From: a virus
Taxonomy: Duplodnaviria > Caudoviricetes
Length of the DNA stretch: 64,000 nucleotides
Reading direction: 5' to 3' (one strand)
Virus record (IMG/VR): IMGVR_UViG_3300014039_000032
Span: 6,209-70,208 of that record
In this document: positions 1-64,000 of the stretch, piece after piece
Position numbering within the stretch: position 1 is the stretch's first letter
How the letters are laid out: the number at the start of each line of letters is the position of its first letter
Position numbers and translations under genes: made by a program
Notes under the pieces: generated by a model
The model's input: the letters and a program-made list of their open reading frames with translations, nothing else
Told to the model about the DNA's origin: nothing
The model's database searches: none

Positions 1-1
1 G

Positions 2-442
2 CGTGTGAGCGAGCTGACGAGTATTGGCTACAAGCAGTACCGTGATAGAGTTGACAACCAACTCGTCATTACGGGTAAGGGCGATAAGCAGCGCGTGGTT
101 TATCTGAATCGTCAGGCGGTCGAGGCTATCAACCTCTACATCCGTACTGAGCGCAAGGCTGGCAGTGAGTTCCTGTTCGCAAGTTCTCAGGGCGGCAAGG
201 TGGATGCCAACAATTTTGACAAGACGCTCAAGGCTTTGGCTCGTAAAGCCGGTGTCAAGAACGCGGATGCTGTTAGCGCTCATACGTTTCGCCATAGCTT
301 TGCTTGCATCCTGAGCGAGAATGGCACGAGCATGGACGTGATTCGTGATTTGCTTGGGCATTCCTCGTTGGCTGTTACGTCCAGATACCTGAACCAGAAT
401 GCAAGCCGTATGCGTAGTGCCGCGATGGCCGTATCATTTTGA
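2..442 (+). CDS. Tyrosine recombinase/integrase (XerC/D-like), 5'-truncated by window edge
   Basis: Frame from base 2 reads RVSEL (catalytic R), GKGDKQR (K), HTFRH (HxxR), LLGH and TSRY (Y): the full tyrosine-recombinase catalytic set. Confidence 0.9.
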   Translation, partial: RVSELTSIGYKQYRDRVDNQLVITGKGDKQRVVYLNRQAVEAINLYIRTERKAGSEFLFASSQGGKVDANNFDKTLKALARKAGVKNADAVSAHTFRHSFACILSENGTSMDVIRDLLGHSSLAVTSRYLNQNASRMRSAAMAVSF

Positions 443-492
443 ATGGCGCAATGCCGTTTGAATAAATTCAAAATTGTAAAGGAGAAATCAAG

Positions 493-1005
493 ATGTTTTA
501 CTACAAGCAAGAAACGAATTATGAAGCGCCGAAGTGGATGGAGGGCGAGTACAAGCTCAAGGTTCATGGCCGCAAGATTACGATTGAGCGCCTGGGCGTG
601 GCTGATGATGGCGTGCCAACTAAGAGCCATGCCACGTGTCACAAGCATGACCAGTTTGATATTGGCGATGGCACGAAGGTGGCGCTGGATAGACTCAAAG
701 AGAAGAAGGCGGAGGCTGATAGACAAAAGTTTAAGGTTGGGGACATTGTTAAGGTTATAAATGCTGGCAGCGCCTATTCGAGCCTCAAGCACTTTGACGA
801 GTCCGTGTGGGCAGCTCGTTATCGCTATGGCGTTACTCCTTATGGCGGTATGATTGTCAAGATTGTTGGCTGGTATGACAAGGAGAAGACGATGGCGATT
901 GTCGAAGAAGAGAATGGTAAGCAGCTTGGCAATCCGGTATATAGCAACATTCGTTGTTATGGTGGCATTTACGTCATTGGCGTTGCTGGTTTGGCGAGGG
1001 CGTGA
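493..1005 (+). CDS. Hypothetical phage protein
   Basis: 170-aa ORF with AAGGAG SD at about 479-484; no recognisable motif. Confidence 0.65.
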   Translation: MFYYKQETNYEAPKWMEGEYKLKVHGRKITIERLGVADDGVPTKSHATCHKHDQFDIGDGTKVALDRLKEKKAEADRQKFKVGDIVKVINAGSAYSSLKHFDESVWAARYRYGVTPYGGMIVKIVGWYDKEKTMAIVEEENGKQLGNPVYSNIRCYGGIYVIGVAGLARA

Positions 1006-1007
1006 AT

Positions 1008-1274
1008 ATGCAAGATTATCCAAACAATATCATCTCGGCTGTTGAGCGCGAGCTTTGTTATCAGGAAGATGATATTGCTGAAACGCTCTCATATATGGCG
1101 AATGAGTATGGCATCTTAGACAGAGCTTGTCGTCGATGGCTTGATGAACATGACCGATGTGAGCGATGTGGTGCGAAGCTGGAGGTTCAGCGAGGTCGAG
1201 AATACCATTCTGAGGTTGACGCATATGAGCCATATTGTGAGAAATATTGCCCAATTTGCGATTTAGGAGGCTAA
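1008..1274 (+). CDS. Hypothetical protein with CxxC...CxxC Zn-ribbon
   Basis: ATG at 1008 just after previous stop; CERC and CPIC motifs. Confidence 0.6.
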   Translation: MQDYPNNIISAVERELCYQEDDIAETLSYMANEYGILDRACRRWLDEHDRCERCGAKLEVQRGREYHSEVDAYEPYCEKYCPICDLGG

Positions 1275-1275
1275 A

Positions 1276-1512
1276 ATGGACGAAAAAGATAAGGAATTTG
1301 AAGAATCCATCCGAGAGAAAATCGAGGCGATTTGTAAGCAGCAGTTCACGTTGGGAATGCTGGCTGGCAATCGAGCTGGACTTGAAATCGTCTGGCAACA
1401 GGCAAAGGACATGACGAGCGCAAAGAAAATCAAGAAGCTCATCAAAGAAAAGCTCGATGTGGCGACCACGGTTGTGGAGCGCAAAGCCGAGGAGGTCAAG
1501 CATGAAGCATAA
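1276..1512 (+). CDS. Hypothetical protein
   Basis: GGAGG SD at about 1266; tightly packed operon. Confidence 0.6.
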   Translation: MDEKDKEFEESIREKIEAICKQQFTLGMLAGNRAGLEIVWQQAKDMTSAKKIKKLIKEKLDVATTVVERKAEEVKHEA

Positions 1513-1780
1513 AGATTCTCTGATGCCCGTATATTTATTTGCTGGTGGCCTTCTGTTTTATAGCATCGCAATGCCGTGCTTGGATAGCGTCAGTTGCGTG
1601 CTTCAGTCGGCGTGTAATCGAATTGTCGCCAAATGGCAGATGGATTTGAATGAAGCTCAGGCTGAAAGCAATGCGGCGGTCGAGGTTATTCAACCAGCTA
1701 ATCAGCAGAATACCAACGCCATTGGTTTTGACCTTGGCTATACGGAGGGCGAGGATGATGGTTGGTGTGACAAGCGGTAA
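1502..1780 (+). CDS. Hypothetical protein with N-terminal hydrophobic segment
   Basis: ATG 1502 after GAGGAGG; overlaps previous stop. Confidence 0.5.
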   Translation: MKHKDSLMPVYLFAGGLLFYSIAMPCLDSVSCVLQSACNRIVAKWQMDLNEAQAESNAAVEVIQPANQQNTNAIGFDLGYTEGEDDGWCDKR

Positions 1781-1961
1781 GCAGCTCTGGAACATCGTGT
1801 GCACGCGATGCCAGTATCAGAGGCAATGCGATGAACGATGCTGTGGACAAGGCGGCTATCAGCATATCAAGGATACTGTAACGCGATACTATACGAGCCG
1901 CAGAGATTGCCCGTTGTGGATTGCATTTGAATCAGATAGGAGAAGCAAGGATGGCAAGTAA
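1755..1961 (+). CDS. Small Cys-rich hypothetical protein
   Basis: ATG 1755/1758 after GGAGG-like SD; CTRC, CDERCC, CPLW. Confidence 0.45.
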   Translation: MMVGVTSGKQLWNIVCTRCQYQRQCDERCCGQGGYQHIKDTVTRYYTSRRDCPLWIAFESDRRSKDGK

Positions 1962-2658
1962 GAAAAAGATTGTGAACGACGTGAATGAATTTGGAGCACC
2001 GCCCGAAGATATGTTTTTTGGGCTGACGCTCAATGAAGGCCAGAAGATTTTCCGCGATGCTATCATGTCGGAGGATAAACAGGTGGTCATCTGTAATGCC
2101 GTCAGTGGTAGCGGCAAGACTTTGATTGCTACGGCGTGCGCTCGGATGCTTCAGGCGTATCACGGCTACGATGGCGTGGTTTACGTGTTTAGTGCCAATC
2201 AAGAACAGGCGTTGGGGTATCGCCCAGGAACGACCGAGGAGAAGGTTGAGGAATATACCGTACCTCTTCAGGACGCACTCATCAAACTCAACGAAGAGCC
2301 AAGCAAGGTAATTGAGAATGCCGAGAATTTGAAATTTGGTTCGGCGTGGATTGCCGCTAAGCCATCGACGTTCCTGCGTGGTGTCAACTTCAACCATAAG
2401 GTTGTCATCGTAGATGAGGTTCAGAATTTTACGATTCCAGAAATCAAGAAGGTCATCAGCCGTTGTGATGATGCATCTAAGGTTATCCTGATTGGTTCGA
2501 CAGACCAGATTGATATTCGCCCTGAGCAATCGTGCTTTGAGAGTTTGATGGAATATCTTGACCGTTACGATTTCGTTCAGAGGTGCAAGCTTGACATCAG
2601 CTATCGTGGTCGACTCTGTGAGGCCATTGATTTGTACGGCAAAGAAAATTTCAAATAA
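1951..2658 (+). CDS. phoH: PhoH-family ATPase
   Basis: Walker A AVSGSGKT, GYRPG, FLRGVNF, IVDEVQN, ILIGSTDQID are PhoH-family motifs. Confidence 0.85.
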   Translation: MASKKKIVNDVNEFGAPPEDMFFGLTLNEGQKIFRDAIMSEDKQVVICNAVSGSGKTLIATACARMLQAYHGYDGVVYVFSANQEQALGYRPGTTEEKVEEYTVPLQDALIKLNEEPSKVIENAENLKFGSAWIAAKPSTFLRGVNFNHKVVIVDEVQNFTIPEIKKVISRCDDASKVILIGSTDQIDIRPEQSCFESLMEYLDRYDFVQRCKLDISYRGRLCEAIDLYGKENFK

Positions 2659-2662
2659 AGCC

Positions 2663-2691
2663 TTGACAATCCTTCTGTCTTATGGTACAAT
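2663..2691 (+). promoter_or_regulatory. sigmaA/sigma70-type promoter
   Basis: TTGACA-N17-TACAAT with extended -10 TG. Confidence 0.75.
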
Positions 2692-2723
2692 CCAAGTATC
2701 AACCAGACAGGAGGATTGATTTT

Positions 2724-3443
2724 GTGAAATATGTTGGCAGTAAGAACCGCTTGAGCAAGCAACTCGCGCCTATTATCCAGTCGTATATTGACGGTATGCC
2801 TAATTGCAGGGGTTATGTCGAGCCGTTTGTTGGTGGCGCAAATATGATTGATAAAATCAAAGCACCGGTAAAAATTGGAACTGATATTCATAAATATCTT
2901 ATTGCTTTGCTCAACCATGTGCAGCAAACAACTAATGACCTACCTAACACTATTACAGAGACCGAGTATAATGCTGTGCGTATCAATCCTGACGCATATC
3001 CCGATTGGTATGTTGGGCTGGTTGGATTTTGTACGTTTGGCGCTAAGTGGTTTGGAGGTTATCCTCGTGGATTCAAAGCAGACGGTGTAACGCCGCGAGA
3101 TATTACCAATGAGGCTATTCGCAACATTAAGAAGCAAGCGCCAAAACTTAAAGGAATTATATTTGCGCGTAGTGACTATTGGAAAATTGGCGTAGGCGGC
3201 ATGGTTATCTACTGTGACCCGCCTTACCGCGATACAACCAAGTACGCAACGGGTAGCTTTGATTATGAAAAATTTTATAATTGGTGCAAACAGATGGCCA
3301 AGAACAACGTCGTACTCATTAGCGAATATTGGATGCCAGAGGATGGTTTTGAATGCATTTGGCAAGGTAATCTCAAGTGTACGCTGGACAAAGCAAGTCG
3401 AACCGACAAAGTTGAGCGGCTGTATATTTGTAAAGGTTGGTGA
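2724..3443 (+). CDS. DNA adenine methyltransferase (D12/Dam-like family)
   Basis: GTG start after GGAGG (2710); KYVGSK, YVEPFVGGA (SAM binding), YCDPPY (catalytic). Confidence 0.9.
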   Translation: MKYVGSKNRLSKQLAPIIQSYIDGMPNCRGYVEPFVGGANMIDKIKAPVKIGTDIHKYLIALLNHVQQTTNDLPNTITETEYNAVRINPDAYPDWYVGLVGFCTFGAKWFGGYPRGFKADGVTPRDITNEAIRNIKKQAPKLKGIIFARSDYWKIGVGGMVIYCDPPYRDTTKYATGSFDYEKFYNWCKQMAKNNVVLISEYWMPEDGFECIWQGNLKCTLDKASRTDKVERLYICKGW

Positions 3444-3448
3444 AGATT

Positions 3449-3679
3449 ATGAACGACCTCGAGAAAGCGCCAAATTGCTATCAATGCGCTTTGGACGATG
3501 TTTGCTTTGGATTGACGTGTACGGATTGCAATTTATACCAGCGGCAATATCTAAATGCTCAAGATGCTATGGAGGCGGCTATCCGGCGTATCCATGAGCT
3601 TGAGAAATCAAATCGCAACTGGAGGCGCAAAGCCCAGAGGTTGCGTAAAGAATTGAAGGAGGTAAAATATGAAGAGTAA
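3449..3679 (+). CDS. Hypothetical protein (Cys-rich, C-terminal coiled coil)
   Basis: ORF fills operon gap; CxxC motifs. Confidence 0.55.
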   Translation: MNDLEKAPNCYQCALDDVCFGLTCTDCNLYQRQYLNAQDAMEAAIRRIHELEKSNRNWRRKAQRLRKELKEVKYEE

Positions 3680-3839
3680 AGGTTGGATTGTAGCCATGGA
3701 CTTTGCGTTATGTGCTATGAACGCGGTTCTTGGCATTGCGCATATGGGGTCTGTGCCTATGTGGACAACAGCGCTTAGCCTGATGACGGCTGGAGCTTGC
3801 TTGGGCTTTGGGCTGTTCCTGATTTTCGTTGAGAGGTGA
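3669..3839 (+). CDS. Small hydrophobic membrane protein (56 aa)
   Basis: Read manually: MKSKGWIVAMDFALC...LFLIFVER; AAGGAGG SD; overlaps both neighbours. Confidence 0.45.
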   Translation: MKSKGWIVAMDFALCAMNAVLGIAHMGSVPMWTTALSLMTAGACLGFGLFLIFVER

Positions 3840-4915
3840 GCGGTATGACGTTTCTTGATTGGGCAAGCACAAGCCCCGTGATTCGATTTGCGGCAAACCA
3901 GTATGGTGTCCATTGCAATCCAAATGCGGCGTATGCCTATGAAGAGCGGGGGTTACTAATGGATTGTGAGGAGCGCATTAAGGCGGCTATCGGCGTTAAG
4001 AGTGGTCATGTGCTGTATTTCAGATGCGCAACAGAGGCTATTGATTGGTTGCACAACAAAAGTATCGCTCGCCAACCAGATGTGGAATGGTTTAATAGTT
4101 TAGTTGAACATGACTGTTGTGATTTTGGTGTTGTGTGCGGTGCAGACCAAGTTGAAGAATACTGCACAAGAGCTGTCATAGGAAGAGCCCGCAATTTAAG
4201 AGCCGATTTTTACATCCATCAATGGGTCAATCACGTCACAGGCGAAATTTTCAACCTTAAGGAAATCAAGGCGCAGTTGCCAGACACTTGCCGTCTCATC
4301 GTAGATGCTACGGCGGGATTTGGCAAAGTCAAGTTGCCACACGGCATTGAGAATATTGCCGATGCGCTGTTTATGTCTGGCCATAAGATTGGCCGCCCTG
4401 AGCTTTCGTTTATGTGGCTCAATGACGAGCTTTGCGAATGGCTTGGAGCGACCAAGGATATCCGCAATCAGTGGGGCTTACATCATGGCAGCTTAAGCGT
4501 GGCGAGCGTGCTGGCGTTGACTGATGCGGTTGAATGGGCTTGTGATGAGGATAGAGTTTGGAATGGCGAGTTAAAATTCGTATGTCTTGTCGATGATTTT
4601 TTTGATGGTCTGGATGACATTGCGGAATTTATTGGAGGAGACATGGTTGGAACGCTTGCTATCAACGCCATTCGCCTCAATGGTATCAATGCCGATGCCC
4701 TCCAGCAGTTTCTCGCCTCGCGCGGTATTTATGTTGGCGTAGGTGGGTCGGCTTGTTCTGCGGCGCATGACTATCGTGTGTTGCGTAACGGATATGGATT
4801 AAACAACGATGAAGCAGCTGAGGTTATCAGAGTATCGTTGGGGCCAGAGACAACGGCAGACGATATCAAGGCACTGGTTGATGGCGTTAAGGAATATCGT
4901 CGGCAATTTTGTTAA
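3836..4915 (+). CDS. NifS/IscS-like cysteine desulfurase (class V PLP enzyme)
   Basis: FLDWASTSP, ATEA, VEH, IVDATAG, SGHK (PLP lysine), GGSACS (persulfide Cys), IRVSLG. Confidence 0.8.
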   Translation: MSGMTFLDWASTSPVIRFAANQYGVHCNPNAAYAYEERGLLMDCEERIKAAIGVKSGHVLYFRCATEAIDWLHNKSIARQPDVEWFNSLVEHDCCDFGVVCGADQVEEYCTRAVIGRARNLRADFYIHQWVNHVTGEIFNLKEIKAQLPDTCRLIVDATAGFGKVKLPHGIENIADALFMSGHKIGRPELSFMWLNDELCEWLGATKDIRNQWGLHHGSLSVASVLALTDAVEWACDEDRVWNGELKFVCLVDDFFDGLDDIAEFIGGDMVGTLAINAIRLNGINADALQQFLASRGIYVGVGGSACSAAHDYRVLRNGYGLNNDEAAEVIRVSLGPETTADDIKALVDGVKEYRRQFC

Positions 4916-4924
4916 AATTTAATC

Positions 4925-4953
4925 TTGACAATCCTCCTCTTGTGTGGTATCAT
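4925..4953 (+). promoter_or_regulatory. sigmaA-type promoter of dnaE
   Basis: TTGACA-N17-TATCAT with extended -10 TG. Confidence 0.75.
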
Positions 4954-4984
4954 GACGGTACTATATGAGAGGAGGTTTTGTATT

Positions 4985-7900
4985 TTGGCCAACTATACAA
5001 TCCTGCATCTACACTCGATGCTATCCAACGGCGTGACAAACATCGACTCGGTAACGCCATACGACCAATACATTGACCAAGCGCACGAATGGGGCATGAC
5101 GGCTATGGCATTCAGCGAACATGGCAGCGTGTTTCAGTGGGTCAAGAAGAAGCTGCACATGGAAGAGTTGGGCATGAAGTTTATCGCGGCCGAAGAATTT
5201 TACCTTACCAACACGCTTGACGAAAAGATTCGCGACAACTACCATTGCTTGCTCATCGCCAAGAATTATGACGGCGTGCTTGAGCTAAACAAGTTGTCAA
5301 GCAAATCTTTCAACCGAGACGACAATTCGTTTTACTATGTGCCGCGCATCACGATTGATGACGTCAAGCACACGAGCGACAACATCATTGTATCGACGGC
5401 GTGCTTAGGTGGCGTGTTAAACAAAGCGCCTGAGCCTATTCGACAAGATTTTTTTGATTGGCTGTGTCAGCATCCTGACCGTTGCTTCCTTGAAATTCAG
5501 CCGCATATCAGCGCAGAGCAGAAGCGGTACAATCAAGCGCTTTGGGCGTTAAGCAAGCGCAGTGGCTTGCGGTTGTTGATGTGTACAGATACCCATGCGC
5601 TCAACGCCGAACACGTTGAAGGGCGCAAGATTTTACAGAAGGCCAAGAGCATCCATTTTGACGGCGAGGACGAATTTCACCTTGAGATGTTGAGTTATGA
5701 CGAGCTTGTGCGGCTATGCCAGCTTCAGAACGCCTTGCCTATGCAAGTTTATCTTGACGCCATTGAGATGACCAACACGGTGGCCGATATGATCGAACCG
5801 TTTGAGCTTGACTATAGCTACAAGTACCCGCATCTATGGGGAGACGATAGCGAACAGGTGCTTAGAACTAAAATTGCCGATGGCATCAAATGGCGCGGCG
5901 TAGACAAGCTGCCGAATTATCAAGAATATCTTGACCGCATTGAATATGAGATGAAGGCGTACATCCATAACGGCGCGATTGATTTCATGTTGCTCATGAA
6001 GGATATCATCGCATGGTGCAAGACGCAGGACATTCTCGTTGGCTATGGGCGCGGCTCATGTAATGGCTCAGTCATAGCTTATCTGCTTGGCATTACAGAG
6101 ATGGATAGCATCAAGCATGGGCTGAACTTTGAGCGATTCATGAACACCGAGCGTGTATCGTTGTCTGATATTGATACGGATTTTCCGCCAAGCAGAATCA
6201 ATGAGGTCAAGCAATACATCTTCAATAAGCATGGGCTGTATTGTTCAGACATTGTGACGTTCAATACTATCGCGCTTAAGGGCGCTATCCGCGATGTTGG
6301 CCGTGCGCTCGAGATTCCGCTGGCTGAGGTTGGCGAGATTTGCAACCGCGTTGAAGCGGATGAGGGTGGATGCCGCAAGCAATATCCTGAGCTGTTCAAA
6401 TACGTCGACATTGTGAATGGTTGCGTGGTGTCGGTTGGCTCGCATCCGTGTGGCGTAGTTGTGGCTGAGGGCGCGATTGATGACCGCATGGGGCTGTTCA
6501 CAACGTCAACCGATGCCTTCCCCATCAGCCAAATCAACATGAAGGAGGTTGACCTTCAGAATTACGTCAAGCTCGATTTGCTCAAGCTGGACACCATTGA
6601 GCTTATCAATGAGACGTGTAAGCTGGCGGGTATTGAACGCCTGACGCCTGACAATGTCGATATCAACGACAAGGCTGTATGGGATAGCATCAGAGATGAT
6701 ACCACAGCAATCTTCCAATGGGAAGGCGCAACAGGCGACAGGTATATCAAGCAGTTGCTATCTGAGAGCAACATCCAGAAATTCAAGAAGCTCAACCCCA
6801 ACGTGGACTATATGACGTTGTTGAGCATTGGTAATGGCGCGATTCGTCCTGCTGGCGCGTCGTATCGTGACGATTTGGCCAATGGCGTGATTCGCAAATC
6901 CGGCAATGCGGCGATTGATGAATTTATGAAGCCGACGTTTGGCTATCTGGTTTTCCAATGCCAGATTATTCAATTCCTGCATCAGTATTGCGGATACACC
7001 ATGGGCGAGGCAGATATTGTTCGCCGCCATTTCGCAAAGAAGACCGGCACAGAAAAGGATATTCCGCAAATCAAGGCGGGCTTTGCTAAGACCATGGCCG
7101 AGCAGTACGGTATGAGCCAAGAGGAATCGGATAAGGTTATCGCGGATTTCATTCAGGTCATCATGGACGCCAGCAACTACCTGTTCAGCCTTAACCATAG
7201 CCAGCCGTATAGCTATGAGGGTTATGTGTCTGGTTGGCTCAGATATCATTACCCGCTTCAGTTCTTGACTGTGGCGTTGAATATCAATCAAGGCAAAGAG
7301 GAAAAGACGGGGGCACTCACGGCGTATGCGCATAAGGTTGGCATCGGCATCAAGCCGCCAAAGTTCCGCCATTCCCGTTCGGCGTATTTCTGTGATACGG
7401 CAACCAACTGTATTTATAAGGGGCTTGGGTCTATCAAATACATGAGCAGCCAAGTTGCCGAGGCGCTGTATGGTATGCGCGATATGCAGTTTGGAAATTT
7501 CATCGATGTGCTGTTTGCGCTCCAGCAAATCGATGACAAGCCTGACAGCCGCCAGCTTGACATCCTTATCAAGATTGGGTACTTTGAGGAATTTGGCCCA
7601 GCAAAGGCGCTGTTGCTTGGCGTAGAGATTTTTAATAAATTTTTCAAGTGCAAGAATTTAAGGCTTGACAAATGGGCTGAGATGGGTTATAATATGGCTA
7701 TCTTGAAAGCCAACGCCGCCAAGCTCACAGATAAGACGGCTGGCGGGCTTAATAACCGTGGGCTTATCTTGGGCATTCTGCGGTCAATGAAAATGCCGCG
7801 CACAACCATCGTCGATAAGCTTAGATGGCAAGCTGAGTTGCTTGGCTATGTAGATGGCTCTGACCCGCGCCGAGACGTAAATGAATGGCTGGTACTTGCC

Positions 7901-8137
7901 ATCGAGACAACAAGCTATGGCACGGCATGGCTAAGGCTATACAACCTTGCCTACGGTGCTGAACGACGTTACAAGGTTGACAAGCGATGGGCAGCAAGCC
8001 ATAGCTGCAAGACTGGCGATGTGCTCAAGGTTGTGTTGGATGACAAGCCAAAATTTAAGAAGCTGGATGATGGCAAATTCGTCAAGACTGGCGAGGTCGA
8101 GACGGTTATAAAAATGTTTAAGATTTTGGAGGTATGA
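4985..8137 (+). CDS. dnaE: DNA polymerase III alpha subunit (family C, DnaE-type)
   Basis: TTG start after GAGGAGG; PHP domain HLHS; YGRGS, DIDTDF, HPCG, KLDLL and FSLNHS motifs. Confidence 0.95.
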   Translation: MANYTILHLHSMLSNGVTNIDSVTPYDQYIDQAHEWGMTAMAFSEHGSVFQWVKKKLHMEELGMKFIAAEEFYLTNTLDEKIRDNYHCLLIAKNYDGVLELNKLSSKSFNRDDNSFYYVPRITIDDVKHTSDNIIVSTACLGGVLNKAPEPIRQDFFDWLCQHPDRCFLEIQPHISAEQKRYNQALWALSKRSGLRLLMCTDTHALNAEHVEGRKILQKAKSIHFDGEDEFHLEMLSYDELVRLCQLQNALPMQVYLDAIEMTNTVADMIEPFELDYSYKYPHLWGDDSEQVLRTKIADGIKWRGVDKLPNYQEYLDRIEYEMKAYIHNGAIDFMLLMKDIIAWCKTQDILVGYGRGSCNGSVIAYLLGITEMDSIKHGLNFERFMNTERVSLSDIDTDFPPSRINEVKQYIFNKHGLYCSDIVTFNTIALKGAIRDVGRALEIPLAEVGEICNRVEADEGGCRKQYPELFKYVDIVNGCVVSVGSHPCGVVVAEGAIDDRMGLFTTSTDAFPISQINMKEVDLQNYVKLDLLKLDTIELINETCKLAGIERLTPDNVDINDKAVWDSIRDDTTAIFQWEGATGDRYIKQLLSESNIQKFKKLNPNVDYMTLLSIGNGAIRPAGASYRDDLANGVIRKSGNAAIDEFMKPTFGYLVFQCQIIQFLHQYCGYTMGEADIVRRHFAKKTGTEKDIPQIKAGFAKTMAEQYGMSQEESDKVIADFIQVIMDASNYLFSLNHSQPYSYEGYVSGWLRYHYPLQFLTVALNINQGKEEKTGALTAYAHKVGIGIKPPKFRHSRSAYFCDTATNCIYKGLGSIKYMSSQVAEALYGMRDMQFGNFIDVLFALQQIDDKPDSRQLDILIKIGYFEEFGPAKALLLGVEIFNKFFKCKNLRLDKWAEMGYNMAILKANAAKLTDKTAGGLNNRGLILGILRSMKMPRTTIVDKLRWQAELLGYVDGSDPRRDVNEWLVLAIETTSYGTAWLRLYNLAYGAERRYKVDKRWAASHSCKTGDVLKVVLDDKPKFKKLDDGKFVKTGEVETVIKMFKILEV

Positions 8138-8138
8138 A

Positions 8139-8279
8139 ATGAAAAGAGGAAAATGGATGGCGTGGCTCTACGTATTTGGATGGGCTATCTGTATTGCGAT
8201 TTGCTTAGTGTTTGCTTATATCATTGCTGTTTCCGATTTGCCGCCTTGGTTCAAATTCTTTTTGCTGAAAGGAAAATAA
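8139..8279 (+). CDS. Small membrane protein (46 aa)
   Basis: Read manually: MKRGKWMAWLYVFGWAICIAICLVFAYII...; GGAGG SD. Confidence 0.45.
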   Translation: MKRGKWMAWLYVFGWAICIAICLVFAYIIAVSDLPPWFKFFLLKGK

Positions 8280-8293
8280 GGAGGTTTGATGCT

Positions 8294-8437
8294 ATGGGAA
8301 GAAAAATTGATGGAGATGCCTTAATTGATTGGCTTGAAGATGGCTATGATGAAGACCATGCAAGTCAGCAGGAGCAGATTGACCATGCTTTTACGATTGG
8401 GTTGATTAACGCCATGAGCGAAGAACAGGAGGCTTGA
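8294..8437 (+). CDS. Small hypothetical protein
   Basis: MGRKIDGDALIDWL...; AAGGAGG SD. Confidence 0.5.
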   Translation: MGRKIDGDALIDWLEDGYDEDHASQQEQIDHAFTIGLINAMSEEQEA

Positions 8438-8841
8438 CAATGGCTGAATACATTGAGAAAAACGTAGCAATCGCGCGGTTGACAGCGCTGGAAATTGGCA
8501 ATCCATGCGCTACGATGGCAGACGCAAAACGTCAGATTGCTGATACGCGGTCTGCTAACGTTGCGCCGGTGGTACATGGGCGGTGGGTATTCACAAGAAA
8601 ACACCTATGGTATAAAGAAGATGACGGCGAAATAGATTTGTGGCGGTTGGATGTGGGATTTCACAATGGGCCAGCGTGTCAAGTGTGCGGAGAGTCATTC
8701 TGTGTAAACTGCAACAAAGATTGGGAAAACACGGAATGCCGTATAGGGCATTATGAATGCTCAGCGTGTAAAGAGCCGTCTAAAGATGGGCGTGAGAATT
8801 TCTGCCCCCAACTGCGGCGCGAAAATGGACGGAGGCGATGA
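8434..8841 (+). CDS. Hypothetical Zn-finger phage protein, probable +1 frameshift near 3' end
   Basis: MAEYIE...ANVAPVVHGRW family; CPNCGAKMD tail continues in the shifted frame after the C5 run at 8805-8809. Confidence 0.65.
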   Translation: MTMAEYIEKNVAIARLTALEIGNPCATMADAKRQIADTRSANVAPVVHGRWVFTRKHLWYKEDDGEIDLWRLDVGFHNGPACQVCGESFCVNCNKDWENTECRIGHYECSACKEPSKDGRENFCPQLRRENGRRR

Positions 8842-9128
8842 CAATGAGGCTGATTGACGCGGACGCCCTTGGAGTGGGAAGATGTAGCAGAGACATTCTT
8901 CCAGCGATGTATTGCGCTGGTTGGAATGGTTTACTTGGCATTTTAGAAAAAGCAGATACCGTCGACGCTGTGATCGTGACGAGGTGTAAGGATTGCCGAA
9001 GCTCTCGCGAGCTGAACCGAAACGACAGGCTGGAAGACAGTTATGCCGAAGGCGTCTTATGGTGTATGAATCAGTCTAATGGCGTATGGCCGGACGATTT
9101 TTGCAGCTACGGTGAGCCGAAGTGTTGA
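8838..9128 (+). CDS. Hypothetical phage protein (MRLIDADAL...VxxxRCKDC family)
   Basis: Family-typical termini recalled from Clostridial phages; FCSYGE C-terminus. Confidence 0.65.
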   Translation: MTMRLIDADALGVGRCSRDILPAMYCAGWNGLLGILEKADTVDAVIVTRCKDCRSSRELNRNDRLEDSYAEGVLWCMNQSNGVWPDDFCSYGEPKC

Positions 9129-9153
9129 CAAGCATTTGTCGGTATGATATAAT
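9125..9153 (+). promoter_or_regulatory. sigmaA-type promoter
   Basis: TTGACA-N17-TATAAT with extended -10 TG. Confidence 0.8.
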
Positions 9154-9229
9154 ATTAAATGCCTATAAGGCAGAAAGTAAGGATATGAAAATATGGGGAT
9201 TGCAGTCAAGAATTTTCAAAAAAAAGTTC

Positions 9230-9258
9230 TTGACAACGGTATCTGGATGTGATATAAT
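9230..9258 (+). promoter_or_regulatory. sigmaA-type promoter of HNH gene
   Basis: TTGACA-N17-TATAAT with extended -10 TG, A-tract upstream. Confidence 0.8.
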
Positions 9259-9264
9259 CTATAA

Positions 9265-9356
9265 TAGAGGTTGAGATAAGGTTGCAAACTTTCTCATTTA
9301 GGACAACGTGCTTACTCCGCGTTGTCCACTCTAATAAAAATTTCTTGAGTAAGGAG
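9265..9356 (+). ncRNA. Candidate cis-regulatory leader RNA (3-way junction plus SD-sequestering pseudoknot)
   Basis: TAGAG/CTCTA closing stem; TGAGA/TCTCA hairpin with GCAA loop; GGACAACGTG/CGCGTTGTCC hairpin whose loop CTTACTC is complementary to GAGTAAG (9347-9353), which overlaps the SD. Confidence 0.55.
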
Positions 9357-9364
9357 AATGTAAG

Positions 9365-9928
9365 ATGGAAGAAATCTGGAAAGATGTTGTTGGATATGAG
9401 GGTTTATACGAGGTAAGTAATCTTGGTAATGTGCGTAGCTTGTTTCGGTACAAGAAACAACTCAAGTGGAACGTCTTGAGTTCTGGCTATGCGACTGTTC
9501 AACTTTTCAAAGAAAAAGTTGGTACAAGATTGCTTGTACATCGACTTGTCGCCAAGGCATTCTTACCCAATCCAGATGGATTACCGGTCGTCAACCACAA
9601 AGACGAGAACAAATTAAATAATAGCGCGGACAATCTTGAGTGGTGTACTCAACAGTACAACTTAGCTTATAACGACGGGCATAGAAAAAGAGCCGACAAC
9701 ACGCGCTGGTTCTATGATGAAATGAGTGTAAGGTTCAAAGAAAATAATCCCGCTATAAAATTGCCAGTCGTTCAGATGAGTTTGTCTGGCGAATTTATAA
9801 AAGAATGGCCAAGCGCCAAAGATGCAGTTGTTGCGCTTGGCTATAAATCAGACCATATCTGTGAATGTTGCAAAGGGAAACGAGAGACATCTAATGGATT
9901 TAGATGGAAATATAAGGAGGTAATTTAA
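9365..9928 (+). CDS. Free-standing NUMOD4-HNH-NUMOD1 homing endonuclease
   Basis: EIWKDVVGYEGLYEVSNLGNVRS (NUMOD4), VHRLVA..F, VNHKDENKLNN..NLEWC (HNH), C-terminal SA..A..LG..I..CCKG (NUMOD1). Confidence 0.9.
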   Translation: MEEIWKDVVGYEGLYEVSNLGNVRSLFRYKKQLKWNVLSSGYATVQLFKEKVGTRLLVHRLVAKAFLPNPDGLPVVNHKDENKLNNSADNLEWCTQQYNLAYNDGHRKRADNTRWFYDEMSVRFKENNPAIKLPVVQMSLSGEFIKEWPSAKDAVVALGYKSDHICECCKGKRETSNGFRWKYKEVI

Positions 9929-10575
9929 TTGGGGTAGCTGTTTTGATTCTTGGTGAATCTGGCGCTGGCAAGTCGGCATCCATGCGTAACTTCGCGGAGA
10001 ATGATGTCCGCATCCTGAACGTGGCGTCTAAACCGCTGCCGTTCAGAAACGTCAACAAGCTCAAGAAAGCTGACAAGGCAACCTATGGCATGATTCGTGG
10101 CGCTGTCACGAGTGGCCAGACGTTGAGCTATGTGGTAGATGATGCTCAGTACCTCATGGCGTTTGAGAGCTTTGACAAGGTGAATGAAACAGGATATGGT
10201 AAGTTCACCACTATGGCCAAGAATTACGAAGAGATGTTGAGATGTATTCAGGAGGATACGCCGCCTGACACTATTGTCTACGTCATGCAGCACGTGGATG
10301 TTGACGAGAATGGCAAAGTAAAGGCCAAGACTCTTGGTAAGATGCTTGACCAGCAGCTCACGGTTGAGGGCTTGTTCACGATTGTTCTGCTTGCCAAGGC
10401 TGATGAACGCCGCCATTATTTCATCACCCAGTCTGACGGCACGAATCCGTGCAAGTCGCCGATGGGAATGTTCGACGAAGTTGAGATTGACAACGACCTC
10501 AAGATGGTCGATGACACCATCAGAGAATATTATGGGCTGAAGAAAAATACTGCGCCAGTCAAGGCGAGTAAATAA
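9928..10575 (+). CDS. AAA/P-loop ATPase (Sak4-like recombination family); probable ATT start
   Basis: Walker A GESGAGKS, VVDDAQY, KAKTLGKML; frame extends to ATT 9928, 7 nt after AAGGAGG. Confidence 0.75.
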   Translation: MGVAVLILGESGAGKSASMRNFAENDVRILNVASKPLPFRNVNKLKKADKATYGMIRGAVTSGQTLSYVVDDAQYLMAFESFDKVNETGYGKFTTMAKNYEEMLRCIQEDTPPDTIVYVMQHVDVDENGKVKAKTLGKMLDQQLTVEGLFTIVLLAKADERRHYFITQSDGTNPCKSPMGMFDEVEIDNDLKMVDDTIREYYGLKKNTAPVKASK

Positions 10576-10601
10576 AATTTTTGAAGCGAGGTTGAAGCGT
10601 A

Positions 10602-11237
10602 ATGAAGAAGATTGCAAATTGGGAAAACGTCAAGGAAAATAGCGGCTTTGCCAAGTTGCCTGTTGGCGGCTATATCGTTAAGATTCTGAATGTACAGGAT
10701 GTTCCTGAGAAGGAATATCTCAAGATTTCGTTCGATATCAATGAGGGTGAGCAGAAGGGCTTCTTTGGTAAGGCATACAAGGAAGATACGCGCTCGGACA
10801 AGAAATGGCCTGCCGCTGGCTCGTTTATCCGCTCTTACAAGGAAAGCGCCGCGCCGATGTTTAAGGGCTTCACGAACGCCATTGAAAATTCCAATAAGGG
10901 CTATAGCTGGAATTTTGAAGAGAAGAGCCTTGTTAATAAGGTCGTTGGATTGGTCGTGGGCGAGGAGGAATACCTCAACCAGAAGGGTCAGGTTCGCAAG
11001 CGCACCTATGTCAGTGCGGTTCGTTCTGTCGAGACCATCAAGAAGGGCGATTTCACCGTGCCTGAGCTGAAGAGGCTCGACGCGACTAAGGCATCCAGCA
11101 GTCAGACCAAGCAGGATGATTTTGTAAATCCTTTTGCAAACGACACGTCAGTTGACCCGTTTGCCAGCGTCCCCGCTCAGGATGCCCCCGCGGCAGATGA
11201 CACCGCGCCTTGGGATGACGCTAATCCTTTCGCGTAA
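10602..11237 (+). CDS. Putative phage ssDNA-binding protein
   Basis: Follows AAA gene; KLPVGGY.VKI start and acidic/aromatic tail DDTAPWDDANPFA typical of phage SSBs. Confidence 0.55.
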   Translation: MKKIANWENVKENSGFAKLPVGGYIVKILNVQDVPEKEYLKISFDINEGEQKGFFGKAYKEDTRSDKKWPAAGSFIRSYKESAAPMFKGFTNAIENSNKGYSWNFEEKSLVNKVVGLVVGEEEYLNQKGQVRKRTYVSAVRSVETIKKGDFTVPELKRLDATKASSSQTKQDDFVNPFANDTSVDPFASVPAQDAPAADDTAPWDDANPFA

Positions 11238-11254
11238 CCCCATAAAATTTTCTT

Positions 11255-11293
11255 AGAGGCGGGCTTGACAAAGGCTCGCCTCTTTGCTATAAT
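11255..11293 (+). promoter_or_regulatory. Hairpin overlapping sigmaA promoter
   Basis: AGAGGCGGGC/GCTCGCCTCT stem with TTGACA (11265) in the loop; TATAAT at 11288, N17, extended -10. Confidence 0.7.
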
Positions 11294-11316
11294 ATCCAAC
11301 AGGAGGTGATGAGCTG

Positions 11317-11949
11317 ATGGTTAATAGATTCTTAGCGGTAGGCAGTTTAAGCGAGTGCGCTATTCAATTCTATCGCACCCACATCAAGGTTCGCCTATCG
11401 CTTGAGGTCAACCATCAGGCCATCACCATGCAACAGACAATTAGCCGCAAATGGAACGCCGAGCAGTATCAGGCTCTGGGCAAGGCTATCCCTTATTTGC
11501 ATCCGCAGATTGAGGGAATTGTAACTAAGGGCGAGCATGACCACATATACGCCATGCCGTCATCAGACCAGCCAACGCGGCTTATGGTCAGCGGCAACAT
11601 CAACGAATGGCATGGGCGCATCTACTTTAACGCCCAATATATTCGCCCAGAGCCGCGAGCGCCTGATAGCACGATCATAGAGCTTGATGGCCAATGGGTA
11701 GATGGCCATAGGCTGGTCAACGTGGTTGGCGATTGGCCGCGAGAATTTCATCTGGATGCGCCTATTGGCTATGAGCGGCGTGCATATCGGCTAAAATTGA
11801 TATATTCTGGCGGCTATATAGAGCGAGATGGCGTTGTGGATATATCGAATTATGGTTTACAAGTGGTTGATTGCCAGCCGCTTGACGAATATATTGATGA
11901 CGAGCAGATGAAGAAAATTTTGCTTGAGCTTGAGATTATGGAGGGTTGA
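11317..11949 (+). CDS. Hypothetical protein, possibly OB-fold/SSB-like
   Basis: GGAGGTGA SD; start MVNRFLAVGSL loosely resembles SSB N-termini. Confidence 0.55.
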   Translation: MVNRFLAVGSLSECAIQFYRTHIKVRLSLEVNHQAITMQQTISRKWNAEQYQALGKAIPYLHPQIEGIVTKGEHDHIYAMPSSDQPTRLMVSGNINEWHGRIYFNAQYIRPEPRAPDSTIIELDGQWVDGHRLVNVVGDWPREFHLDAPIGYERRAYRLKLIYSGGYIERDGVVDISNYGLQVVDCQPLDEYIDDEQMKKILLELEIMEG

Positions 11950-11950
11950 T

Positions 11951-12301
11951 ATGGCAAGAAAGAAAAATGAATCAAGTCCAGATGTGGCTGAACGCAAAGC
12001 TCTGCTTAACTATATCAAGAGCCTTGACACTGATGCCAACTTTATCCTTATCACGGCACAGCTCAAGCGAATGTTGGCCGAAGGTATGACCTATACTGGC
12101 ATACGATATGCGCTATGGTATAGCATCAACGTCAGTGGCATGGACTATAAAGGCATGGGCATCATCCCATATGTTTATGACGAAGCCAAGAGATATTGGC
12201 AATGGCAACAGCAGATGAAGGCGCAAGTTGCTGGATGGAAACAAGCAGATGAAGACGCCGTGGTTGTTAAGCGGCAGAGAGAGGATGAGGTATTTACATG
12301 A
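11951..12301 (+). CDS. Hypothetical replication-module protein
   Basis: Directly upstream of and coupled to helicase. Confidence 0.6.
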   Translation: MARKKNESSPDVAERKALLNYIKSLDTDANFILITAQLKRMLAEGMTYTGIRYALWYSINVSGMDYKGMGIIPYVYDEAKRYWQWQQQMKAQVAGWKQADEDAVVVKRQREDEVFT

Positions 12302-13782
12302 GCGTATATGATTCACGGGCGGCGCGTCTATGCTTAGGCGCTATGCTCATCAAGCCTTCGCTTTGCCTTAGCGATAAATTCCCTATGGCCAAACAGGATT
12401 TTGAGCCGCAGATTTTCCATCTCAGGTTGTATCAGGCTATCACGGCGTTAGCCAAGCGTGGCGCTCAGAGCATTAGCGCGATGGATTGTTATACACTATG
12501 CGCGAATAACGCTGAAGTCAAGCGGGTGTTTGATGATAACAGCCTGACAGATTTCATCGACACCATCAAGCAGTTGGCCAGCGCGGACAACTTTGAGCTA
12601 TACTGGTCGTCTGTCCGTAAGGTAACCTTGCTCAGGGAATACGCTAAGGCCGGATTTGATATCAGCCGCTTTGAGCAGGATATGGCTAAGTGGAGTATCC
12701 AAGATATTCTCGACTACTATGACGGTTTAGCTATCAGCATCCGCAAGCAATTCTATCAGGACAAGAGCACCAAGGAAATGAAGGCGGGCGATGGCTTTGA
12801 GGCGATTAAAGAGCGGTTCAAGGATGAGCCAGCATTTGGCGCAACCACGTTTAGTCGATACCTCAACACAGCGGCAAGGGGTTGGCAGCGTGGCCAGTTG
12901 ACTATGCACGGCGCTGTTAGCGGCTCTGGTAAAACGGGTGTAGCGTTATACAATGCGGCGTTGGTTGCTTGTCCTGAGCTATGGGATGATGAGGCTGGAT
13001 GCTATCAGCCCAACCCATGTTATCAGCACAAAGCGGCGTTGTTTATCCAATATGAGCTGAACGACCAAGAGGAACTTACGCCTAAGCTCATTGGCTCTAT
13101 CAGCGGAGTTCAGACCTATCACATCCTCAATGGTCGCTATGAAGATGGCGAGGAAGAGCGCGTAGATAAAGCCATTGAAATCTTGCATCAATCCAGCATC
13201 TACCTTGTAACCATGCCGAGCTTTACAAATGACAAGCTCAAGGCGTGTATCAAGGAATATGCTACGCTGCATGATGTTGGGTATGTGGTCTTTGACTATG
13301 TGAGCCAACAGTCAACAGTTAGCAGTGATATCGCCAAGAAGAACGGCGTGGCTACTCGCTCAGACCAAGTGCTGTCAGATATTGTTTCAAACCTCAAGGA
13401 CATTGCGGTTGAAAATAACGTGGCGATTCTGACGTTCTGTCAGACCAATGCCAACGTGAACAATCAAGAAATTCTTGACGCAGGATGCTTGGCTGGTAGT
13501 CGCGCCATGCAGGATAAACTTGATGTTGGCGGCATCATTATGCCGTTGCGCCGTCAAGAGAAGGAAATCGTGGCTATGATGGTTGAGGCTGGCAAAGCGC
13601 CCATTGAGCCAAACCGCATCATCCATCTGTTTAAGGTTCGCTTTGGCAACCAGATTCAGCACCTCAAGATTTGGGGCAAGTTAGATTTGAACACAGGCAG
13701 ATGGACAGATTGTTGGTGTACAGATAGCGATAACAAGCCATACGAGATGCAAAGAACGAAGCTGGTATATGCCAATGATTGA
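12298..13782 (+). CDS. DnaB-like replicative helicase
   Basis: N-terminal DnaB-like domain; Walker A GAVSGSGKTG; VVFDY; QTN; SRAMQDKLD; KVRFG arginine finger. Confidence 0.85.
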   Translation: MSVYDSRAARLCLGAMLIKPSLCLSDKFPMAKQDFEPQIFHLRLYQAITALAKRGAQSISAMDCYTLCANNAEVKRVFDDNSLTDFIDTIKQLASADNFELYWSSVRKVTLLREYAKAGFDISRFEQDMAKWSIQDILDYYDGLAISIRKQFYQDKSTKEMKAGDGFEAIKERFKDEPAFGATTFSRYLNTAARGWQRGQLTMHGAVSGSGKTGVALYNAALVACPELWDDEAGCYQPNPCYQHKAALFIQYELNDQEELTPKLIGSISGVQTYHILNGRYEDGEEERVDKAIEILHQSSIYLVTMPSFTNDKLKACIKEYATLHDVGYVVFDYVSQQSTVSSDIAKKNGVATRSDQVLSDIVSNLKDIAVENNVAILTFCQTNANVNNQEILDAGCLAGSRAMQDKLDVGGIIMPLRRQEKEIVAMMVEAGKAPIEPNRIIHLFKVRFGNQIQHLKIWGKLDLNTGRWTDCWCTDSDNKPYEMQRTKLVYAND

Positions 13783-14830
13783 TATCCAATCCATCAAGAG
13801 CCAAATCAACGCCGACAACATTATCGACCTCATGGATTCGCTTGGAGCGGATTACAATTTTGCCTCAGCTCATCAAATCCACTTCAAGTCCATATGCCAT
13901 GGCTCTGATAGCTATAAGCTATGGTGGTATGATGACGATGCTGGAGGTCATTTACATTGTCACAGGGATGGCGAGAACTGGGACGTAATCGGCTTTGTTC
14001 AATTCGTCAAGCATATGGACTTCTTGCCAGCGGTTGAGTATATATGCCAGACACTTGGTATCAATGCCGCTGAGGTAAACGAGCGTTCGGATGTTGACCC
14101 GTGGCAGAAAGAATTGCGCCGCTGGTTGCCAAACGCCGAAGTCGAGCCTGAGCCGCTTACCACTTATGACCAAAGCGTGTTACGGTTGTTCAAGCCCATC
14201 CCCCATAGGTCATGGCTTGATGATGGTATCAGCAGAGCGGCTATGCGCAAATTCAGCATAGGCTGGTATGGGCGCAATGCCCAAATCGCCATCCCTGTGC
14301 ATGACCCTGATGGCAATCTTGTGGGCATCCATGCTCGTAATACACGCCGAGCCATTGTTGATACTGGGCGCAAATACGAGCCGCTCAGAACCTTGACGCA
14401 AGATTATCGTTTCCCAACTGGACGTGTATGCTATGGACTATATGAGAACCAAGCCGCAATCAAGGCAAGCCATGAGGTCACGATATTTGAAGCGCCCAAG
14501 TCAACCTTGCAGATAGCATCCATGCTTGGCGATGATGCGGCTTGCGTTTCGTTATTTGGCTGGAATTGCAACAAGCTGCGGCGTGATATGCTCCTTGACC
14601 TTGGCATCCAGCGGATCAACATAGCGCTTGACCGGCAGTACCATGAGACAAGAGGTGGTGAGTTCGGCGTATATGTTCGACAAGTCAAGAAGATTGCCAA
14701 TCTCTTCAAGCCATATTGTCAAGTGGCGATAATCTGGGATAAGCAAGACCGCCTTGGATACAAGGACTCGCCCAGCGACAAAGGGTTTGAGGTTTGGAAT
14801 AAATTATATCAAGAGAGGACGATTCTATGA
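13769..14830 (+). CDS. DNA primase (Zn-binding plus TOPRIM)
   Basis: ICHGSDS...HCH Zn ligands, IAIPVHD..G.LVG..AR, IFEAPKS, IALD. Confidence 0.85.
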   Translation: MPMIDIQSIKSQINADNIIDLMDSLGADYNFASAHQIHFKSICHGSDSYKLWWYDDDAGGHLHCHRDGENWDVIGFVQFVKHMDFLPAVEYICQTLGINAAEVNERSDVDPWQKELRRWLPNAEVEPEPLTTYDQSVLRLFKPIPHRSWLDDGISRAAMRKFSIGWYGRNAQIAIPVHDPDGNLVGIHARNTRRAIVDTGRKYEPLRTLTQDYRFPTGRVCYGLYENQAAIKASHEVTIFEAPKSTLQIASMLGDDAACVSLFGWNCNKLRRDMLLDLGIQRINIALDRQYHETRGGEFGVYVRQVKKIANLFKPYCQVAIIWDKQDRLGYKDSPSDKGFEVWNKLYQERTIL

Positions 14831-15003
14831 GTTGCGAATATGAGCATCGGTTTGAGCGAATCACTGGTTGGCGTGACGCCAATACGCCCATCACGTCCAA
14901 GGCGTGTTTATGTTGGGCTGAGAAAGAACCGCCTGATTGCCCCTACTTTTTGGATGATAACCAGAAAGATTGCCCAAGATACAAAGAAAAAATTTCAGAA
15001 TAG
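14827..15003 (+). CDS. Small Cys-rich hypothetical protein (58 aa)
   Basis: Read manually: MSCEYEHR...DCPRYKEKISE; ATGA-coupled to primase stop. Confidence 0.45.
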   Translation: MSCEYEHRFERITGWRDANTPITSKACLCWAEKEPPDCPYFLDDNQKDCPRYKEKISE

Positions 15004-15007
15004 CCCC

Positions 15008-15036
15008 TTGACATCCTCCTTATGGTTTGGTATGAT
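15008..15036 (+). promoter_or_regulatory. sigmaA-type promoter
   Basis: TTGACA-N17-TATGAT with extended -10 TG. Confidence 0.7.
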
Positions 15037-15067
15037 TGTGATATCAAATCATAGGGAGGTTTTGTTT

Positions 15068-15331
15068 ATGAGCTACAACGAGTGGCTGACTGAGGTTTGT
15101 AAGCACACCGAAGACTTGATGGATTGCACTACGCAAATTTATGGATATGGCGTTCGTCTTAAATTCAAGCCGTTTGGCACAATACTTTGGTCGATGATGT
15201 TCGAGGAAAGCTGGCTTGGCGAGGAATATAATCTCTACGCCAATCCCAAAGCTACGGCATACAACATGGCCATCCTCGTTCGCCGTGAATGGTGGAAGGT
15301 CATCTCCAGAAAGGACGAACACAATGATTGA
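15068..15331 (+). CDS. Hypothetical protein
   Basis: GGAGG SD; downstream of promoter at 15008. Confidence 0.6.
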   Translation: MSYNEWLTEVCKHTEDLMDCTTQIYGYGVRLKFKPFGTILWSMMFEESWLGEEYNLYANPKATAYNMAILVRREWWKVISRKDEHND

Positions 15332-16940
15332 CTACCGTTCTTTTGGTATCACCTATAAAGCAAATCAGACCAAGCTTCACAAGCTCTACAAAGAGGATGT
15401 TAAGTGGTTCAAAGAAGCCATTCACGCCAACCCGTATCATGTCCTCATTGACCAAGCTGGCATGAGCTGGGCTAAAGCAGACGAGTTGGCTGTAAGCAGA
15501 TATTGCAAACGAGACGATTACAACCGATGTTGCTATGCCGTCTATGAAGCCCTCAAAGCCAATGAACAGCATGGCAATACGCGTATGATTGATTCAGAAC
15601 TTGCTCGCGATGTTCACAAACTTGCGCCAGAGGTTATCCCCATTATTGTCAAAGTCGTTAGCGATGACCCACGCATATGGTATGATGCAGCTCGTCATCT
15701 GGTAGCGCTGAGTGGTACGCATAGAGCCGAGCAGAACATCGCCGAGCATATCAAGCGGCGGCTCAAAGCCAAGCGTGAGGATATTGTCAATCGCGCCAAG
15801 CATGAGGGGCTTACAGATGAGCAGTTCAGCGCTGTAGAGCTTGCCATTAACCGCGATGTGTCGATGCTCAATGGCTATGCTGGCTCAGGCAAGAGCTTCA
15901 CGACCAAGGCCATTATCGCCGAGCTTGAAGACCGTTGGCTTAGCTATCAACTCCTTGCTCCTACTGGCATTGCCGCTAAGGTGCTACGTGGCTATACTGG
16001 GCGTCAAGCCATGACCATCCACATGTTCTTGACTGGACCATGGAAGCCGGACTATATTATCATCGACGAGGCAAGCATGGTATCGGTTCATCTGCTGTCG
16101 GCGTTGCTTGATGCCGTTGGTAATAAGCCGCGCTTGGTATTCGTGGCCGATAATGCTCAGCTTGCATCTATTCAATGCGGCTCGGTGGTTCAGGATATTA
16201 TTGACAGCGGTGTTGTTCCGCGTACACAACTTAACAAGATTTTCCGCTATAATTCGAGCGGCATTGTCACCATAGCAACTGATATGCGGCAAGGTAGTTG
16301 CGAGCATTTGACGCAGGATTTTCCCGATTATTTATTTGAGCATGAGAACAATTCTGAGCCTGTCCAGCAAGTGGTTCGGCATTATGAAGCTCTGATGGCT
16401 CAAGGCTATACGCTTGATGATATCATGGTGTTATGTCCATTTAACAAGAATGTTGGTGCAGACGCCATCAACGCGGCTGTAAGCGAGTTTGTTAATCCAA
16501 ACCCGACTGTCCGCAAGAACAGCATCATCAAAATTGGCGACAAAGTTATCAACATCAAGAACGATTACTCGGCTGGTGTAGACAACTTCATTGCTAATGG
16601 CGATATTGGCTATCTGCGAGAGTATCAACCCGTGCGTGGCGACGATGATATTGTGTTGGTAAATTTTGACAATGGTGAGCATAATGTTGGCAGTCTCGCT
16701 CGGCTCAAACAAGCATATGCGCTTAGTGTCCATAAGAGCCAAGGTAGCTCGGCTAATGTGGTCATCGTGCTGATTGACCCAAGCCATGGCTTCTTCCTCT
16801 CAAAAAATCTCATGTACGTTGCAGTTACTCGTGCACGTGAGAAGCTGATTGTAATTGGTGACGAGGATACCATTGCTGAAGGTATCAAGCGTGAAGAGCA
16901 GCTTGAAAGAAATACGGGGCTTATGGAAATGTTGGCTTGA
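15324..16940 (+). CDS. recD2: RecD2/TraA-like SF1B helicase
   Basis: NGYAGSGKS, APTGIAA, IIDEASM, QLASI, HKSQGS, YVAVTRAR. Confidence 0.9.
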   Translation: MIDYRSFGITYKANQTKLHKLYKEDVKWFKEAIHANPYHVLIDQAGMSWAKADELAVSRYCKRDDYNRCCYAVYEALKANEQHGNTRMIDSELARDVHKLAPEVIPIIVKVVSDDPRIWYDAARHLVALSGTHRAEQNIAEHIKRRLKAKREDIVNRAKHEGLTDEQFSAVELAINRDVSMLNGYAGSGKSFTTKAIIAELEDRWLSYQLLAPTGIAAKVLRGYTGRQAMTIHMFLTGPWKPDYIIIDEASMVSVHLLSALLDAVGNKPRLVFVADNAQLASIQCGSVVQDIIDSGVVPRTQLNKIFRYNSSGIVTIATDMRQGSCEHLTQDFPDYLFEHENNSEPVQQVVRHYEALMAQGYTLDDIMVLCPFNKNVGADAINAAVSEFVNPNPTVRKNSIIKIGDKVINIKNDYSAGVDNFIANGDIGYLREYQPVRGDDDIVLVNFDNGEHNVGSLARLKQAYALSVHKSQGSSANVVIVLIDPSHGFFLSKNLMYVAVTRAREKLIVIGDEDTIAEGIKREEQLERNTGLMEMLA

Positions 16941-16965
16941 CAATCACACATCCATTTGATATAAT
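16937..16965 (+). promoter_or_regulatory. sigmaA-type promoter of nucleotide-metabolism operon
   Basis: TTGACA-N17-TATAAT with extended -10; -35 overlaps recD2 stop. Confidence 0.8.
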
Positions 16966-16999
16966 CTAATGTGCCAAGAGGCAGAAAGGAGGAAACGCC

Positions 17000-17206
17000 A
17001 TGACAGTAGCCGAACTTATCTGGAAGCTCTTGTACTATCCATACGATATGGAGGTCAAGGTCTGCGTAAGGCCGAGAGTTGAACCAGCAGCAAGTGTAGG
17101 AGAGAGTGTCGACATCGACACAAACAAAACATCAGTAGTTATCTACGGCGATAAGCCCTATGATATGTTTAAGGAGGTATCAGCAATTGCAAGTTACAAA
17201 GCGTGA
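17000..17206 (+). CDS. Small hypothetical protein
   Basis: AAGGAGG SD; 68 aa. Confidence 0.55.
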   Translation: MTVAELIWKLLYYPYDMEVKVCVRPRVEPAASVGESVDIDTNKTSVVIYGDKPYDMFKEVSAIASYKA

Positions 17207-18416
17207 TGGCCGTAAGGTCGAATTTGATTCAGACAAGATTGTCAAGGCAATCACCAAGGCGTTTGTCGAGGTTTATCCTGATGGCGTGACAAACGAGATG
17301 CAGGAATGCGCTCATAAGATTGCCGGTGAGGTTGCGGCGAAAGACGGCATGACGGTTGAAGAAATTCAGGATGCCGTAGTTCGCAAGCTCATGGCAAGCA
17401 AGTGGAAAGACGTGGCCAAGACATACGTTGAATATCGCTATTTGCATCAGATGGCGCGTAGCCAGTATGCCCAGCTCATGGACGCCATTGCCGAGAAGCT
17501 GGAGGCAAGAGATGTTAAGAACCAGAACGCCAATGTTGACGAGCATAGCTTTGGCGGTCGCGTAGGCGAGGCCAGCAGCGTAGTCAATAAGAAGTACGCA
17601 CTGGAATATCTGGTGTCGCCTATGGCCAAGGCAAACCATAACAACAACGAGGTCTATATTCACGACCTTGACAGTTATGCGGTTGGAATGCACAACTGCT
17701 TGTCGATTCCGTTTGATGACCTGTTAGCCAATGGATTTAACACTCGCCAGACAGATGTTCGCCCTGCTCAGAGCATCAACACGGCGTTCCAGCTTGTGGC
17801 GGTCATCTTCCAGCTCCAGAGCCTTCAGCAGTTTGGCGGTGTAAGTGCAACACATCTCGACTGGACGATGGTTCCTTATGTGAGAAAGAGCTTTTGGAAA
17901 CATTTCAAAGATGGCCTTGTTTATATCCAGAAAGAACCTCGCCCTACCGATGACCACTTTAACCCTGATTGTCCCATTGACGCAGAAATCTATAAAGTAG
18001 CTGACAAAGCGTATGAGTATGCTATTGATATGACAACCAAGGAGTGCTATCAAGCCGTTGAAGGTATGTACCACAACCTCAATACGCTCCAGAGCCGTTC
18101 TGGCAATCAGCTGCCGTTCAGCTCTATCAACTATGGTACGTGCACATTGCCTGAAGGCCGCATGGTCATCAAGGCATTGCTCGATGTTTCCATTAAGGGT
18201 ATGGGCAAGCTTCACAAGACCAGCATCTTCCCTTGCGGCATCTTCCAATGCATGAACGGCGTGAATCGGCATGAAGGCGAACCCAATTATGACCTGTTCA
18301 GACTGGCACTCAAGTCTACGAGTCTGCGGCTTTACCCCAACTATGCCAACGTCGATTGGTCTGGCAATGCTGGCTATGACCGCAATGACCCAAAGACGTA
18401 TTTCAGCACTATGGGT
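17187..18416 (+). CDS. nrdD: Anaerobic ribonucleoside-triphosphate reductase, exon 1 (ATP cone to ...YFSTMG)
   Basis: TTG after AAGGAGG; ATP cone VTKRDG; ENANVD-like KNQNANVD, HNC, FSSINYG; stops at MG of the MGCRT motif. Confidence 0.92.
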
Positions 18417-19240
18417 TAAGAAAACACCACAGCCCATATAAAACTTCGTGAACCTGTGAAACGCAGGGTGTGGAATCAGCGCAAAGTTCGAGCAGGATAA
18501 TGGCTCGTTAATGATTCTGCTAACAGGGAAGGCTTGCGTGAGAACGCAAGATAATCGCTGTGCTAAAACATAATCAAACAAAATTTTAAAATGAGGAGGT
18601 GACAATGGATGTTCAGAAAATATAAAGGATTTTTGGTTGATGATAATTTCAACTTTTATAATGCTCGTACTGGCAATATGGTTACGCCGTTTGTCGGCAG
18701 TGATGGATATTTTCAAGTAACTCGGTCAAGAGCCGATGGTAGCCACTATCATATTCGAGTTCATGTTGCTCTCGCCACGCTGTTTATTCCAAATCCAAAC
18801 GGATATAGATATGTAAATCACAAAGATTCTAATAAATTAAACAACTCTCTTGAAAATCTTGAATGGTGTACCAATAGCTATAACGTGCAACATGGTTGGG
18901 ATAGTGGCAACCGGACACACAAGAATAGAACAAAAGTTAGAGTTATCGGCCAAGACGGAAATGAAAAAATCTTTGATTCTATTCGACAATGTGGTGAAGC
19001 GCTCCATCTCGACCGCCATAAGATTGCAAGAATTCTAAAGGGCGAGTTTGTAAACCACTACAATTATCGATTTGATTATGTTATGTGAAGAGACTATCGA
19101 AAGGGTATCTGATGTGTAATTTGGGTTGCATCAGAGAGTAACCGAGTAGAGTACCCAACAGGTGAAATTCCTGTTGCTGGGAAGCGCGAAGTACTAACCA
19201 AATAGTAAAGATATAGTCCAACGATGTGAAAGCATCGTTG
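18417..19240 (+). mobile_element. Group I intron 1 of nrdD (IA2-like)
   Basis: 5' exon ends in U, P1 ATGGGT/GCCCAT, P7 GACTA/TAGTC (AAGATATAGTCC at about 19208), omega G 19240; splicing restores MG|CRT. Confidence 0.9.
18609..19088 (+). CDS. Intron-encoded HNH homing endonuclease
   Basis: RVHVALATLF, VNHKDSNKLNNSLENLEWC; GAGGAGG SD. Confidence 0.88.
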   Translation: MFRKYKGFLVDDNFNFYNARTGNMVTPFVGSDGYFQVTRSRADGSHYHIRVHVALATLFIPNPNGYRYVNHKDSNKLNNSLENLEWCTNSYNVQHGWDSGNRTHKNRTKVRVIGQDGNEKIFDSIRQCGEALHLDRHKIARILKGEFVNHYNYRFDYVM

Positions 19241-19744
19241 TGTAGAACCGCAAATGGTTGGGATATCAACGGCTTTGGCCAACTCAAGGATGGTCGCGGC
19301 AACATCTGCCCTGTGACCATCATCATGCCTACGCTTGCTATGGAGGCCGAGGAGGCGGTCGATACTTTCACCGAGGACAACCAGCCCGATGTAGTTGAGA
19401 TGTTTATGCAACTGCTTGACAATAAAATCCATGAGGCCAAAGATATGCTCATTGAGCGCTTCAACTGGATTTGCTCTCAGAACCCAAACAGCGCCAAGTT
19501 CATGTATGAGAACCATACGATGGCTGGCTATGTGCCGGAAGAGGGTATCCGTTCGGCGCTTAAGCATGGTACGCTCGCCATTGGTCAGCTTGGCCTTGCT
19601 GAGACCCTGCAAATCCTGATTGGCTGTGACCATACAACACCTGAAGGCATGGAGCTTGCTAAGCGTATCGAGCAGCTTTTCAAAGACCGCTGTGCTGAGT
19701 TCAAAGAGCAGGAACATCTGAACTTTGGCGTGTACTATACACCT
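19241..19744 (+). CDS. nrdD: nrdD exon 2 (CRTANG...GVYYTP)
   Basis: GRGNICPVT, GTLAIGQLGLAE; 168 whole codons between the two introns. Confidence 0.9.
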
Positions 19745-20717
19745 AAATTTTCTTGGGTGGCGTAAGTGTGAGCTTACGAATAATTTACCTCACTAAACGG
19801 GCAAGCGTAATAAGCTGGTAAGAGAGGCTAAACCGGAAGGCAAGCTAATCCCGTAGGATAAAAATATTTTTCAAAAGTTAACAATTTGTTCATCACCTAA
19901 CACAAGTTTTTCTGTATAATTAAGGTCAAGAAGGGAGGCCGATTATATGGCTAAAAGAAAACTTGAGAACAAATTGATTTCCCGCAATTCAATATCTGAA
20001 GAACTTCGCAAAATTTCTGATAGTGCCAACGCCTATATCGCGCCGTCTGGCAAGGTTTACTTTGACTATGGTGGCGATATGATGTACTCAGCTAAGACGT
20101 TTGTAAACGCTCACAACGGCTATCTTTACATCAACTTTAAGAGTGTTAGCGGCAAGATGATTCAGCGTAGAGTCCATCGCTTGGTTGCTGAGGCATATTT
20201 GCCAAACCCAAATAACTTGCCGGTTGTTTGCCATATTGATAACGACAAGGCAAATCCAGACCTGTCGAATCTCAAGTGGGGAACAGTATCAAGCAACACC
20301 AAAGAGGCGTTTGATGACGGGTTGGCCAAGAACGATAAGGGTTGGGATGATTCGCAAAGTGTTCCAGTTTGTTGTTTTGATAGTAAAACCAAACAATTCC
20401 TGCGTTGTTACGGTTCTATTTCAGAAGCAAGTCGAGATACTGGCGTAACCAAAACCGGAATCATTTACCAGTGCGATAAGAGGCTAACCAAACGATTCCG
20501 TAAAGGCTTCATCTTCAGATATTTTAGCGATTTTCCTGAAAATATTTTTGTTCTCTAACGACTATCGAAAGCATAAGGCGAAGAAACATCGCCCCAACAA
20601 GCGAGTAGAGTAGGAGCAATCCGAAATGTGAGGGGTCTGCATGGTGGTTGCAGCTATGCAGACCAAGATATAGTCTAATCCCCTTTGCCAAATATCGGGA
20701 AACCGAGGGTATAAATG
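19745..20717 (+). mobile_element. Group I intron 2 of nrdD (IA2-like)
   Basis: P1 ACACCT/GGGTGG, GACTA at about 20560, AAGATATAGTCT at about 20666, omega G 20717; splicing restores YYTP|AENLC. Confidence 0.9.
19947..20558 (+). CDS. Intron-encoded HNH homing endonuclease (NUMOD1 tail)
   Basis: RVHRLVAEAY, VCHIDNDKANPDLSNLKW. Confidence 0.88.
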   Translation: MAKRKLENKLISRNSISEELRKISDSANAYIAPSGKVYFDYGGDMMYSAKTFVNAHNGYLYINFKSVSGKMIQRRVHRLVAEAYLPNPNNLPVVCHIDNDKANPDLSNLKWGTVSSNTKEAFDDGLAKNDKGWDDSQSVPVCCFDSKTKQFLRCYGSISEASRDTGVTKTGIIYQCDKRLTKRFRKGFIFRYFSDFPENIFVL

Positions 20718-21108
20718 GCAGAAAATTTATGCTATACTGCCATGCAGAAGTTCAAGGCGCGTTACGGTGAAATTCCTAATATTTCAGACAAGGAATTCTT
20801 CACCAACAGCATCCACGTTCCTGTGTGGCGCAAGGTCAACCCGATTGAGAAAATCGACATCGAGAGTCAGCTCACAGGATATAGCTCTGCGGGTTGCATC
20901 ACCTATGTTGAGCTTGAATCGAGCGTCAAGCATAACATCGACGGCCTTGAAGCTCTGGTCAACTATGCCATGGATAAAGATATCCCGTACTTTGCCATCA
21001 ACGTGCCGAATGACCTGTGCATGGATTGCGGATATACTGAGGAGATTGGCGATGCTTGCCCCATGTGCGGTAGCAAGCACATCCAGCGGCTCAGAAGAGT
21101 CACGGGGT
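20718..21108 (+). CDS. nrdD: nrdD exon 3 (AENLC...RRVTG plus first base of Y)
   Basis: FTNSIHVP, SAGCITYVE, CMDCG...CPMCG Zn site, RRVTG glycyl-radical motif. Confidence 0.9.
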
Positions 21109-21853
21109 TAACAAACCAGTTGTAAGCCCCTAAATTGTCGTAAATTTGCAACTTCTGCGTTGCAAGGTTCCTTTAATTGGACTCTAACAGGGTCAGAAAT
21201 CAAATAATTATTAAAGGGGTATCAAGAGATGAATAATTCAAACCTTGAGTTTAGAAAAATTAAATCATTGAAATTCTTATACGAAGTCAACGAGAATGGG
21301 ACAATCTTCCGCAATGTCAAGTCAAAGAAGCAGCTCAAAATCAAGCTGGATTACCATCACTCTGAAGCTGGCTACTACGTCACATTTGTTCATCTTGGTG
21401 GCAGAAGCAAAGACAGCAAAATTGTCAGGTGTATGATTCATCGCATCGTGGCGGAATGTTGGCTTGGAGATTGCCCCGAAGGCATGCAAGTCGACCACAT
21501 TGACCGCAATTCACACAATAACGACTGGCGCAACTTGAGATATGTCACCATCAACGAGCAAATGAAAAACCGAGACCATTCAAATATCTCGGCGACTGGT
21601 TCAGAGAATCTTGCTAAAGCAAGAGCCGAAAGAGCTATTGGCGTCGTGGCAATCAGGAACAATGAGCGTCATGAGTTCAAGTCTAAAGCAGATTGCGCAA
21701 GATGGCTTGGCGAGCTATATGGTATTGACCCCGAAAAGATTCGCTGGAGACTTAAACTGTATCGTAAACACGTATATGATTTTGATTTAATTTATCTGAA
21801 TGCAGAGACTGGACACGGCAGCTCTACGGAGCAAGGAACAGTCCGCGAAAGCG
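21109..21853 (+). mobile_element. Group I intron 3 of nrdD
   Basis: P1 GGGGT/GCCCC, P7 GACTG/CAGTC (GCAGAGACTG...AAGGAACAGTCC), omega G 21853; splicing restores RVTG-Y-LT. Confidence 0.85.
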
Positions 21854-21945
21854 ATTTAACTGGTAACTACACCACGGCGTTTAACAAAGGCAAACAGCAG
21901 GAGGTTGAGATGCGCGTAAAGCATGACGAGGTGATGACCGAATGA
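21229..21945 (+). CDS. Intron-encoded HNH endonuclease read through into nrdD exon 4
   Basis: IHRIVAECW, VDHIDRNSHNNDWRNLRY; frame runs through the intron core and shares the last 29 aa and stop of NrdD. Confidence 0.8.
   Translation: MNNSNLEFRKIKSLKFLYEVNENGTIFRNVKSKKQLKIKLDYHHSEAGYYVTFVHLGGRSKDSKIVRCMIHRIVAECWLGDCPEGMQVDHIDRNSHNNDWRNLRYVTINEQMKNRDHSNISATGSENLAKARAERAIGVVAIRNNERHEFKSKADCARWLGELYGIDPEKIRWRLKLYRKHVYDFDLIYLNAETGHGSSTEQGTVRESDLTGNYTTAFNKGKQQEVEMRVKHDEVMTE
21854..21945 (+). CDS. nrdD: nrdD exon 4 (..LTGNYTTAFNKGKQQEVEMRVKH)
   Basis: Canonical NrdD C-terminus FNxGKxxEVxxRVKH. Confidence 0.88.
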
Positions 21946-22481
21946 ACTATGCGGGAATCATCAAGGTCGACCTTGCCAATGGCATCGGCATCCGCACGTC
22001 ATTGTTTGTGTCTGGTTGCCAATTCCATTGCTCTGAATGTTTCAATCAAGACCAACAGAATTATAATGCTGGCAAGCCCTACACAGAAGCCACGATGGGT
22101 AAGATTCTCCAAGAGGTTGCCAAGCCGTATAACAGCGGCTTGAGCATCCTTGGGGGAGACCCCATGTGGCAAAACATGGATGGTATGGCAGACCTTGAGC
22201 GGCTATGTAACGCCGTACATAACCTTGGCAAAACCGTATGGCTCTGGACTGGCTTTACATGGGAAGAGCTGACCCAGCTTAGGCCAAGAGCCGATGCGAC
22301 GCAGCTCATGCGCTATGACCTGCTGACCCATGTTGACGTGCTTGTGGATGGCCGCTACGAGGCCAAGCTCAAAGACCCAACGCTGGCATGGCGTGGCTCA
22401 AGCAATCAGCGCGTGATTGATGTCAGGGCATCGCTTCATAACGACGAAATTATTTTATACAAGGAGGCAAGCAATGTATAG
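21942..22481 (+). CDS. nrdG: Anaerobic RNR activating protein (radical SAM)
   Basis: ANGIGIRTSLFVSGCQFHCSEC (CxxxCxxC), LGGDP, DVLVDG, RGSSNQ. Confidence 0.95.
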   Translation: MNYAGIIKVDLANGIGIRTSLFVSGCQFHCSECFNQDQQNYNAGKPYTEATMGKILQEVAKPYNSGLSILGGDPMWQNMDGMADLERLCNAVHNLGKTVWLWTGFTWEELTQLRPRADATQLMRYDLLTHVDVLVDGRYEAKLKDPTLAWRGSSNQRVIDVRASLHNDEIILYKEASNV

Positions 22482-22698
22482 ATTCTTTGATGGGAAGCTC
22501 GGCGGTTTCACGAGGTTGATTTATACAATCGACCCATCGAGCGAATTTGCACCGTATACCGAGCTACAGGTTGGCGATTATATCAGTCTGCCGCCTGACG
22601 CCCACGACTTTGACCAAGAAGTTTGGGTCATTAAGGAGCGCGTAGTCTGGCCTGACCAGATTGAGTATATATGCGAGAGATACATTTGGGAGGATTGA
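22474..22698 (+). CDS. Hypothetical protein
   Basis: AAGGAGG SD; coupled to nrdG. Confidence 0.55.
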   Translation: MYRFFDGKLGGFTRLIYTIDPSSEFAPYTELQVGDYISLPPDAHDFDQEVWVIKERVVWPDQIEYICERYIWED

Positions 22699-22700
22699 CT

Positions 22701-23321
22701 ATGCCGAGTATCACCAATGTAGAAGTTTATGGCGTTGAACGTGCCATCAGAACGGCAAAATACCCTAAGGCGGTTGAGCTTGATAGCTTGACCGCCGACC
22801 TCACCCAAGGTATTCAGGCTTGCTTATCTTGCGGCACAGGTGAAGGACATGACAATGCGCTCAAAGGCCCAATCGTCCAGTTTGACCTTACCATGAGCCA
22901 GAACGCATGGATGCAGGCCGAGCGTTACCATTGGTTTGACATCGTGTCCAGCCAGAGCAAGATGCACAAGGCTGCGGCGTTCGATCTCAAGCAGCAATGT
23001 AATCGCTATGTTGATAGCCGCATCATTGATGTATGCAATGAGAAGATTGCCGAATACAAGCGGCTGGTTGAGCTCAACAAAAAATCATTCGACCATAAGC
23101 GTAATAGCCTCATCGACGAGGCCTATCTGGCCGTGCTTTACAATATCCCCTGCGGCTTTGAGCTTACGGCTGGAATGACCACGAACTACCAGCAACTCAA
23201 GACCATCTATCAGCAACGCCGCCATCATCGTCTCCCTGAGTGGAAGATGATTTGCGATTGGATTGAAACGCTCCCAAGATTCATGGAGCTTACACAGAGA
23301 GGAGAATCCAATGGAAATTAA
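22701..23321 (+). CDS. Divergent ThyX-like (flavin-dependent thymidylate synthase-like) protein
   Basis: GHDNAL, QAERYHWFDIVSSQS (resembles RHRxxSxxxxS), TNYQQL...R...RLPEW; lies between nrdG and dut. Confidence 0.5.
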   Translation: MPSITNVEVYGVERAIRTAKYPKAVELDSLTADLTQGIQACLSCGTGEGHDNALKGPIVQFDLTMSQNAWMQAERYHWFDIVSSQSKMHKAAAFDLKQQCNRYVDSRIIDVCNEKIAEYKRLVELNKKSFDHKRNSLIDEAYLAVLYNIPCGFELTAGMTTNYQQLKTIYQQRRHHRLPEWKMICDWIETLPRFMELTQRGESNGN

Positions 23322-23793
23322 AATCAATCGCCTGACACCCACGGCGCTTATCCCGACCAAGGCTTTTGCAAGCGATGCTTGCTTCGACCTCTACCTTGAC
23401 GCGCCTGACGCCATCTACCATGAATGGAATGGTGGTGTTGAGGTAAAGACGGCAAGAGGCATCAAGATTCGCCCCAATGAAACGGTGATGTTGCACACGG
23501 GCATTGCTATGGAAACGCCGATTGGCTACTATGCCGCCATCTATGCCCGCAGTGGTCTTGCTTGCAAGCAGGGGCTTAGACCAGCTAATTGCACAGGCAT
23601 CATTGACGCAGCCTATCGTGGCGAGCTGATTGTTGCCCTTCACAACGATAGCGCTGAAACCCGCATCGTGCATCATGGAGACAGAATCGCACAGATGGCC
23701 ATCCTTCCCGTGCTTGACGTGAAGCTCGTTGAGACAGATAATTTATCTGAAACTGAGCGTGGCTCTGGCGGTTTTGGCAGTAGCGGAAATTGA
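23311..23793 (+). CDS. dut: Trimeric dUTPase
   Basis: ARSGL, GIIDAAYRGEL, RIAQM, RGSGGFGSSG. Confidence 0.95.
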   Translation: MEIKINRLTPTALIPTKAFASDACFDLYLDAPDAIYHEWNGGVEVKTARGIKIRPNETVMLHTGIAMETPIGYYAAIYARSGLACKQGLRPANCTGIIDAAYRGELIVALHNDSAETRIVHHGDRIAQMAILPVLDVKLVETDNLSETERGSGGFGSSGN

Positions 23794-23849
23794 TACGTCA
23801 ACCAACTTTGCGTTGATTCTGGCCATCAAAATATAGATAAATAATCAAG

Positions 23850-23899
23850 AAAAAAATAGGGGAACAGGCCGATGCTTAATACATCTAACCTGTTCCCTA
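23850..23899 (-). terminator. Intrinsic terminator ending the late operon
   Basis: TAGGGAACAGG/CCTGTTCCCCTA stem followed by a T run on the - strand. Confidence 0.7.
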
Positions 23900-23904
23900 A
23901 AATT

Positions 23905-24435
23905 TTAGCTCTGAGGCGTTTCCTCAAGCGTGACGTTGAGCGTCTGGTCTTTGTCGTTCGTGATAGTGAGGTGCTTACCAGTATATCCCTCATATTCCAC
24001 ATTGACGCCATACTGGTCGCCAATGCCAGACAGCAGGAACGACTTGCTGCCTTCCTCAATCGGCGCAACCTCTTCGCTGTCAGCATCAACAACCTTGACG
24101 CCAGCGGCTTCAGGATCGGTAACAACCGTTAGGATAAAGCCATCCTGCAAGTTGACAATGCCGTCAACGACCTTGAAGAAACGGCCATCAAGGCCAACGC
24201 CACAGTTGCCACGCGCATAGACAGGCTCGCCAACCTCTTCGCCCTCAGAGTTGTGAAGCGTGATGACCTTGCTATTGCCGCACTTGGCAACCTTGAACAG
24301 CGCACCATCCCAAAGCTGGCCGCAAGTCGATACCGCGTTTGCCACATCCACAGACGTAGCTCCAGCGTCGCAGATGATATTCTTGATAAGCTTGAGGCCG
24401 TCGCCTAAGACGATGCCTCCACAATATCTTGCCAT
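23905..24435 (-). CDS. Hypothetical late protein
   Basis: 176 aa, AAGGA SD, same strand as the structural operon. Confidence 0.65.
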   Translation of the reverse strand: MARYCGGIVLGDGLKLIKNIICDAGATSVDVANAVSTCGQLWDGALFKVAKCGNSKVITLHNSEGEEVGEPVYARGNCGVGLDGRFFKVVDGIVNLQDGFILTVVTDPEAAGVKVVDADSEEVAPIEEGSKSFLLSGIGDQYGVNVEYEGYTGKHLTITNDKDQTLNVTLEETPQS

Positions 24436-24464
24436 ATATAATCAATCCTTTCTGTAAATTTTCA

Positions 24465-24878
24465 TTAAGCCTTGTCGACCCATGCCAACTGGCCGTCAAC
24501 CACGCCGAGTACCTTGCCATTAGACGCCGCTGTAATGGCGGGCAACACAGCCGCCGTCTTGCTATCGACATAGACCTTGGTTGCCGCATCTTGGCTCGCC
24601 GTAGGATTGGCAAGGCTGGTGATGCGATGGTTGTTCATGTCGGCCTCGGATTCAATCGCCACAGCCGTATCAGCCTCGCCACTGATGCTATGAACGCCAA
24701 AGATGGCATGGCCGCCAAGCTGTAGGTCGCCAGTCATAGGCACAGAGCCATCAGCCGCAAAGCCGCCATCCAGCACGTTAAGCACTGGACGGCCAAGCTC
24801 ATCGGTCGTATATTTGAATTGCGCGGCATTCAGCAGATAGCCACCATCTGCCGCGCGAATCGTTTTGGAATTTGCCAT
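24465..24878 (-). CDS. Short tail-fibre-like protein
   Basis: MTGDL..GG, ITSLANP...DAATKVYVD fibre motifs. Confidence 0.6.
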   Translation of the reverse strand: MANSKTIRAADGGYLLNAAQFKYTTDELGRPVLNVLDGGFAADGSVPMTGDLQLGGHAIFGVHSISGEADTAVAIESEADMNNHRITSLANPTASQDAATKVYVDSKTAAVLPAITAASNGKVLGVVDGQLAWVDKA

Positions 24879-24930
24879 AGGGCATCATCCTTTCTTAGAA
24901 TGAAAAATTTTGAAACAATGGTTAAGCGTA

Positions 24931-25878
24931 TCAAGCTCCAAGATATTTCAGGTAGACAGCGCTGGGGCCACCACCAATGGAAACGCCAGATTGAGTTACC
25001 GTATTTCTTCCATAGCCATAAATCTCTCTAAGCTCTCCATTAGATTGGTTGACTGCATTTAAAGTTGAAGAGTAAAACCCGTCTGTGCCTTTGTTGCCAG
25101 CTCCAGCCCCACCAGAGGATTTTGAGGCATTTACTCCTCCGCCGACAGAATAGGAGCCAAACGTTGTAGAACCAGCAGCGCCCCAATATCCTCCTCTTTG
25201 ACCCAAAGTGACGTTAATAACATCGCCCTTAGTTAATGTCACTGAGTCGTAAGATTGACAAGATGACCCTCCGGTATAATATGTCGTAGAGCTGTCATTT
25301 GGCCCTCCGCCACCACCATACAACTCAAGATAGTATCGACCTGTTTTGGGTACTGTCCAAGTCGTAGAAATATTCGATGTTGCATTGTTTGGGCCAATAA
25401 TATAAATATCTGTCCCGCCAGTATCTTTGCCACCAATGGCCGCGAAATAATAAAGTTGATTATTATTGTTATATTGATGCGAAGCATAACTGGAAGAATA
25501 AAACGAAAAAGTCTTACGGTCATTAAGATGTTTTATATAATACACTCCACCCGCAAACGTGTTATAGGTTTGCGTATATGACTCCGTAACCATAGAGGCT
25601 TGAATGATGTCCCATCCTCTATTTGAACTCGTCATATAAACAGGCATGAAAATAAGAATTGGTTCGAACGGGAACGTAATCTCGGTTGGATTTGATGCAC
25701 CATAAGTACCCGAACCAAAATAAAACCCCGTATACAGCAACAGCCCATTATCCTGAACCCATTGCTTAACCTCAGCCAAGCTCTTTCCTTCCAACTGCTT
25801 TGCATTATAAGCCAACGGCAACACATTATCAAACGAGTTGCCATTCCATTGTTTCATGTTTACATTGTAATCTGCCAT
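24931..25878 (-). CDS. Putative receptor-binding/tail-tip protein, low GC, Gly-rich C-terminus
   Basis: N-terminus paralogous to 25973-26488; YGGGGG and G-rich domain. Confidence 0.6.
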   Translation of the reverse strand: MADYNVNMKQWNGNSFDNVLPLAYNAKQLEGKSLAEVKQWVQDNGLLLYTGFYFGSGTYGASNPTEITFPFEPILIFMPVYMTSSNRGWDIIQASMVTESYTQTYNTFAGGVYYIKHLNDRKTFSFYSSSYASHQYNNNNQLYYFAAIGGKDTGGTDIYIIGPNNATSNISTTWTVPKTGRYYLELYGGGGGPNDSSTTYYTGGSSCQSYDSVTLTKGDVINVTLGQRGGYWGAAGSTTFGSYSVGGGVNASKSSGGAGAGNKGTDGFYSSTLNAVNQSNGELREIYGYGRNTVTQSGVSIGGGPSAVYLKYLGA

Positions 25879-25972
25879 AAAATTTTCGCTTCATCATGGC
25901 AATTCAAGAGAATCACGTTAGGGATTCTCAAGTGATGAAGGGCTGGGGATAAATTTGAAAGTTATGAAGGGG

Positions 25973-26488
25973 TTAGCCGATGGCGACGTAATAATAGCGC
26001 CCCTCAGAAGACGCTGAAACTTGTTGATTTAGCTGATACACCGCTGACGCTTTGGCCCCGCTCACATAAAAACTTATCCCGTCTTTTTCAAATGACACAA
26101 CCATAGTTGCCCCGCTGGTTATAATCATAGTGTCAGGATTTGCAGAATTAAACAAGAAAGCGTTTGTATCATTATGGTCTGAGTCCACAGAATCAAACCC
26201 TATGAGCCGATAATACATTACACTACTGTAATTTCCTACCGCCAGATAATACACATACACGTATTTCGGTCTGAACCCGCACGTAATCACCGTAGGATTA
26301 TTCTGGCCATACGTTCCCGTGCCCACATAACTTCCTGTTGCAATCTGAGATAACCCAGCCCTTGCTTGGGCTATAATCTCAGTTGCACCCCCCCCCCCCG
26401 CAAGGGTCAACGCTTGAGAAGCGTAGGGGAGGATATTATCGAAGCTCGTACCATTGTACTGCTTCATCTGAACATTATAGTCGGCCAT
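25973..26488 (-). CDS. Putative receptor-binding/tail-tip protein with G12 tract
   Basis: MADYNVQMKQYNG; ATGSYVGTGTYG..NP..ITCGFRPK motif. Confidence 0.6.
   Translation of the reverse strand: MADYNVQMKQYNGTSFDNILPYASQALTLAGGGGATEIIAQARAGLSQIATGSYVGTGTYGQNNPTVITCGFRPKYVYVYYLAVGNYSSVMYYRLIGFDSVDSDHNDTNAFLFNSANPDTMIITSGATMVVSFEKDGISFYVSGAKASAVYQLNQQVSASSEGRYYYVAIG
26388..26399 (-). repeat. G12 homopolymer inside CDS (in frame)
   Basis: 12 consecutive C on the + strand, encoding A-GGGG. Confidence 0.9.
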
Positions 26489-26512
26489 GATTTTAGCTTG
26501 ACCTCCTTTTCT

Positions 26513-27136
26513 TTATTCCGAAATTTCTTTCCAGCCAGCGGGATAGGCCGCAGGGCTGTATACATTATTGTCAATCAGGCTCTCATAAACCTTGCCCTCA
26601 AAGCGCACCTTGTCGCCCTTGGCATAGGCATCATGCGAACCAGTCGGCTGAACAAAATCCTTGATGTCGTCAGTCGGCGTATCAGGCTCAGACGGCTCAA
26701 CGGGGTCAGTAGAACTTTCGCCATCGTAGACCTCCCAGCCATAGACATCAGGTGCCCACACGTTGGCATCAATCGTGCTGATATATTTGACACCATTGTA
26801 ATCAACGATGTCGCCCTTGTTGTAAGCATCGGTTGCGCCACAAGGTTGCACCCACTTAGGCGTGCCATCAGCGGCCTCGCCAACCTTCTTGTAAAGGCTG
26901 GTTGCCGTATCGGGGGTATACTGCGCTTGGCTTGTATGGTCTTGAAGCACCTGATAGAGCACGGGGTCGCCCATAGCGTTCTCGCCATACTTGACCCATT
27001 CCTTGTTCTTGTACTTTACATTCACCGCCCACTCAGGGTAGACGGTGGCCACCATCAGCGCGTCATCCTCGCTGAGGGCCGCTACATAGAGCTGGAGCGC
27101 TTTGCGCATCTGCTCTGCCGCTTGCATCCGATTCAT
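26513..27136 (-). CDS. Protein with three CBM5/12 (chitin-binding-like) repeats
   Basis: W...Y...V.Y....Y repeats: YNKGDIVDYNGVKY, YAKGDKVRFEGKVY...W. Confidence 0.7.
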   Translation of the reverse strand: MNRMQAAEQMRKALQLYVAALSEDDALMVATVYPEWAVNVKYKNKEWVKYGENAMGDPVLYQVLQDHTSQAQYTPDTATSLYKKVGEAADGTPKWVQPCGATDAYNKGDIVDYNGVKYISTIDANVWAPDVYGWEVYDGESSTDPVEPSEPDTPTDDIKDFVQPTGSHDAYAKGDKVRFEGKVYESLIDNNVYSPAAYPAGWKEISE

Positions 27137-27468
27137 TCCGTTGCCTCCTCTTCATCAGTAGTGGTCGCCGTAGGGTCATAGCCAATCAGAGCATTGACAA
27201 TATCATCCGTGGTCGGCTCTGGCTCAACAGGCTCAGGCTCAGGATGCTCGGCGTCCCACTTATCAAGCGCCTCTTGGTTGACCGTCATGGACGTGACAGT
27301 ATCGCCATCGACCTCGAGGTTGACAAAGCCCTTGGCCTGACAATAGGTGTCGACATATTGCTCGTCACACCAGTAGTAGCCATCAGGCAGGGTCGCGCCA
27401 TTCCATGTTTGCATATTGCTTCTGCCGCCATCTTCATTGACGGCACTTGGGATAATCCACATTGCCAT
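27133..27468 (-). CDS. Tail-associated hypothetical protein
   Basis: Coupled ORF in the tail-tip cluster; acidic Pro-rich linker. Confidence 0.6.
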   Translation of the reverse strand: MAMWIIPSAVNEDGGRSNMQTWNGATLPDGYYWCDEQYVDTYCQAKGFVNLEVDGDTVTSMTVNQEALDKWDAEHPEPEPVEPEPTTDDIVNALIGYDPTATTTDEEEATE

Positions 27469-27485
27469 TATCCTTTACCTCCATT

Positions 27486-27731
27486 TCATTCCGTTACAAT
27501 TTGATACCACCACGTACCCTTGAGCGGATTAGTCGGCTGGGTGCTCGATACGCGCACCGTCAGGCTATCCAGCAACTTGTCAAGGTCGTCAGTGGTGGTC
27601 ACGCCAAGATTCGCCAGCTTGGCCACAATGGCCTCGCTCAGATGAATTTGGCTCGATACGCTCGACGGCTCAAGCACGTCATAATCCGTACCGTTATATT
27701 GCTTAATGGTAAAATCTTTGGTAGTCGCCAT
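27486..27731 (-). CDS. Small tail-fibre adaptor-like protein
   Basis: Shares KQYNG..D.L.P N-motif and S.TQP..G.WWYQ C-motif with neighbouring fibres. Confidence 0.6.
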   Translation of the reverse strand: MATTKDFTIKQYNGTDYDVLEPSSVSSQIHLSEAIVAKLANLGVTTTDDLDKLLDSLTVRVSSTQPTNPLKGTWWYQIVTE

Positions 27732-27755
27732 AGATTCTCACCTCATCTTCCTTGG

Positions 27756-28154
27756 TTATAAATCTTCAACGTTCTTAGGCTCGTTGAGAATTTCCGTAAA
27801 TTTCGTCGCCGCTTCCTTGATGTACTTGCAACTCGCCAATAGGCACACACCAATCACGGCGATATTGCTCAACACATCCGTGTACTCAGCAGGAATCTCC
27901 CAGCCAACCAGCGTCGCAAAGTTGGGCAGAGCAGTTGCCGCCACAACAAGGAACGTCAGGCCAAGCACCACGCTCAGCACCTTCCAGCCAGAGTTGATGA
28001 GCTTTTCGCGCTCAAACGGCTGTCCAAGTTGCTTGACGTTATGGTACAGGCCAAACGCCATATTGCTCAGGTATGAGCAAAGGAAAATGCCCATAGCATA
28101 CGCCATATTGAGCAGGTTGGCCAACATATTGTTAAGAAATTCGTTCATCTTCAT
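27756..28154 (-). CDS. Holin-like membrane protein
   Basis: Three hydrophobic segments; coupled to endolysin. Confidence 0.6.
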   Translation of the reverse strand: MKMNEFLNNMLANLLNMAYAMGIFLCSYLSNMAFGLYHNVKQLGQPFEREKLINSGWKVLSVVLGLTFLVVAATALPNFATLVGWEIPAEYTDVLSNIAVIGVCLLASCKYIKEAATKFTEILNEPKNVEDL

Positions 28155-28768
28155 CAGCCCTTCTTCATCATTCTATCCAGCATGACCAGCACTTCCTCGC
28201 GCGTAGTAAACGCCTTGGGACGAGTACCATCAGTCACGCCATCCTTCTTCATTTCGGCAATGCTTGCCGTTGCCCAGCTCGATGCGGATTTCTTGCCAAG
28301 CTCGACAAGGTACACATCCATCATCTTGTTGAAATCCTCTTGAGTCATATCATCATACTCCTTCATCATGGGCGGCAGATTCAACTTGCGCACCATGGCG
28401 TTTGTCCACTTGCCCCCATCATCCCATTGGAAATGCGGCTTATCAGGGAACGACTTCCAATCGCCGCCCCAAGTGAAGCCCATCTCCTTGCCAATCTTGC
28501 TAACGCCGCGCCAGAAATTAGCATCATCGTACTCATGACCTTTGACGTTCTTGCAAATATCAAACGCCAGCCCGACCTTATCCCAATGAAAGCTCGGCAC
28601 AGCAGTCTTGGCATATCCATTCTTGCAAAGTTGCGCCTGATACTCGGCATCCCGCACTGTCTGCGTGACAAGCACGGGATAGCCAGCCGCCTTACACCTC
28701 TCAATGAAGATGCGGCAATTCACGGCAACGTCCTTGCGCAACTTATCAATATCTCTACTGTTCAGCAT
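28154..28768 (-). CDS. Endolysin, M15-family (L-Ala-D-Glu) peptidase
   Basis: R...Q..L, SFH...GLAFD, WGGDWKSFPDKPHFQ. Confidence 0.88.
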   Translation of the reverse strand: MLNSRDIDKLRKDVAVNCRIFIERCKAAGYPVLVTQTVRDAEYQAQLCKNGYAKTAVPSFHWDKVGLAFDICKNVKGHEYDDANFWRGVSKIGKEMGFTWGGDWKSFPDKPHFQWDDGGKWTNAMVRKLNLPPMMKEYDDMTQEDFNKMMDVYLVELGKKSASSWATASIAEMKKDGVTDGTRPKAFTTREEVLVMLDRMMKKG

Positions 28769-28773
28769 ATCCG

Positions 28774-29073
28774 TTACCCCTCAATAATGGATTGAGCCAA
28801 CGACGCTACGTTCTCAATCCCATACTCGCTCGCCATCTCCTTGACAAAGGCAACGGCGATTTTCTTCTTATTCTCAGCTCGTTCCTTAAATGCATATGCC
28901 GCAGTGTACACGCCCGTATCAGCCCATGCAAAGCCACATAGCGTGGCAAGGTCGGCCATGTTCCTATCTGTGAAGAAGACGCCGTATACAAGAGCCGCGC
29001 TCAATGCAATAGTCACGACCCACGACACGACGCCCCACTTCTTCATGGTCGACATTTTCTTGAGAATCCTCAT
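28774..29073 (-). CDS. Holin-like membrane protein
   Basis: Two TM segments, basic N-terminus, adjacent to endolysin. Confidence 0.55.
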   Translation of the reverse strand: MRILKKMSTMKKWGVVSWVVTIALSAALVYGVFFTDRNMADLATLCGFAWADTGVYTAAYAFKERAENKKKIAVAFVKEMASEYGIENVASLAQSIIEG

Positions 29074-29345
29074 GTCTCAAAATACACCTCGCCCTGCTTA
29101 ATGCCAGTTGGCGGCGTAGGGCTTACCTTGATAATATCTTGCTTGAACGTCGAGTCGTCATTCTCTTCAAGCGAGACAATCTGGCTCGTGATAGCATTGA
29201 GAGCTGCTGCATTGACAATCTTGCCACTAAGGCTTGTATCAGCCAGCAGATTCAACGCCGAATCAATCGAGCCAGCTTGCCACAGCTCAACAAACTGCCG
29301 CCATTTGGCTTTATCGGCGAGATGGATATCTTCATATGTCATCAT
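29070..29345 (-). CDS. Small structural protein (paralogue of 29342-29662)
   Basis: Shared T.(E/Q)D...AD...Q...G.I..A..LL, K...A..LN.I and S.T.P...G..(W/Y)F pattern. Confidence 0.6.
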   Translation of the reverse strand: MMTYEDIHLADKAKWRQFVELWQAGSIDSALNLLADTSLSGKIVNAAALNAITSQIVSLEENDDSTFKQDIIKVSPTPPTGIKQGEVYFET

Positions 29346-29662
29346 GCGTTACCACCTGTATCAAACCAGAAGTCTCCGGCAGCTTGGTCGACAGGCTGGG
29401 TGTCGCTGACGATATATGCAGGACTCCAACGCTGGAGGTAATACGTCTCAAGGGCATCCATAGCATCCTTTATGTTGTTCAGATATTCAGCCGTGATGAC
29501 CTTGTCCGCACCATCCGTCATCTGGGCAAGTATTTGCTTTGCCTTTGCAATTTCGCCGCTCTGCATAGCCGTCTGGTACTGAGCCAGCAGGATAGCATCA
29601 GCCGCCGTTACGTCTTGCATGGTCGGGAAGTTGTCCTTGGCATTTGGAAAATTTGTTGCCAT
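29342..29662 (-). CDS. Small structural protein
   Basis: See paralogue; C-terminal VSDTQP..AGDFWFD. Confidence 0.6.
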   Translation of the reverse strand: MATNFPNAKDNFPTMQDVTAADAILLAQYQTAMQSGEIAKAKQILAQMTDGADKVITAEYLNNIKDAMDALETYYLQRWSPAYIVSDTQPVDQAAGDFWFDTGGNA

Positions 29663-29679
29663 CTGTAATCATCTCCTTA

Positions 29680-31161
29680 TCAGTATGGAGGATAGTAGGA
29701 ATATAACGTCATGGCGCTTACATCCATGCCATTGATATCCCCATAGTCCGCGCTAAAGGATTTAATCATGTAGCGCCCAGTGGTCGTGCCACCTTTGACC
29801 GCGTGTTCTATGACCGTGTTGACGTCAAGCCAAGGGATGGGCAACATACCCATAGACAACGCATCGTTCAGTCGGCACTTCCAATAAATTTCGAGCTTGG
29901 CTCTCTCAAGCGCCAGCTCATCGCTCGTAATGTTGTCGTAATCACCGCCATACAGTACCTCACGGATGATGCCCACAGAGCCGCCAGTATAGAACGGGCT
30001 GTCAGGGTTGTCATCCTGCCATACGGCTTGGGCTTGCTGATGGCCCATGAATAGCCATGTCTTTGTGGTCACGGCGTCATCGCCCTCACCAGTTGTTTCC
30101 TCTTGAAGGTTCGCCACCCAGTAGACATCCTTGGCAAGATTCTTGATTGGCTCGCCAGCAGAATCAACAAGCGGCAATGCATCGTGCGTAACCTCAGAAC
30201 CATCAACGGCGTTGCTGACAACCTTGATGGTGATAGCCGTGTCCGTGATATCTGCATCAGGCGTAAAGCCAATCATGGTATTAGCTGGCAGTTCAGGAAG
30301 GTCGGCAATCTTGACTGTAATAGCGCCGCCGTCAATCGTAATCTCACTTGGGTAGTTCACGATATCATGGCTTCTGCCCCATACCTCGATGTAGTTCTTG
30401 ACGGATTCAAAGCTCGTGTTGATAGATTCGCTCTGGACAATCTTGGGCAGGACATTATCATCCAGCAACACAGGCGCATCCTCGCCAGTCGGGATATACT
30501 CGTAATGGAATACGCCGTCAACGTCAAAATACATCTGGTATTGCGGCAGGATATCCCTCAGAGCAGAGAGGATGTCGTATACAGTGCCACCTTGCTCAAT
30601 CTTGATTTCATATGGAACTTCCTGTACAGTACCATCACGCAGCTTGCAATCGTCAACCACATACTTGTCAAAGCCCGCCAAGCCGAGGCAAGTAATGATG
30701 GCGTCGCGCACACTCGAGCCTTGAGGGATAACATAGGGGATACCCGTCAGAGTACCATTACGCAAACCTGTCAGCTTGGCCATCAGGTCAACAGCGCTGA
30801 AGCTCAGGGCGTTGGTCGCGGTATCATATTGCCAGCTTGGGTCGTTGATAAGGTATATACCTTGGTTGTACCATTGAATCTCGCCAGTACGAATATTCTC
30901 AATGCCGATATACGGCTGAATCATCTTGTCAAGCCAAATCTTGCTGCCAGCCTTAATGTCGAACGAGCTGTCGGTCACAACGATTTCAACATTGCACGTC
31001 CTGCGAATATCGCTGTCAGCATCAACGCTTACATCAAAGCTCATGACATTACCGCTCAGCTCATCCACAACCGTATAGTCGAAGTCGAGCAGATTCACCT
31101 TGAGGTAACGATTGATGATACGCTGTTGAATGATATCGTAATCCTGTTGCTGGATAATCAT
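29680..31161 (-). CDS. Baseplate/tail hub-like protein
   Basis: D.DSDIRRTC, AVDLMAKLTG, FDVDGVF; positional. Confidence 0.55.
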   Translation of the reverse strand: MIIQQQDYDIIQQRIINRYLKVNLLDFDYTVVDELSGNVMSFDVSVDADSDIRRTCNVEIVVTDSSFDIKAGSKIWLDKMIQPYIGIENIRTGEIQWYNQGIYLINDPSWQYDTATNALSFSAVDLMAKLTGLRNGTLTGIPYVIPQGSSVRDAIITCLGLAGFDKYVVDDCKLRDGTVQEVPYEIKIEQGGTVYDILSALRDILPQYQMYFDVDGVFHYEYIPTGEDAPVLLDDNVLPKIVQSESINTSFESVKNYIEVWGRSHDIVNYPSEITIDGGAITVKIADLPELPANTMIGFTPDADITDTAITIKVVSNAVDGSEVTHDALPLVDSAGEPIKNLAKDVYWVANLQEETTGEGDDAVTTKTWLFMGHQQAQAVWQDDNPDSPFYTGGSVGIIREVLYGGDYDNITSDELALERAKLEIYWKCRLNDALSMGMLPIPWLDVNTVIEHAVKGGTTTGRYMIKSFSADYGDINGMDVSAMTLYSYYPPY

Positions 31162-31168
31162 GCCGCCA

Positions 31169-32092
31169 TCACACTCCCTCTGGAATCATGCCCGCTTCAT
31201 ACATATCTTGCTTGTTGTTGGGGTCGCCAATTTCCGTCCAGTCAGCCGCCATAGTATTCCAGCCCATACCGCTACGGTCATCAAACGTGATGCTTGGATT
31301 ACCAGTGATGTATACCAGCCATTCCGCACCATTCCAATCCTTGATAACCTTTGGCTTTTTGTTGTTCAAGAATTTCAGCAAAGCCTCACGCTGTTGGACA
31401 ATAGCCTTGCGGTCAAACTTGCCATCACGCAGATAGTTGGGCGGCAGGATATCACCGCTGATGTTGCCCTGCTTATAGTCCACCAAGCCATTGCTGATGA
31501 TGATGGGGTATTGCCTACCAAGCGCCGTATATGTGCCAACCTGATGCACGGCATCCATCGTGCCATATGTCACGTTGGCATAGAACTTGAATACCGTGTT
31601 GACATCGCAGATGAACACGCCGTCAAATTGACTCAGGATTTCTTGAATATTGTACTCGCCCTCAACAATCGTGCCTTCGGTATTGGCCATGAGTGGCACA
31701 TAGGCATATTCATACTCGACGCCGCTCGCCGTGGTCGTATCGTTGAACGTAAAGATAAAATCTTCTGGCGTATTGATTTCCACAGTCTTGATGGTCATCC
31801 AATCAAACGTGCCCTTAACACGCCGCTTGACCTTGACCGCCGTGATATCAGCCGTGATTTGCTCCAAGTTGCCCGCGTTGACATTGCCATCAAAGTTGCA
31901 ATCCATGATGGTATCAAAGTCCCAATCCGTGGGCTTGGTGTGGTCGTAATCCATCGTGGTATTGCTGGTTACGTTGAAATGGTCAAAGATGCCATTGGCC
32001 AACTTGGTCGTCGTGATATTCCGAATCATCGTCGCCATAGGGTCAAGCGAGTTGATGTCCGAGCAGAAATTATAGCCTACAAAAGAAAGCAT
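31169..32092 (-). CDS. Distal tail-like structural protein
   Basis: ATG 32092 is TGATG-coupled to the upstream gene; positional. Confidence 0.55.
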   Translation of the reverse strand: MLSFVGYNFCSDINSLDPMATMIRNITTTKLANGIFDHFNVTSNTTMDYDHTKPTDWDFDTIMDCNFDGNVNAGNLEQITADITAVKVKRRVKGTFDWMTIKTVEINTPEDFIFTFNDTTTASGVEYEYAYVPLMANTEGTIVEGEYNIQEILSQFDGVFICDVNTVFKFYANVTYGTMDAVHQVGTYTALGRQYPIIISNGLVDYKQGNISGDILPPNYLRDGKFDRKAIVQQREALLKFLNNKKPKVIKDWNGAEWLVYITGNPSITFDDRSGMGWNTMAADWTEIGDPNNKQDMYEAGMIPEGV

Positions 32093-33183
32093 CAGGCGCT
32101 CACCCCCAAATTCTCCATGATGATATCGTAAAGGTCTCCATCCTGTCTCAGCCAAGCAAATACTTGGTCGTCATCGTCAGGCTTGGTAATTGTTGTAGAT
32201 TTGATGACATATGCCCACGCAAAGTCAAGATTCTTGACCCGCAGCTCCCACCATGCCTTTGTTGCATCCTCGCGGTAGACAAGGCTTACGGTGTCGCCAG
32301 TCGTGTTGCTGAAGCGCAGTACCTCGCCATCGGGAGTAAATGCTCGACCCCAAATGCGCGTGGTATAGCCATTTGTAATCTCATAGCCGTCATCCCACGT
32401 CACGCCATGCTCACGAGCATCAAGCGCTGTGTTATCATCGGTGTACACAGGCTCACCACCGCCATCAATCTTGCCAATGATTGCCACGACATTGCAATCA
32501 ATCGTGATATACCCCTCTTGACATTGGTTCGTCAAGTAGATATAACTATACAAAGACGGCTGTGTATAGGTTGTCGTGAACCCAACCTTGCCAGTGGTAA
32601 TCTGACGGCCACCAGTGGTCACGCCAACAACCTCGACCATATACGCCGTCTTATCAACCAAGCCGCTGAACAAATAGCTCAGGTCAAGCGGCAAGGTCTT
32701 GCTTGAATTGTATTGAGCGCCAGAGGTCGACAGCAATGTACCAGCCGCGTTATACAGGTTGAACACGAACTCGTTCAAATATTCATTGGCATTTGGCGTT
32801 ACATTGTTGTATCGGACAGCAAAGGCATAGCTACTGTTGCCAACCTCGCCCTCATCAGCAATATTGGTAAAGGCAAAGCTGGGCTGAGCATAGCAATAGA
32901 ACTGGACAGCATTGGACTCAGCCGATGTTTCACCAGCCGCGTTCTTGGTCTGGATGGTCGCCTGATAGTATGTGCCATTGGTCAGCGTACCAGCAGGGAC
33001 AATATGCTCTAGCTTAAACGTCGTGATGCTTGCTGTGTATACAACCTCAAGCGTCGCGTTGTTTTTAATGGTGATGGTGTTGCCCGTTACTTGGTCGCCA
33101 CCACGAACCGCGAAGGTAAATGTTTGCGCATTGCTCGCATCAAAATATGGAACAGGAGCAAGCACAGGAGTTGTCAGAGCCAT
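32092..33183 (-). CDS. Tail structural protein with Ig/FN3-like beta domains
   Basis: Beta-rich sequence (YYQATIQ, YMVEV); positional. Confidence 0.55.
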   Translation of the reverse strand: MALTTPVLAPVPYFDASNAQTFTFAVRGGDQVTGNTITIKNNATLEVVYTASITTFKLEHIVPAGTLTNGTYYQATIQTKNAAGETSAESNAVQFYCYAQPSFAFTNIADEGEVGNSSYAFAVRYNNVTPNANEYLNEFVFNLYNAAGTLLSTSGAQYNSSKTLPLDLSYLFSGLVDKTAYMVEVVGVTTGGRQITTGKVGFTTTYTQPSLYSYIYLTNQCQEGYITIDCNVVAIIGKIDGGGEPVYTDDNTALDAREHGVTWDDGYEITNGYTTRIWGRAFTPDGEVLRFSNTTGDTVSLVYREDATKAWWELRVKNLDFAWAYVIKSTTITKPDDDDQVFAWLRQDGDLYDIIMENLGVSA

Positions 33184-33199
33184 ATATTGATTGCTCCTT

Positions 33200-35167
33200 T
33201 CATGTTATGATTTGATACCAGTAGTCACCAGCTTTGAGACCTGATGGCTGCGTGGGCGATAGGATTATTTGGACGCCGCCACCGCCAACATCAATCTCAA
33301 CCGCGCCGGTCTGCCCATTTACAGACGTAACAGGGTATGGAGGCGGATTGCTGGCAGAATATTGTTTTACATTGTCAACGTTACCAAGTCCTACATCGCC
33401 TTTAGCAAGCTCCACATCTCCGGTCTTGCCAGCCACACTTGTCACTGGATAAGGCGGTGGATTGCTCGCGCTATACTGCTTAACGTTGTCAACATTCGAT
33501 AAACCAACGTCTCCCTTAGCCATCGTAATATTGATGGCTTTGTTGGCAGATGCATTTGCCGTGAATGTGCCCACAGCTGTGCCGTTCTTCTGGATGGTCA
33601 GCGTGGCATCATTGACCGTTGGCAACTGGCCAGCAACATAATCGGGAATTCCGCCAGCATCCTCAACAGCACCAGTCGGGTCATATGTCGCCTTGAGCAT
33701 GTCGCCCGCGCCAGCGCCAGACAAGGCATCAGCCACAGCTTTCTCACTCGGCACCTTGGTCGTGCTTGTGCCAAGGGTTTGTGTCACGTCGCTGGTAGCC
33801 ACAGCCCCAACATCAGATGCACCAAGCACCACTGTTCCTGTCTTGCTGTTCACGCTAGTAACAGGTGCGCTCTCCAGCTTCTTATTAAGTTGCGTCTGGA
33901 CATTGCTTGTCACGCCATCCAGATAGCCAAGCTCTGTACTGGTTACATTGCTCACGGCTACCTTGCCATTACCATCAGATACAAGCGCACGATTTGCCGT
34001 GAGATTGTCATCGGTGATAGTACTCGCGCCGCCAGTAATTGTATCCTGTTTAGATTGTAGCGCATTGGTCAACGTGGTCACATTGCCCTTGAGCGTCGTA
34101 ATATCGCCTTGAGCCGCCTCCATGTCAGAATCCAGCATGGCGATGTTATCCTCGTTGGTGTTGATTTGTTGCTTTGCCGCATCCGTGAAGTCATTATGAG
34201 TACGCACATAAGTCGTCCCATCGCCAACATCATCTTGGGTCAATACAACCGCGCCAGTCTTGTCATTTACGGATTTTACGGGAACATCATCAGACGTAAT
34301 GAATTCGCTGTCATTGGAAAGTTGGCTCGTCTTAGTGGGCACGTCAGCCGTCTTAGCGTACGGCTCAAGCGCAGCATCCGTAATAAAGCCCACGTCATTG
34401 TCAAGCTCGCTGGTCTTAGAGGGGATGGTCGGCTTACCAGTCAAGTCATCATATGCGCCGCTGAACGAGCTTGTTCCAGCACCGATGTTTGTACGGGCTT
34501 GAGCTTTCTGCGCATCTGTGAGGCTCTGAGCCGTAGTCTTGACAGCGTTAGTAGTCACTACGCCAGTCTGCCCATCCACGCTTTGAACAGGAGCGCCATC
34601 AGCCGTAATATAGCCACTGTCATTAGTTAGGTCACTGGTAGCCGTTGGAATCTTGGTCGTGCTTGGCAAAGCCCCAACATCATCCGCCGTGAGCGTGACA
34701 TCTCCGGTTTTGCCATTGACGCTAGTAACATCGCCGCCAACATCAATCGTCACGTCGCCAATTTGACCATTGACGCTCGTGACTGGATATGGCGGCTCAT
34801 TACCCGTGCCATATACGCCAAGGTCAGAGCTGGTTCTGTTGCCCGTCAACGTAACATTGTTGATGCTGGGCTTATTGGTCAAGTTGTTGTAGTCAGCAGT
34901 TGTTGGTGTAGAGCCACCAGAACCACCGCCAGTAATCATGAAGGCATTCGACATGTTGCCTTCAGGTACGAACACGCGATATTGCTTGTTGGCTGTAGGA
35001 GCATCGCCATAGAATACAACCTTAGCCTCAACGCCATTCACAACCATCAGGGCAACATTGTTTGCAACGACGCCCTTGCATGTGCTGTTGTAAATTTTTG
35101 TTGTATTCTCTAACGCTCGGCCAACCAAAATTTGAATCGCGTCAAGAATTTCATTCCTTGCGTCCAC
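33200..35167 (-). CDS. Tail fibre with PVTSVNGxTG repeats
   Basis: Multiple VTSVNGKTG/QTG repeats, two NVDNVKQYSASNPPPYPVTSV units, coiled-coil segment. Confidence 0.75.
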   Translation of the reverse strand: MDARNEILDAIQILVGRALENTTKIYNSTCKGVVANNVALMVVNGVEAKVVFYGDAPTANKQYRVFVPEGNMSNAFMITGGGSGGSTPTTADYNNLTNKPSINNVTLTGNRTSSDLGVYGTGNEPPYPVTSVNGQIGDVTIDVGGDVTSVNGKTGDVTLTADDVGALPSTTKIPTATSDLTNDSGYITADGAPVQSVDGQTGVVTTNAVKTTAQSLTDAQKAQARTNIGAGTSSFSGAYDDLTGKPTIPSKTSELDNDVGFITDAALEPYAKTADVPTKTSQLSNDSEFITSDDVPVKSVNDKTGAVVLTQDDVGDGTTYVRTHNDFTDAAKQQINTNEDNIAMLDSDMEAAQGDITTLKGNVTTLTNALQSKQDTITGGASTITDDNLTANRALVSDGNGKVAVSNVTSTELGYLDGVTSNVQTQLNKKLESAPVTSVNSKTGTVVLGASDVGAVATSDVTQTLGTSTTKVPSEKAVADALSGAGAGDMLKATYDPTGAVEDAGGIPDYVAGQLPTVNDATLTIQKNGTAVGTFTANASANKAINITMAKGDVGLSNVDNVKQYSASNPPPYPVTSVAGKTGDVELAKGDVGLGNVDNVKQYSASNPPPYPVTSVNGQTGAVEIDVGGGGVQIILSPTQPSGLKAGDYWYQIIT

Positions 35168-35191
35168 GCCTTCACCTCGCTTTCTGTTTAG

Positions 35192-35225
35192 AAAAATGGC
35201 GGCTCAGTAAACACCAAGCCGCCAT
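35192..35225 (-). terminator. Intrinsic terminator after tape-measure gene
   Basis: ATGGCGGCT/AGCCGCCAT stem followed by TTTT on the - strand. Confidence 0.7.
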
Positions 35226-35229
35226 AATA

Positions 35230-38200
35230 TTAAGTTGCCGCATAGCTTCTCTGCATCGCCATCTGCTTGAGGCCATCAACAAATTGCTGGGCGTTACGCA
35301 CGCTCGGCAGAGAGACATTGGCCACATTCAAGATGGTGTTTCCAGCGCCAGATTTACTTGCAAACCAACGGGGGTCAGAGCCAATCTTCATCAGATTACG
35401 CGTAATGTCAGCAGGGATAATCCCGTCACCTTGATTCAACACGCGCAGCTCAGGCCCTTGTTCGCCAACCATGGCCAAGCCGCCACGGGCAGATGTTGTG
35501 CCGCTGGCATAGCCCATATCCGATAACTTCTTGCGCAACTCTTCATTGCGCTCATGAAGGCGCTTGCGCTCTTCCTCGTCAGCATCAAACCACGCCTGAG
35601 AATTTCGCGCAATCTCGTCCTCCATGCCCATAATCTTGGATTGTTCAGATTTACCAACGCTGCCGCTGAGACTACCGCCAGTCGTATTGTTTCGCCGAGA
35701 CGAACTGGAAGAGCTGGAACTTGTCGAGCCAGAATATCCAGATGTATAGCCGTACTTGTTCTTCAAACGATTCCACATATCCGCCGTGGATTCGCCCTGA
35801 ATGCCAAGCGCTTGCATTTTGGCATTACGTTGACCAATAACGCCTTTAATCCAGTCGTATCCGTAGCCCTTCTTAATTCCCTCTTCGAGGAGTTCGCCAT
35901 AGTCCGTATCTTTATCCCAGAGAGGATTATAAGCATTGACAATGTCAGCCCAAGCCTCTGCATCGCTCGCATAACCTTCGCCGCTACCGGCCCATTCGCC
36001 GGGCTGAACGCCAGAGCCAGAACCATAACCGCCTGAGCCACCACCAAGACCGGCCAAGATGCTATTGTACTGGCTCGCAAAACTCTGGAGGTTGGCCAAG
36101 CGAGTCTGCCAGTTGGCATTTTCTTGCTCGATACCAAACATCTGGTCGGCAAGGAGTTTGTTCTGCTGGTATTCATACTCACTGGTTAGATTGCTCCAAC
36201 CCTCTTTGTATTCCTCCCAACGCGCCTTCTCTTCTTCAAGTGCCGCCGTTTCGTTCTTGCGCAGAGTCTCGATATATTCCTGCTCGGCCTTGAGCGAATC
36301 CTCAATGTACTTCTTGCGGTTCTCGTAATCCTTTTGGCGATAGTACGCATTCAGCTCATTTTGGGATTTGCTTACCTCATCAGCATCGGCTTGATAGACA
36401 AACTGGCCATCCTTGAATACCATCTGCATAGTATTCTTGGCTTTGTCCAACGCCTCAAGTTTCTGCTGTAAAGTAATCTGGTCTTCAACAGCTTCATTCT
36501 GAGCTTCAAGAGCATCAAGTTGTGCCTGAGCACGTTCTTCCGCATCTTCAAGCATCTGGTCGTATTTGTCGTTGATGGAGTCGATTTGGTCTTGCAGTTC
36601 CTCGATTTTGCGAGAGGCGTACTCGACATAATAGTCGATAACGCCCTGCATCATCTGCTTCTGCTCATTTAGAGCATCAGAAACAGAATCAGATACATCA
36701 TCGACAGCGGATTCTGCATCTTTCTTGACCTCTTCGACGGCATCCTTAGCCTCTTCCTTATTCGCTTGAGTTTGCTTAGAGGTAGAAGTGCCACCACCGC
36801 CGCCGCCGCCGCCAGTCGAAGTTACAGTGGTCGGCGTATAGCTGGTCTTGAGAGAATCCCAAAGAGTCTTCGCATATTGCTTCTTGGCCATCGCCATAGC
36901 CTCTTCAGAGGTCTTGGCAAGGCCAGCCCGCATATAACCAGTTGCCGACGTGCGGATTTGGTTGGAAACCGTGGTCTCGTCCATACCAAAAACAGCCGCC
37001 ACAGCTTGAGCAGTATAGCCAGCTTGAAGCGCAAGGGCTTGCAGATTGGCAATCTGGCTCGACACGTCAAGATTGGTATTACCAACTGTGATAATAGCAT
37101 TGGCCAGCTTATCAACAAGCTCGGTGCTGGTTAAGTCGGCTTGGCTCATCACGGCTTGAAGCGCCGACACCTTCTGCCCAGTAGACAGCTCGGTATTGTT
37201 AACGTCAATGATGGCGTCAACAACATATTCCGTCAAAGCGTCGCCAGTCTTCTTGGCCTCTTGACCAGTTTGATACAGTCCGTCAACATAGTTGCTGACG
37301 TAGCTACTGGCAGACGACATAGCCTCTTGAGCATCGGCGAGAGCATAGGTCAACTGCCGCTCACTCTCAGTGGCCGTCATAATGTCTGGGTTTAGGATGT
37401 TGATAGCATCAGCCAAACGGCTTGCTTCAGATGTCGTCTTCTGATAGTCGGCAAGTTGTTCCTCATTCAGCTCATGATTCTTATCAAGCAAAGATTGATA
37501 TTCTCTGAGCTTTTCAATGAGCTTCTGGTAATATTCCTCACCAGTGATAGTTGTTGTAGTTTGCTCAAGACGAGTGCGGCCAGTCTTTCTGTCGGTCTTC
37601 TCTGTGTACGACGTCTCAATCGTACCCGCATTTTCAAGCGTCTGTTTGGCTTGCTTCTTCGCAAGTTCGTTGTATTTGTCAATCTGCGCTTGAAGCTCGG
37701 CGTTTTCCTTTTCAAGAGCATCTTTCTCCGCAAGAATCTCCGGCGTCTTGTCATTCCAAGCCATACCATTGATTTCTTCGAGGCGAGCCTTATTTGTCTC
37801 AAGTTGCTGAGTATCGGATTCAATAGACTCATTAAGTTCGTCAATGCTCTTACGACTGTCCTCAGTTGCTTTCCATAGAGCGCCGCCAATAGCCAATGCC
37901 GCAGCCACCGCAAGAATAACAGGCAAAGCGCCAGACAATAGAGTGGTAAGGCCACTAACAGCCACGCCGCCTTTGCTCATAGCCGCAGCCGTTGCGCTAA
38001 GACCCTTAGTCACAATGCTCGAGAATGTCTTGAATTGATTCGTAACAGCAGGGATAATCTTGGACGCCTGAAGCAACCCGGTAGCGCCCCAGCCAACACC
38101 AGTCAGTAATGTAATCTGCGTGACAATACGGCCAAGGTCTGTATTGGCAAGCTGTAAGAATCCATTGGCTAAGTCCAACACAGCTCCAACCAATTCGTCG

Positions 38201-38937
38201 TCAATGACGTTATTGGCAAGGTCTTGGAAAGTGGCCTTGACCGCCGTGGTCTTAGCTTCAAGACTCTCCATATACGCCGCATTTTCCTGAATGGCAGAAC
38301 CACTGGAATTGAGCGCCGTAGTTGTTGCATCTGTCGCGTGTTCAAAGTTCTGCATAACAGAAGCCAAAACCTTGTACTGGTTTGTGCCCGCAATCGCATC
38401 ACCAAGCGCGACCCGCTCGGCTTCGCTCATGCCATCCCATTTGGGCTTCAGCTCAGACAGGACGTCATAAGTGCTCTTAAGATTACCGTTTGTATCTTCG
38501 ACCTGAATGCCATATTCTTCAAGAGCACCCTGATTTTTGACTATGCGTGATGCGATGGTATTGAGACCGCGCGCGACTTGACTGCTGCGCCCAGTCATAA
38601 TTTCCGTACCAGCCGTCACAAGGCCAATGATTTCCTCAAATTCATTGCCATAGGTTGCCATACCAGCACTGGCAATTTCCATCGCTTGAGACAGGTCGTT
38701 AGTTCCTACCGAGAAATTGTTGGCCACCTCATTGTATGCGTCAATAACATGGGTGGCAAAATCCGCATCTTCGCCAAATGCACGAATTTGCGAAACAATA
38801 GATGACGCGGCATCCTCAGCGCTGACCGCCGTATCCGCTACGTTCTGATATTGTGCCGCAACCTTTGCGAGAGTGGCCGCATCTTCGTCGTTAAATCCAC
38901 TCTTACGGAAGGTTGTCGCCGCTTCAACCATTTCTGA
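35230..38937 (-). CDS. Tape measure protein, exon 2 (SEMVEAA...)
   Basis: TP901-type TMP core (YNEVANNFSVG, GRSSQVARGLNTI), TM segments, long coiled coils. Confidence 0.88.
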   Translation of the reverse strand, partial: SEMVEAATTFRKSGFNDEDAATLAKVAAQYQNVADTAVSAEDAASSIVSQIRAFGEDADFATHVIDAYNEVANNFSVGTNDLSQAMEIASAGMATYGNEFEEIIGLVTAGTEIMTGRSSQVARGLNTIASRIVKNQGALEEYGIQVEDTNGNLKSTYDVLSELKPKWDGMSEAERVALGDAIAGTNQYKVLASVMQNFEHATDATTTALNSSGSAIQENAAYMESLEAKTTAVKATFQDLANNVIDDELVGAVLDLANGFLQLANTDLGRIVTQITLLTGVGWGATGLLQASKIIPAVTNQFKTFSSIVTKGLSATAAAMSKGGVAVSGLTTLLSGALPVILAVAAALAIGGALWKATEDSRKSIDELNESIESDTQQLETNKARLEEINGMAWNDKTPEILAEKDALEKENAELQAQIDKYNELAKKQAKQTLENAGTIETSYTEKTDRKTGRTRLEQTTTTITGEEYYQKLIEKLREYQSLLDKNHELNEEQLADYQKTTSEASRLADAINILNPDIMTATESERQLTYALADAQEAMSSASSYVSNYVDGLYQTGQEAKKTGDALTEYVVDAIIDVNNTELSTGQKVSALQAVMSQADLTSTELVDKLANAIITVGNTNLDVSSQIANLQALALQAGYTAQAVAAVFGMDETTVSNQIRTSATGYMRAGLAKTSEEAMAMAKKQYAKTLWDSLKTSYTPTTVTSTGGGGGGGGTSTSKQTQANKEEAKDAVEEVKKDAESAVDDVSDSVSDALNEQKQMMQGVIDYYVEYASRKIEELQDQIDSINDKYDQMLEDAEERAQAQLDALEAQNEAVEDQITLQQKLEALDKAKNTMQMVFKDGQFVYQADADEVSKSQNELNAYYRQKDYENRKKYIEDSLKAEQEYIETLRKNETAALEEEKARWEEYKEGWSNLTSEYEYQQNKLLADQMFGIEQENANWQTRLANLQSFASQYNSILAGLGGGSGGYGSGSGVQPGEWAGSGEGYASDAEAWADIVNAYNPLWDKDTDYGELLEEGIKKGYGYDWIKGVIGQRNAKMQALGIQGESTADMWNRLKNKYGYTSGYSGSTSSSSSSSSRRNNTTGGSLSGSVGKSEQSKIMGMEDEIARNSQAWFDADEEERKRLHERNEELRKKLSDMGYASGTTSARGGLAMVGEQGPELRVLNQGDGIIPADITRNLMKIGSDPRWFASKSGAGNTILNVANVSLPSVRNAQQFVDGLKQMAMQRSYAAT

Positions 38938-38956
38938 CGTGGTTGTTTAGTCTTGA

Positions 38957-39289
38957 TTATTTTTTCTTTGGGTCATAGATGCCATAGTCATTGTCGTATT
39001 TGTCAAGCGTTTTGACTTCATCAATCATCTTCTGCCGCTCATCTGGGTTGTCCATGCGCTGCTGAGACCCAACAATCATGGCATTCAGAATAGTCCCAAC
39101 GAACGCCCAAATTCCAACGGCAACGCCAAGGTGGTCAGTAGTCGCGCCAAGATACATACACAGCGTGAACCAGATGATATTAAAGATAAAGACACCACCG
39201 GCTTTGCCATGTCCGCGCATACAAGCCCCAGCAATGCCCTTGCAGATACAATAGATGATGCCGACCCACATTCCAATTACCAATACCAT
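38957..39289 (-). CDS. 3-TM membrane protein inside the TMP intron
   Basis: GGAGGT SD 6 nt before ATG; three hydrophobic helices followed by a charged tail; no nuclease motif. Confidence 0.8.
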   Translation of the reverse strand: MVLVIGMWVGIIYCICKGIAGACMRGHGKAGGVFIFNIIWFTLCMYLGATTDHLGVAVGIWAFVGTILNAMIVGSQQRMDNPDERQKMIDEVKTLDKYDNDYGIYDPKKK

Positions 39290-39321
39290 AATTTAACCTC
39301 CAATATTTTTTTGATGGTTAG

Positions 39322-39350
39322 AGTATAGCATAGGAGAAAATATTTGTCAA
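39322..39350 (-). promoter_or_regulatory. sigmaA-type promoter inside the intron
   Basis: TTGACA-N17-TATACT with extended -10 TG. Confidence 0.78.
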
Positions 39351-39686
39351 GACTAAATTTCCGAGAGTTTTCAATTCTCGCCTGAGTACTTCTTCGGCCT
39401 ATATAATTTGGAGGCTCGCCCTGTATACTCGATTGACACACCGCTCATCACGGCTTCGCGCCCAAGCTGCCCTTTTGTCACGGATAGTATATAATATTCG
39501 TGACATAGCGGTTAGGTCTTTCAACCATGCACCATCCTTGCCGTTTTATCGGTTTCCCACATTCACGCTCAGGCTTATCTCATCCTCACGTTGTAGTGAC
39601 AAGGCTCTTCAGGCTTTCAAGGGTTTAGGGGCTGTTCTCAGTGCTGGTTTACCATCCCATCACTCCGGCTCAGACCGATTTGGTTT

Positions 39687-40070
39687 GCCGGTTCGTGCTA
39701 CGGTTTTACCCATCTCTGCGAGATTCTGGACGTAGCTCTCCAGTCCACTTCCACGCAAATCCGAAACTTTCTTAAATTCCGTCATCGCGCTATTCAGCGT
39801 ATATACTTGCTCGACCATGCTGGAAATCGCATCAACGGAACGTCTGAATACCTCATTCATTGCGTTGAATGTCGCTTCAACATCGCCAGCATCTTTATTT
39901 ACTTGCTGTGTTGCGCCAGACATATCATTCAACTCAGCCGTAACCGAGCGAATGCCCTTGCCGTCAACCTTGAACGTGACCTTCTTGGCGGCATTGTTAA
40001 GTTGCGACTGGATATTGTTTAAGTCAAGTACAACTTTCGCAAGAATACTATAATCATTGTTAGAAGCCAT
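39687..40070 (-). CDS. Tape measure protein, exon 1 (MASNND...VARTG)
   Basis: LNSAMTEFKKVSDL is a TP901-TMP N-terminal pattern; the ORF's stop lies inside the intron. Confidence 0.8.
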
Positions 40071-40086
40071 ATCTCACACCCTTTCA

Positions 40087-40593
40087 TTATTTGTGATTTT
40101 GGCTTTGGATGACTGCCCAGCCTATGAGTATAGCCTCGGCTTCGTCATCCTCATTTTTTGTGCTCTTTGGCTTAACCCATGTCAGGTCAAGCCCAAATAT
40201 TTCATTGGCCATACGCACGGCTTTCTCTTTAAGAACATCGCGCTGAAGGCCAGCTCTTGTGCCGTCAAACATCCCAAGCTCACGCCGCCAAACACTCGGC
40301 AACAGGAACGTCGGCTTGAGTCTAAATCCTGCGCAAAGACTTAGAATCATACCTTGTACTGCACCAAGTTTAACAATGGTGAGCTTACCATCCTTCATGG
40401 GCACGTCCTCTGCGTACACCACATCAGGCCGATGCTCTCGGATAATCGCCGCAAGCTCCATGGTTTCAGCCATGACGTTCTCACGCCAATCATCATGTCT
40501 CTCCTTAATAACGCCATGGGCCACAAGTTGCTCGCCATCAAATATCGCCCAACCCGTTGATTTGGTAGAGGCGTCAAGCGATAAAATCTTCAC
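40087..40593 (-). CDS. RuvC-like Holliday junction resolvase
   Basis: ILSLDASTKSTGWA, VYAED, PSVWR, DDEAEAILIG. Confidence 0.8.
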   Translation of the reverse strand: MKILSLDASTKSTGWAIFDGEQLVAHGVIKERHDDWRENVMAETMELAAIIREHRPDVVYAEDVPMKDGKLTIVKLGAVQGMILSLCAGFRLKPTFLLPSVWRRELGMFDGTRAGLQRDVLKEKAVRMANEIFGLDLTWVKPKSTKNEDDEAEAILIGWAVIQSQNHK

Positions 40594-40598
40594 GCCAT

Positions 40599-41099
40599 CT
40601 ACCCCCTCTTCTTCGTGACGGTCAGGCCAGCCTCAGCAAATCCTTGTCGCGTCCACTTAACGATATCCTCGCCATCAATATCCTCAATAAGCGCATCCCA
40701 AGCATCGCGGCGTTGCGTCCAATAGCCATCGCCGTACTTTGGGCCAGATGCACCATTATAGATAAGCTCGGCAAGATATTCGCGAGCATCACCCCACGCT
40801 GGGTCAGTAGAGCCATGCTGAGGAATTGTCGCCGTCAAGTTCAAGTCCATCTCAGACGGCTCGTAGTGGAACTTTGCCTGAACGTGCATACCAGAAATTC
40901 GAGCCTTATCGGTTTTCCATGCTTTCTGGAATTGGCCAGTTCGCTCGTAGATACTTGGCTTGCCACGGCGATAAACATTTGCTTCAATCTCAAGTTGGTT
41001 TCGCTCGGCAATCTTCGCCATGATATAATCCACAACGATTTGCAAGCGCGGCATAAGGTCGCGCCTTAACTGAGCGTCATTTCGTGGTAATCCCGCCAT
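40599..41099 (-). CDS. Hypothetical tail-associated protein
   Basis: YERTG.F motif; positional. Confidence 0.55.
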   Translation of the reverse strand: MAGLPRNDAQLRRDLMPRLQIVVDYIMAKIAERNQLEIEANVYRRGKPSIYERTGQFQKAWKTDKARISGMHVQAKFHYEPSEMDLNLTATIPQHGSTDPAWGDAREYLAELIYNGASGPKYGDGYWTQRRDAWDALIEDIDGEDIVKWTRQGFAEAGLTVTKKRG

Positions 41100-41481
41100 A
41101 TTTCTTCACCACAGCGTCAAGCTGTTCCTGATATTTCGGCAGAGCCTTAATAATTTGCGCCAGAGCACGCTTAGTGGATTCCGTATACTCAATGGCTTCA
41201 TAAACGCTGAACAGATTCTTGATTTCACCCTCAACAGCATGAATCAAACCGCTCTGAAGCAGAGCTTCATGCCCAATCTCCTCAAGCTTCTCAGTAGGAA
41301 TATCCGTAGCAAACGCCAGCACACACATATCAATGTTCTGCTCACGTTCAGCCCAGCTATCCAGTTCCTTGACGCCGTTGACAATCGCCTGAATCTGCGC
41401 ATACGTCAGATATGGATTGACGCGCACATCATACGCCTCAAGGTACTTAGACTCCACAGCTTTGATTTCTTTCATATCCAT
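41077..41481 (-). CDS. Hypothetical protein (possible tail chaperone)
   Basis: AAGGA SD; positional. Confidence 0.55.
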   Translation of the reverse strand: MDMKEIKAVESKYLEAYDVRVNPYLTYAQIQAIVNGVKELDSWAEREQNIDMCVLAFATDIPTEKLEEIGHEALLQSGLIHAVEGEIKNLFSVYEAIEYTESTKRALAQIIKALPKYQEQLDAVVKKYGGITTK

Positions 41482-41497
41482 TTGTTCCTTTCATTCA

Positions 41498-41899
41498 TTA
41501 AAATTTCACATATTGTGACGCCCACATCATGCCCAAACCAGCCATCACGCAGAGCCACGGCCAATTCTTCTTGACCCATTCACGGATGTCAAATTTGCCA
41601 GCATCCTCCAACGCCGAACCCTTGGTCTCAACCGCCGTGAGCTTTGTATTCACAGCGGCATTGGCCGTCTCTGACGCCTGTTTCATCTCTTTGATTTCCT
41701 CGGCTTGGGTATCCATCTTATCATTGAGTTTAACCATAGACATCTGTACATCCTTCATGGTCTCGGCAAGCACCTCATTGCTCTTTACACTTCGAGCAAT
41801 AAGGTCTTGCAGGAATGGGCGAGTAGATTCGAGCGCGGTGATGCGGTGGTCATGGTCATCCAGACGACCATAAATCTTGCCGATATCGCCATCTGCCAT
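41498..41899 (-). CDS. Coiled-coil protein with C-terminal TM (XhlA/holin-like)
   Basis: RLDDHDHRITALE, coiled coil, terminal hydrophobic helix. Confidence 0.55.
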   Translation of the reverse strand: MADGDIGKIYGRLDDHDHRITALESTRPFLQDLIARSVKSNEVLAETMKDVQMSMVKLNDKMDTQAEEIKEMKQASETANAAVNTKLTAVETKGSALEDAGKFDIREWVKKNWPWLCVMAGLGMMWASQYVKF

Positions 41900-41909
41900 T
41901 TTCTTTCCC

Positions 41910-42215
41910 TCACTCTCTGAGTTTATATTCGCCGGATTTTAATTTTCTCACGCGGACATAAAGAGGTGTATGGTCAAATGGGTTCTTGACGCGGATTGTT
42001 TGCTCGCCAAGGTCTACATACAACCAACCCTTGCGCTCTTCACGAACGCGGCAATATCCTGCTGGGATGTCCACGTCGCGCTTAACCTTGCAATCGGTCG
42101 GCATATAGTTGTTAGCTCGCCATGTTCCCGTTTGAGGACATAAGTACATCCACGGGCAAGCCTCCTTGGTGATGCGGCAAACATTCTGGTCTACATATTC
42201 GCACATCCTATTCAC
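41910..42215 (-). CDS. Cys-rich hypothetical protein
   Basis: C...C....CP...C motifs. Confidence 0.55.
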   Translation of the reverse strand: MNRMCEYVDQNVCRITKEACPWMYLCPQTGTWRANNYMPTDCKVKRDVDIPAGYCRVREERKGWLYVDLGEQTIRVKNPFDHTPLYVRVRKLKSGEYKLRE

Positions 42216-42229
42216 CTCAAATTTTTCTT

Positions 42230-42270
42230 AAAAAAATAGGGTAAGCAATGCAAAGATTACTTACCCTATA
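42230..42270 (-). terminator. Intrinsic terminator after major tail gene
   Basis: TAGGGTAAG/CTTACCCTA stem followed by a T run. Confidence 0.7.
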
Positions 42271-42273
42271 ATT

Positions 42274-43338
42274 TTAGTTCACGTCAACGTAGATGTACGC
42301 GGGCGGGACAGCGGCGTAGCCAGTCAGCGTAACGCTGATAACGGACTTGCCAGCAGAGCCAGCGGCAGTCACAACACCCTTATTATCAACGGTAGAATCA
42401 CCAGAGACAACGGCGAAGGTGAAGCTGGAGTTATCCTTGCGCTGAGAAGCGGTAGAACCACCATAGACAACGCGGATGATGGCGGTCTCCTTCTCGGATG
42501 TACCAAGAGCCATATCAGAGTTCTCGCAAGCGAGAGCGATGACGTTATCCTGCCACTTAGCGCCATAGACCTGTTCAGTCATCGTGCCGTAAGAGGCGTC
42601 AGCAGTGCAACCCTCAGACGCAACATAGCGCAGAGCCGTACCAGTGAGCTGAGTGGGCGCAGAGCTGGTCGCGTTGAGCGTGAGTTCCTGAGACGGGTCA
42701 AGGCCAAGACGCGGAATATCGGTGATGAGACGGCCAACCTTGGACGCAGAAGCATCGGCGTTGATATCGGCGTTGTACAAATCGTTCAGCAGAACGATAT
42801 GCAGCTCCTCGGGCGCAAAGTCCGCAGGAATCGCCATCATGCGAGCATTCTCATCCATGTATGGGTACTTGATGCAGTACACATCGCCAGCGTTTGCGCC
42901 AGCAACAGCAAGGTAATACTTGCCACCAGTCTCGGTGATAGCACCAATAGACCAACCAGCATCAGCGGGCTTCTTATACCAGCCAATCATCGTGCCGTTG
43001 AACGCGGCGGGCTTGTTCTTGAGTTCAATCTGGCCAGCGGTGACAACAGTCTCACCAGCGCCAGTGGATTCATAGAAGCTCGTGCCGCCCTGCTCGATAG
43101 TCGCGCCAAGAGACCACGCCAGATACTCCAGCTTGAAGGTCGCGTTGGTGATAGTCACGTTCAGAGTACTATCAGAGAACCAGCGGCCAAGCAGGGGGTT
43201 GGACGTGCCGCCACGAACCTCGTTGGGAGAGGCACTGAAAGAGAACGTGTTCTCTGTGAGCGTCGAGCCAAGGCCTACAAACTCGTTGCCTCTGAAAATC
43301 AGGGCAGTGCCAACATTAGCAAGAAATTTTTCTGCCAT
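42274..43338 (-). CDS. Major tail protein with C-terminal Ig-like domain
   Basis: EVRGG..NPLLGRWFSDS; highly expressed codon style; own terminator. Confidence 0.7.
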   Translation of the reverse strand: MAEKFLANVGTALIFRGNEFVGLGSTLTENTFSFSASPNEVRGGTSNPLLGRWFSDSTLNVTITNATFKLEYLAWSLGATIEQGGTSFYESTGAGETVVTAGQIELKNKPAAFNGTMIGWYKKPADAGWSIGAITETGGKYYLAVAGANAGDVYCIKYPYMDENARMMAIPADFAPEELHIVLLNDLYNADINADASASKVGRLITDIPRLGLDPSQELTLNATSSAPTQLTGTALRYVASEGCTADASYGTMTEQVYGAKWQDNVIALACENSDMALGTSEKETAIIRVVYGGSTASQRKDNSSFTFAVVSGDSTVDNKGVVTAAGSAGKSVISVTLTGYAAVPPAYIYVDVN

Positions 43339-43356
43339 GAAATATTTTCCTCCTTG

Positions 43357-44175
43357 TTATAAATTATTTTGTTGCAAGAGCTGTTCGGCGTGGCTTGAAC
43401 CATCGCCAACCGCAACATCGGCAACACTACTATCGCCACCAAACGACGCCTTGTATTTGCCCATGCTCGTGATATATCCATCGTACTTACCCCTCTTGCG
43501 CGGGTAAATCCAATGGTCAACCTCTTTGCCAACATACATAGTGATGGCACGAGTCGTTTCAAAGTCAATCTCGCCAGAACATTCCTCAAACACGCCTTGA
43601 TGTTCTCTGAATGTCATCTTCATCTGTTCTTGCTTTGACAGCCCAGTATGCGCCGTGATTATATACATCTTGCGCTCAAGCGTCGGGAACTCTCGATTGA
43701 AATTTTTGACAGAATCCGTAAGCTCCATAGTTTTCTTAAACTCTGGATTGACATAGGAATCATCATAGTGTAAAATGTTCTGGTATAAAATAATCTTGGT
43801 AAGCTCGTCAAATTGCTTGGCCGATAATGTCAGGTCATGCGTCCTGTCAACAAGCACTAGCTTGCCACGCTCATTCGCCGTCACAGCCCAATCGTTGATA
43901 CCGCAGTAAGACAAGATGTTTGTCAACTTGTCCTCAAGATATTCATTGGTCGGCTTGATGACCTTGACAAGATATTCCAGATAGGACATCTGGATAATCT
44001 CGACAGATGGTGACGAGTTCTTATCATGTTGCAAAATGTCTATGCTCGCCAAGAAAGTCTCGGCTTCATCAAGCATGATTGGGCGAATCGTAATAACCTT
44101 ATCCTGAACCACATACGGCACAGGTTTATCAAACGCAAAGTACGCCCTGCGCAGGAAGTCAATATTAACCGCCAT
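43357..44175 (-). CDS. Hypothetical virion/assembly protein
   Basis: Long ORF in head-tail region. Confidence 0.6.
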   Translation of the reverse strand: MAVNIDFLRRAYFAFDKPVPYVVQDKVITIRPIMLDEAETFLASIDILQHDKNSSPSVEIIQMSYLEYLVKVIKPTNEYLEDKLTNILSYCGINDWAVTANERGKLVLVDRTHDLTLSAKQFDELTKIILYQNILHYDDSYVNPEFKKTMELTDSVKNFNREFPTLERKMYIITAHTGLSKQEQMKMTFREHQGVFEECSGEIDFETTRAITMYVGKEVDHWIYPRKRGKYDGYITSMGKYKASFGGDSSVADVAVGDGSSHAEQLLQQNNL

Positions 44176-44740
44176 TGCAATCAGCTCGCTTGCCAGTGTC
44201 GCCAGCCATCACACCCATCAGCAACTGAACGCCCGTAAAAGTTCGCTCGTTGCCAATGACGGATTTAGCGGCACAATATCTGGACATATCGTCCAGCCAC
44301 GTCAGCTTACCAACACCGCCAACATAAGCGCCATTAAGGACGGTTAGCATGATGTTGATAAACAAATCGCCGCGACTGACAGGGATTCCATTGTATTCCA
44401 CAAGGCTCATCTGACCCCCATAAAGAAAATCAAAGGCGTACACAATGTTCGCCTGATACATCTCCTTCGGCGCATCATAATAGTTGTAAACCTTGAGAAT
44501 GCACTTGCTCGTAGGAATGGCGTCTTCAATGAGGTTGGTAAGGAACACGCCATATTTCTCCTGCTGGCCAGTTTTCCATAACAGCCCAAGTTTCTCCTTG
44601 AGCGTCAGGTTTGGCTTAGACAACGCATCATAACCGTTGTACTTGAGGAGCTTCCACAAGTTCTCAGCGTCGGCAGATGTCGCCAGATATGTCAGGATAT
44701 TGTAAGGAATAGAGGGTAACGCCGATAAACTATTGTACAT
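44165..44740 (-). CDS. Tail completion/terminator-like protein
   Basis: Positional, upstream of tail genes. Confidence 0.5.
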   Translation of the reverse strand: MYNSLSALPSIPYNILTYLATSADAENLWKLLKYNGYDALSKPNLTLKEKLGLLWKTGQQEKYGVFLTNLIEDAIPTSKCILKVYNYYDAPKEMYQANIVYAFDFLYGGQMSLVEYNGIPVSRGDLFINIMLTVLNGAYVGGVGKLTWLDDMSRYCAAKSVIGNERTFTGVQLLMGVMAGDTGKRADCNGG

Positions 44741-45540
44741 CAGTCGCCACCTCCCAATTTGCCAGCGTTGTCCAGAATCTTATTGAGGTCATCATCGCCA
44801 GAGTAGTCCTCGGACGAATTGTCCGCAAGCTGGGCGCCAAAATCATCGCCATCATGAACCTCGTCCAGATACAAGTCAAGATACAGCAAGGTATCATAAT
44901 CTGTACTCAGGTCGAGATTCAAGGCGTTCTGATACGCCCACAGCTTGAATGGACGACCGCCAAGGATATACCGCGTGTTGAGCCTGAACAACCTCAGCGT
45001 ATCAGCATTACCTTGAACAATCACAGTGGCATGATTGTTTGGCGTAAGCAGATACGTTGTCACACGAGCGTTCGGCGCTTGCATATCGTAGTCAACAACG
45101 CATGGCGCACTAAACACCTCACCCGTAGTGGGGTCGATGATGCGCAGAGCGTTATTGCAACGGCGAATCGCCACATCCTGCGACAGCCCCGTGAACTGGT
45201 TGTAAGCATGGACAATCCACCAACTATTGTCGAACTTATAGTACAAGCCGCGAACGCTGGTCTTGTCAATACTTCTAAAGATGAGCTTCATAAAATCCTT
45301 GGTATCCTTGAGTCCAGTCGACGTGTCGGCAACAGTCGGCTTAACCCAAGCCTCAATAGCCTTGTATTCAGCAGAGCCGATTCCCTGCTGTTCAAGAATT
45401 TCTCCGCCATTCTCAGGGGTCTTGGCCGAGGTGTTAGACCATTCCTCATCGATGAACGACTGCTGGTTTGCGCGATATAAGTCGTTCGGCGTGGCGTTCA
45501 TAATGGTGCCGGATGCAGATTCAAAGAAATCAAACGGCAT
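44740..45540 (-). CDS. Head-closure-like structural protein
   Basis: ATG 45540 (MPFDFFES); positional. Confidence 0.5.
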   Translation of the reverse strand: MPFDFFESASGTIMNATPNDLYRANQQSFIDEEWSNTSAKTPENGGEILEQQGIGSAEYKAIEAWVKPTVADTSTGLKDTKDFMKLIFRSIDKTSVRGLYYKFDNSWWIVHAYNQFTGLSQDVAIRRCNNALRIIDPTTGEVFSAPCVVDYDMQAPNARVTTYLLTPNNHATVIVQGNADTLRLFRLNTRYILGGRPFKLWAYQNALNLDLSTDYDTLLYLDLYLDEVHDGDDFGAQLADNSSEDYSGDDDLNKILDNAGKLGGGD

Positions 45541-45799
45541 CACGTTCACCATCCTTATCCAGCACATGAATCATGTGGAACACCGTGCGACGAACTTGGT
45601 CATGGTCAGCATCAGAGCCAAGCGCCTCTAAGCCGCGAACCATTGAAGTCATGCCATCATCAATGCCCGCAACCATAACGCTTAAACGGCTCAAGTACGC
45701 AAGATACGCCCTGTAAACCATCTCAGACTGCGTCTCCACGACCTCTTCATACATCGGCAAGATTTTGTAGACGGCGGCAATAGTCTTATCCTTGTTCAT
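45530..45799 (-). CDS. Hypothetical protein
   Basis: GGTGGTGA SD; 89 aa. Confidence 0.55.
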   Translation of the reverse strand: MNKDKTIAAVYKILPMYEEVVETQSEMVYRAYLAYLSRLSVMVAGIDDGMTSMVRGLEALGSDADHDQVRRTVFHMIHVLDKDGERDAV

Positions 45800-45811
45800 C
45801 TCACCACCACC

Positions 45812-46243
45812 TTAAAATTCATAGGCGGCAATGTCGAGCAAGAGATAATCCTGCGTCGCTCTATCCACTTCCTCGCGCAACTTGTCGACGATATTTTGCT
45901 TTTCCTTAAAGTTCTGCGCCTCAGAGTTGAACGTAAACGCCGAGCTAACCTTGAGCTTCAAGGCAATCTGGGCGGCGTTGTTCGTTTCACGTTCCCACCA
46001 TGCAATAACCCAGTAGCGCGAGAGGATGTAAACCTCAAGCACCGTCAGGTCGGCATTGAAAGAACGCGCAACATCGTCATAGGCAAGGTCTTGACGGCAT
46101 TCCGTGAACTGAGCCACGGCGTTCATCAAAAGACCGTCGCAGAACTTTTTGAATTTTTCCTCGCTCTGGTCAAACAGCTTGCCGAGCTTATAGTCCGATA
46201 CAACCGTAAGAGCGAGGTCTTCGATTTTGTCAAAGGGAGTTAT
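45812..46243 (-). CDS. Head-tail connector-like protein; probable ATA start
   Basis: Open frame extends 38 codons above the called ATG to ATA-ACT-CCC-TTT (MTPFDKI), after AAGGAGTGA. Confidence 0.55.
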   Translation of the reverse strand: MTPFDKIEDLALTVVSDYKLGKLFDQSEEKFKKFCDGLLMNAVAQFTECRQDLAYDDVARSFNADLTVLEVYILSRYWVIAWWERETNNAAQIALKLKVSSAFTFNSEAQNFKEKQNIVDKLREEVDRATQDYLLLDIAAYEF

Positions 46244-46249
46244 ATCTCA

Positions 46250-46879
46250 TCACTCCTTCGCGGTTTCGTCTTCATCAGGCTCGATAAGCATCAAGTCTTT
46301 ACCGCAAAGTTTGCCAATCTCAATGACCGCATTGGCATCAACAAACTGGCCGCGTTCCTTGCGAGAACAAATCATGTCAACGATGATTTGCTTCTGTGCC
46401 GCGTTGACCATCTTATACGTCTCAATGATAGTCTTGCCATCCTTGTCCAGCAGTTCTCTTAGCGCCTTTTCGTCAAGCAGATTGGCGTAAACATCCGTGA
46501 GATTATGCTCCTCAGCAAAGTCCTTGTCGGCGATATACACCGCGCCAGAATTGATAAGGTTCGTCATATTCTCAACGATGATGCTCGCCTCTTTCTCGGC
46601 GAAGTCACGATGATTGAACTGGCCGTCAATACGCCACATCACAGTGCCGCGCAGAACAATCGAGCCATTGGTCAGGTTGACAAAGCGAATGCGCTTGTCT
46701 TTCTTTGCGCTACGATTTTCTGTTTCAGGCTTTGCAGACATCATCTGAGCCATAAGCGCCATCTGAGCCTTCAGCTCTTCAAGTTGGGCTTTCAGGTCAT
46801 CATTTTCTTTCTTGATGTCCTCAGCGGGCGTCTCAACTACTTCGGCAACCTTTGCGGTTTCACTCTTGGTTCTTGCCAT
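46250..46879 (-). CDS. Hypothetical virion-associated protein
   Basis: AAGGAG SD; follows capsid gene. Confidence 0.6.
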   Translation of the reverse strand: MARTKSETAKVAEVVETPAEDIKKENDDLKAQLEELKAQMALMAQMMSAKPETENRSAKKDKRIRFVNLTNGSIVLRGTVMWRIDGQFNHRDFAEKEASIIVENMTNLINSGAVYIADKDFAEEHNLTDVYANLLDEKALRELLDKDGKTIIETYKMVNAAQKQIIVDMICSRKERGQFVDANAVIEIGKLCGKDLMLIEPDEDETAKE

Positions 46880-46922
46880 TTTTATAATCTCCTTTTATTC
46901 CATTCATTCAGATTTTGAAATA

Positions 46923-46944
46923 AGAGGGGCACGAAGCCCCTCTA
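46923..46944 (-). terminator. Intrinsic terminator after capsid gene
   Basis: AGAGGGGC-TTCGT-GCCCCTCT then TATTT. Confidence 0.65.
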
Positions 46945-46953
46945 TATTTCAAA

Positions 46954-47994
46954 TTAGTCGCTGATAGTATACACGCCAGCTTTCGCAGCGGAGGCGAAAA
47001 CGAAATCCCAACCCTTACGATAGGTGAAGTTGGAAGTCAGGTCAGCATTGTCAAAGTGCTGGTTGGTGTTGGTCATGGCGGTGGTCATGACGCCCTTAAC
47101 GAGCTTATCAACAGACGGGCTGATGACGTAAACCTTGTTGGCGGGCAGAACGAGCTTGCCGTCCGCACCAACAGCATTGGTCAGGCGCATGACGGGGAAG
47201 TCGAGCACGTTGTTAAGGATTTCGATAGAGCCACCCTCGCCGTTGATGTTCATACGGTAGCCAGTAGCGCTGTCAGGGAGAACCTTGAGCAGAGCAGCGG
47301 CAGAACCGATGATGTAGGGGCGAACGCCGCCATTGAGGGCCTGAACGGTCTCAGCCATCTCGACCAGAGAGGTGATATCCATAGCACCAGTCTTGTTGAG
47401 GTCGCCAGCAGGAATCGCGGCGATACCAGTGTTAAGGGCACTGACGGCATCCTTATACATGGCAGACTCAACAGAGGTCAGGAGCAGACCCATGAAATCA
47501 GCGATGCTCTCCTTGCCAGCGAGGACACGGTAAAGGTCGCTGTAGATGGTGACGATATGCTCGACAGGAGCCACGACGATATCGGACTCAGACTTCTTCT
47601 GACGGAAAGTGGTACGCTGGCCATTAGCGGTCAGGGACACAGTGTAGAAGCTGCGAGGCATAATCTTGAACTTCACAACATCGCCGATACCAGCGGTGCG
47701 GAAATCAGCAAAGACGCTGAACTGGGGCAGGATGACCTGCGGCAGAATAGCGTTGATGGTCGCGTCGATGATGGCGAACGCAGCCCACTGGGTGGACGGA
47801 TGGGCAATCCAAGCGTCAACAGCATTGTCCTTGCGGGACACGCCAGACTTGCGCTCAACCTCGGCGAACCAAGCATCCTGCATCAGAGCCTTGTTCTCAG
47901 CAGTCTGCTTCTTGTCGCAGAAATAGGACATAGCCGCTTCATAGAAGTCGGTGTTCTCGCCAGCAAAGGCGATAAGGTCTTTATTCATAAGCAT
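46954..47994 (-). CDS. Major capsid protein (HK97-fold, by position and size)
   Basis: 346 aa after protease/decoration genes, strongly biased codons, own terminator. Confidence 0.75.
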   Translation of the reverse strand: MLMNKDLIAFAGENTDFYEAAMSYFCDKKQTAENKALMQDAWFAEVERKSGVSRKDNAVDAWIAHPSTQWAAFAIIDATINAILPQVILPQFSVFADFRTAGIGDVVKFKIMPRSFYTVSLTANGQRTTFRQKKSESDIVVAPVEHIVTIYSDLYRVLAGKESIADFMGLLLTSVESAMYKDAVSALNTGIAAIPAGDLNKTGAMDITSLVEMAETVQALNGGVRPYIIGSAAALLKVLPDSATGYRMNINGEGGSIEILNNVLDFPVMRLTNAVGADGKLVLPANKVYVISPSVDKLVKGVMTTAMTNTNQHFDNADLTSNFTYRKGWDFVFASAAKAGVYTISD

Positions 47995-48023
47995 AGTATA
48001 TTTTCTCCTTTCTACAAATTTCT

Positions 48024-48563
48024 TTACGCGTTCTTCATGCAACGCAGGACAGCGGTCTTGACAACGTCAGCGCCGCACTCAATCTCGTGCAGACCCTCAA
48101 CGCGGAAGGTAGCACCGGAGGTAACAGACGCAGCGGGGGTGGCGAATTTGCCGTTAGCGGCAACACCGCAGAGCTGGCCAACCTGAGCCTGAGTGGGAAG
48201 GACGCCAGTCTGGAACGCCATAGCGTCAACCTCGATGCAGTCGAAGCCAGCAACGATGCCCTTGATGTCCATGGGCTTACCAGCGACGTTGTAGAACTCA
48301 CGAATGTCGTCATGAATCTGCATCTCAAGGGTCTTGCCAACCTCAGGGGTGGCGACGAGCCAAACGTTCACAGAGTTAGCCGCAGCGGGGGCAACCTCAT
48401 ACTGATAGCCAGTGATGTCGCCAGCGTCGGTCTTCGCAATCTTGGTAAGGGTAACGAGAGTGCCGTTATCAAGGTCGGCGGTGGCATAGATGCCAGTCAT
48501 GTTCAGGGCGTCAATATTTTCGCAAGCCATGAACGTAGTATTGCAAATGCCGTGTTTTGCCAT
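48024..48563 (-). CDS. Capsid decoration/cement-like protein
   Basis: Between scaffold and MCP; biased codons. Confidence 0.55.
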   Translation of the reverse strand: MAKHGICNTTFMACENIDALNMTGIYATADLDNGTLVTLTKIAKTDAGDITGYQYEVAPAAANSVNVWLVATPEVGKTLEMQIHDDIREFYNVAGKPMDIKGIVAGFDCIEVDAMAFQTGVLPTQAQVGQLCGVAANGKFATPAASVTSGATFRVEGLHEIECGADVVKTAVLRCMKNA

Positions 48564-48595
48564 AATTTTTCAATCTCCTTCTTAAAATATTTTTT

Positions 48596-49774
48596 TTAGT
48601 GTTGATTTCTCAGGCGAGTCCAAATATCCTCGGACTGCTTGTTCATCTTAGGTTCTTTCGGCATGGCGAACGTAAGCACGCCAGCCTCATCCTTCTTGAC
48701 GACCTTCTTGACCTCGCTAAAGCAAGCGGCTTTCACCTTATTGCTCCATGCGTCAAGATTGCCATCGGTGCAAGCCAGACCTTCATCACGGAAGGCGGCA
48801 AACTGATCGTCCGAAACAAACGGACGAACCTCAGCCATCACAGCCTCAACAGCACAAGCCGTCTCTTTGGCCATGGCGACCTGCTTGAACTTGCGAAGTT
48901 CCTCAAGCTCGGCGTCTTTCTCCATGATGATATGGTCGCGGTCTTCAACATCCTTAGAGAGTTGGTTAATCTTGGCCATCATCTCATCCTCAGACATCTT
49001 CTCCTCGCCCTTGTCATCAGGCTCTTCGGATTCCTCGCCATCAGGCTTTTCCTCTTCGAGCTTTTCGTCGCAAGCCATTTCCTCGTCCTGCTTCTCAGGC
49101 TCGGCCATTTCGACGGTAGGCTCTTCGACGACCTCGGTCTGCTCAACCTCGGCCATCTCGATGTTCTTCTCTTCCATCTTTTCCTCCTTTCCGTCAAACT
49201 TGGAATCAAGCTGACCATGAATTTTCTTGTAGTATCCCTCAGCGTCGCTTTCACTGAATCTCACCAGCTCAATATCGCTATCAGGGCAACTTGGGCGAAC
49301 ATTCTTGCCAAGAACCGTAATACCCTTAATATCAAATGCCGACGCATCTTCATCATTTTCATCAGCGAACTCAAAGCGAGCCTCAATACTTACAGCACGC
49401 TCATTGTCCTGCTCGGAGAAGATGTCGTAAAATTCAGCGGCGTAACGCTTGCTGATAATACCGTCCACATATGCCCGCAGATAACCATCGACGTCCTCTT
49501 CAAAGACAACCTCTTGGTCTTGCGGCACAATGCCAACAATATACTCGCCATCCGTATGCGTAGTAGCATCGCCAAACTGTACATCGGCAACAATCCATTT
49601 GCCAAGCGCAGACGGCGCAGACGCTCTCAGAACATCCTCACCAATGCCAATGCCATGACTGTTCGGCTTTGTAGAAATGAACCCAAGCCGCGCAATCGCG
49701 TACTCTTGCTCATCATAATCAGAAAATTCGATCTGCTTGATTTCTTCGACTGCAAACTTAATTTCTTTCTGCAA
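48596..49774 (-). CDS. Prohead protease-scaffold fusion
   Basis: N-terminal protease-like domain (H, AVSIE), highly acidic linker, coiled-coil C-terminus. Confidence 0.7.
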   Translation of the reverse strand: MQKEIKFAVEEIKQIEFSDYDEQEYAIARLGFISTKPNSHGIGIGEDVLRASAPSALGKWIVADVQFGDATTHTDGEYIVGIVPQDQEVVFEEDVDGYLRAYVDGIISKRYAAEFYDIFSEQDNERAVSIEARFEFADENDEDASAFDIKGITVLGKNVRPSCPDSDIELVRFSESDAEGYYKKIHGQLDSKFDGKEEKMEEKNIEMAEVEQTEVVEEPTVEMAEPEKQDEEMACDEKLEEEKPDGEESEEPDDKGEEKMSEDEMMAKINQLSKDVEDRDHIIMEKDAELEELRKFKQVAMAKETACAVEAVMAEVRPFVSDDQFAAFRDEGLACTDGNLDAWSNKVKAACFSEVKKVVKKDEAGVLTFAMPKEPKMNKQSEDIWTRLRNQH

Positions 49775-49809
49775 TCTTTCTCCTCCTTTCCTTAGAAATT
49801 TGGATTATA

Positions 49810-49977
49810 TTAAAGTTCACCAAGGAACTTCAATAACTTTTGTGTGCGTCTGAAATACAGACAGCCATCATCATCTTTGTACAGTGGGATAAATCCGTGC
49901 CGCGTAAGATCGATAGCTTCATCGCCATCGGCGCAATAGTACGCCGACACATCATCCGGATAGCCTAAAATAATCAT
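49810..49977 (-). CDS. Small hypothetical protein (55 aa)
   Basis: Read manually: MIILGYPDDVSAYY...; GAGGT SD. Confidence 0.5.
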   Translation of the reverse strand: MIILGYPDDVSAYYCADGDEAIDLTRHGFIPLYKDDDGCLYFRRTQKLLKFLGEL

Positions 49978-49986
49978 CTTGCTACC

Positions 49987-51549
49987 TCACTGGTCGTCGT
50001 TCTGCTGTGCAGATTCCGACTTGTCAACTGGGTCAAGCGCGGGACGACCGCCAGTTTCACCGCCATCCTTGCTCGTATTGGCGTTCATCAGCAGTTGCAA
50101 ATTCTTTGTCCAGCCCGTGTTCTTACTCGCCGCAAGACTACGCTCAAACAGCACAGGATTCATGCCCATAGCAGATGCCCATGCCGAGCTATCAAGGACA
50201 ATACCCTTGTCGGCATACTTGAACATCGTATCAATGCGCTGCTGACGCTCATAGCGATATGTCGCGCCATCAAACACAAACTGCCACTTAAACTTCTTGG
50301 TCAACTGATTGCCAAAGAACGTCATGAACTTGCCAAACTGGTCATAAAGCGGACGCATCGTCTGATACGTTTCATTCTGGCCAGCCTCAATCTCGGCATT
50401 GCTCATGCGGTCGGAGCTATAAATAACGCGGCTGACATTACTACCAATCGCCGCCGTAGAGCTGGATTGGTTGCTATACATATCAGGATTTTTGTCCTCA
50501 TACTGGAAGAACTTGTTATCAGCGGTCGGCATAGCGGCAACTTTAAGAGTATTCCCCAGACCTTGCTTCACCTTTCCCATCAAAGAACCAAGCGTTTTCA
50601 AATCTATTGAAAATTGGTTTTTCTGTGTGCCAGATTTAGCATTATCAAATAATTGAATAGCACCAGCTAAAATACCATAAGCAGAGTTCATATCTTTATC
50701 CAACTGTAACTGCTGAACTTCATCATCCGTAATGGCATTCTTTAACAATGGAGCAAGATAAGGCGTAGTATTAAAGTTGCTAAGATTCAACTTAAATGCG
50801 AAGGCTCCATCCGTAGGTGAAGTCTGCGTCCACATAGCGTAAGTGCCAATGCGGTCGTTAAACGGATTGGTTGGCCTATAGCTTTCGATAGATTTTGCCT
50901 CAGCTCCAAACACGCGTTGATAGTAACGCTTGAACGCAGGGTCGTAAGCATCAATGTCAACAGATGGTTGGAGAAAATACGACATATCAAAATCAAACAA
51001 CGGGCAAACATCGCTCATTGCTGTCATCATGCAATAGTCTTGAGGCAACATCTGTAAGGCATACCGCATCTGACCTTTATTGCCCCACTTAGTTTTGCGC
51101 CACCAACAATAATATACTTCATGTAGCAAAATCTGCTCGACTACTTTTCTGAACTCGCCCTTATAGTCAAACTTTAACAGAAAATCATCAATTCGCTTCT
51201 TGTCGTCTTTGTATGCCTTTGTATTATAATCGGATTCGTTGGCGTTGATGCATACGTACTGCAAATCAAATGCTAAAGCATTGGCATAGCTCTTAACTGT
51301 TTTCGCAAAAAGCATATCAAAGAAATTCATATATTCCATGTAGCTATGAATTGTCTCTGCGTTATTCCGATAATCAGACAATGCTTTTCTAACCGATTGT
51401 GATGTGGCCTCTCGCGCATCATTATTAAGATTCTGCAATAAAGCATTTGACATAAAAGGAGACCAAGCTCCATACATTTCACCATAAGCCATACCAGTGG
51501 CAAATTCTACAAGCCCTTCTACTTGTTCTCGTGTTAATTTTTCAGACAC
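49987..51549 (-). CDS. Portal protein
   Basis: 520 aa directly after terminase (plus HNH) and before protease. Confidence 0.75.
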   Translation of the reverse strand: MSEKLTREQVEGLVEFATGMAYGEMYGAWSPFMSNALLQNLNNDAREATSQSVRKALSDYRNNAETIHSYMEYMNFFDMLFAKTVKSYANALAFDLQYVCINANESDYNTKAYKDDKKRIDDFLLKFDYKGEFRKVVEQILLHEVYYCWWRKTKWGNKGQMRYALQMLPQDYCMMTAMSDVCPLFDFDMSYFLQPSVDIDAYDPAFKRYYQRVFGAEAKSIESYRPTNPFNDRIGTYAMWTQTSPTDGAFAFKLNLSNFNTTPYLAPLLKNAITDDEVQQLQLDKDMNSAYGILAGAIQLFDNAKSGTQKNQFSIDLKTLGSLMGKVKQGLGNTLKVAAMPTADNKFFQYEDKNPDMYSNQSSSTAAIGSNVSRVIYSSDRMSNAEIEAGQNETYQTMRPLYDQFGKFMTFFGNQLTKKFKWQFVFDGATYRYERQQRIDTMFKYADKGIVLDSSAWASAMGMNPVLFERSLAASKNTGWTKNLQLLMNANTSKDGGETGGRPALDPVDKSESAQQNDDQ

Positions 51550-51566
51550 TACTTCACTCTCCTTTC

Positions 51567-52316
51567 TTAATTATTCTCGATGTAATAAGATAGCCCCAAA
51601 TCCTTAAAACGGTCAGGAATCTTGTTTGTTCTCAACCAATTCCGCATAGTTTCATCTTTAACATTATATTTTTTCGCGCAATCTTTTACACAATCAAACA
51701 CAATGCCATCACAAACACATTTTCGTGCGGTTGGATTTTTACCGCCATCATATTTTCCTTTATGAGAGAGAGATAATTTTTCCTTCGTCTCTTTAGATAA
51801 ATGCTTGCCATACATATGGTTTTCTTTGCCCACGTACTTGCCTTTTTTAGCTTCAGACATCTTTTTACGAGATTCTAAAGAATATTTATTGCCTCTTTGG
51901 GCTTCCGCCATTTTTCGTTTGGTTTCATCTGTTCTTTTCTTGCCATAGTTAGGAGACTGCTGGCCAGTTTTCCCATATAAAGGATGGTTCTCACCAGAAC
52001 AGAATTTTAATCTGGCTCTTCGAGCTTTCTCCCAATCTTCAGCAGAAACGTTGTAATGGCGGCCATTTGCATCTACATTTGTGCACATGAAGTGCCAAGC
52101 AATTTGAGCTTCTCTGCACTCTGGGTTTTCCATTGCAAACAATTTATGCGCCTCATAGTGTTCAGTCCCCATTAAATCAATTAGATTTTCTTTATCGTCA
52201 GTCCCACCAAGCGATTTCATCATAATATGATGTCTTTCTTTGTATCCTTTATAATTCTTGTCAACAAAACGCCCTCGCGTGTCTAAAATGTTTTGAATAA
52301 ATTCGTTGTAAGTCAT
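51567..52316 (-). CDS. Free-standing HNH endonuclease with NUMOD3 repeats
   Basis: ERHHIMMKSLGG.D..ENL..L...EH..AH; repeated GKKRTDETKRKM / GKHLSKETKEKLS. Confidence 0.85.
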   Translation of the reverse strand: MTYNEFIQNILDTRGRFVDKNYKGYKERHHIMMKSLGGTDDKENLIDLMGTEHYEAHKLFAMENPECREAQIAWHFMCTNVDANGRHYNVSAEDWEKARRARLKFCSGENHPLYGKTGQQSPNYGKKRTDETKRKMAEAQRGNKYSLESRKKMSEAKKGKYVGKENHMYGKHLSKETKEKLSLSHKGKYDGGKNPTARKCVCDGIVFDCVKDCAKKYNVKDETMRNWLRTNKIPDRFKDLGLSYYIENN

Positions 52317-52325
52317 AATCTAAGT

Positions 52326-52403
52326 CCTCCCAAACTTAAATTTTATTTGAGCAGTAATCCAATTGTGGGAGCAATCAGAAACACCCGTCGATGCTGTCCT
52401 GCT
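52326..52403 (-). ncRNA. Candidate cis-regulatory leader RNA (same architecture as 9265-9356)
   Basis: AGCAG/CTGCT closing stem, AGCATC-GACG-GGTGTT hairpin, TCTGATTG/CAATTGGA hairpin with loop CTCCCA complementary to TGGGAG in the SD. Confidence 0.55.
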
Positions 52404-52411
52404 TTATAAAC

Positions 52412-54253
52412 TTACCAGACAAGCTCGATATCATCGAGGTCGTCATCGTCAGTTTGTTGTTGTCTGAGCCATTCATTCTCAATATAATCAAAAATCAAAA
52501 GCCCCATCGCGCAAGTGACAGCGCGGTCTCGATGGCCACCTCTCGGTGCTTCGAGCTTGATGTTGTCGTTCTTGATTTCCGTCTTGAGATTAACCGCCTC
52601 AGAAATCAATAAATCGGTTTGTCCATAGGGCGCAAGAGCTTCGGCAAGTTGCTCTGCGCTCATCTTAAAATATTCTCCAGAGTCCTCCAGCTCAGCTTGC
52701 TTCTCGCTCATGCCCACCAACAACTTCACCGTACCACGTTCAAGCGCACGCTTCATCGAACGCCAATACGCCGTGTTAAGCGCAGCCGTGCCAAAAATGG
52801 GGATGACGCAATGCACGCCGTCTTTGTCAACCGCTTTAGAGCGGTAGTAATCCAGCTTATCATTCGGCGCAACTTGATACTTGTACTCATCAGCAATCGT
52901 CAAGCCACGCGATGGAATATTTGACCCATACTGGCCATCATATGGCTTACTTAACGAGTTCATAACAGCTTCGCCACCAGAACGACCATCTGGCACAAGA
53001 TAATCGGCTTGATAGAGCCAGTACAGTTCCTTAAGTCTATCAGAGCATCCATCCGCATCATCTGCGGTTGGCAAAAGCTCAATGTAGTCGATGTGCCGCT
53101 CAAAATGGTCTTTCTTCCAAATGCCGCTAATACAAAACGCGATACTGTTATCTGACTCATTGCTTGCCGATTTTGTTTCAGTCCAAGCAAAGTCGGAAAC
53201 TACGAGACGCACCTCATTCTCGCGTTTCTTGCGATTGTCAATCTCGTTTCCAACAATAAAATCAACGGGAGTTGGCGGTGTAAAGCACTTCTCAAGAATT
53301 TGGTTCTTCTTGAGTGATTCAAGGCTAAAGAACGCATCCTCGGTGTTACCCACCGCTTCATTAAGGTAGTTCATTCGGAACTCAATGTCCCCGTTGATTC
53401 TTTTGGCTCGACGAAAATCACCCCAAGTCTTGAGGTTGTTAGCAATACTCACAAAGAAGTCAGAAGCCTCGACATTATATTTTGTTCGTTTGTCCTGATA
53501 ATAGCCCGTTACGCAATCCTTCCACGTTCTATACCACCACATGAACGAATAAAATGACGATGTAAGATAGACCGCCTTAGATTCTTCGACCCATCGCTTA
53601 TTCTTGGCATAAATTGGATTGCTCAAATAAACCGCTTGGCGCGGGAAAAGCATGCCATCGAAGATATCATCAATGTCGCCTTTCTTCATCACGGCCACCT
53701 CATCATAGATGGTAAACGTGCTTCGGCTACCCTTGGCACTCGGTGTAGGCGCTAAGACCTTGAGCGTTGAACCATTGAGCGTACATTTGATGATGTAGCA
53801 ATCCGAAGGCTTAGTAATCACGAGCCATTCCTGCTCATAATAATACCGCAACAGCGGCGATATCTTCAAGATAAGTTCGGCGATGATTTTATCGTCAACA
53901 ATCTTGTTCGCTTGGTCAGATGTGGTTGCCGTAATAACGACCCACGAGTTCGGATAAAGCAACATTTTGATGATTGCCGCAAGTGCTGTAATGAACGACT
54001 TAGCCGTGCCTCGGCTTGCTCGCCAAAAGAACACGTCCGACACGCCAATCAGATGAAGTGCGTGTCGTTGGAATGGCTTCAATCTAATGCCAAGAGCAAC
54101 CTCAGCAAAGATGTCCCAATTTCTCCGAAACATCGTCGTCCATTCAATGACATTCGCCTCAACATCTGGATTGATATGCCCATTGCTATCAACAGCTCGC
54201 GCAAGATTATTCTGCATGAACCGTCGACGTAATGCTCCTGTCGCAGATTTCAT
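52412..54253 (-). CDS. terL: Terminase large subunit
   Basis: ASRGTAKSF Walker A, IYDEVA Walker B, VVSDFA and RDRAV nuclease aspartates. Confidence 0.88.
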   Translation of the reverse strand: MKSATGALRRRFMQNNLARAVDSNGHINPDVEANVIEWTTMFRRNWDIFAEVALGIRLKPFQRHALHLIGVSDVFFWRASRGTAKSFITALAAIIKMLLYPNSWVVITATTSDQANKIVDDKIIAELILKISPLLRYYYEQEWLVITKPSDCYIIKCTLNGSTLKVLAPTPSAKGSRSTFTIYDEVAVMKKGDIDDIFDGMLFPRQAVYLSNPIYAKNKRWVEESKAVYLTSSFYSFMWWYRTWKDCVTGYYQDKRTKYNVEASDFFVSIANNLKTWGDFRRAKRINGDIEFRMNYLNEAVGNTEDAFFSLESLKKNQILEKCFTPPTPVDFIVGNEIDNRKKRENEVRLVVSDFAWTETKSASNESDNSIAFCISGIWKKDHFERHIDYIELLPTADDADGCSDRLKELYWLYQADYLVPDGRSGGEAVMNSLSKPYDGQYGSNIPSRGLTIADEYKYQVAPNDKLDYYRSKAVDKDGVHCVIPIFGTAALNTAYWRSMKRALERGTVKLLVGMSEKQAELEDSGEYFKMSAEQLAEALAPYGQTDLLISEAVNLKTEIKNDNIKLEAPRGGHRDRAVTCAMGLLIFDYIENEWLRQQQTDDDDLDDIELVW

Positions 54254-55119
54254 CGCTCATCCCTCGGAATATCAGGATAATCACGCGAACCAGCAATGGC
54301 ATTACGCAAGCATCGCATATCCTCTGCGCGGTCTTTCTCATGTCCGCACATATCAACGTACTTTGCAACATCTTCACATTCAGCGGGCTTGGTCGTCTCA
54401 ATCATAGCAATGAGCTTTTCAAACGCAATGCGCGAATCCGACTTGTCGGCAGCGCTTGAGAAATCCGAGATTTTAAGCAACTTCATCAGGTCGACAATTT
54501 CCTTGGTCGTCTGGCCCTTATCATCATCGCCTTTGAATTTGCGCAACTCGGCTTTGCACAAATCGCGATATCGTAACATCATGCCAACATCCATCTCTGG
54601 AATATCGTTAGTATATCCATCGAAATATTCATCGAGCCGCTGACAATCATCGTCGTCGTAATCTTTGCCCCAAACTCTATCCCATTGCTTGCGCTGTGCA
54701 TCCATATCTTTCTGCATCGGCTCTTCGGGCGATTGCTCAACGCCAAGGTCGACAAACTCTGAAAGCTGCATATCGCTATCAAAGATGCCACGATATTGAA
54801 CGCCTCCATCTTTGAGCAACGCAAGGTAAAGCCCAAACGGCTCAGGTCGACGCCCCTTACCATCAAGCCCATCATACTGAGCCTTGAGCAAGTTGAACTT
54901 CTCGCGTAACAGTGGAACACCCAGCTCCATGCAGAGACACCACAATGCGCCCCATCTTGAATCGAGCGCCTTAGACGCAGCGTAATATTTCTTACTTACG
55001 CATTCGCGGCAATATGGCAAAAATTCGCCAGAAGCAATGGGACTTGGATAGAATTTCGCCTTGTCCTTTACTGTAGAACAGCAAGGGCAATAGCGCTGTT
55101 TTGCTCTATTTAATTCCAT
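54250..55119 (-). CDS. Putative terminase small subunit (N-terminal CxxC...CxxC)
   Basis: Coupled upstream of terL; position matches SPbeta-like packaging modules. Confidence 0.5.
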   Translation of the reverse strand: MELNRAKQRYCPCCSTVKDKAKFYPSPIASGEFLPYCRECVSKKYYAASKALDSRWGALWCLCMELGVPLLREKFNLLKAQYDGLDGKGRRPEPFGLYLALLKDGGVQYRGIFDSDMQLSEFVDLGVEQSPEEPMQKDMDAQRKQWDRVWGKDYDDDDCQRLDEYFDGYTNDIPEMDVGMMLRYRDLCKAELRKFKGDDDKGQTTKEIVDLMKLLKISDFSSAADKSDSRIAFEKLIAMIETTKPAECEDVAKYVDMCGHEKDRAEDMRCLRNAIAGSRDYPDIPRDER

Positions 55120-55140
55120 ATCCCCTCAATCCTTTTATTC

Positions 55141-55600
55141 AATATGCAAAGATAGCGAGCCAGTGCGCAACCAGCCCGCTATCTCGCCACAATATTCAGT
55201 TGTAATCCCGAAACTGTGTCGGGCCATACGGCGTTACGCCTACTGTGTAACACCACTGGTAGTTTCGCCGTTGCTTCGGCGACTTGCCAGAGATTTTCGA
55301 CCACCTCCTTTCAAACTTTAGCCTGAATCTTCCAGACAGTTGGTTGCAAGTGAGATGACCTCCTCTCTTTCGAGAAATTTTCTCGCGCCTACGGTCTTAG
55401 CCTGTCAGCTCAAGTAAGCGCTACATTCATATATCCAAACTTCCTCGGGCGGGTCTGATGCCCCACAAGCGTTTCAGACACAATCACTTTATAATCGCCC
55501 GAGAAAGATTGAATCAATATTAAAACTGGACAAAATTTCCTTCCAAGTGTGCCCTCAACGGCTTTTACACTCTGCCTCGATTGCGAGACTTTGACCAGCC
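55141..55600 (-). ncRNA. Hairpin-dense non-coding region (candidate structured RNA)
   Basis: About 460 nt with no convincing ORF and at least 8 inverted repeats; no tRNA cloverleaf seen. Confidence 0.45.
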
Positions 55601-55604
55601 TTAA

Positions 55605-56792
55605 TCAAAGATAATAATTGCGACTCCAAGTTTTCCCTTGGTCGTCTGTGTACATCGCCATATAGGCACTGGGTCTGGCCGATACGCGGATACGCTTTGC
55701 AAATGTATCCACGCCAACAATCGAGCCAACTCGCGTCAGCAACCTATCGCCAACATCGGCGTATCCAATCGCCTTGGATTCAGGACGATGCAGATGACCA
55801 GCCAGAATTTCGTCGCAATCGACATTGTACAGATTGCCAAAATAATCTAACGTGGTCTTGAGGTCTTTATCTTCGCCATGCTGGAACATAATGTTCGTAC
55901 CACGGATTGTTTTGATGGCAACATCTTGATAGTCGTCAACCTTAATATCGTCAAATCCTGCGAGCCTGAGCTTTAAGAACTCAACCACAATCTTAATCAG
56001 ATTCTCACCCTCAAACTGCGGACGAGACGTTAAGAGCCTCGCGACGTCGTGATTTCCGCCGACTGTTACAACATTGATTGGGCAATCCAGATACTCAGAC
56101 ACAGCCACCAGCCATTCAGCCATAAACTCGCCAAAGCGAATCACGGTATCAACAACTGGTTCGCGCAACTTGGTTAAACTCGAATCCCTGAGAATATTCT
56201 CGAAGCAGTCGCCCAAAATCGCCACAGTCAAATCATCAAACGCAAGGTCGTCATCGGCAATCTTGTCGAGCAAGCTCCACATCCTCGTGCACATGATGTC
56301 CCAACTATAAGCGTTGACAATCTCGCCGTACATCCCCTTGATTTCAAAAGTTGAGCCAGCGTGGAAGTCGGAAATAGCCAGCAACGCCGTAGTCTTGGTG
56401 TTAAAATCAATCGGGTGGTACTTGACGCACTGTCGTTTGATTGGCTCAAGGCGATTCACGGCGGCAATCAGTTGCTCGTAGAACATATCATTTCGAGCTT
56501 CTGCGCGTTGAGCCGCATTGTATTCGAGGTTCGCCGTCTGCACTTTTAGCTTCTCAGCCTTGATATCATCCAGCAGCCTTCTCAGCCCAGCTTCATCATC
56601 GCCAGTTTCAATTTGCTCATCATCGAGATTTTTGACAAAGATGGCGAACACCTTTGCCGCACGTCTTAGGTACTCATCAGAGTACACTCCACGGTAATCC
56701 TCACCAAGCACCTCAGCCACCCATTGCTGATGGTCAATCAGCTTGGCGTCAAGATTCTCCGTCGCCAGTTTCGTTTTCTGTAGGTACGTCAT
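55605..56792 (-). CDS. Calcineurin-like metallophosphoesterase
   Basis: ISDFH, LGDCFE, GGNHD, QHG, GHLH. Confidence 0.85.
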   Translation of the reverse strand: MTYLQKTKLATENLDAKLIDHQQWVAEVLGEDYRGVYSDEYLRRAAKVFAIFVKNLDDEQIETGDDEAGLRRLLDDIKAEKLKVQTANLEYNAAQRAEARNDMFYEQLIAAVNRLEPIKRQCVKYHPIDFNTKTTALLAISDFHAGSTFEIKGMYGEIVNAYSWDIMCTRMWSLLDKIADDDLAFDDLTVAILGDCFENILRDSSLTKLREPVVDTVIRFGEFMAEWLVAVSEYLDCPINVVTVGGNHDVARLLTSRPQFEGENLIKIVVEFLKLRLAGFDDIKVDDYQDVAIKTIRGTNIMFQHGEDKDLKTTLDYFGNLYNVDCDEILAGHLHRPESKAIGYADVGDRLLTRVGSIVGVDTFAKRIRVSARPSAYMAMYTDDQGKTWSRNYYL

Positions 56793-57306
56793 CCTGTTCT
56801 CCATTCTTTCCATTCAACTTCTTGGCAAGCAACGCCTCAAACGCACCACTTTCCTTGTGGGCTTTCTGGCTTGCCTCAATCATTTTCTTGAGAGCATTAT
56901 TTTCTTCCTCAAGCTGTTGCATACGAGCCATACGCGCATAATCACGCTGGCTCAGTACATTATTCTTAGCACGTCGGCGAGCTGCAACCGTCACGGCGCG
57001 TCCATTGATGTCATTGATGAAATCATCGGCGTTGTGCCATACCGGAACATATCTGGCGGGCTGGAGGTAATGAACCTTCTGGCCAGTCTTTGGGTCTGTC
57101 TGCTCTTGAATATATTCCTCTACGCGGCGGCAATCAAAATGGCCAAGCCCAGGCAGATTGCAATATTGGCTATAATACAAGTTTCGCTTGATGACCTCAC
57201 AGAACACGCGCCACCACTTCTTCGCCACATCGACATCCTTGCTGTCGTTCAAACGCAAAGCCTCAAGATAAAATTCTTTTTCATTCGGTCTGCCCATTGT
57301 CTTCAC
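56749..57306 (-). CDS. HU/IHF-like DNA-binding protein
   Basis: LPGLGHF...PARYVP.W..F pattern. Confidence 0.55.
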   Translation of the reverse strand: MKTMGRPNEKEFYLEALRLNDSKDVDVAKKWWRVFCEVIKRNLYYSQYCNLPGLGHFDCRRVEEYIQEQTDPKTGQKVHYLQPARYVPVWHNADDFINDINGRAVTVAARRRAKNNVLSQRDYARMARMQQLEEENNALKKMIEASQKAHKESGAFEALLAKKLNGKNGEQDDVPTENETGDGES

Positions 57307-57646
57307 CAGCCATTTCTTTTATCGTCGCCTTTCGAAGACGGTCTCTAAGAGCACTGTTAATGCGAAACGTCATATAACGATATGTTCTCGTCTTCGTCGT
57401 TTCTTCAACTTGCTTTGTCAGTACGTTGAAATATTTTGACCCTGCTGGTGAAATCTTGTCTTTATGGTCTAACGTCCCAAGGCGAGGCAAAGGAACGGAA
57501 ACACCAGCAAGCATACATTCCTCAACCATCTCGGCGTAAGCATCAAACACCTTGAGCACATCTTGTCGTTTCACAAAAGTGCGCCGACTAACCTCTTCCG
57601 CCATCTCGTTTGGCGTTAGTTTCGGCCCACGAACTTTTCTCAACAT
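57281..57646 (-). CDS. HU/IHF-like DNA-binding protein
   Basis: EMAEEVSRRT...DVLKVFDAY...V.LPRLGTL...F..N..LRD. Confidence 0.7.
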   Translation of the reverse strand: MLRKVRGPKLTPNEMAEEVSRRTFVKRQDVLKVFDAYAEMVEECMLAGVSVPLPRLGTLDHKDKISPAGSKYFNVLTKQVEETTKTRTYRYMTFRINSALRDRLRKATIKEMAGEDNGQTE

Positions 57647-57705
57647 ATAGTTCCTTTCTCCCCTATTGGGACACAATTTTTGGTATTGTCATCTTACACA
57701 AATCC

Positions 57706-60315
57706 TTATATTCCAAGGGTTTGCGGGTTTTCTCCGTACAAAGTTTTCGGCTTTGGCGCTTCCCAAATTTCCTTGGCTTTCTGACGGTTTGCTACGTCAT
57801 AACACGCCGAGCCGCAATACTTTTGCAGCTCATCGCGCGGCTTGAATCGCTTCCCGCATATTGGACAAATCTTGCCAGTACCCACAAGATTCCGCTCAAG
57901 ATTACGCACGATATCCCATCCAAAGCAAGCCCACAACATCTTCTTGTTGCTGGACTTCTTAACCGTGTAAGCATACGCCACAAGACTATTCACGATATAC
58001 ACCAAATCTTCGCCGCTCACTGCCAAGATTTCTTCACGAACTCGCCGCGAGACATAATCGTCGCCGTCCTTGATGTTGTCCAGCTCATCATTGAATTTTG
58101 AGCGATTTCGTAACCAGTAATTATAAGCCTTGATGACCTCAGAATCCTCGCGGATGGTATAGTCGACATCTTGGTCAATGAGCATACGCCAATCAAATTT
58201 GCCGATGTTTTTGTTGTATTTTACTCTGACATCTGGTATGCTATCAGAGATACGGTTCATCGTTGATTCATTGATCGGATCAACCTGCGTATCGTCCTTA
58301 TCTTTGGCGTAAATGAAAAATTGCGGCACGCTCGACTTGGTATATCGCTTGATAATTTTGTCGATACTCTTTGGACGCTCAGGTAGCCAAAGGGTCTTGG
58401 CGTAGTCAATCACGGCGTTATTCTCAAAGCATAGCCACTTGACTACATCAAGCTGCTCTTGGCCAATCTTGCCACTATTCCAAATCTTCGTGATGTTATT
58501 GGATATCGGCCCGATATTGCCGCCAGTGTAAGCATGAATCATTCCTTGATACATCGACTCCGGCGTAAGCACAGCGGGCTGGGCCTTCTTGAGGTCATAG
58601 GCCAGCGGTCGAATGTCTGTCATGTTGCGTTTGGCAATTTTCGTCAACGTGCGGTCTTTAACGACGAGGCTCTTGTCGCCATCACAATCGAACATAAGGT
58701 ATCGGCTGATAAGGTCGTGCGTCGACGTATAGATACACTTGGTCTCACCAAACCACTTGTCAAGTTCGGCTGTGCGAGTGTTTGTCTTAACTGCCCACTC
58801 TCTGTACAGGTGGGGGGAACGGAGACACGCCAACTCATCACCGTCTCTGTATTGGTTGGTATATACCTCGCCGTCCGCAAGTAAACCACGTGGATTCTGC
58901 TCGCCCTTGAACAGCCACTCGCAAAATGCGTATAAGTCAGGTGAAAGGAACAGGTACTTACCGTTCACGCGCAGCCGTCCGCCTCTCGCTTGCTTAACAA
59001 GACTCTGCTTGGTTTGCTTCAGAATCTCGCGGCTGTAAACATCCTTAAACAGCTCAGGGTAAATCTCAAGTGCCGCTTGCACAGCCGACTTATAACGGTT
59101 GTACGGCGTAGCTCCAAGTAGCCGCATAGTAGTTTGGTAATCCGCGCCAATAGTCTCAATCTCGTCAACCGTGCGCTTGGTCAACCGCTCAATCTCGCCA
59201 TCCGTCATATCGCTGAGAGTCTGAAGCATCTGGTAGTTGATACGGCTCTTAGGGATATACGCCTCCTCGATATTGCAGAAGCTCGCCTCGCAACCATATG
59301 CCTTGAATCGCGCTTTATAGCATTCCCAACTCGCGTAGTATTTACAGAGCTTGAATTGGCTCTTGGTGAAGATATAGCGAATATCCTCAAGCACAACATT
59401 GTGCCGCTGACCGTAGATATCTGTGACCCACCATTGGTCAGGCGTACATTTTTCGCGCAAGAATTTGTCGAACGGAAAGTAGACCATCAAACCCTTGACC
59501 CACGGCAAACGAACCATGCGCGTCGGCTTGTCAAGCATGATACCGCAGCCATCCATGTGGGGGATAGGCGTATCTGTCAACTCGCGCTTGATTTCATACG
59601 TCATGCCGTCAATGTGGTCAACCTCACCAGCCACCAGTGTCTCAAAATCGTCAACCACAATGCTCTTGTCGATGTCAAAATCTTGCCAAACATCCGTAGC
59701 CGAATTCATCAGAGCCAGATACGCAAGGTACTTGTTGCAATTCATGCCGCTTTGACGGTTGATGTCCTCGATGGTTAGACCGCACATCAGACGTTGCTCT
59801 ACGCGGAGAAATGCGGACTCGCGGATGAACACGGCCCTCTTGGTGCGGATTTGGCCAGCAGAAGCAGTGAGGAAAATGTAGTGCTCGCCATCCCAATCAA
59901 ATCCTTGCTTAACAAGATTCTCAAAGACCTGAAAGAAAAATACGTTGACGATAATCAAATCCTTGGTAAGCTGGAACGTCTTGAGGTTCAAAGCTCGCGT
60001 CAAGCTCGACTCAAACAGGTTGATGACGTTGCGGTCTTTGAGTACCTCAGGATTGAGCTGCCGCGTAATTCCCTCAGCCGCCCGCTGGTCAAGAATCCCG
60101 CTCAACCTTTCTTTATGCTTGGCGAGACAGCGGTTATACGCCGATACGCGCCATTGGCCATCCCAAGCATTTGTCTTGCCGTCTTTGAGCCGCGTCTTTA
60201 ATTTTGCTCGCGCCGAGTACATCTTGACCATGCGCCGATGAATCTCTTGTTCATCTGGCTGGTAGAATATGCTCGTATCGCATGAATAGAGATATACTTG
60301 ATTCGTCAAACTCAT
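57706..60315 (-). CDS. YonO-type single-subunit DNA-dependent RNA polymerase (two-barrel, RdRP-like)
   Basis: 869 aa; TASAGQIR, MDGCG, RLPWVKG, LRSPH and catalytic FDCDGD; heads the late operon as in SPbeta. Confidence 0.8.
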   Translation of the reverse strand: MSLTNQVYLYSCDTSIFYQPDEQEIHRRMVKMYSARAKLKTRLKDGKTNAWDGQWRVSAYNRCLAKHKERLSGILDQRAAEGITRQLNPEVLKDRNVINLFESSLTRALNLKTFQLTKDLIIVNVFFFQVFENLVKQGFDWDGEHYIFLTASAGQIRTKRAVFIRESAFLRVEQRLMCGLTIEDINRQSGMNCNKYLAYLALMNSATDVWQDFDIDKSIVVDDFETLVAGEVDHIDGMTYEIKRELTDTPIPHMDGCGIMLDKPTRMVRLPWVKGLMVYFPFDKFLREKCTPDQWWVTDIYGQRHNVVLEDIRYIFTKSQFKLCKYYASWECYKARFKAYGCEASFCNIEEAYIPKSRINYQMLQTLSDMTDGEIERLTKRTVDEIETIGADYQTTMRLLGATPYNRYKSAVQAALEIYPELFKDVYSREILKQTKQSLVKQARGGRLRVNGKYLFLSPDLYAFCEWLFKGEQNPRGLLADGEVYTNQYRDGDELACLRSPHLYREWAVKTNTRTAELDKWFGETKCIYTSTHDLISRYLMFDCDGDKSLVVKDRTLTKIAKRNMTDIRPLAYDLKKAQPAVLTPESMYQGMIHAYTGGNIGPISNNITKIWNSGKIGQEQLDVVKWLCFENNAVIDYAKTLWLPERPKSIDKIIKRYTKSSVPQFFIYAKDKDDTQVDPINESTMNRISDSIPDVRVKYNKNIGKFDWRMLIDQDVDYTIREDSEVIKAYNYWLRNRSKFNDELDNIKDGDDYVSRRVREEILAVSGEDLVYIVNSLVAYAYTVKKSSNKKMLWACFGWDIVRNLERNLVGTGKICPICGKRFKPRDELQKYCGSACYDVANRQKAKEIWEAPKPKTLYGENPQTLGI

Positions 60316-60436
60316 CTGCTACTACATCCTTCTCGAATTGCCAATCTGGGTAATCGTCAAGCTCTTCCGGCTCGACATCTAATCGCTGTCGCATGGTCAA
60401 CTTTGGCTGGTTGTACGACATTTCTCGCCATTTCAA
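60251..60436 (-). CDS. Small acidic hypothetical protein
   Basis: TTG after GAGGAGGTG, directly after promoter. Confidence 0.5.
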   Translation of the reverse strand: MKWREMSYNQPKLTMRQRLDVEPEELDDYPDWQFEKDVVADEFDESSISLFMRYEHILPAR

Positions 60437-60476
60437 GTTTTCACCTCCTCACCTTTATCTTCAACTCTTTTATTGT

Positions 60477-60505
60477 ATTATAACACATGATATGTTAGAT
60501 GTCAA
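60477..60505 (-). promoter_or_regulatory. sigmaA-type promoter driving RNA polymerase gene
   Basis: TTGACA-N17-TATAAT with extended -10. Confidence 0.8.
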
Positions 60506-60550
60506 GGAACATATTAAAAATTATCATAAAATATTTTTTATAATTTATAC

Positions 60551-60579
60551 TTGACAAATACTAAAATCTATGCTAAAAT
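60551..60579 (+). promoter_or_regulatory. sigmaA-type promoter (divergent)
   Basis: TTGACA-N17-TAAAAT with extended -10. Confidence 0.65.
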
Positions 60580-60671
60580 ATCTTATATAGCTTAGAATAT
60601 AATATATTAGTTATAAAAGGATAGAAAAGGGGTTGTAGGGGAAAGGAAAGGGAATGGTCAAAATTTCCCTC

Positions 60672-60700
60672 TTGACAATCTCGACACGTCATGATATACT
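60672..60700 (+). promoter_or_regulatory. sigmaA-type promoter
   Basis: TTGACA-N17-TATACT with extended -10. Confidence 0.75.
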
Positions 60701-60719
60701 CGCAAGCGAGGTGAATGAA

Positions 60720-61799
60720 ATGTTTGAAACTTTGAGAGCCAACAGACTCAACAATCAGATTTCCGAGCTTAAAGCCCAACGCAATTCTTTGCTCAAGCAA
60801 ATCGAAGACGCCAAGCAAACGCTCGAAGCCAGCTGTTACATTTGCAACAATATCGAGACGATGCAAGAGTATGGCATTCCATACTACGATGATAGTCTTG
60901 ACGAGCTGGAGCACAAGCGTTATCTGAGAGAGAGTTGGGTTGCCAAAGAGGTCGAGCGTGGTATCTGGAGTATCGAGCAGCCATATCTTCTTAACGGCTC
61001 TAAGTCCAAAGGCGAAGAAATGCAGAAGGCGTTCAGTTCTGGCATTGCATACAGCCTCAATGCGTATATTGCCGCCAAAGAAAAAAATTTGACCGAAGCA
61101 AATCTTGAGCAGAACATTAAGCTGGTTCGGGCAAAATTTGACAAGTATGTCACAAAATGCGCCAAAATGGGAATTGGGCTTAATGTCAAATATCTTGAAC
61201 ATAGACTCGACTTAATGTCAATAAATTTAGCCATTAAACTCAAGCAGAAAGCTGAAAAAGCCAAGATGCGCGAAGAAGCTAAACGACTTAAAGAACAAGA
61301 GCAACTACTTGCCGATGCCGAACGAGAACGCGCAAGATTGCAGAAAGACCGCCGAATGTACGAACAAAATCTCGCCAATGCTACGAGTGAATCCGCACGC
61401 AAGGAATTTGAGGCAAAGCTCGCAGAGATTGACAAGCGGGTGCGAGATATCGACTATCGCACAAAGAATCTGAGAGCCGGATACCTGTACATCACGTCAA
61501 CGCCGTCCATGCCAAACATGACAAAGATTGGCGCGACTCGCAGATTGAATCCTTTGCGCCGAATCCAAGAGCTATCCAGTGCGAGCGTGCCGTTTCCATT
61601 TGTTTGCCACGGGCTGGTATTTAGCGATGATGTCTTTGCGCTGGAGGCGGCAATCCATAAATATTTCGATGACAAGCGCGTTAATAAGGAAAATGGGCAT
61701 AAGGAATTTTTCACCATTAGCCCATGCGATGCTATTGGCGCTCTACGTGACGAATTTCACGTTGATGTGCATTTTGTAAACGAACAGGAGGGCGAGTAA
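60720..61799 (+). CDS. DUF4041 plus T5orf172 (GIY-YIG-like) domain protein
   Basis: Coiled coil then GYLYI.S......KIG.TRR..P..RI.ELS.ASVPFPF, LE..IH..F...VN....KEFF. Confidence 0.85.
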   Translation: MFETLRANRLNNQISELKAQRNSLLKQIEDAKQTLEASCYICNNIETMQEYGIPYYDDSLDELEHKRYLRESWVAKEVERGIWSIEQPYLLNGSKSKGEEMQKAFSSGIAYSLNAYIAAKEKNLTEANLEQNIKLVRAKFDKYVTKCAKMGIGLNVKYLEHRLDLMSINLAIKLKQKAEKAKMREEAKRLKEQEQLLADAERERARLQKDRRMYEQNLANATSESARKEFEAKLAEIDKRVRDIDYRTKNLRAGYLYITSTPSMPNMTKIGATRRLNPLRRIQELSSASVPFPFVCHGLVFSDDVFALEAAIHKYFDDKRVNKENGHKEFFTISPCDAIGALRDEFHVDVHFVNEQEGE

Positions 61800-61972
61800 T
61801 GTTTAAAGTAATTGAAAAAGAGGCTTGGGAAAACAACGAGTGGTGGAACGAATTTACTGTATATGCGATTCGTGATGATGTCTGCGACTATCCGCAATTT
61901 CTCATCTATGATTCTGCATGGAAGTGGAAAAGCGCCAAGAATTTTATACCAGTGGAGGAAAATGAAGGATGA
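61799..61972 (+). CDS. Small hypothetical protein (57 aa)
   Basis: Read manually: MFKVIEKEAW...; TAATG-coupled. Confidence 0.5.
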   Translation: MFKVIEKEAWENNEWWNEFTVYAIRDDVCDYPQFLIYDSAWKWKSAKNFIPVEENEG

Positions 61973-62415
61973 TAACAAGAGATGAAATGGTAAGAACGCT
62001 TGATGAGTTTTGCGACGGGCAAGAAAAATGCAGTGTCTGTTTGCTTAATAAATTTTCTTGCTCAAACGGCGATTCCTGGGACTTTGACGAATGGTCTGAT
62101 GACAAGTTGGCAATCGCGTATGACCACGTACGCAAGAATGGCGAAGCTCGTCTGGATAGCGGCCATTTGAAAGAGCAGGACGCTAAGCCTGATATGGTCA
62201 ACCACCCGCAGCACTACACGCAAGGCGGCATCGAATGTATTGACGCGCTCAAGGCAGCTACGGTTGGCAAGCACGGCATTGAGGCCGTATGCGTGGCAAA
62301 CATCATCAAATACCTCTGGAGATATGAAGAAAAGAACGGCGTAGAGGATGTGCGCAAGGCAAAATGGTATATTGAACGATTGCTAAAAGAACTTGAGGAG
62401 AGCCAGCAGGATTAA
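61969..62415 (+). CDS. DUF3310-domain protein
   Basis: DMVNHPQHY..GGIECIDA...NIIKYLWRY..KNG.EDV.KA.WY. Confidence 0.85.
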   Translation: MITRDEMVRTLDEFCDGQEKCSVCLLNKFSCSNGDSWDFDEWSDDKLAIAYDHVRKNGEARLDSGHLKEQDAKPDMVNHPQHYTQGGIECIDALKAATVGKHGIEAVCVANIIKYLWRYEEKNGVEDVRKAKWYIERLLKELEESQQD

Positions 62416-63434
62416 GACTCGCTGGCTCTATCCTTCTTAAACCATCTCGGCGGGTTCTTGGTCATATTGTATTGAATAAATTCTTGGCGCTGGCCATTGG
62501 TGCAAACCGCATCAAGCTGGGTAGTGCCAAGAATTTTTCTTTTGGCTTCAGTGTTAATAAGCTCGGGGCTACCAACTGTGCGCAGGATATAATCGATGCT
62601 CGCCTGAAGCCAAGACGACTCTGGGCAACTCAAGATGCTGACGGAGCGCAGTTTGTCGTATCCACCATCATCAGCAAATTCCTTCTTGGTCAGCTCTCCA
62701 ACACGCTCTTCAAATTGATTCCACTTAGCCTCCGGCATCCACTTAGGATTGTCGAGGGAGCCAAGATAATCTACGCCGAGGACTTGACGCATCGCAGTTG
62801 CCCAAACCCGCTGACAGCGTTTCTCTTGCTCGCTGTCGGGCTTAACATTGACTCGCAACGTATATTGCTTGCCGTCAACCTCATAGGTCTTATAGAGTCG
62901 AAAGCCATAGCGCCTAAATACAATGTGCCGCGCGTCAAGATTCTCAATGCGGCGATATGTCCACTGATGGAGGATACGGTAAACAATCTTGCTCATGTCG
63001 TTCATGTAGACAAGATTCTTATTGATGGCGTTGAGCGCTTGGCGATTGAACGTATAGAGGAAATTTTCATTAACCTCGCGGAACAGCATCAGCATCTCGG
63101 TGTTCGATAGGTGTAGCGGCTTACAACCGTTGTCAAGAAACGTCTGGTAGAGCATGGCGTCAAATAAGAGCTGCTGGTCTGGAGCGTCAAGATATTCAAT
63201 GAACGCCGTAATGTTCTCGTCGTAGATTTGCTTGACGAGATAGCGTTGAGTTCCTTGGATGCGCTCAAGCTCGCAATATTTTTGAAGTTCTCTGAGTTGA
63301 GCCGCTTTCTGTGTCCCGCCTCGTTCTGGCAAATCCAATGTGCGGCAAAGTTGGCGATAGTTCATTTCTTGGCCAACAATCGTCGGCAGTTTCTCGATGG
63401 CTTCTCGGCTGATATTTTCTTTATTCTTCGGCAT
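62412..63434 (-). CDS. Hypothetical DNA-binding protein (candidate replication initiator/regulator)
   Basis: 340 aa; N-terminal YRQLC..L helix motif; adjacent to an AT-rich repeat region. Confidence 0.6.
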   Translation of the reverse strand: MPKNKENISREAIEKLPTIVGQEMNYRQLCRTLDLPERGGTQKAAQLRELQKYCELERIQGTQRYLVKQIYDENITAFIEYLDAPDQQLLFDAMLYQTFLDNGCKPLHLSNTEMLMLFREVNENFLYTFNRQALNAINKNLVYMNDMSKIVYRILHQWTYRRIENLDARHIVFRRYGFRLYKTYEVDGKQYTLRVNVKPDSEQEKRCQRVWATAMRQVLGVDYLGSLDNPKWMPEAKWNQFEERVGELTKKEFADDGGYDKLRSVSILSCPESSWLQASIDYILRTVGSPELINTEAKRKILGTTQLDAVCTNGQRQEFIQYNMTKNPPRWFKKDRASES

Positions 63435-63455
63435 TTTCGGCCTCCTTAAAATTTG

Positions 63456-63538
63456 AAAAGTTGACTAATGACCCAAAAGTTGACTGTTTGTGGCTATAGA
63501 GAATAGTCTTTCTATGTATCAATTAGTAGTCAACTTTT
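63456..63538. repeat. AAAAGTTGACT x2 direct plus 1 inverted copy
   Basis: Copies at 63456, 63475 and (inverted) 63528; core AGTTGACT also at 63725. Confidence 0.75.
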
Positions 63539-63562
63539 TTAGAGCTATTTTCGCCCATAGTG

Positions 63563-63592
63563 ATTATATCACAACTTTGCGCTATTTGTCAA
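63563..63592 (-). promoter_or_regulatory. sigmaA-type promoter of 62412-63434
   Basis: TTGACA-N18-TATAAT with extended -10. Confidence 0.7.
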
Positions 63593-63922
63593 TAGGGTAT
63601 ATAACAATACTTTTTAAGTTTTAGTGATTTTGACGTAAATTATGTTTGCATTGATGTGCTCGAAAGTATTGCGGTTATTACGCTTTTGGGCTTTGTTAGT
63701 GCTACAAGCGATAATGCAACTGATAGTTGACTTCTGCTCCGATACTACACCCCCGTTTTAATCGCCAGATATTCACCTAATAATGTTTATTATCAGGTGA
63801 ATACTGTTGCTTTTGCAACATTCTGGACAAATAGTCCTAAGTTAGGCAACCTAACAACCAAACTATATCGGTAACCGATACATAGAATGCCTATACATTA
63901 CGTGTAGTGCTCATGTTGGTAT

Positions 63923-63986
63923 AACAAATCTGTTTAACCAAACAAATCTGTTTAACACTATGCTTACTATAACATATTTGTTTAAC
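63923..63986 (+). repeat. Iteron-like 16-bp direct repeats
   Basis: AACAAATCTGTTTAAC at 63923 and 63941; 14/16 copy AACATATTTGTTTAAC at 63971. Confidence 0.75.
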
Positions 63987-64000
63987 CTTATCATCTATGA

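Follow-up and report, generated by a model that had tools for sequence, protein, structure and literature searches.

Among the selfish genes of phages, homing endonucleases are the commonest, and phage tolerance of them is only partly understood. Structures that sequester the ribosome-binding site limit translation of I-TevI, I-TevII, I-TevIII, segB, and mobE of Aeh1; the T-even examples are plain hairpins that share neither family nor sequence, and since a late promoter sits within the structure, only read-through transcripts can form it (PMC2988022). Here, we report a leader RNA that likewise includes the Shine-Dalgarno sequence (SD) of a phage homing endonuclease gene in a cis RNA structure. 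It differs from the T-even hairpins in being a conserved three-way junction with a predicted kissing loop, portable among unrelated endonuclease genes, and in its promoter arrangement: the only promoter-like site lies upstream of the first helix (P1), and a promoter scan called none between the third helix (P3) and the SD. Long-range pairing between a loop and the SD also controls initiation in the preQ1-II and SAM-II riboswitches and in the rpsO (S15) and alpha-operon leaders, which respond to a defined ligand or protein and serve metabolic or ribosomal genes; here, in contrast, neither ligand nor partner is indicated, and Rfam holds no match. The HIV-1 dimerisation initiation site, a kissing loop of the retroviral genome that serves packaging, shares with our leader a purine-flanked, 6-nt self-complementary sequence in a hairpin loop, whose variants keep self-complementarity, but the present loop lies in a phage mRNA, and its dimerisation is putative.

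The int-alpA RNA motif (RF02996) is also a small structured RNA of phage-related contexts, with no known function, but neither the leader described here nor eleven variant loci matched it at E <= 10. Searched against Rfam 15, the whole window (the 64,000-nt stretch analysed here) gave no match at gathering thresholds, and positions 9000-9600 together with the 11 variant loci gave only chance-level, unrelated matches at E <= 10. A first-pass annotation of the window, made from the letters alone, could assign the leader to no named RNA family, and this agrees with our searches: no Rfam 15 family matches, known small ribozymes included. A description of the leader was not found in the literature, although it might sit among the thousands of unnamed candidates in PMC8040213. 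The kind of control proposed below, ribosome-site sequestration, is known; what is new is the RNA family, with its kissing loop and its palindrome.

The window covers bases 6209-70208 of an IMG/VR virus record that is 70.2 kb long and has an estimated completeness of 94%. Among the proteins of the phage are a DnaE-type polymerase (Pfam) and a terminase that is closest to those of Enterocloster bolteae phages (38% identity); it probably infects gut Clostridia as a virulent phage. Nucleotide searches found no close relative among a named phage collection. In a syntenic relative (L084:2-3175), the DnaE-type polymerase has an apparent intein-like insertion (...CFTADELV ... VHNC) that is absent from the polymerase of the window. 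The gene behind the leader (9365-9928, + strand) encodes a free-standing homing endonuclease of 187 aa with NUMOD4, HNH_3, and I-HmuI-like NUMOD domains (Pfam; PHROG 59).

The ~100 bases preceding the endonuclease gene form a structured leader (all features on the + strand). A perfect sigma-70-type promoter at 9230-9258 (TTGACA at 9230-9235, a 17-nt spacer, and TG-n-TATAAT ending at 9258) scored 12/12 plus the TG extension in the promoter scan, with transcription predicted to start around 9264-9266, at the base of P1. A three-way junction follows (9265-9333), closed by P1 (UAGAG at 9265-9269 with CUCUA at 9329-9333). Within it, P2 (9272-9296) pairs 9272-9280 with 9289-9296, leaving one bulged U, and carries the 8-nt loop GUUGCAAA (9281-9288) with the palindrome UUGCAA at 9282-9287; P3 (9301-9327) is a 10-bp hairpin with one G.U pair (9301-9310 with 9318-9327), supported by the per-sequence folds, and its 7-nt anti-SD loop CUUACUC (9311-9317) is the exact complement of GAGUAAG at 9347-9353, as can be read directly in the sequence. 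The A/U-rich, single-stranded linker AUAAAAAU (9334-9341) separates P1 from a small hairpin, P4 (9342-9358), in which UUCUU (9342-9346) pairs with GAGAA (9354-9358) around the loop GAGUAAG. The SD AAGGAG (9351-9356) lies half in the P4 loop and half in the P4 stem, and the AUG start codon of the endonuclease is at 9365.

The minimum-free-energy fold returned the P1-P2-P3 junction (-28.3 kcal/mol, z = -2.7; 2 of 200 shuffles folded as well), and a perfect upstream complement of at least 7 nt to the SD region was found for only 3 of the 65 SD-bearing genes in the window. In the window genome, a covariance-model search found a single copy of the leader. The order described in the first pass, a promoter followed by a closing stem and two hairpins, was borne out by sequence reading and, for the junction, by the fold. 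The same holds for its 10-bp hairpin with a 7-nt loop complementary to GAGUAAG over AAGGAG, for which the covariation given next is decisive.

Relatives were collected with pattern scans based on the conserved P2 loop, with two covariance models (R1 and R2), and by searching whole related records; the 30 distinct leaders so obtained all come from contigs of uncultured phages, mostly of the human gut. The first, found by a protein-guided scan, were two syntenic phages whose enzyme is 78% identical to that of the window and whose leaders have a different P3 stem with the loop CCUAUAU and the partner AUAUAGG. Each of the 30 leaders folds individually into the same junction, and nearly all are preceded by a promoter of the identical type. 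In the alignment of all 30 (A3), 94.1% of cells are standard pairs (74.7% after shuffling), both-sided changes occur in 27/28 pairs, and none of 500 shuffles matches the observed values; controls with slid partners were 30-57% paired. All five P1 pairs have changed on both sides (e.g., UGAGG/CCUCA, UAAGG/CCUUA, and UAUAGG/CCUAUA), and covariation extends to 7/7 pairs of the P2 stem and all nine modelled pairs of P3. Because A3 was fitted on P1-P3, covariation in these helices leans towards the model. The loop-SD helix, which was absent from the model used to build the alignment, is 94.2% paired, with compensatory changes in 6/7 pairs.

The loop and its partner occur in ten sequence versions, every one complementary: besides CUUACUC/GAGUAAG of the window and CCUAUAU/AUAUAGG of the syntenic phages, these are CCUCCA/UGGAGG, CUUACCU/AGGUAAG, CCUAUU/AAUAGG, CUCGUCU/AGACGAG, CUUAUCU/AGAUAAG, CUUACAU/AUGUAAG, CCUAUUC/GAAUAGG, and AAACUCC/GGAGUUU (P3 loop/partner). 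The first-pass annotation had named a lack of covariation among homologues as grounds for giving up its reading; covariation was instead strong in all four helices across the 30 leaders. As a single clade of related phages supplied the sequences, the conservation derives in part from shared ancestry. Comparative sequence evidence nonetheless strongly supports the leader as a real, conserved, cis-acting RNA structure.

Among the sequences searched, the leader family is limited to one clade of gut phages. Model R2 found no copy near ~90 HNH loci of other phage groups or in the Enterocloster phages PMBT24 and CB473P3, Thomasclavelia phage TR-TP1, and record MT835520; its weak matches in these four were rejected as ordinary hairpins beside A-rich ribosome-binding sites. 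A pattern scan of bacterial genomes gave chance matches only.

Since the partner strand lies within the P4 loop, its contact with the P3 loop would be a kissing loop that buries the whole ribosome-binding site. A per-sequence script found a P4 stem of 5 to 8 bp around the partner strand in every variant but L132 (e.g., AAUCUU/GAGAUU, AUUCUU/GAGAAU, AUCUA/UAGAU, AUCUUUU/AGAAGAU, and AAAAUCUU/GAGAUUUU), and its outer pairs covary. In L132, the most divergent leader, the script gave 2 bp and a separate fold gave an 8-bp stem with a 9-nt loop. Covariation of P4 on the columns of A3 was not significant, because a shift of 2 to 3 columns leaves its all-pyrimidine and all-purine strands pairing equally well and because several variants are one column out of register. 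Alone, P4 folds with -2.1 kcal/mol, and it is the weakest part of the structural model. In most variants, the loop-loop helix covers only 1 to 3 nt of the SD core. The division of the SD between the loop-loop helix and the P4 stem explains why loop pairing alone covers the core in part, and full burial therefore depends on P4.

The leader likely holds endonuclease production low by masking the ribosome-binding site, and we consider it probable that the whole is best explained as a portable leader RNA of HNH cassettes, in which SD burial by a kissing loop attenuates translation. Transcription from the strong, host-type, early promoter would begin at the foot of P1 and yield an abundant transcript, which would fold into the P1/P2/P3 junction, the A/U-rich linker, and the small P4 hairpin. 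The 7-nt loop of P3 would then pair with the 7-nt loop of P4 in a kissing-loop pseudoknot, so that the 5' half of the SD is taken up by the loop-loop helix and the 3' half by the P4 stem. To reach the SD, the 30S subunit would have to compete with this fold, keeping translation of the endonuclease low while the promoter could still feed downstream phage genes. Repression would be partial, not absolute: the kissing helix (-4 to -9 kcal/mol) is similar in energy to SD:anti-SD pairing (about -9 kcal/mol), which points to a brake and not to a full block. The linker, A/U-rich across all relatives although variable in length and sequence, could serve as a ribosome standby site. Simple SD masking does not account for the conservation of the junction or of the palindrome in the P2 loop.

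The P2 loop has the form N-[6-nt palindrome]-N in all 30 leaders, with UUGCAA in most and UAGCUA, UGUACA, or UGCGCA in the rest; the inner positions of the palindrome change compensatorily, and no shuffle out of 500 had a covariation score as high as the observed one. A GNRA cap, as read in the first pass, does not survive the comparison: the 8-nt loop of the window is replaced by GUAGCUAA, GUGUACAA, or GUGCGCAC in relatives, which keep the palindrome and not GNRA. Adjacent bases cannot pair within one loop, so pairing between two RNA molecules is the simplest reading of such a self-complementary loop kept by compensatory change, and two leaders would probably pair tip to tip through their P2 loops; a dyad site acting at the DNA level is the weaker alternative. 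A tentative extension, for which we would claim no more than a modest chance, joins both contacts in one device, in which the intramolecular P3-P4 kiss would lock the ribosome-binding site and the intermolecular P2-P2 kiss would dimerise leaders. How much endonuclease is translated would then vary with the concentration of leader transcripts or with cross-talk between different endonuclease cassettes in one phage, and selfish genes would be under a dosage or compatibility control made of RNA alone.

The same features would suit a regulated switch, in which a small molecule, a host or phage protein, or P2 dimerisation stabilises or opens the kissing complex and so times synthesis. Besides the palindrome kept by compensatory changes in 30/30 leaders, this reading draws on the conserved junction nucleotides (G after P1, UUUA before P3, and A after P3) and on the similar energies of the kissing and SD:anti-SD helices, which would leave the fold poised. 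The invariant unpaired positions in the alignment, however, are a handful of junction nucleotides only, which seems less than a typical ligand pocket would need; the genes concerned are without exception selfish nucleases rather than genes of metabolism, and no candidate partner protein was identified. We regard a switch as rather unlikely. The first pass had offered ligand or temperature sensing as one option; nothing we found points to a ligand pocket, few unpaired positions being conserved, or to a response to temperature.

Attenuation by a portable leader agrees with the distribution of the leader over genes. All complete ORFs behind the leaders encode HNH endonucleases, of at least three PHROG families (59, 3377/374, and 99). 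A nearly invariant leader (type B) precedes four different endonuclease ORFs of three PHROG families, and the window type precedes two other, unrelated enzymes in contigs L096 and L097. A 95%-identical relative of this phage, L106, has a second promoter-leader, 92.6% identical to window positions 9219-9367, in front of a different enzyme; this extra cassette (L106:1320-2120) encodes an HNH_3/AP2-type endonuclease and lies between P-loop and SSB-like genes (compared with window positions 10557-10601). The mobile unit would thus be promoter, leader, and gene together, with the leader not tied to one protein, and the presence/absence polymorphism places the left edge of the cassette ~11 nt upstream of the -35 box.

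At the other end of the window cassette, an SD (AAGGAGG) and the likely start of a P-loop ATPase gene lie within and just after the last codons of the endonuclease (9928-9945), and the cassette would in this way supply expression signals for its neighbour. This overlap of the next gene's start with the 3' end of the endonuclease gene would also fit a 5' stabiliser or insulator, whereby the junction protects the transcript of cassette and downstream gene from 5'-end-dependent RNases and SD masking is secondary. P1 begins at the predicted transcription start, and in one relative the leader directly follows the 3' end of a tRNA, whose processing would make P1 the 5' terminus. A stabiliser would have no need, though, for a loop that tracks the SD of each gene through ten versions, and we hold it to be improbable as the main role.

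Autoregulation, in which the encoded endonuclease binds its own leader, was also among the first-pass proposals. It has a DNA-level precedent in I-TevI, which represses its own promoter (PMC2988022), but near-identical type B leaders stand before four ORFs of three PHROG families, and the enzymes behind the L096 and L097 leaders are unrelated. A leader that stands before at least three unrelated HNH families and moves with its promoter as a cassette makes autoregulation by the gene's own product unlikely, and we assign this reading very little probability.

Least probable of all, and nearly dismissed, is chance complementarity beside an ordinary hairpin or terminator, or an element acting as DNA (a recombination handle or a protein-binding dyad): the identical promoter-leader module before different genes does suggest recombination within the module, and P2 with its loop is a near-perfect DNA palindrome, but compensatory changes in four helices, the long-range loop-loop pairing included, are a signature of RNA structure, and no T-run follows P3. 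P3 was not called by a terminator scan and was rejected as a terminator. As the genome is intron-rich, a group I intron fragment was considered as well and was rejected: the endonuclease gene has its own promoter, its flanks are separate genes, and there is no Rfam intron or ribozyme match.

A second HNH gene of the window (51567-52316, - strand), between the terminase and portal genes, had been credited in the first pass with the same architecture in a different sequence. Its 95-nt leader (52317-52411) is without a promoter of its own, has only a 6-nt complement (CUCCCA/UGGGAG; found in 5/65 window genes) that lies outside any hairpin loop, and has no significant fold (z = -1.6), and neither R1 nor R2 matched it. 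On its fold, the position of the complement, and the covariance models, we rejected it as a family member. Close relatives of this second gene were not found (best, 33% identical). What remains of the proposed shared off-switch is an SD-occluding leader common to free-standing endonuclease genes of related phages; the part that joined it to the second HNH gene falls away.

If the proposed attenuation is correct, homing endonucleases gain a defined, portable RNA control module in which a promoter is joined to a three-way junction and to a kissing loop that covers the ribosome-binding site. This gives a testable model in which endonuclease genes are kept harmless while a strong promoter serves neighbouring phage genes. 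The leader is a new candidate for RNA family catalogues, its palindromic loop is a rare possible case of phage mRNA dimerisation, and it could be a compact natural part for translation tuning.

Several smaller observations concern the surroundings of the cassettes. In the window, the cassette promoter is preceded, ~100 nt upstream, by another perfect promoter (9125-9153), which is followed by a small hairpin, AGUAAGGA. Two short ORFs on the + strand (9193-9252, 19 aa; 9185-9274, 29 aa) run into the cassette promoter and P1. The start of the 19-aa ORF, MGIAV, resembles IGVAV at the start of the P-loop gene (about 9931), a likeness by which the cassette may have inserted just inside the 5' end of the P-loop gene and regenerated that end. 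Several type B cassettes, in L083, L085, and L089, are preceded by TGAGTAAGTAA upstream of the -35 box, so that each of the three frames is closed by a stop codon immediately ahead of the A/T-rich stretch that precedes the promoter. The leader at L091:9757-9861 (- strand; the same locus as L133) directly follows the CCA end of a tRNA gene and is without a promoter; its P1 (UAUAGG/CCUAUA) and P2 loop (GUAGCUAA) are both unlike those of the window. At L098:1198-1200, the endonuclease start codon is ATT, not ATG, and the leader is otherwise intact.

Elsewhere in the window, three near-consensus promoters on the + strand (at 2663-2727, 4925-4984, and 15008-15069) have an anti-SD run just after the -35 box (ATCCTTCTGTCT, ATCCTCCTCT, and CCTCCTTATG, respectively), and each run pairs with an SD ~45 nt downstream in hairpins that reach 19 bp. 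At these sites, read-through transcripts would be masked, whereas those initiated at the promoter itself would stay open. The arrangement corresponds to control of the T4 I-TevI/soc/e type, here on host-type promoters, and one of the three genes encodes the DnaE-type polymerase.

Follow-up and report, generated by a model that had tools for sequence, protein, structure and literature searches.

The locus described here lies in a 64,000-nt stretch of DNA (hereafter the window) from a 70-kb IMG/VR phage genome that is 94% complete. A tyrosine integrase gene (Phage_integrase, 115.7 bits) at the left end of the record (record 6129-6611; window 1-442, plus strand) points to a temperate lifestyle for this phage. 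In the part of the window around the tape-measure protein (TMP) gene, all genes were on the minus strand, and the TMP gene itself was broken between ARTG and SEMVEAAT by a 749-nt insert (39686-38938). In unspliced RNA, the exon 1 frame continues for nine codons to a TGA at 39662-39660 (ORF 40070..39660), and the downstream part of the gene is read as a 1233-aa ORF (38931..35230). The tail domain PhageMin_Tail (Pfam PF10145, E=4.3e-24) was picked up in the downstream ORF, with profile position 19 falling at its residue 2. A terminator-like hairpin (35225-35196) was found past the end of exon 2. An in-frame ATG is present at 38931, six bases past the 3' splice site, with no visible Shine-Dalgarno (SD) sequence. 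The RuvC-like Holliday-junction resolvase gene directly upstream of the TMP gene in the tail module (40087-40593, minus strand) is also kept in metagenomic relatives, one of which (L008) carries a NUMOD-type endonuclease gene inserted just ahead of it.

As a reference for the junction we used Enterocloster phage PMBT24, the best annotated among the closest cultured relatives, in which the TMP is uninterrupted and reads ...TVARTADEMVEAAT... and in which the RuvC-like gene likewise precedes the TMP gene. Exon 1 was 31% identical to the N-terminus of the PMBT24 TMP, and exon 2 was 52% identical to its residues 143-272. Joining G128 (39687) to the serine codon at 38937 gave ARTG-SEMVEAAT at the same length as in PMBT24, for a protein of 1363 aa. 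By this comparison, the upstream and downstream ORFs are two parts of one TMP. The junction was set by the PMBT24 alignment together with P1/P10 pairing and covariation in relatives. We also considered 5' splice sites ending in U (after 39678), but these would add three residues relative to PMBT24 and were unsupported by P1. The features of the locus are collected in Table 1.

Table 1. Features of the interrupted TMP locus in window coordinates, listed in the direction of the minus strand.
Feature	Coordinates	Strand	Details and evidence
TMP exon 1	39687..40070	-	128 codons, ending ...TVARTG; ORF list
Predicted group I intron	38938..39686	-	749 nt; ends in the terminal (omega) G, G38938
Internal guide sequence UCUGAGCCGG	39665..39674	-	exact reverse complement of the ligated junction CCGGC-UCAGA
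P2 hairpin with invariant GAUGGUAAA loop	39640..39664	-	compensatory changes in 5/7 pairs
P3 5' strand GCCC	39629..39632	-	pairs with GGGC 39421-39418; pseudoknot with P7
Conserved module in P5 extension	39560..39606	-	blastn, about 92% identity to a stretch of the ICP1 TMP intron
Peripheral hairpin GUCACG...CGUGAC, P4-P5 domain	39478..39507	-	alignments of relatives
P6/P6a hairpin	39436..39459	-	inside the 31-nt core word used for collection scans
P7, P3 3' strand, P8, and J8/7	39384..39430	-	compensatory changes in 2/5 pairs of P7 and 2/5 pairs of P8
P9 hairpin CGAGA...UCUCG	39362..39380	-	compensatory changes in 5/5 pairs
Closing helix, 5' arm	39338..39357	-	perfect core 39357-39347; overlaps the -35 box
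Predicted sigma-A/sigma-70-type promoter	39322..39350	-	TTGACA (39350-39345), 17-nt spacer, TGc, TATACT (39327-39322)
Cargo gene, 110-aa membrane protein	38957..39289	-	ATG start, three TM helices, charged C-terminal helix carrying ...LDKYDNDYGIYDPKKK
Closing helix, 3' arm	38946..38965	-	perfect core 38956-38946; spans the last codons, the stop, and the next bases
TMP exon 2	35230..38937	-	starts SEMVEAAT...; PhageMin_Tail from profile position 19

Related introns were collected with a 31-nt word from the core, which retrieved 17 IMG/VR contigs, and with a degenerate version of the word, which retrieved 75 metagenome contigs. The core-word contigs and the loci reached via the cargo protein brought the set to 72 complete introns, of which 63 were unique. 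They all shared one insertion site in the TMP gene, and where the name of a record stated its source, this was the human gut. The core word had no match in 185,579 reference genomes and the collection therefore allows no assignment to a host or prophage. An allele that has this junction but no intron was likewise looked for in IMG/VR, with 0 matches.

The ends of the insert indicated how it would be spliced. In the guide sequence, GCCGG pairs with the end of exon 1 (CCGGC, 39691-39687) to form P1, and UCUGA pairs with the start of exon 2 (UCAGA, 38937-38933) to form P10; relatives in which exon 2 starts with UCGGA preserve a G.U pair in P10. Such adjacent placement of P10 and P1 within ten guide bases is the canonical arrangement of an internal guide sequence. 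P1 also covaried with exon 1: in two independent cases both strands had changed and still paired (CUGGU with CCAG; CGGGU with CCCG). The last base of the intron was G in all copies. The C that the window has at its 5' splice site proved to be a synonymous minority variant of the canonical base: the last base of exon 1 was U in 60 of the 72 copies, giving the canonical U.G, and C in 12 of 72, namely the window and 11 others, in which a GGU to GGC change (C at 39687) gives a C-G pair in P1. A C-G pair at this position makes the first step less efficient in the Tetrahymena ribozyme.

To describe the core we counted structure on an 18-sequence alignment covering P1, P2, P3 (the pseudoknot), P4, the P5 extensions, P6, P7, P8, and P9. 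The core helices P3-P9 occurred in canonical order with the P3/P7 pseudoknot. Across the alignment, 99.4% of cells paired and compensatory changes were seen in 24 of 66 pairs, vs 0-5 when the partners were slid by one to three columns. P7 is formed by GAGUA (39430-39426) and UACUC (39388-39384), also occurs as GAGCA/UGCUC or GAAUA/UAUUC, and encloses the P3 3' strand, P8 (GCCU 39415-39412 with AGGC 39400-39397), and J8/7 (GAAGAAG). The arms of P6a were CCGU/CGGU in 35 copies and UCCU/GGAU in 28, so that the pairing survives two double changes, and P4 was invariant and hence carried no covariation signal. For P3, the L018 group of relatives has U-A in place of C-G, a double change that matched the partner at 39421-39418. 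A nested RNAalifold solution that instead paired GCCC (39632-39629) with GGGC at about 39463-39460, just before the P6 hairpin, could not explain this double change and was rejected.

The periphery of the core was more variable. The hairpin at 39478-39507 was found in L018-type copies, was missing in the closest relatives (the type-A carriers L004-L008), and was replaced by a different hairpin in others. Peripheral loops of the P4-P5 domain thus carry lineage-specific hairpin insertions, of about 29 nt in the window and about 56 nt in L006 (around 2700-2760), with the core invariant. The 47-nt module in the P5 extension has its ICP1 counterpart at L001 2501-2548, within the Rfam Intron_gpI match and in an insertion between the P5 strands, and the catalytic cores of the two introns differ. 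Stretches with 84-89% identity to the module were also present in Bacillus phage SP-15, in an annotated capsid gene, and in Streptococcus phage Str-PAP-1. The module may be a portable peripheral RNA element.

The Rfam model for group I introns (RF00028) did not match the window, neither at its gathering score nor at E up to 10, and the case for an intron was therefore built on anatomy and comparison. The same model does score the TMP introns of ICP1 and of two relatives (L028 and L029). We read the miss in the window as the effect of a divergent core and a large insertion and not as a missing fold. By anatomy and comparison, the TMP gene holds a group I intron of the self-splicing type whose core is divergent.

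Downstream of P9, the intron carries a gene cassette. The original prediction of a 110-aa ORF with an SD site, a TTGACA-17-TGn-TATACT promoter, and a bounding 11-bp repeat was borne out in every element and position, all on the minus strand. The promoter scored 11/12 plus the TG extension and was the top sigma-70-type match of the promoter scan on the minus strand between 33 and 46 kb; transcription would be expected to start near 39315. The ribosome-binding site, GGAGG at 39301-39297, lies 7 nt ahead of the ATG. The perfect 11-bp repeat (38946-38956 and 39347-39357) was the sole inverted repeat of at least 9 nt in 38900-39420, lengthened to 20 nt at 80% complementarity, and had its 3' arm abutting the TAA stop (38959-38957). 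By estimate, about 0.03 perfect 11-bp inverted repeats would be expected by chance in 520 nt. We consider the recurrence of the same architecture with different sequences in relatives to be a stronger argument than this figure.

In these relatives, the 5' arm of the closing helix again lay over the -35 box and spacer and the 3' arm over the last codons and stop. For the 63 unique introns, the closing duplex had a median of -17.6 kcal/mol, with z below -2 against shuffles in 44 of 63. The sequence of the helix changed with the type of cargo (for example, ACAAAUUAUUCAAU/AUUGAAUAAUUUGU in L011), and a mismatch that L008 has in the window-type arm was offset by 10 bp of additional helix. The placement of the cassette in the loop of a peripheral stem in the P9 region, as originally proposed, is thus supported: the cassette would lie on the 3' side of P9, looped out by a long-range closing helix that recurs with different sequences. 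We also considered that the inverted repeat might represent the terminal repeats of a transposable cassette. This was judged less likely than an RNA helix, as pairing was kept across 29 distinct sequences around the -35 box and the arm mismatch in L008 was offset by helix extension.

The promoter was equally persistent. TTGAC(A/T)-17-TAnnnT followed P9 in 72 of 72 introns, with the TG extension in 70 of 72, while the sequence of the spacer differed between groups. No terminator-like site with a convincing T tract was found between 38957 and 35225, and RNA started at the promoter would therefore include exon 2. GC content was 0.42-0.48 over the cassette vs 0.44-0.52 nearby, and the cargo gene (about 0.48) did not differ from its surroundings. 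The label of a moron therefore holds in part: the cassette has its own promoter, with hexamers and 17-nt spacing kept in all 72 copies, but it lacks its own terminator, which sets it apart from a textbook moron, and its GC content is unremarkable.

We then compared the contents of the introns. Intron length ranged from 590 to 1078 nt; none was shorter than 590 nt, hence none was empty, and no cargo-less copy was found among the 72. The unique introns carried one hydrophobic ORF in 48 cases, two in 8, and three in 7 (26-125 aa), and the ORFs that were inspected were preceded by an SD site or translationally coupled to the previous ORF. None of the 72 copies had an endonuclease-like ORF or any ORF longer than 125 aa. 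The ribozyme core was nearly invariant while the cargo split into at least six sequence clusters. This is the pattern that the original prediction proposed to look for, a conserved core with swapped P9 cargo, here of one to three ORFs per intron. With such a cassette kept in all 72 copies, the intron seems to serve as a stable vehicle for an accessory gene.

The cargo protein of the window was modeled with AlphaFold2 (pLDDT 75) as three helices (residues 2-23, 30-51, and 54-80) followed by a charged C-terminal helix (82-102). Close homologues (54-94% identity) were all found in the same intron position. Pairwise dN/dS among cargo genes was 0.07-0.33 at dS values between 0.4 and saturation, whereas the neighboring ribozyme core was almost invariant, and no Pfam or PHROG family of the LAGLIDADG, GIY-YIG, HNH, or His-Cys box type matched the cargo or its homologues. 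The possibility that the ORF would turn out to be a degenerate nuclease therefore fell away, and by its substitution pattern the cargo is a real protein-coding gene that evolves as a protein.

An exhaustive phmmer search added 15 members at E up to 0.001, with one false hit of 3418 aa excluded: this protein (P0014) matched the tail of the cargo through low-complexity similarity, is repetitive, and is not a relative. The 15 members were 78-120 aa long and had two or three TM helices; at the C-terminus they had the motif ...Q(D/E)KYDN(D/E)(W/Y)GIID..KK in common. The number of TM helices ranged from one to three across homologues and the conserved part was the tail motif KYDNxWG. All seven homologues whose context was checked (7/7) lay between TMP exons of phages from the human gut. 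Among four remote members, those on L028, L030, and L031 were in the same intron, and P0021 (on L029) was in a different one: a canonical intron (RF00028, 52.4 bits) at a TMP site after ESxEAK, at about residue 227 of exon 2, where the gene again came with TTGACA-17-TATAAT, an SD site, and a closing stem. The occurrence of P0021 in a second intron ties the cassette, and not just this one intron, to TMP genes.

Homology gave no function for the cargo. A tblastn search against 50,697 phage records found no match; Pfam, PHROGs, and PADLOC returned nothing for the cargo and its homologues except one weak match at chance level; Foldseek with the AlphaFold2 model found nothing in BFVD at E < 0.8; and a feature search of the ESM Atlas returned only the cargo's own cluster and unnamed clusters. 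The TM prediction and structure search suggested with the original prediction thus confirmed the three TM helices and yielded no structural match.

Together, these data make it very probable that the locus is an intron bearing a promoter-driven membrane-protein cassette that is not a nuclease. Sequence and comparison established the split gene, the intron helices, and the conserved promoter, ribosome-binding site, ORF, and closing helix, and from these we infer splicing as well as the use and timing of the promoter. Late in infection, transcription would run through the entire TMP gene, the closing helix (39357-39347 with 38956-38946) would place the 3' splice site back at the core, and the guide sequence would align both exons, so that splicing would join ...ARTG to SEMVEAAT... 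and yield the 1363-aa TMP. Separately, host RNA polymerase would start near 39315 and produce a cargo mRNA without the ribozyme, either at an early stage of infection or in the prophage state. We put the probability of the entire explanation, meaning this anatomy, independent expression of the cargo, and exclusion of other phages as the leading function, at roughly 65%.

For the function taken by itself, we tentatively propose that the cargo may block competing or superinfecting phages at the membrane, a suggestion that we place short of even odds. The model for this is HK97 gp15, a small inner-membrane exclusion protein that is encoded by a moron next to the TMP gene and that blocks genome entry in a tail-dependent manner (PMC3594210). 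As in HK97, a small membrane-protein gene with its own promoter sits within the tail operon at the TMP gene, where its expression would be independent of late transcription. Unlike the cargo gene, gp15 is intergenic and not intronic, and it has its own terminator. There is no sequence relation to gp15 or the YebO family, the cargo having no Pfam family at E up to 0.1, and the likeness is one of position and protein type. As neither a family nor a structure match was found for the cargo, exclusion is proposed by analogy alone. Diversification into at least six clusters fits a gene involved in conflict.

The same anatomy would also accommodate a cargo whose target is the host or the element that carries it, as a small membrane toxin or addiction module, an anti-defense factor against a membrane-bound host system, or a modulator of host physiology in lysogens. 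Small hydrophobic proteins with charged tails, present in up to three translationally coupled copies per intron, would suit such a role, as would the fast diversification of the cargo (at least six clusters), a typical trait of conflict genes; homology assigns no function. Against it, there was no match in PADLOC or to any other family and no link between the cargo and any defense system, and it would leave unexplained why the cargo is strictly tied to TMP genes in two introns that are unrelated. We consider this unlikely, and a role in the timing of lysis, as a holin- or antiholin-like protein, more improbable still. The cargo does resemble class I holins in general shape (a length of about 100 aa, three TM helices, then a highly charged tail at the C-terminus), and a few of its BFVD neighbors are annotated as holins, but these had Foldseek E > 2 and no holin family in Pfam or PHROGs matched. 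Moreover, the number of TM helices varies from one to three in homologues whereas the KYDNxWG tail is conserved, the gene has a host-type promoter and lies inside the TMP gene and not in a lysis cassette, and PMBT24 has a separate annotated holin.

The weakest alternative, for which we see hardly any room, is that the insert does not splice at all, so that the TMP would be made as two polypeptides and the RNA-like region would be a leader or regulatory structure for the cargo: Rfam does not recognize the insert and an in-frame ATG (38931) lies near the start of exon 2, but this ATG has no preceding SD, the guide is complementary to the ends of both exons and changes in step with exon 1, all copies have the terminal G and 60 of 72 have U.G, covariation backs the P3/P7 pseudoknot topology, the break falls inside the PhageMin_Tail domain that is unbroken in PMBT24, and the structured region cannot lead an mRNA made from the cargo promoter because that promoter sits downstream of it.

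Returning to a spliced intron with an exclusion gene as its cargo, a more far-reaching version is that gut SPbeta-like phages have domesticated an endonuclease-less group I intron lineage as a deletion-proof expression platform, whose proteins with the KYDNxWG tail block TMP-mediated entry of competitors. Since the edges of the cassette (the -35 box and spacer on one side, the last codons and stop on the other) would form the helix needed for TMP splicing, loss of the cassette would be lethal to the phage, and an entry block would explain why the cassette occurs solely in TMP introns, two unrelated cores included. We regard this extended proposal as doubtful.

Introns in TMP genes are already known from the literature, and an intron-associated ORF with its own promoter has a precedent in ICP1, where Porf80 is annotated ahead of an HNH gene. 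As in the window, ICP1 has a group I intron in the TMP gene, an essential phage gene, and introns of this type carry a peripheral ORF outside the catalytic core with its own promoter; the P5-extension module is shared as well (about 92% identity). T4 td/I-TevI is likewise a phage group I intron with an endonuclease ORF that has its own expression signals. In the TMP region of ICP1 (HQ641347, L001), RF00028 gave two main matches (973-1264 and 2394-2726, at 77.9 and 38.9 bits) besides weaker overlapping ones; these flank the HNH gene ORF80 with its annotated sigma-70-like promoter, and the record itself annotates no intron. In contrast to endonuclease introns, the cargo here consists of one to three small membrane proteins with no nuclease motif, all 72 copies lack a nuclease and none is empty, and the core of the window is missed by RF00028. 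A group I intron of the fungal mitochondrial rnl gene houses rps3, a protein gene that does not encode an endonuclease. It resembles the locus described here in that a group I intron stably carries a non-endonuclease gene, but rps3 encodes an organellar ribosomal protein and has no independent promoter, whereas the phage intron holds an accessory membrane cassette with a bacterial promoter. Our literature search found no paper on a phage group I intron with a promoter-driven membrane-protein cassette as its cargo.

Group I introns in phages are generally accounted for as carriers of homing endonucleases, subject to a cycle of gain, decay, and loss. The lineage described here lacks an endonuclease and had a promoter-driven small membrane-protein cassette in every copy found. 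This suggests that introns may also persist in another way, by carrying a gene that is useful to the phage and structurally tied to the splicing of an essential one. The cargo also defines an uncharacterized protein family with a C-terminal KYDNxWG motif and one to three TM helices, providing an experimental handle on superinfection exclusion or other membrane-level conflict in phages of gut Clostridia. In annotation, gene callers split such TMPs and overlook the intron, and Rfam misses this core.

Further interruptions of TMP genes were seen during the comparison. In Enterocloster phage CB457P1 (L003), the TMP is broken at a different site by about 1.1 kb (3230-4347); this insert holds a 157-aa ORF without a Pfam match and gave no Rfam intron at E up to 0.01. 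One of the relatives with the window-type intron, L028, has a second, canonical group I intron in TMP exon 2 (761-1034; RF00028, 80.1 bits), which is followed by an ORF resembling a GIY-YIG-type endonuclease. The TMP gene of L028 thus contains both kinds of intron, nuclease-bearing and membrane-cargo, marking the TMP gene as an intron hotspot.

Follow-up and report, generated by a model that had tools for sequence, protein, structure and literature searches.

In Vibrio phage ICP1, the gene for the tape-measure protein (TMP) is split into four exons by three introns, the splicing of which was shown by RNA-seq and RT-PCR, and TMP is described as a gene that is often interrupted (Barth, Dunham and Seed 2023, PMC10448857). 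Besides, introns lie in capsid and tail genes of Cluster J mycobacteriophages, where splicing is reported (PMC3706429). In the present work, we analysed a stretch of 64,000 nt (hereafter the window) from a 70.2-kb viral record in IMG/VR (IMGVR_UViG_3300014039_000032). Judged from the sequence, positions 39686..38938 on its minus strand very probably represent a genuine, divergent group I intron in the TMP gene of an uncultured gut phage of ~70 kb, predicted to be spliced at 39687|38937. Both this kind of intron and TMP as its target are already known from ICP1.

The locus resembles ICP1 in that TMP is the host gene of group I introns and in that the third ICP1 intron carries a P5b module 92% identical to that of the window over 48 nt. 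However, the ICP1 introns score 29-78 bits with the Rfam model RF00028, their core sequences are canonical, they contain insertions of the P7.1/P7.2 type, and an HNH homing endonuclease is encoded in the middle one, whereas the intron in the window has no RF00028 score, lacks P7.1/P7.2 and carries a predicted membrane-protein gene as cargo. The insertion sites, too, fall in unrelated parts of different TMP families. The introns in TMP of Streptococcus phage Str-PAP-1, in a capsid gene of Bacillus phage SP-15 and in IMG/VR locus L036 share with the window the P4-P6 architecture, the P5a/P5b module, a GNRA hairpin and P5c, yet their P4 strands agree with the consensus, P7 is followed by P7.1/P7.2, and they contain endonuclease ORFs. 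The Cluster J introns are similar in residing in virion structural genes, while hosts and sequences are unrelated (PMC3706429). With the Tetrahymena and Azoarcus ribozymes, the window shares the P1 guide pairing, the terminal G, P10, the P3/P7 pseudoknot and an A-rich J4/5.

A 749-nt insert divides the TMP frame

On the minus strand, the TMP frame is interrupted after 39687 and picked up again at 38937. Exon 1 (39687..40070) comprises 128 codons and ends in VARTG, and its frame extends eight codons into the insert before reaching a stop at 39662..39660. The frame of exon 2 (35230..38937; 1235 codons plus stop) is open from 38946, reads SEMVEAAT from 38937 and terminates at 35230. Taking out the 749 nt from 39686 to 38938 and joining 39687 to 38937 yields a coding length of 384 + 3705 nt and a TMP of 1363 aa with a single terminal stop. 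The frame break, the point of resumption and the 1363-aa product had all been proposed by an earlier, sequence-only reading of this DNA, and they were borne out by comparison with Enterocloster phage PMBT24, whose continuous TMP can be aligned over the junction with no gap; its residues 1-143 match exon 1, and those from 143 onward match exon 2. Enterocloster phages such as PMBT24 are the closest annotated phages, and TMP is uninterrupted there. Directly upstream of TMP, at 40087-40593 (minus strand), lies a gene for a RuvC-like Holliday junction resolvase; PMBT24 has the same gene order.

The length of the insert is not a multiple of three, stops occur in the exon frame, and the last base is a G (38938). 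Its length and in-frame stops do not fit an intein, and neither an Rfam group II match nor a reverse transcriptase ORF, as would be expected of a group II intron, was found in the insert. Were the insert instead a group I intron that has decayed and lost its ability to splice, the phage would either produce TMP as two polypeptides, one of 128 aa and one of about 1233 aa that begins with the ATG at 38931, or be defective. Against separate polypeptides speaks that no GGAGG-type ribosome-binding site was seen, on reading by eye, directly upstream of this first ATG of exon 2, which makes it unlikely that exon 2 is translated on its own. Besides, the insert cuts a Pfam domain (PF10145) in two, as the match begins in exon 2 and its first profile position is 17 of 201.

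A scan of viral contigs for a near-identical intron-less allele with the predicted ligated junction returned no match. Contigs assembled from four public RNA or possible-RNA runs likewise contained no 39687|38937 joint, and such contigs cannot show that splicing is absent. In one type of public-run contig, 38946..39343 was replaced by 255 other letters, fitting the shorter cargo alleles of the relatives described below.

Relatives share the insertion point and a constrained core

Two IMG/VR contigs contain the same insert at 88-91% identity, a 14-mer scan combined with BLAST filtering added eight further diverged copies (72-85% identity), and a 19-mer scan of metagenome contigs yielded 18 more loci. 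Removal of duplicates left 22 distinct core sequences, 21 of these relatives being full-length. The insertion point is identical in all 22, namely after the VARTG or VGRTG codon of TMP homologues. A scan for the intron core in genome contigs gave no match, so that no host was identified. The similarity of TMP to that of Enterocloster phages points to Lachnospiraceae of the pig or human gut as likely hosts of this phage group.

Within the window's own clade (six sequences), 14.6% of the columns of the intron core vary, or about 7% when one 28-nt indel is left aside, as compared with 22.7% in exon 1 and 25.2% in the cargo ORF. The non-coding RNA is thus more constrained than the coding sequence around it. 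Changes are concentrated at third codon positions both in exon 1 (50/68) and in the cargo ORF (60/84), which identifies the latter as a real protein gene. These figures bear on whether the insert might be a decayed, non-splicing intron. The divergent core, the blindness of RF00028 to the insert and the C-G pair at the cleavage site of this clade are what such decay could look like, yet the insert is retained in over 20 diverged phage contigs, in which the exons are intact and show purifying selection at the codon level, and variation in the core is below that in the exons. Moreover, P1, including its exon strand, is maintained by compensatory changes (see below), which is sensible only if P1 is used. 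We therefore consider loss of splicing highly unlikely and take the insert to be, in all probability, a group I intron that splices.

An internal guide matches both exon ends

An internal guide sequence lies at 39665..39674 (minus strand) close to the start of the insert. Its 3' half, 39669..39665, pairs with the last five nucleotides of exon 1 (39691..39687) to form P1, and its 5' half, 39674..39670, pairs with the first five of exon 2 (38937..38933) to form P10, such that the guide as a whole (39674..39665) complements the ligated exon ends at 10/10 positions. Both the terminal G (omega G, 38938) and the five exon 2 nucleotides of P10 are kept in the window and in 21/21 full-length relatives.

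The cleavage-site pair is the canonical U.G wobble in the Tetrahymena and Azoarcus ribozymes as well as in 17 of the 22 relatives, in which the last base of exon 1 is U, but C-G in the window. The C at 39687, which pairs with the guide as C-G, occurs in the window and four members of its clade and reflects a synonymous change between GGC and GGT. Hence, the C at the 5' splice site that the sequence-only reading had pointed out is real and limited to the window's clade, and the window departs from the U.G cleavage-site rule of group I introns, though a P1 helix is present. The same reading had also considered a C.A pairing, which did not hold: as a partner of the exon 1 end it would use 39679..39674, a strand that is invariant, whereas it is 39669..39665 that compensates the exon changes of three relatives. 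Two synonymous exon changes arose independently and are both matched in the guide, one from ACC to ACU (two relatives) and one from ACC to ACG (one relative); the corresponding pair of P1 (columns 17/41) is CG in 19, UA in two and GC in one of the 22 relatives. Guide 39669..39665 is therefore the true partner of exon 1.

The first 12 nt of the P1 loop (39675-39686, minus strand) are invariant in 22/22 relatives although they are unpaired in our model. They may take part in a tertiary contact or pair alternatively with the exon.

Fifteen helices and their covariation

We placed 15 helices on the alignment of the 22 distinct relatives and then counted pairs. Following P1, the P2 hairpin (39640..39664, minus strand, as for all helices below) has an 8-bp stem with six of its eight pairs changing on both sides. 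P3 pairs 39632..39629 with 39421..39418, encloses P4-P6 and forms a pseudoknot with P7; one of its pairs (columns 77/287) is CG in 12 and UA in 10 of the 22 relatives, across both types of P2. P4 (39623..39618 with 39466..39461) is invariant and includes two U.U oppositions, and P5 (39614..39612 with 39471..39469) consists of 3 bp, is likewise invariant and leads into a three-way arrangement of P5a, P5b and P5c, all of which covary among the 22 relatives. P6 (39436..39459) is built from two outer and three inner base pairs, two pairs being compensated. The invariant P7 (39430..39426 with 39388..39384) encloses the 3' strand of P3 together with P8 (39415..39412 with 39400..39397), which is compensated, and is followed by the P9 hairpin (39362..39380), where compensation affects three of five pairs. 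In this way, every element of the group I order P3-P4-P5-P5'-P4'-P6-P6'-P7-P3'-P8-P8'-P7' has its place. The topology is that of a group I intron, with the P3/P7 pseudoknot, A-rich J3/4 and J4/5, and P4 directly continuous with P6; J6/7 has one base more than in L036.

Most helices of the sequence-only reading, namely P3, P4, P7, P8 and P9, are present in the sequence and fit the relatives. Its P5, by contrast, had to be abandoned, as the 3' strand falls within an optional palindromic hairpin in the P5 extension (39476..39505) that is missing from 14/22 relatives. The proposal that P7 is a compensated variant was correct: pairs 1 and 2 are G-C and A-U as in the consensus, and pair 3 is flipped with compensation. 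Such a variant is unremarkable, given that related, Rfam-positive introns show several other compensated versions of P7.

The optional hairpin itself is a nearly perfect palindrome with 15-nt arms and occurs in 8/22 relatives belonging to different clades. It is absent from close relatives of each carrier clade, which suggests repeated gain, loss or exchange.

Read by resemblance to the consensus J3/4-P4-J4/5 string of introns that carry the P5b module, 39632..39629 would be P4 and 39623..39619 would be P5. We rejected this register, as it would leave no P3, as the only other candidate strand is used by the covariation of P2, and as 39632..39629 covaries perfectly with 39421..39418. An alignment with L036 in the shifted register agrees with P3 at 39632..39629 and P4 at 39623..39618.

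Standard pairs fill 96.5% of the cells, as compared with 23-42% when partners are slid by 1-3 columns, a control in which the structure is favoured since it was partly derived from the same alignment on which it was counted. Pairs altered on both sides amount to 25/68 versus 0-4 with slid partners, and this double-change count is far above the bias from the shared alignment. The paired share, the number of cells changed on both sides and the covariation score were each reached by 0/500 shuffles. Compensated changes are found in P1, P2, P3, P5a, P5b, P5c, P6, P8 and P9, while P4, P5 and P7 never vary and hence carry no covariation support in either direction. Folded as a single sequence, the insert reaches an energy within the usual range (z = -0.77).

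Many natural group I introns require proteins in vivo, and the short P3 (4 bp), the weak P4 with its U.U oppositions and the C-G cleavage-site pair could demand stabilisation. One might therefore picture a group I-like RNA that depends on a cofactor protein of phage or host, with the exons joined at the same junction. Yet the large P5abc-like extension with its GNRA loops and conserved P5b module is usually a stabiliser of the core in place of a protein, and no maturase-like ORF was found in the intron. To a dependence of this sort we assign only a very small probability.

Homology to accepted introns despite silence of the Rfam model

A covariance-model search, which the sequence-only reading had put forward as a check, went against it: RF00028 gave no match on the insert even at E<=10, be it in the whole window or in stretches of 1.2 kb and 371 nt, nor did it in seven relatives. 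RF00028, with a gathering score of 50 bits, is a curated detector rather than a defining property of group I introns, and it generally performs poorly on introns of phages. The same searches do find the introns of ICP1, Str-PAP-1, SP-15 and L141, and the likely nrdD introns of the window reach just 20.7 and 12 bits. The insert diverges in every one of the classical conserved core sequences.

Homology is evident from the P4-P6 domain instead. A stretch of 37-48 nt (39606..39560) including the P5b module (core module 39595..39559) is 84-92% identical to group I introns of three annotated phages, i.e. the third TMP intron of ICP1 (38.9 bits with RF00028), the capsid-gene intron of SP-15 (38.0 bits) and the TMP intron of Str-PAP-1 (82.1 bits). 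In these Rfam-positive or spliced introns the module occupies the same place within the P4-P6 domain as in the window, namely the P5 extension, and it was found in 37 IMG/VR loci. From J3/4 through P4, P5, the P5 extension, P4' and P6 to J6/7, L036 and the window can be aligned position by position, and this alignment fixes the names of the helices. The lineage lacks P7.1/P7.2 despite its IA2-like P4-P6 domain. Together with the anatomy of the insert and the covariation, this homology lends good support to the earlier proposal of a group I intron predicted to be spliced at GGC|TCA.

One of the IMG/VR relatives, L141, possesses a second TMP intron in exon 2, a canonical group I intron (about 1169-1442 of the locus, minus strand) with 81.4 bits against RF00028 and a GIY-YIG-like ORF. 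Within this group of phages, TMP seems to be a hot spot for introns. The statement in the sequence-only reading that introns are less common in phage structural genes is outdated for TMP, as both this second intron and the description of TMP as a frequently interrupted gene (PMC10448857) illustrate.

Further interruptions are seen in nrdD of the window (17160-21945, plus strand), which falls into three pieces with contiguous Pfam profile ranges (2-262, 263-414 and 415-542). It is the inserts between these pieces that give the two low RF00028 scores mentioned above. HNH endonuclease ORFs lie between the pieces at 18609-19088 and 19947-20558, and a further HNH ORF is located at 21229-21945. More free-standing HNH or homing-endonuclease genes are present at 9365-9928 (plus strand) and 51567-52316 (minus strand), so the genome is rich in endonucleases although the TMP intron has none. 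Elsewhere, 57706-60315 (minus strand) encodes a protein of 869 aa that matches PHROG 8308 (unknown function) with E = 1e-250.

A promoter and a predicted membrane-protein gene within P9.1

The 3' portion of the intron is organised around P9.1, an 11-bp long-range stem that loops out the cargo and is present in the 21 full-length relatives, where it is held at 8-12 bp through five sequence versions. Its 5' arm (39347..39357, minus strand; 11 nt) shares bases with the -35 box of the promoter preceding the cargo, and its 3' arm (38946..38956) starts directly after the stop codon of the cargo and ends 8 nt before the 3' splice site. The promoter (39322..39350) is of the sigma-70 type, with 11/12 consensus matches and a TG-extended -10 box, and is kept in all relatives. 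A Shine-Dalgarno site precedes the cargo ORF (38957..39289), which encodes a predicted membrane protein of 110 aa; homologues of 82, 92 or 110 aa exist in all relatives. By our judgement of the sequence, some segments of the protein appear hydrophobic and similar to membrane spans, and its C terminus appears to carry a conserved acidic-aromatic motif. Searches of Pfam, PHROGs, protein homologues and the ESM Atlas returned no match pointing to its family or function. As this 110-aa cargo is the sole ORF of the intron, there is no homing endonuclease in it of the kind that would mark a mobile intron.

A strong promoter of its own, a membrane-protein gene and no homing endonuclease would also befit a cassette consisting of promoter plus gene (a moron) or another mobile element that is not an intron, with TMP being rescued e.g. 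by ribosomal bypass or trans-complementation. Such an element, however, would have no need for a guide matching both exon ends, for a terminal G or for 25 compensated pairs arranged in the group I topology. Known cases of bypass cover much shorter lengths than 749 nt, and conservation is highest in the non-coding 330 nt. This explanation retains next to no credibility in our eyes.

Proposed course of splicing and significance

Drawing on established group I chemistry, we infer the following steps of catalysis. The end of exon 1 would pair with guide 39669..39665 to form P1, whereupon an external guanosine bound in P7 would cleave after 39687. The 5' half of the guide (39674..39670) would then pair with the start of exon 2 as P10, the terminal G at 38938 would move into the G site, and the exons would be ligated as GGC|UCA, giving an mRNA for the TMP of 1363 aa. 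P9.1, by looping out the cargo region of 398 nt, would bring the 3' splice site to the core. As regards the rate, a C-G pair at the cleavage site of the Tetrahymena ribozyme makes undocking of P1 ~80-fold faster (PMC1891724), and by analogy with this weakened docking, the C-G pair of the window's clade may render splicing slower than in its relatives.

How these features fit the life of the phage can be sketched only tentatively, and we consider the following scenario possible yet rather doubtful. The lineage may have become fixed at one TMP site of gut phages, may have lost or never had a homing endonuclease, and may have been kept for its promoter-driven membrane-protein cargo. With the -35 box lying inside the 5' arm of P9.1, the same stretch would serve as promoter in the DNA and as helix in the RNA, such that cargo expression and splicing could interfere with one another, while the C-G pair could slow splicing and thereby tune the supply of TMP. 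That splicing could serve as a checkpoint of virion production, an idea from the sequence-only reading, is speculation.

What sets this lineage apart is that RF00028 does not detect it, that the cleavage-site pair is naturally polymorphic (C-G or U.G), that P7.1/P7.2 are lacking, and that the cargo is not an endonuclease and has its promoter embedded in P9.1. It would provide an example of a phage group I intron that carries a non-endonuclease, promoter-driven gene. Besides, its members form a natural series of near-identical ribozymes that differ in U.G versus C-G and in compensated P1 pairs, which may allow the need for the wobble to be tested in vivo. Annotation pipelines would call TMP at such loci as two genes plus a hypothetical protein, with the standard Rfam model remaining silent. 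Recognising the lineage would correct the TMP gene models, and hence the inference of tail length, in gut phages represented by more than 20 contigs.
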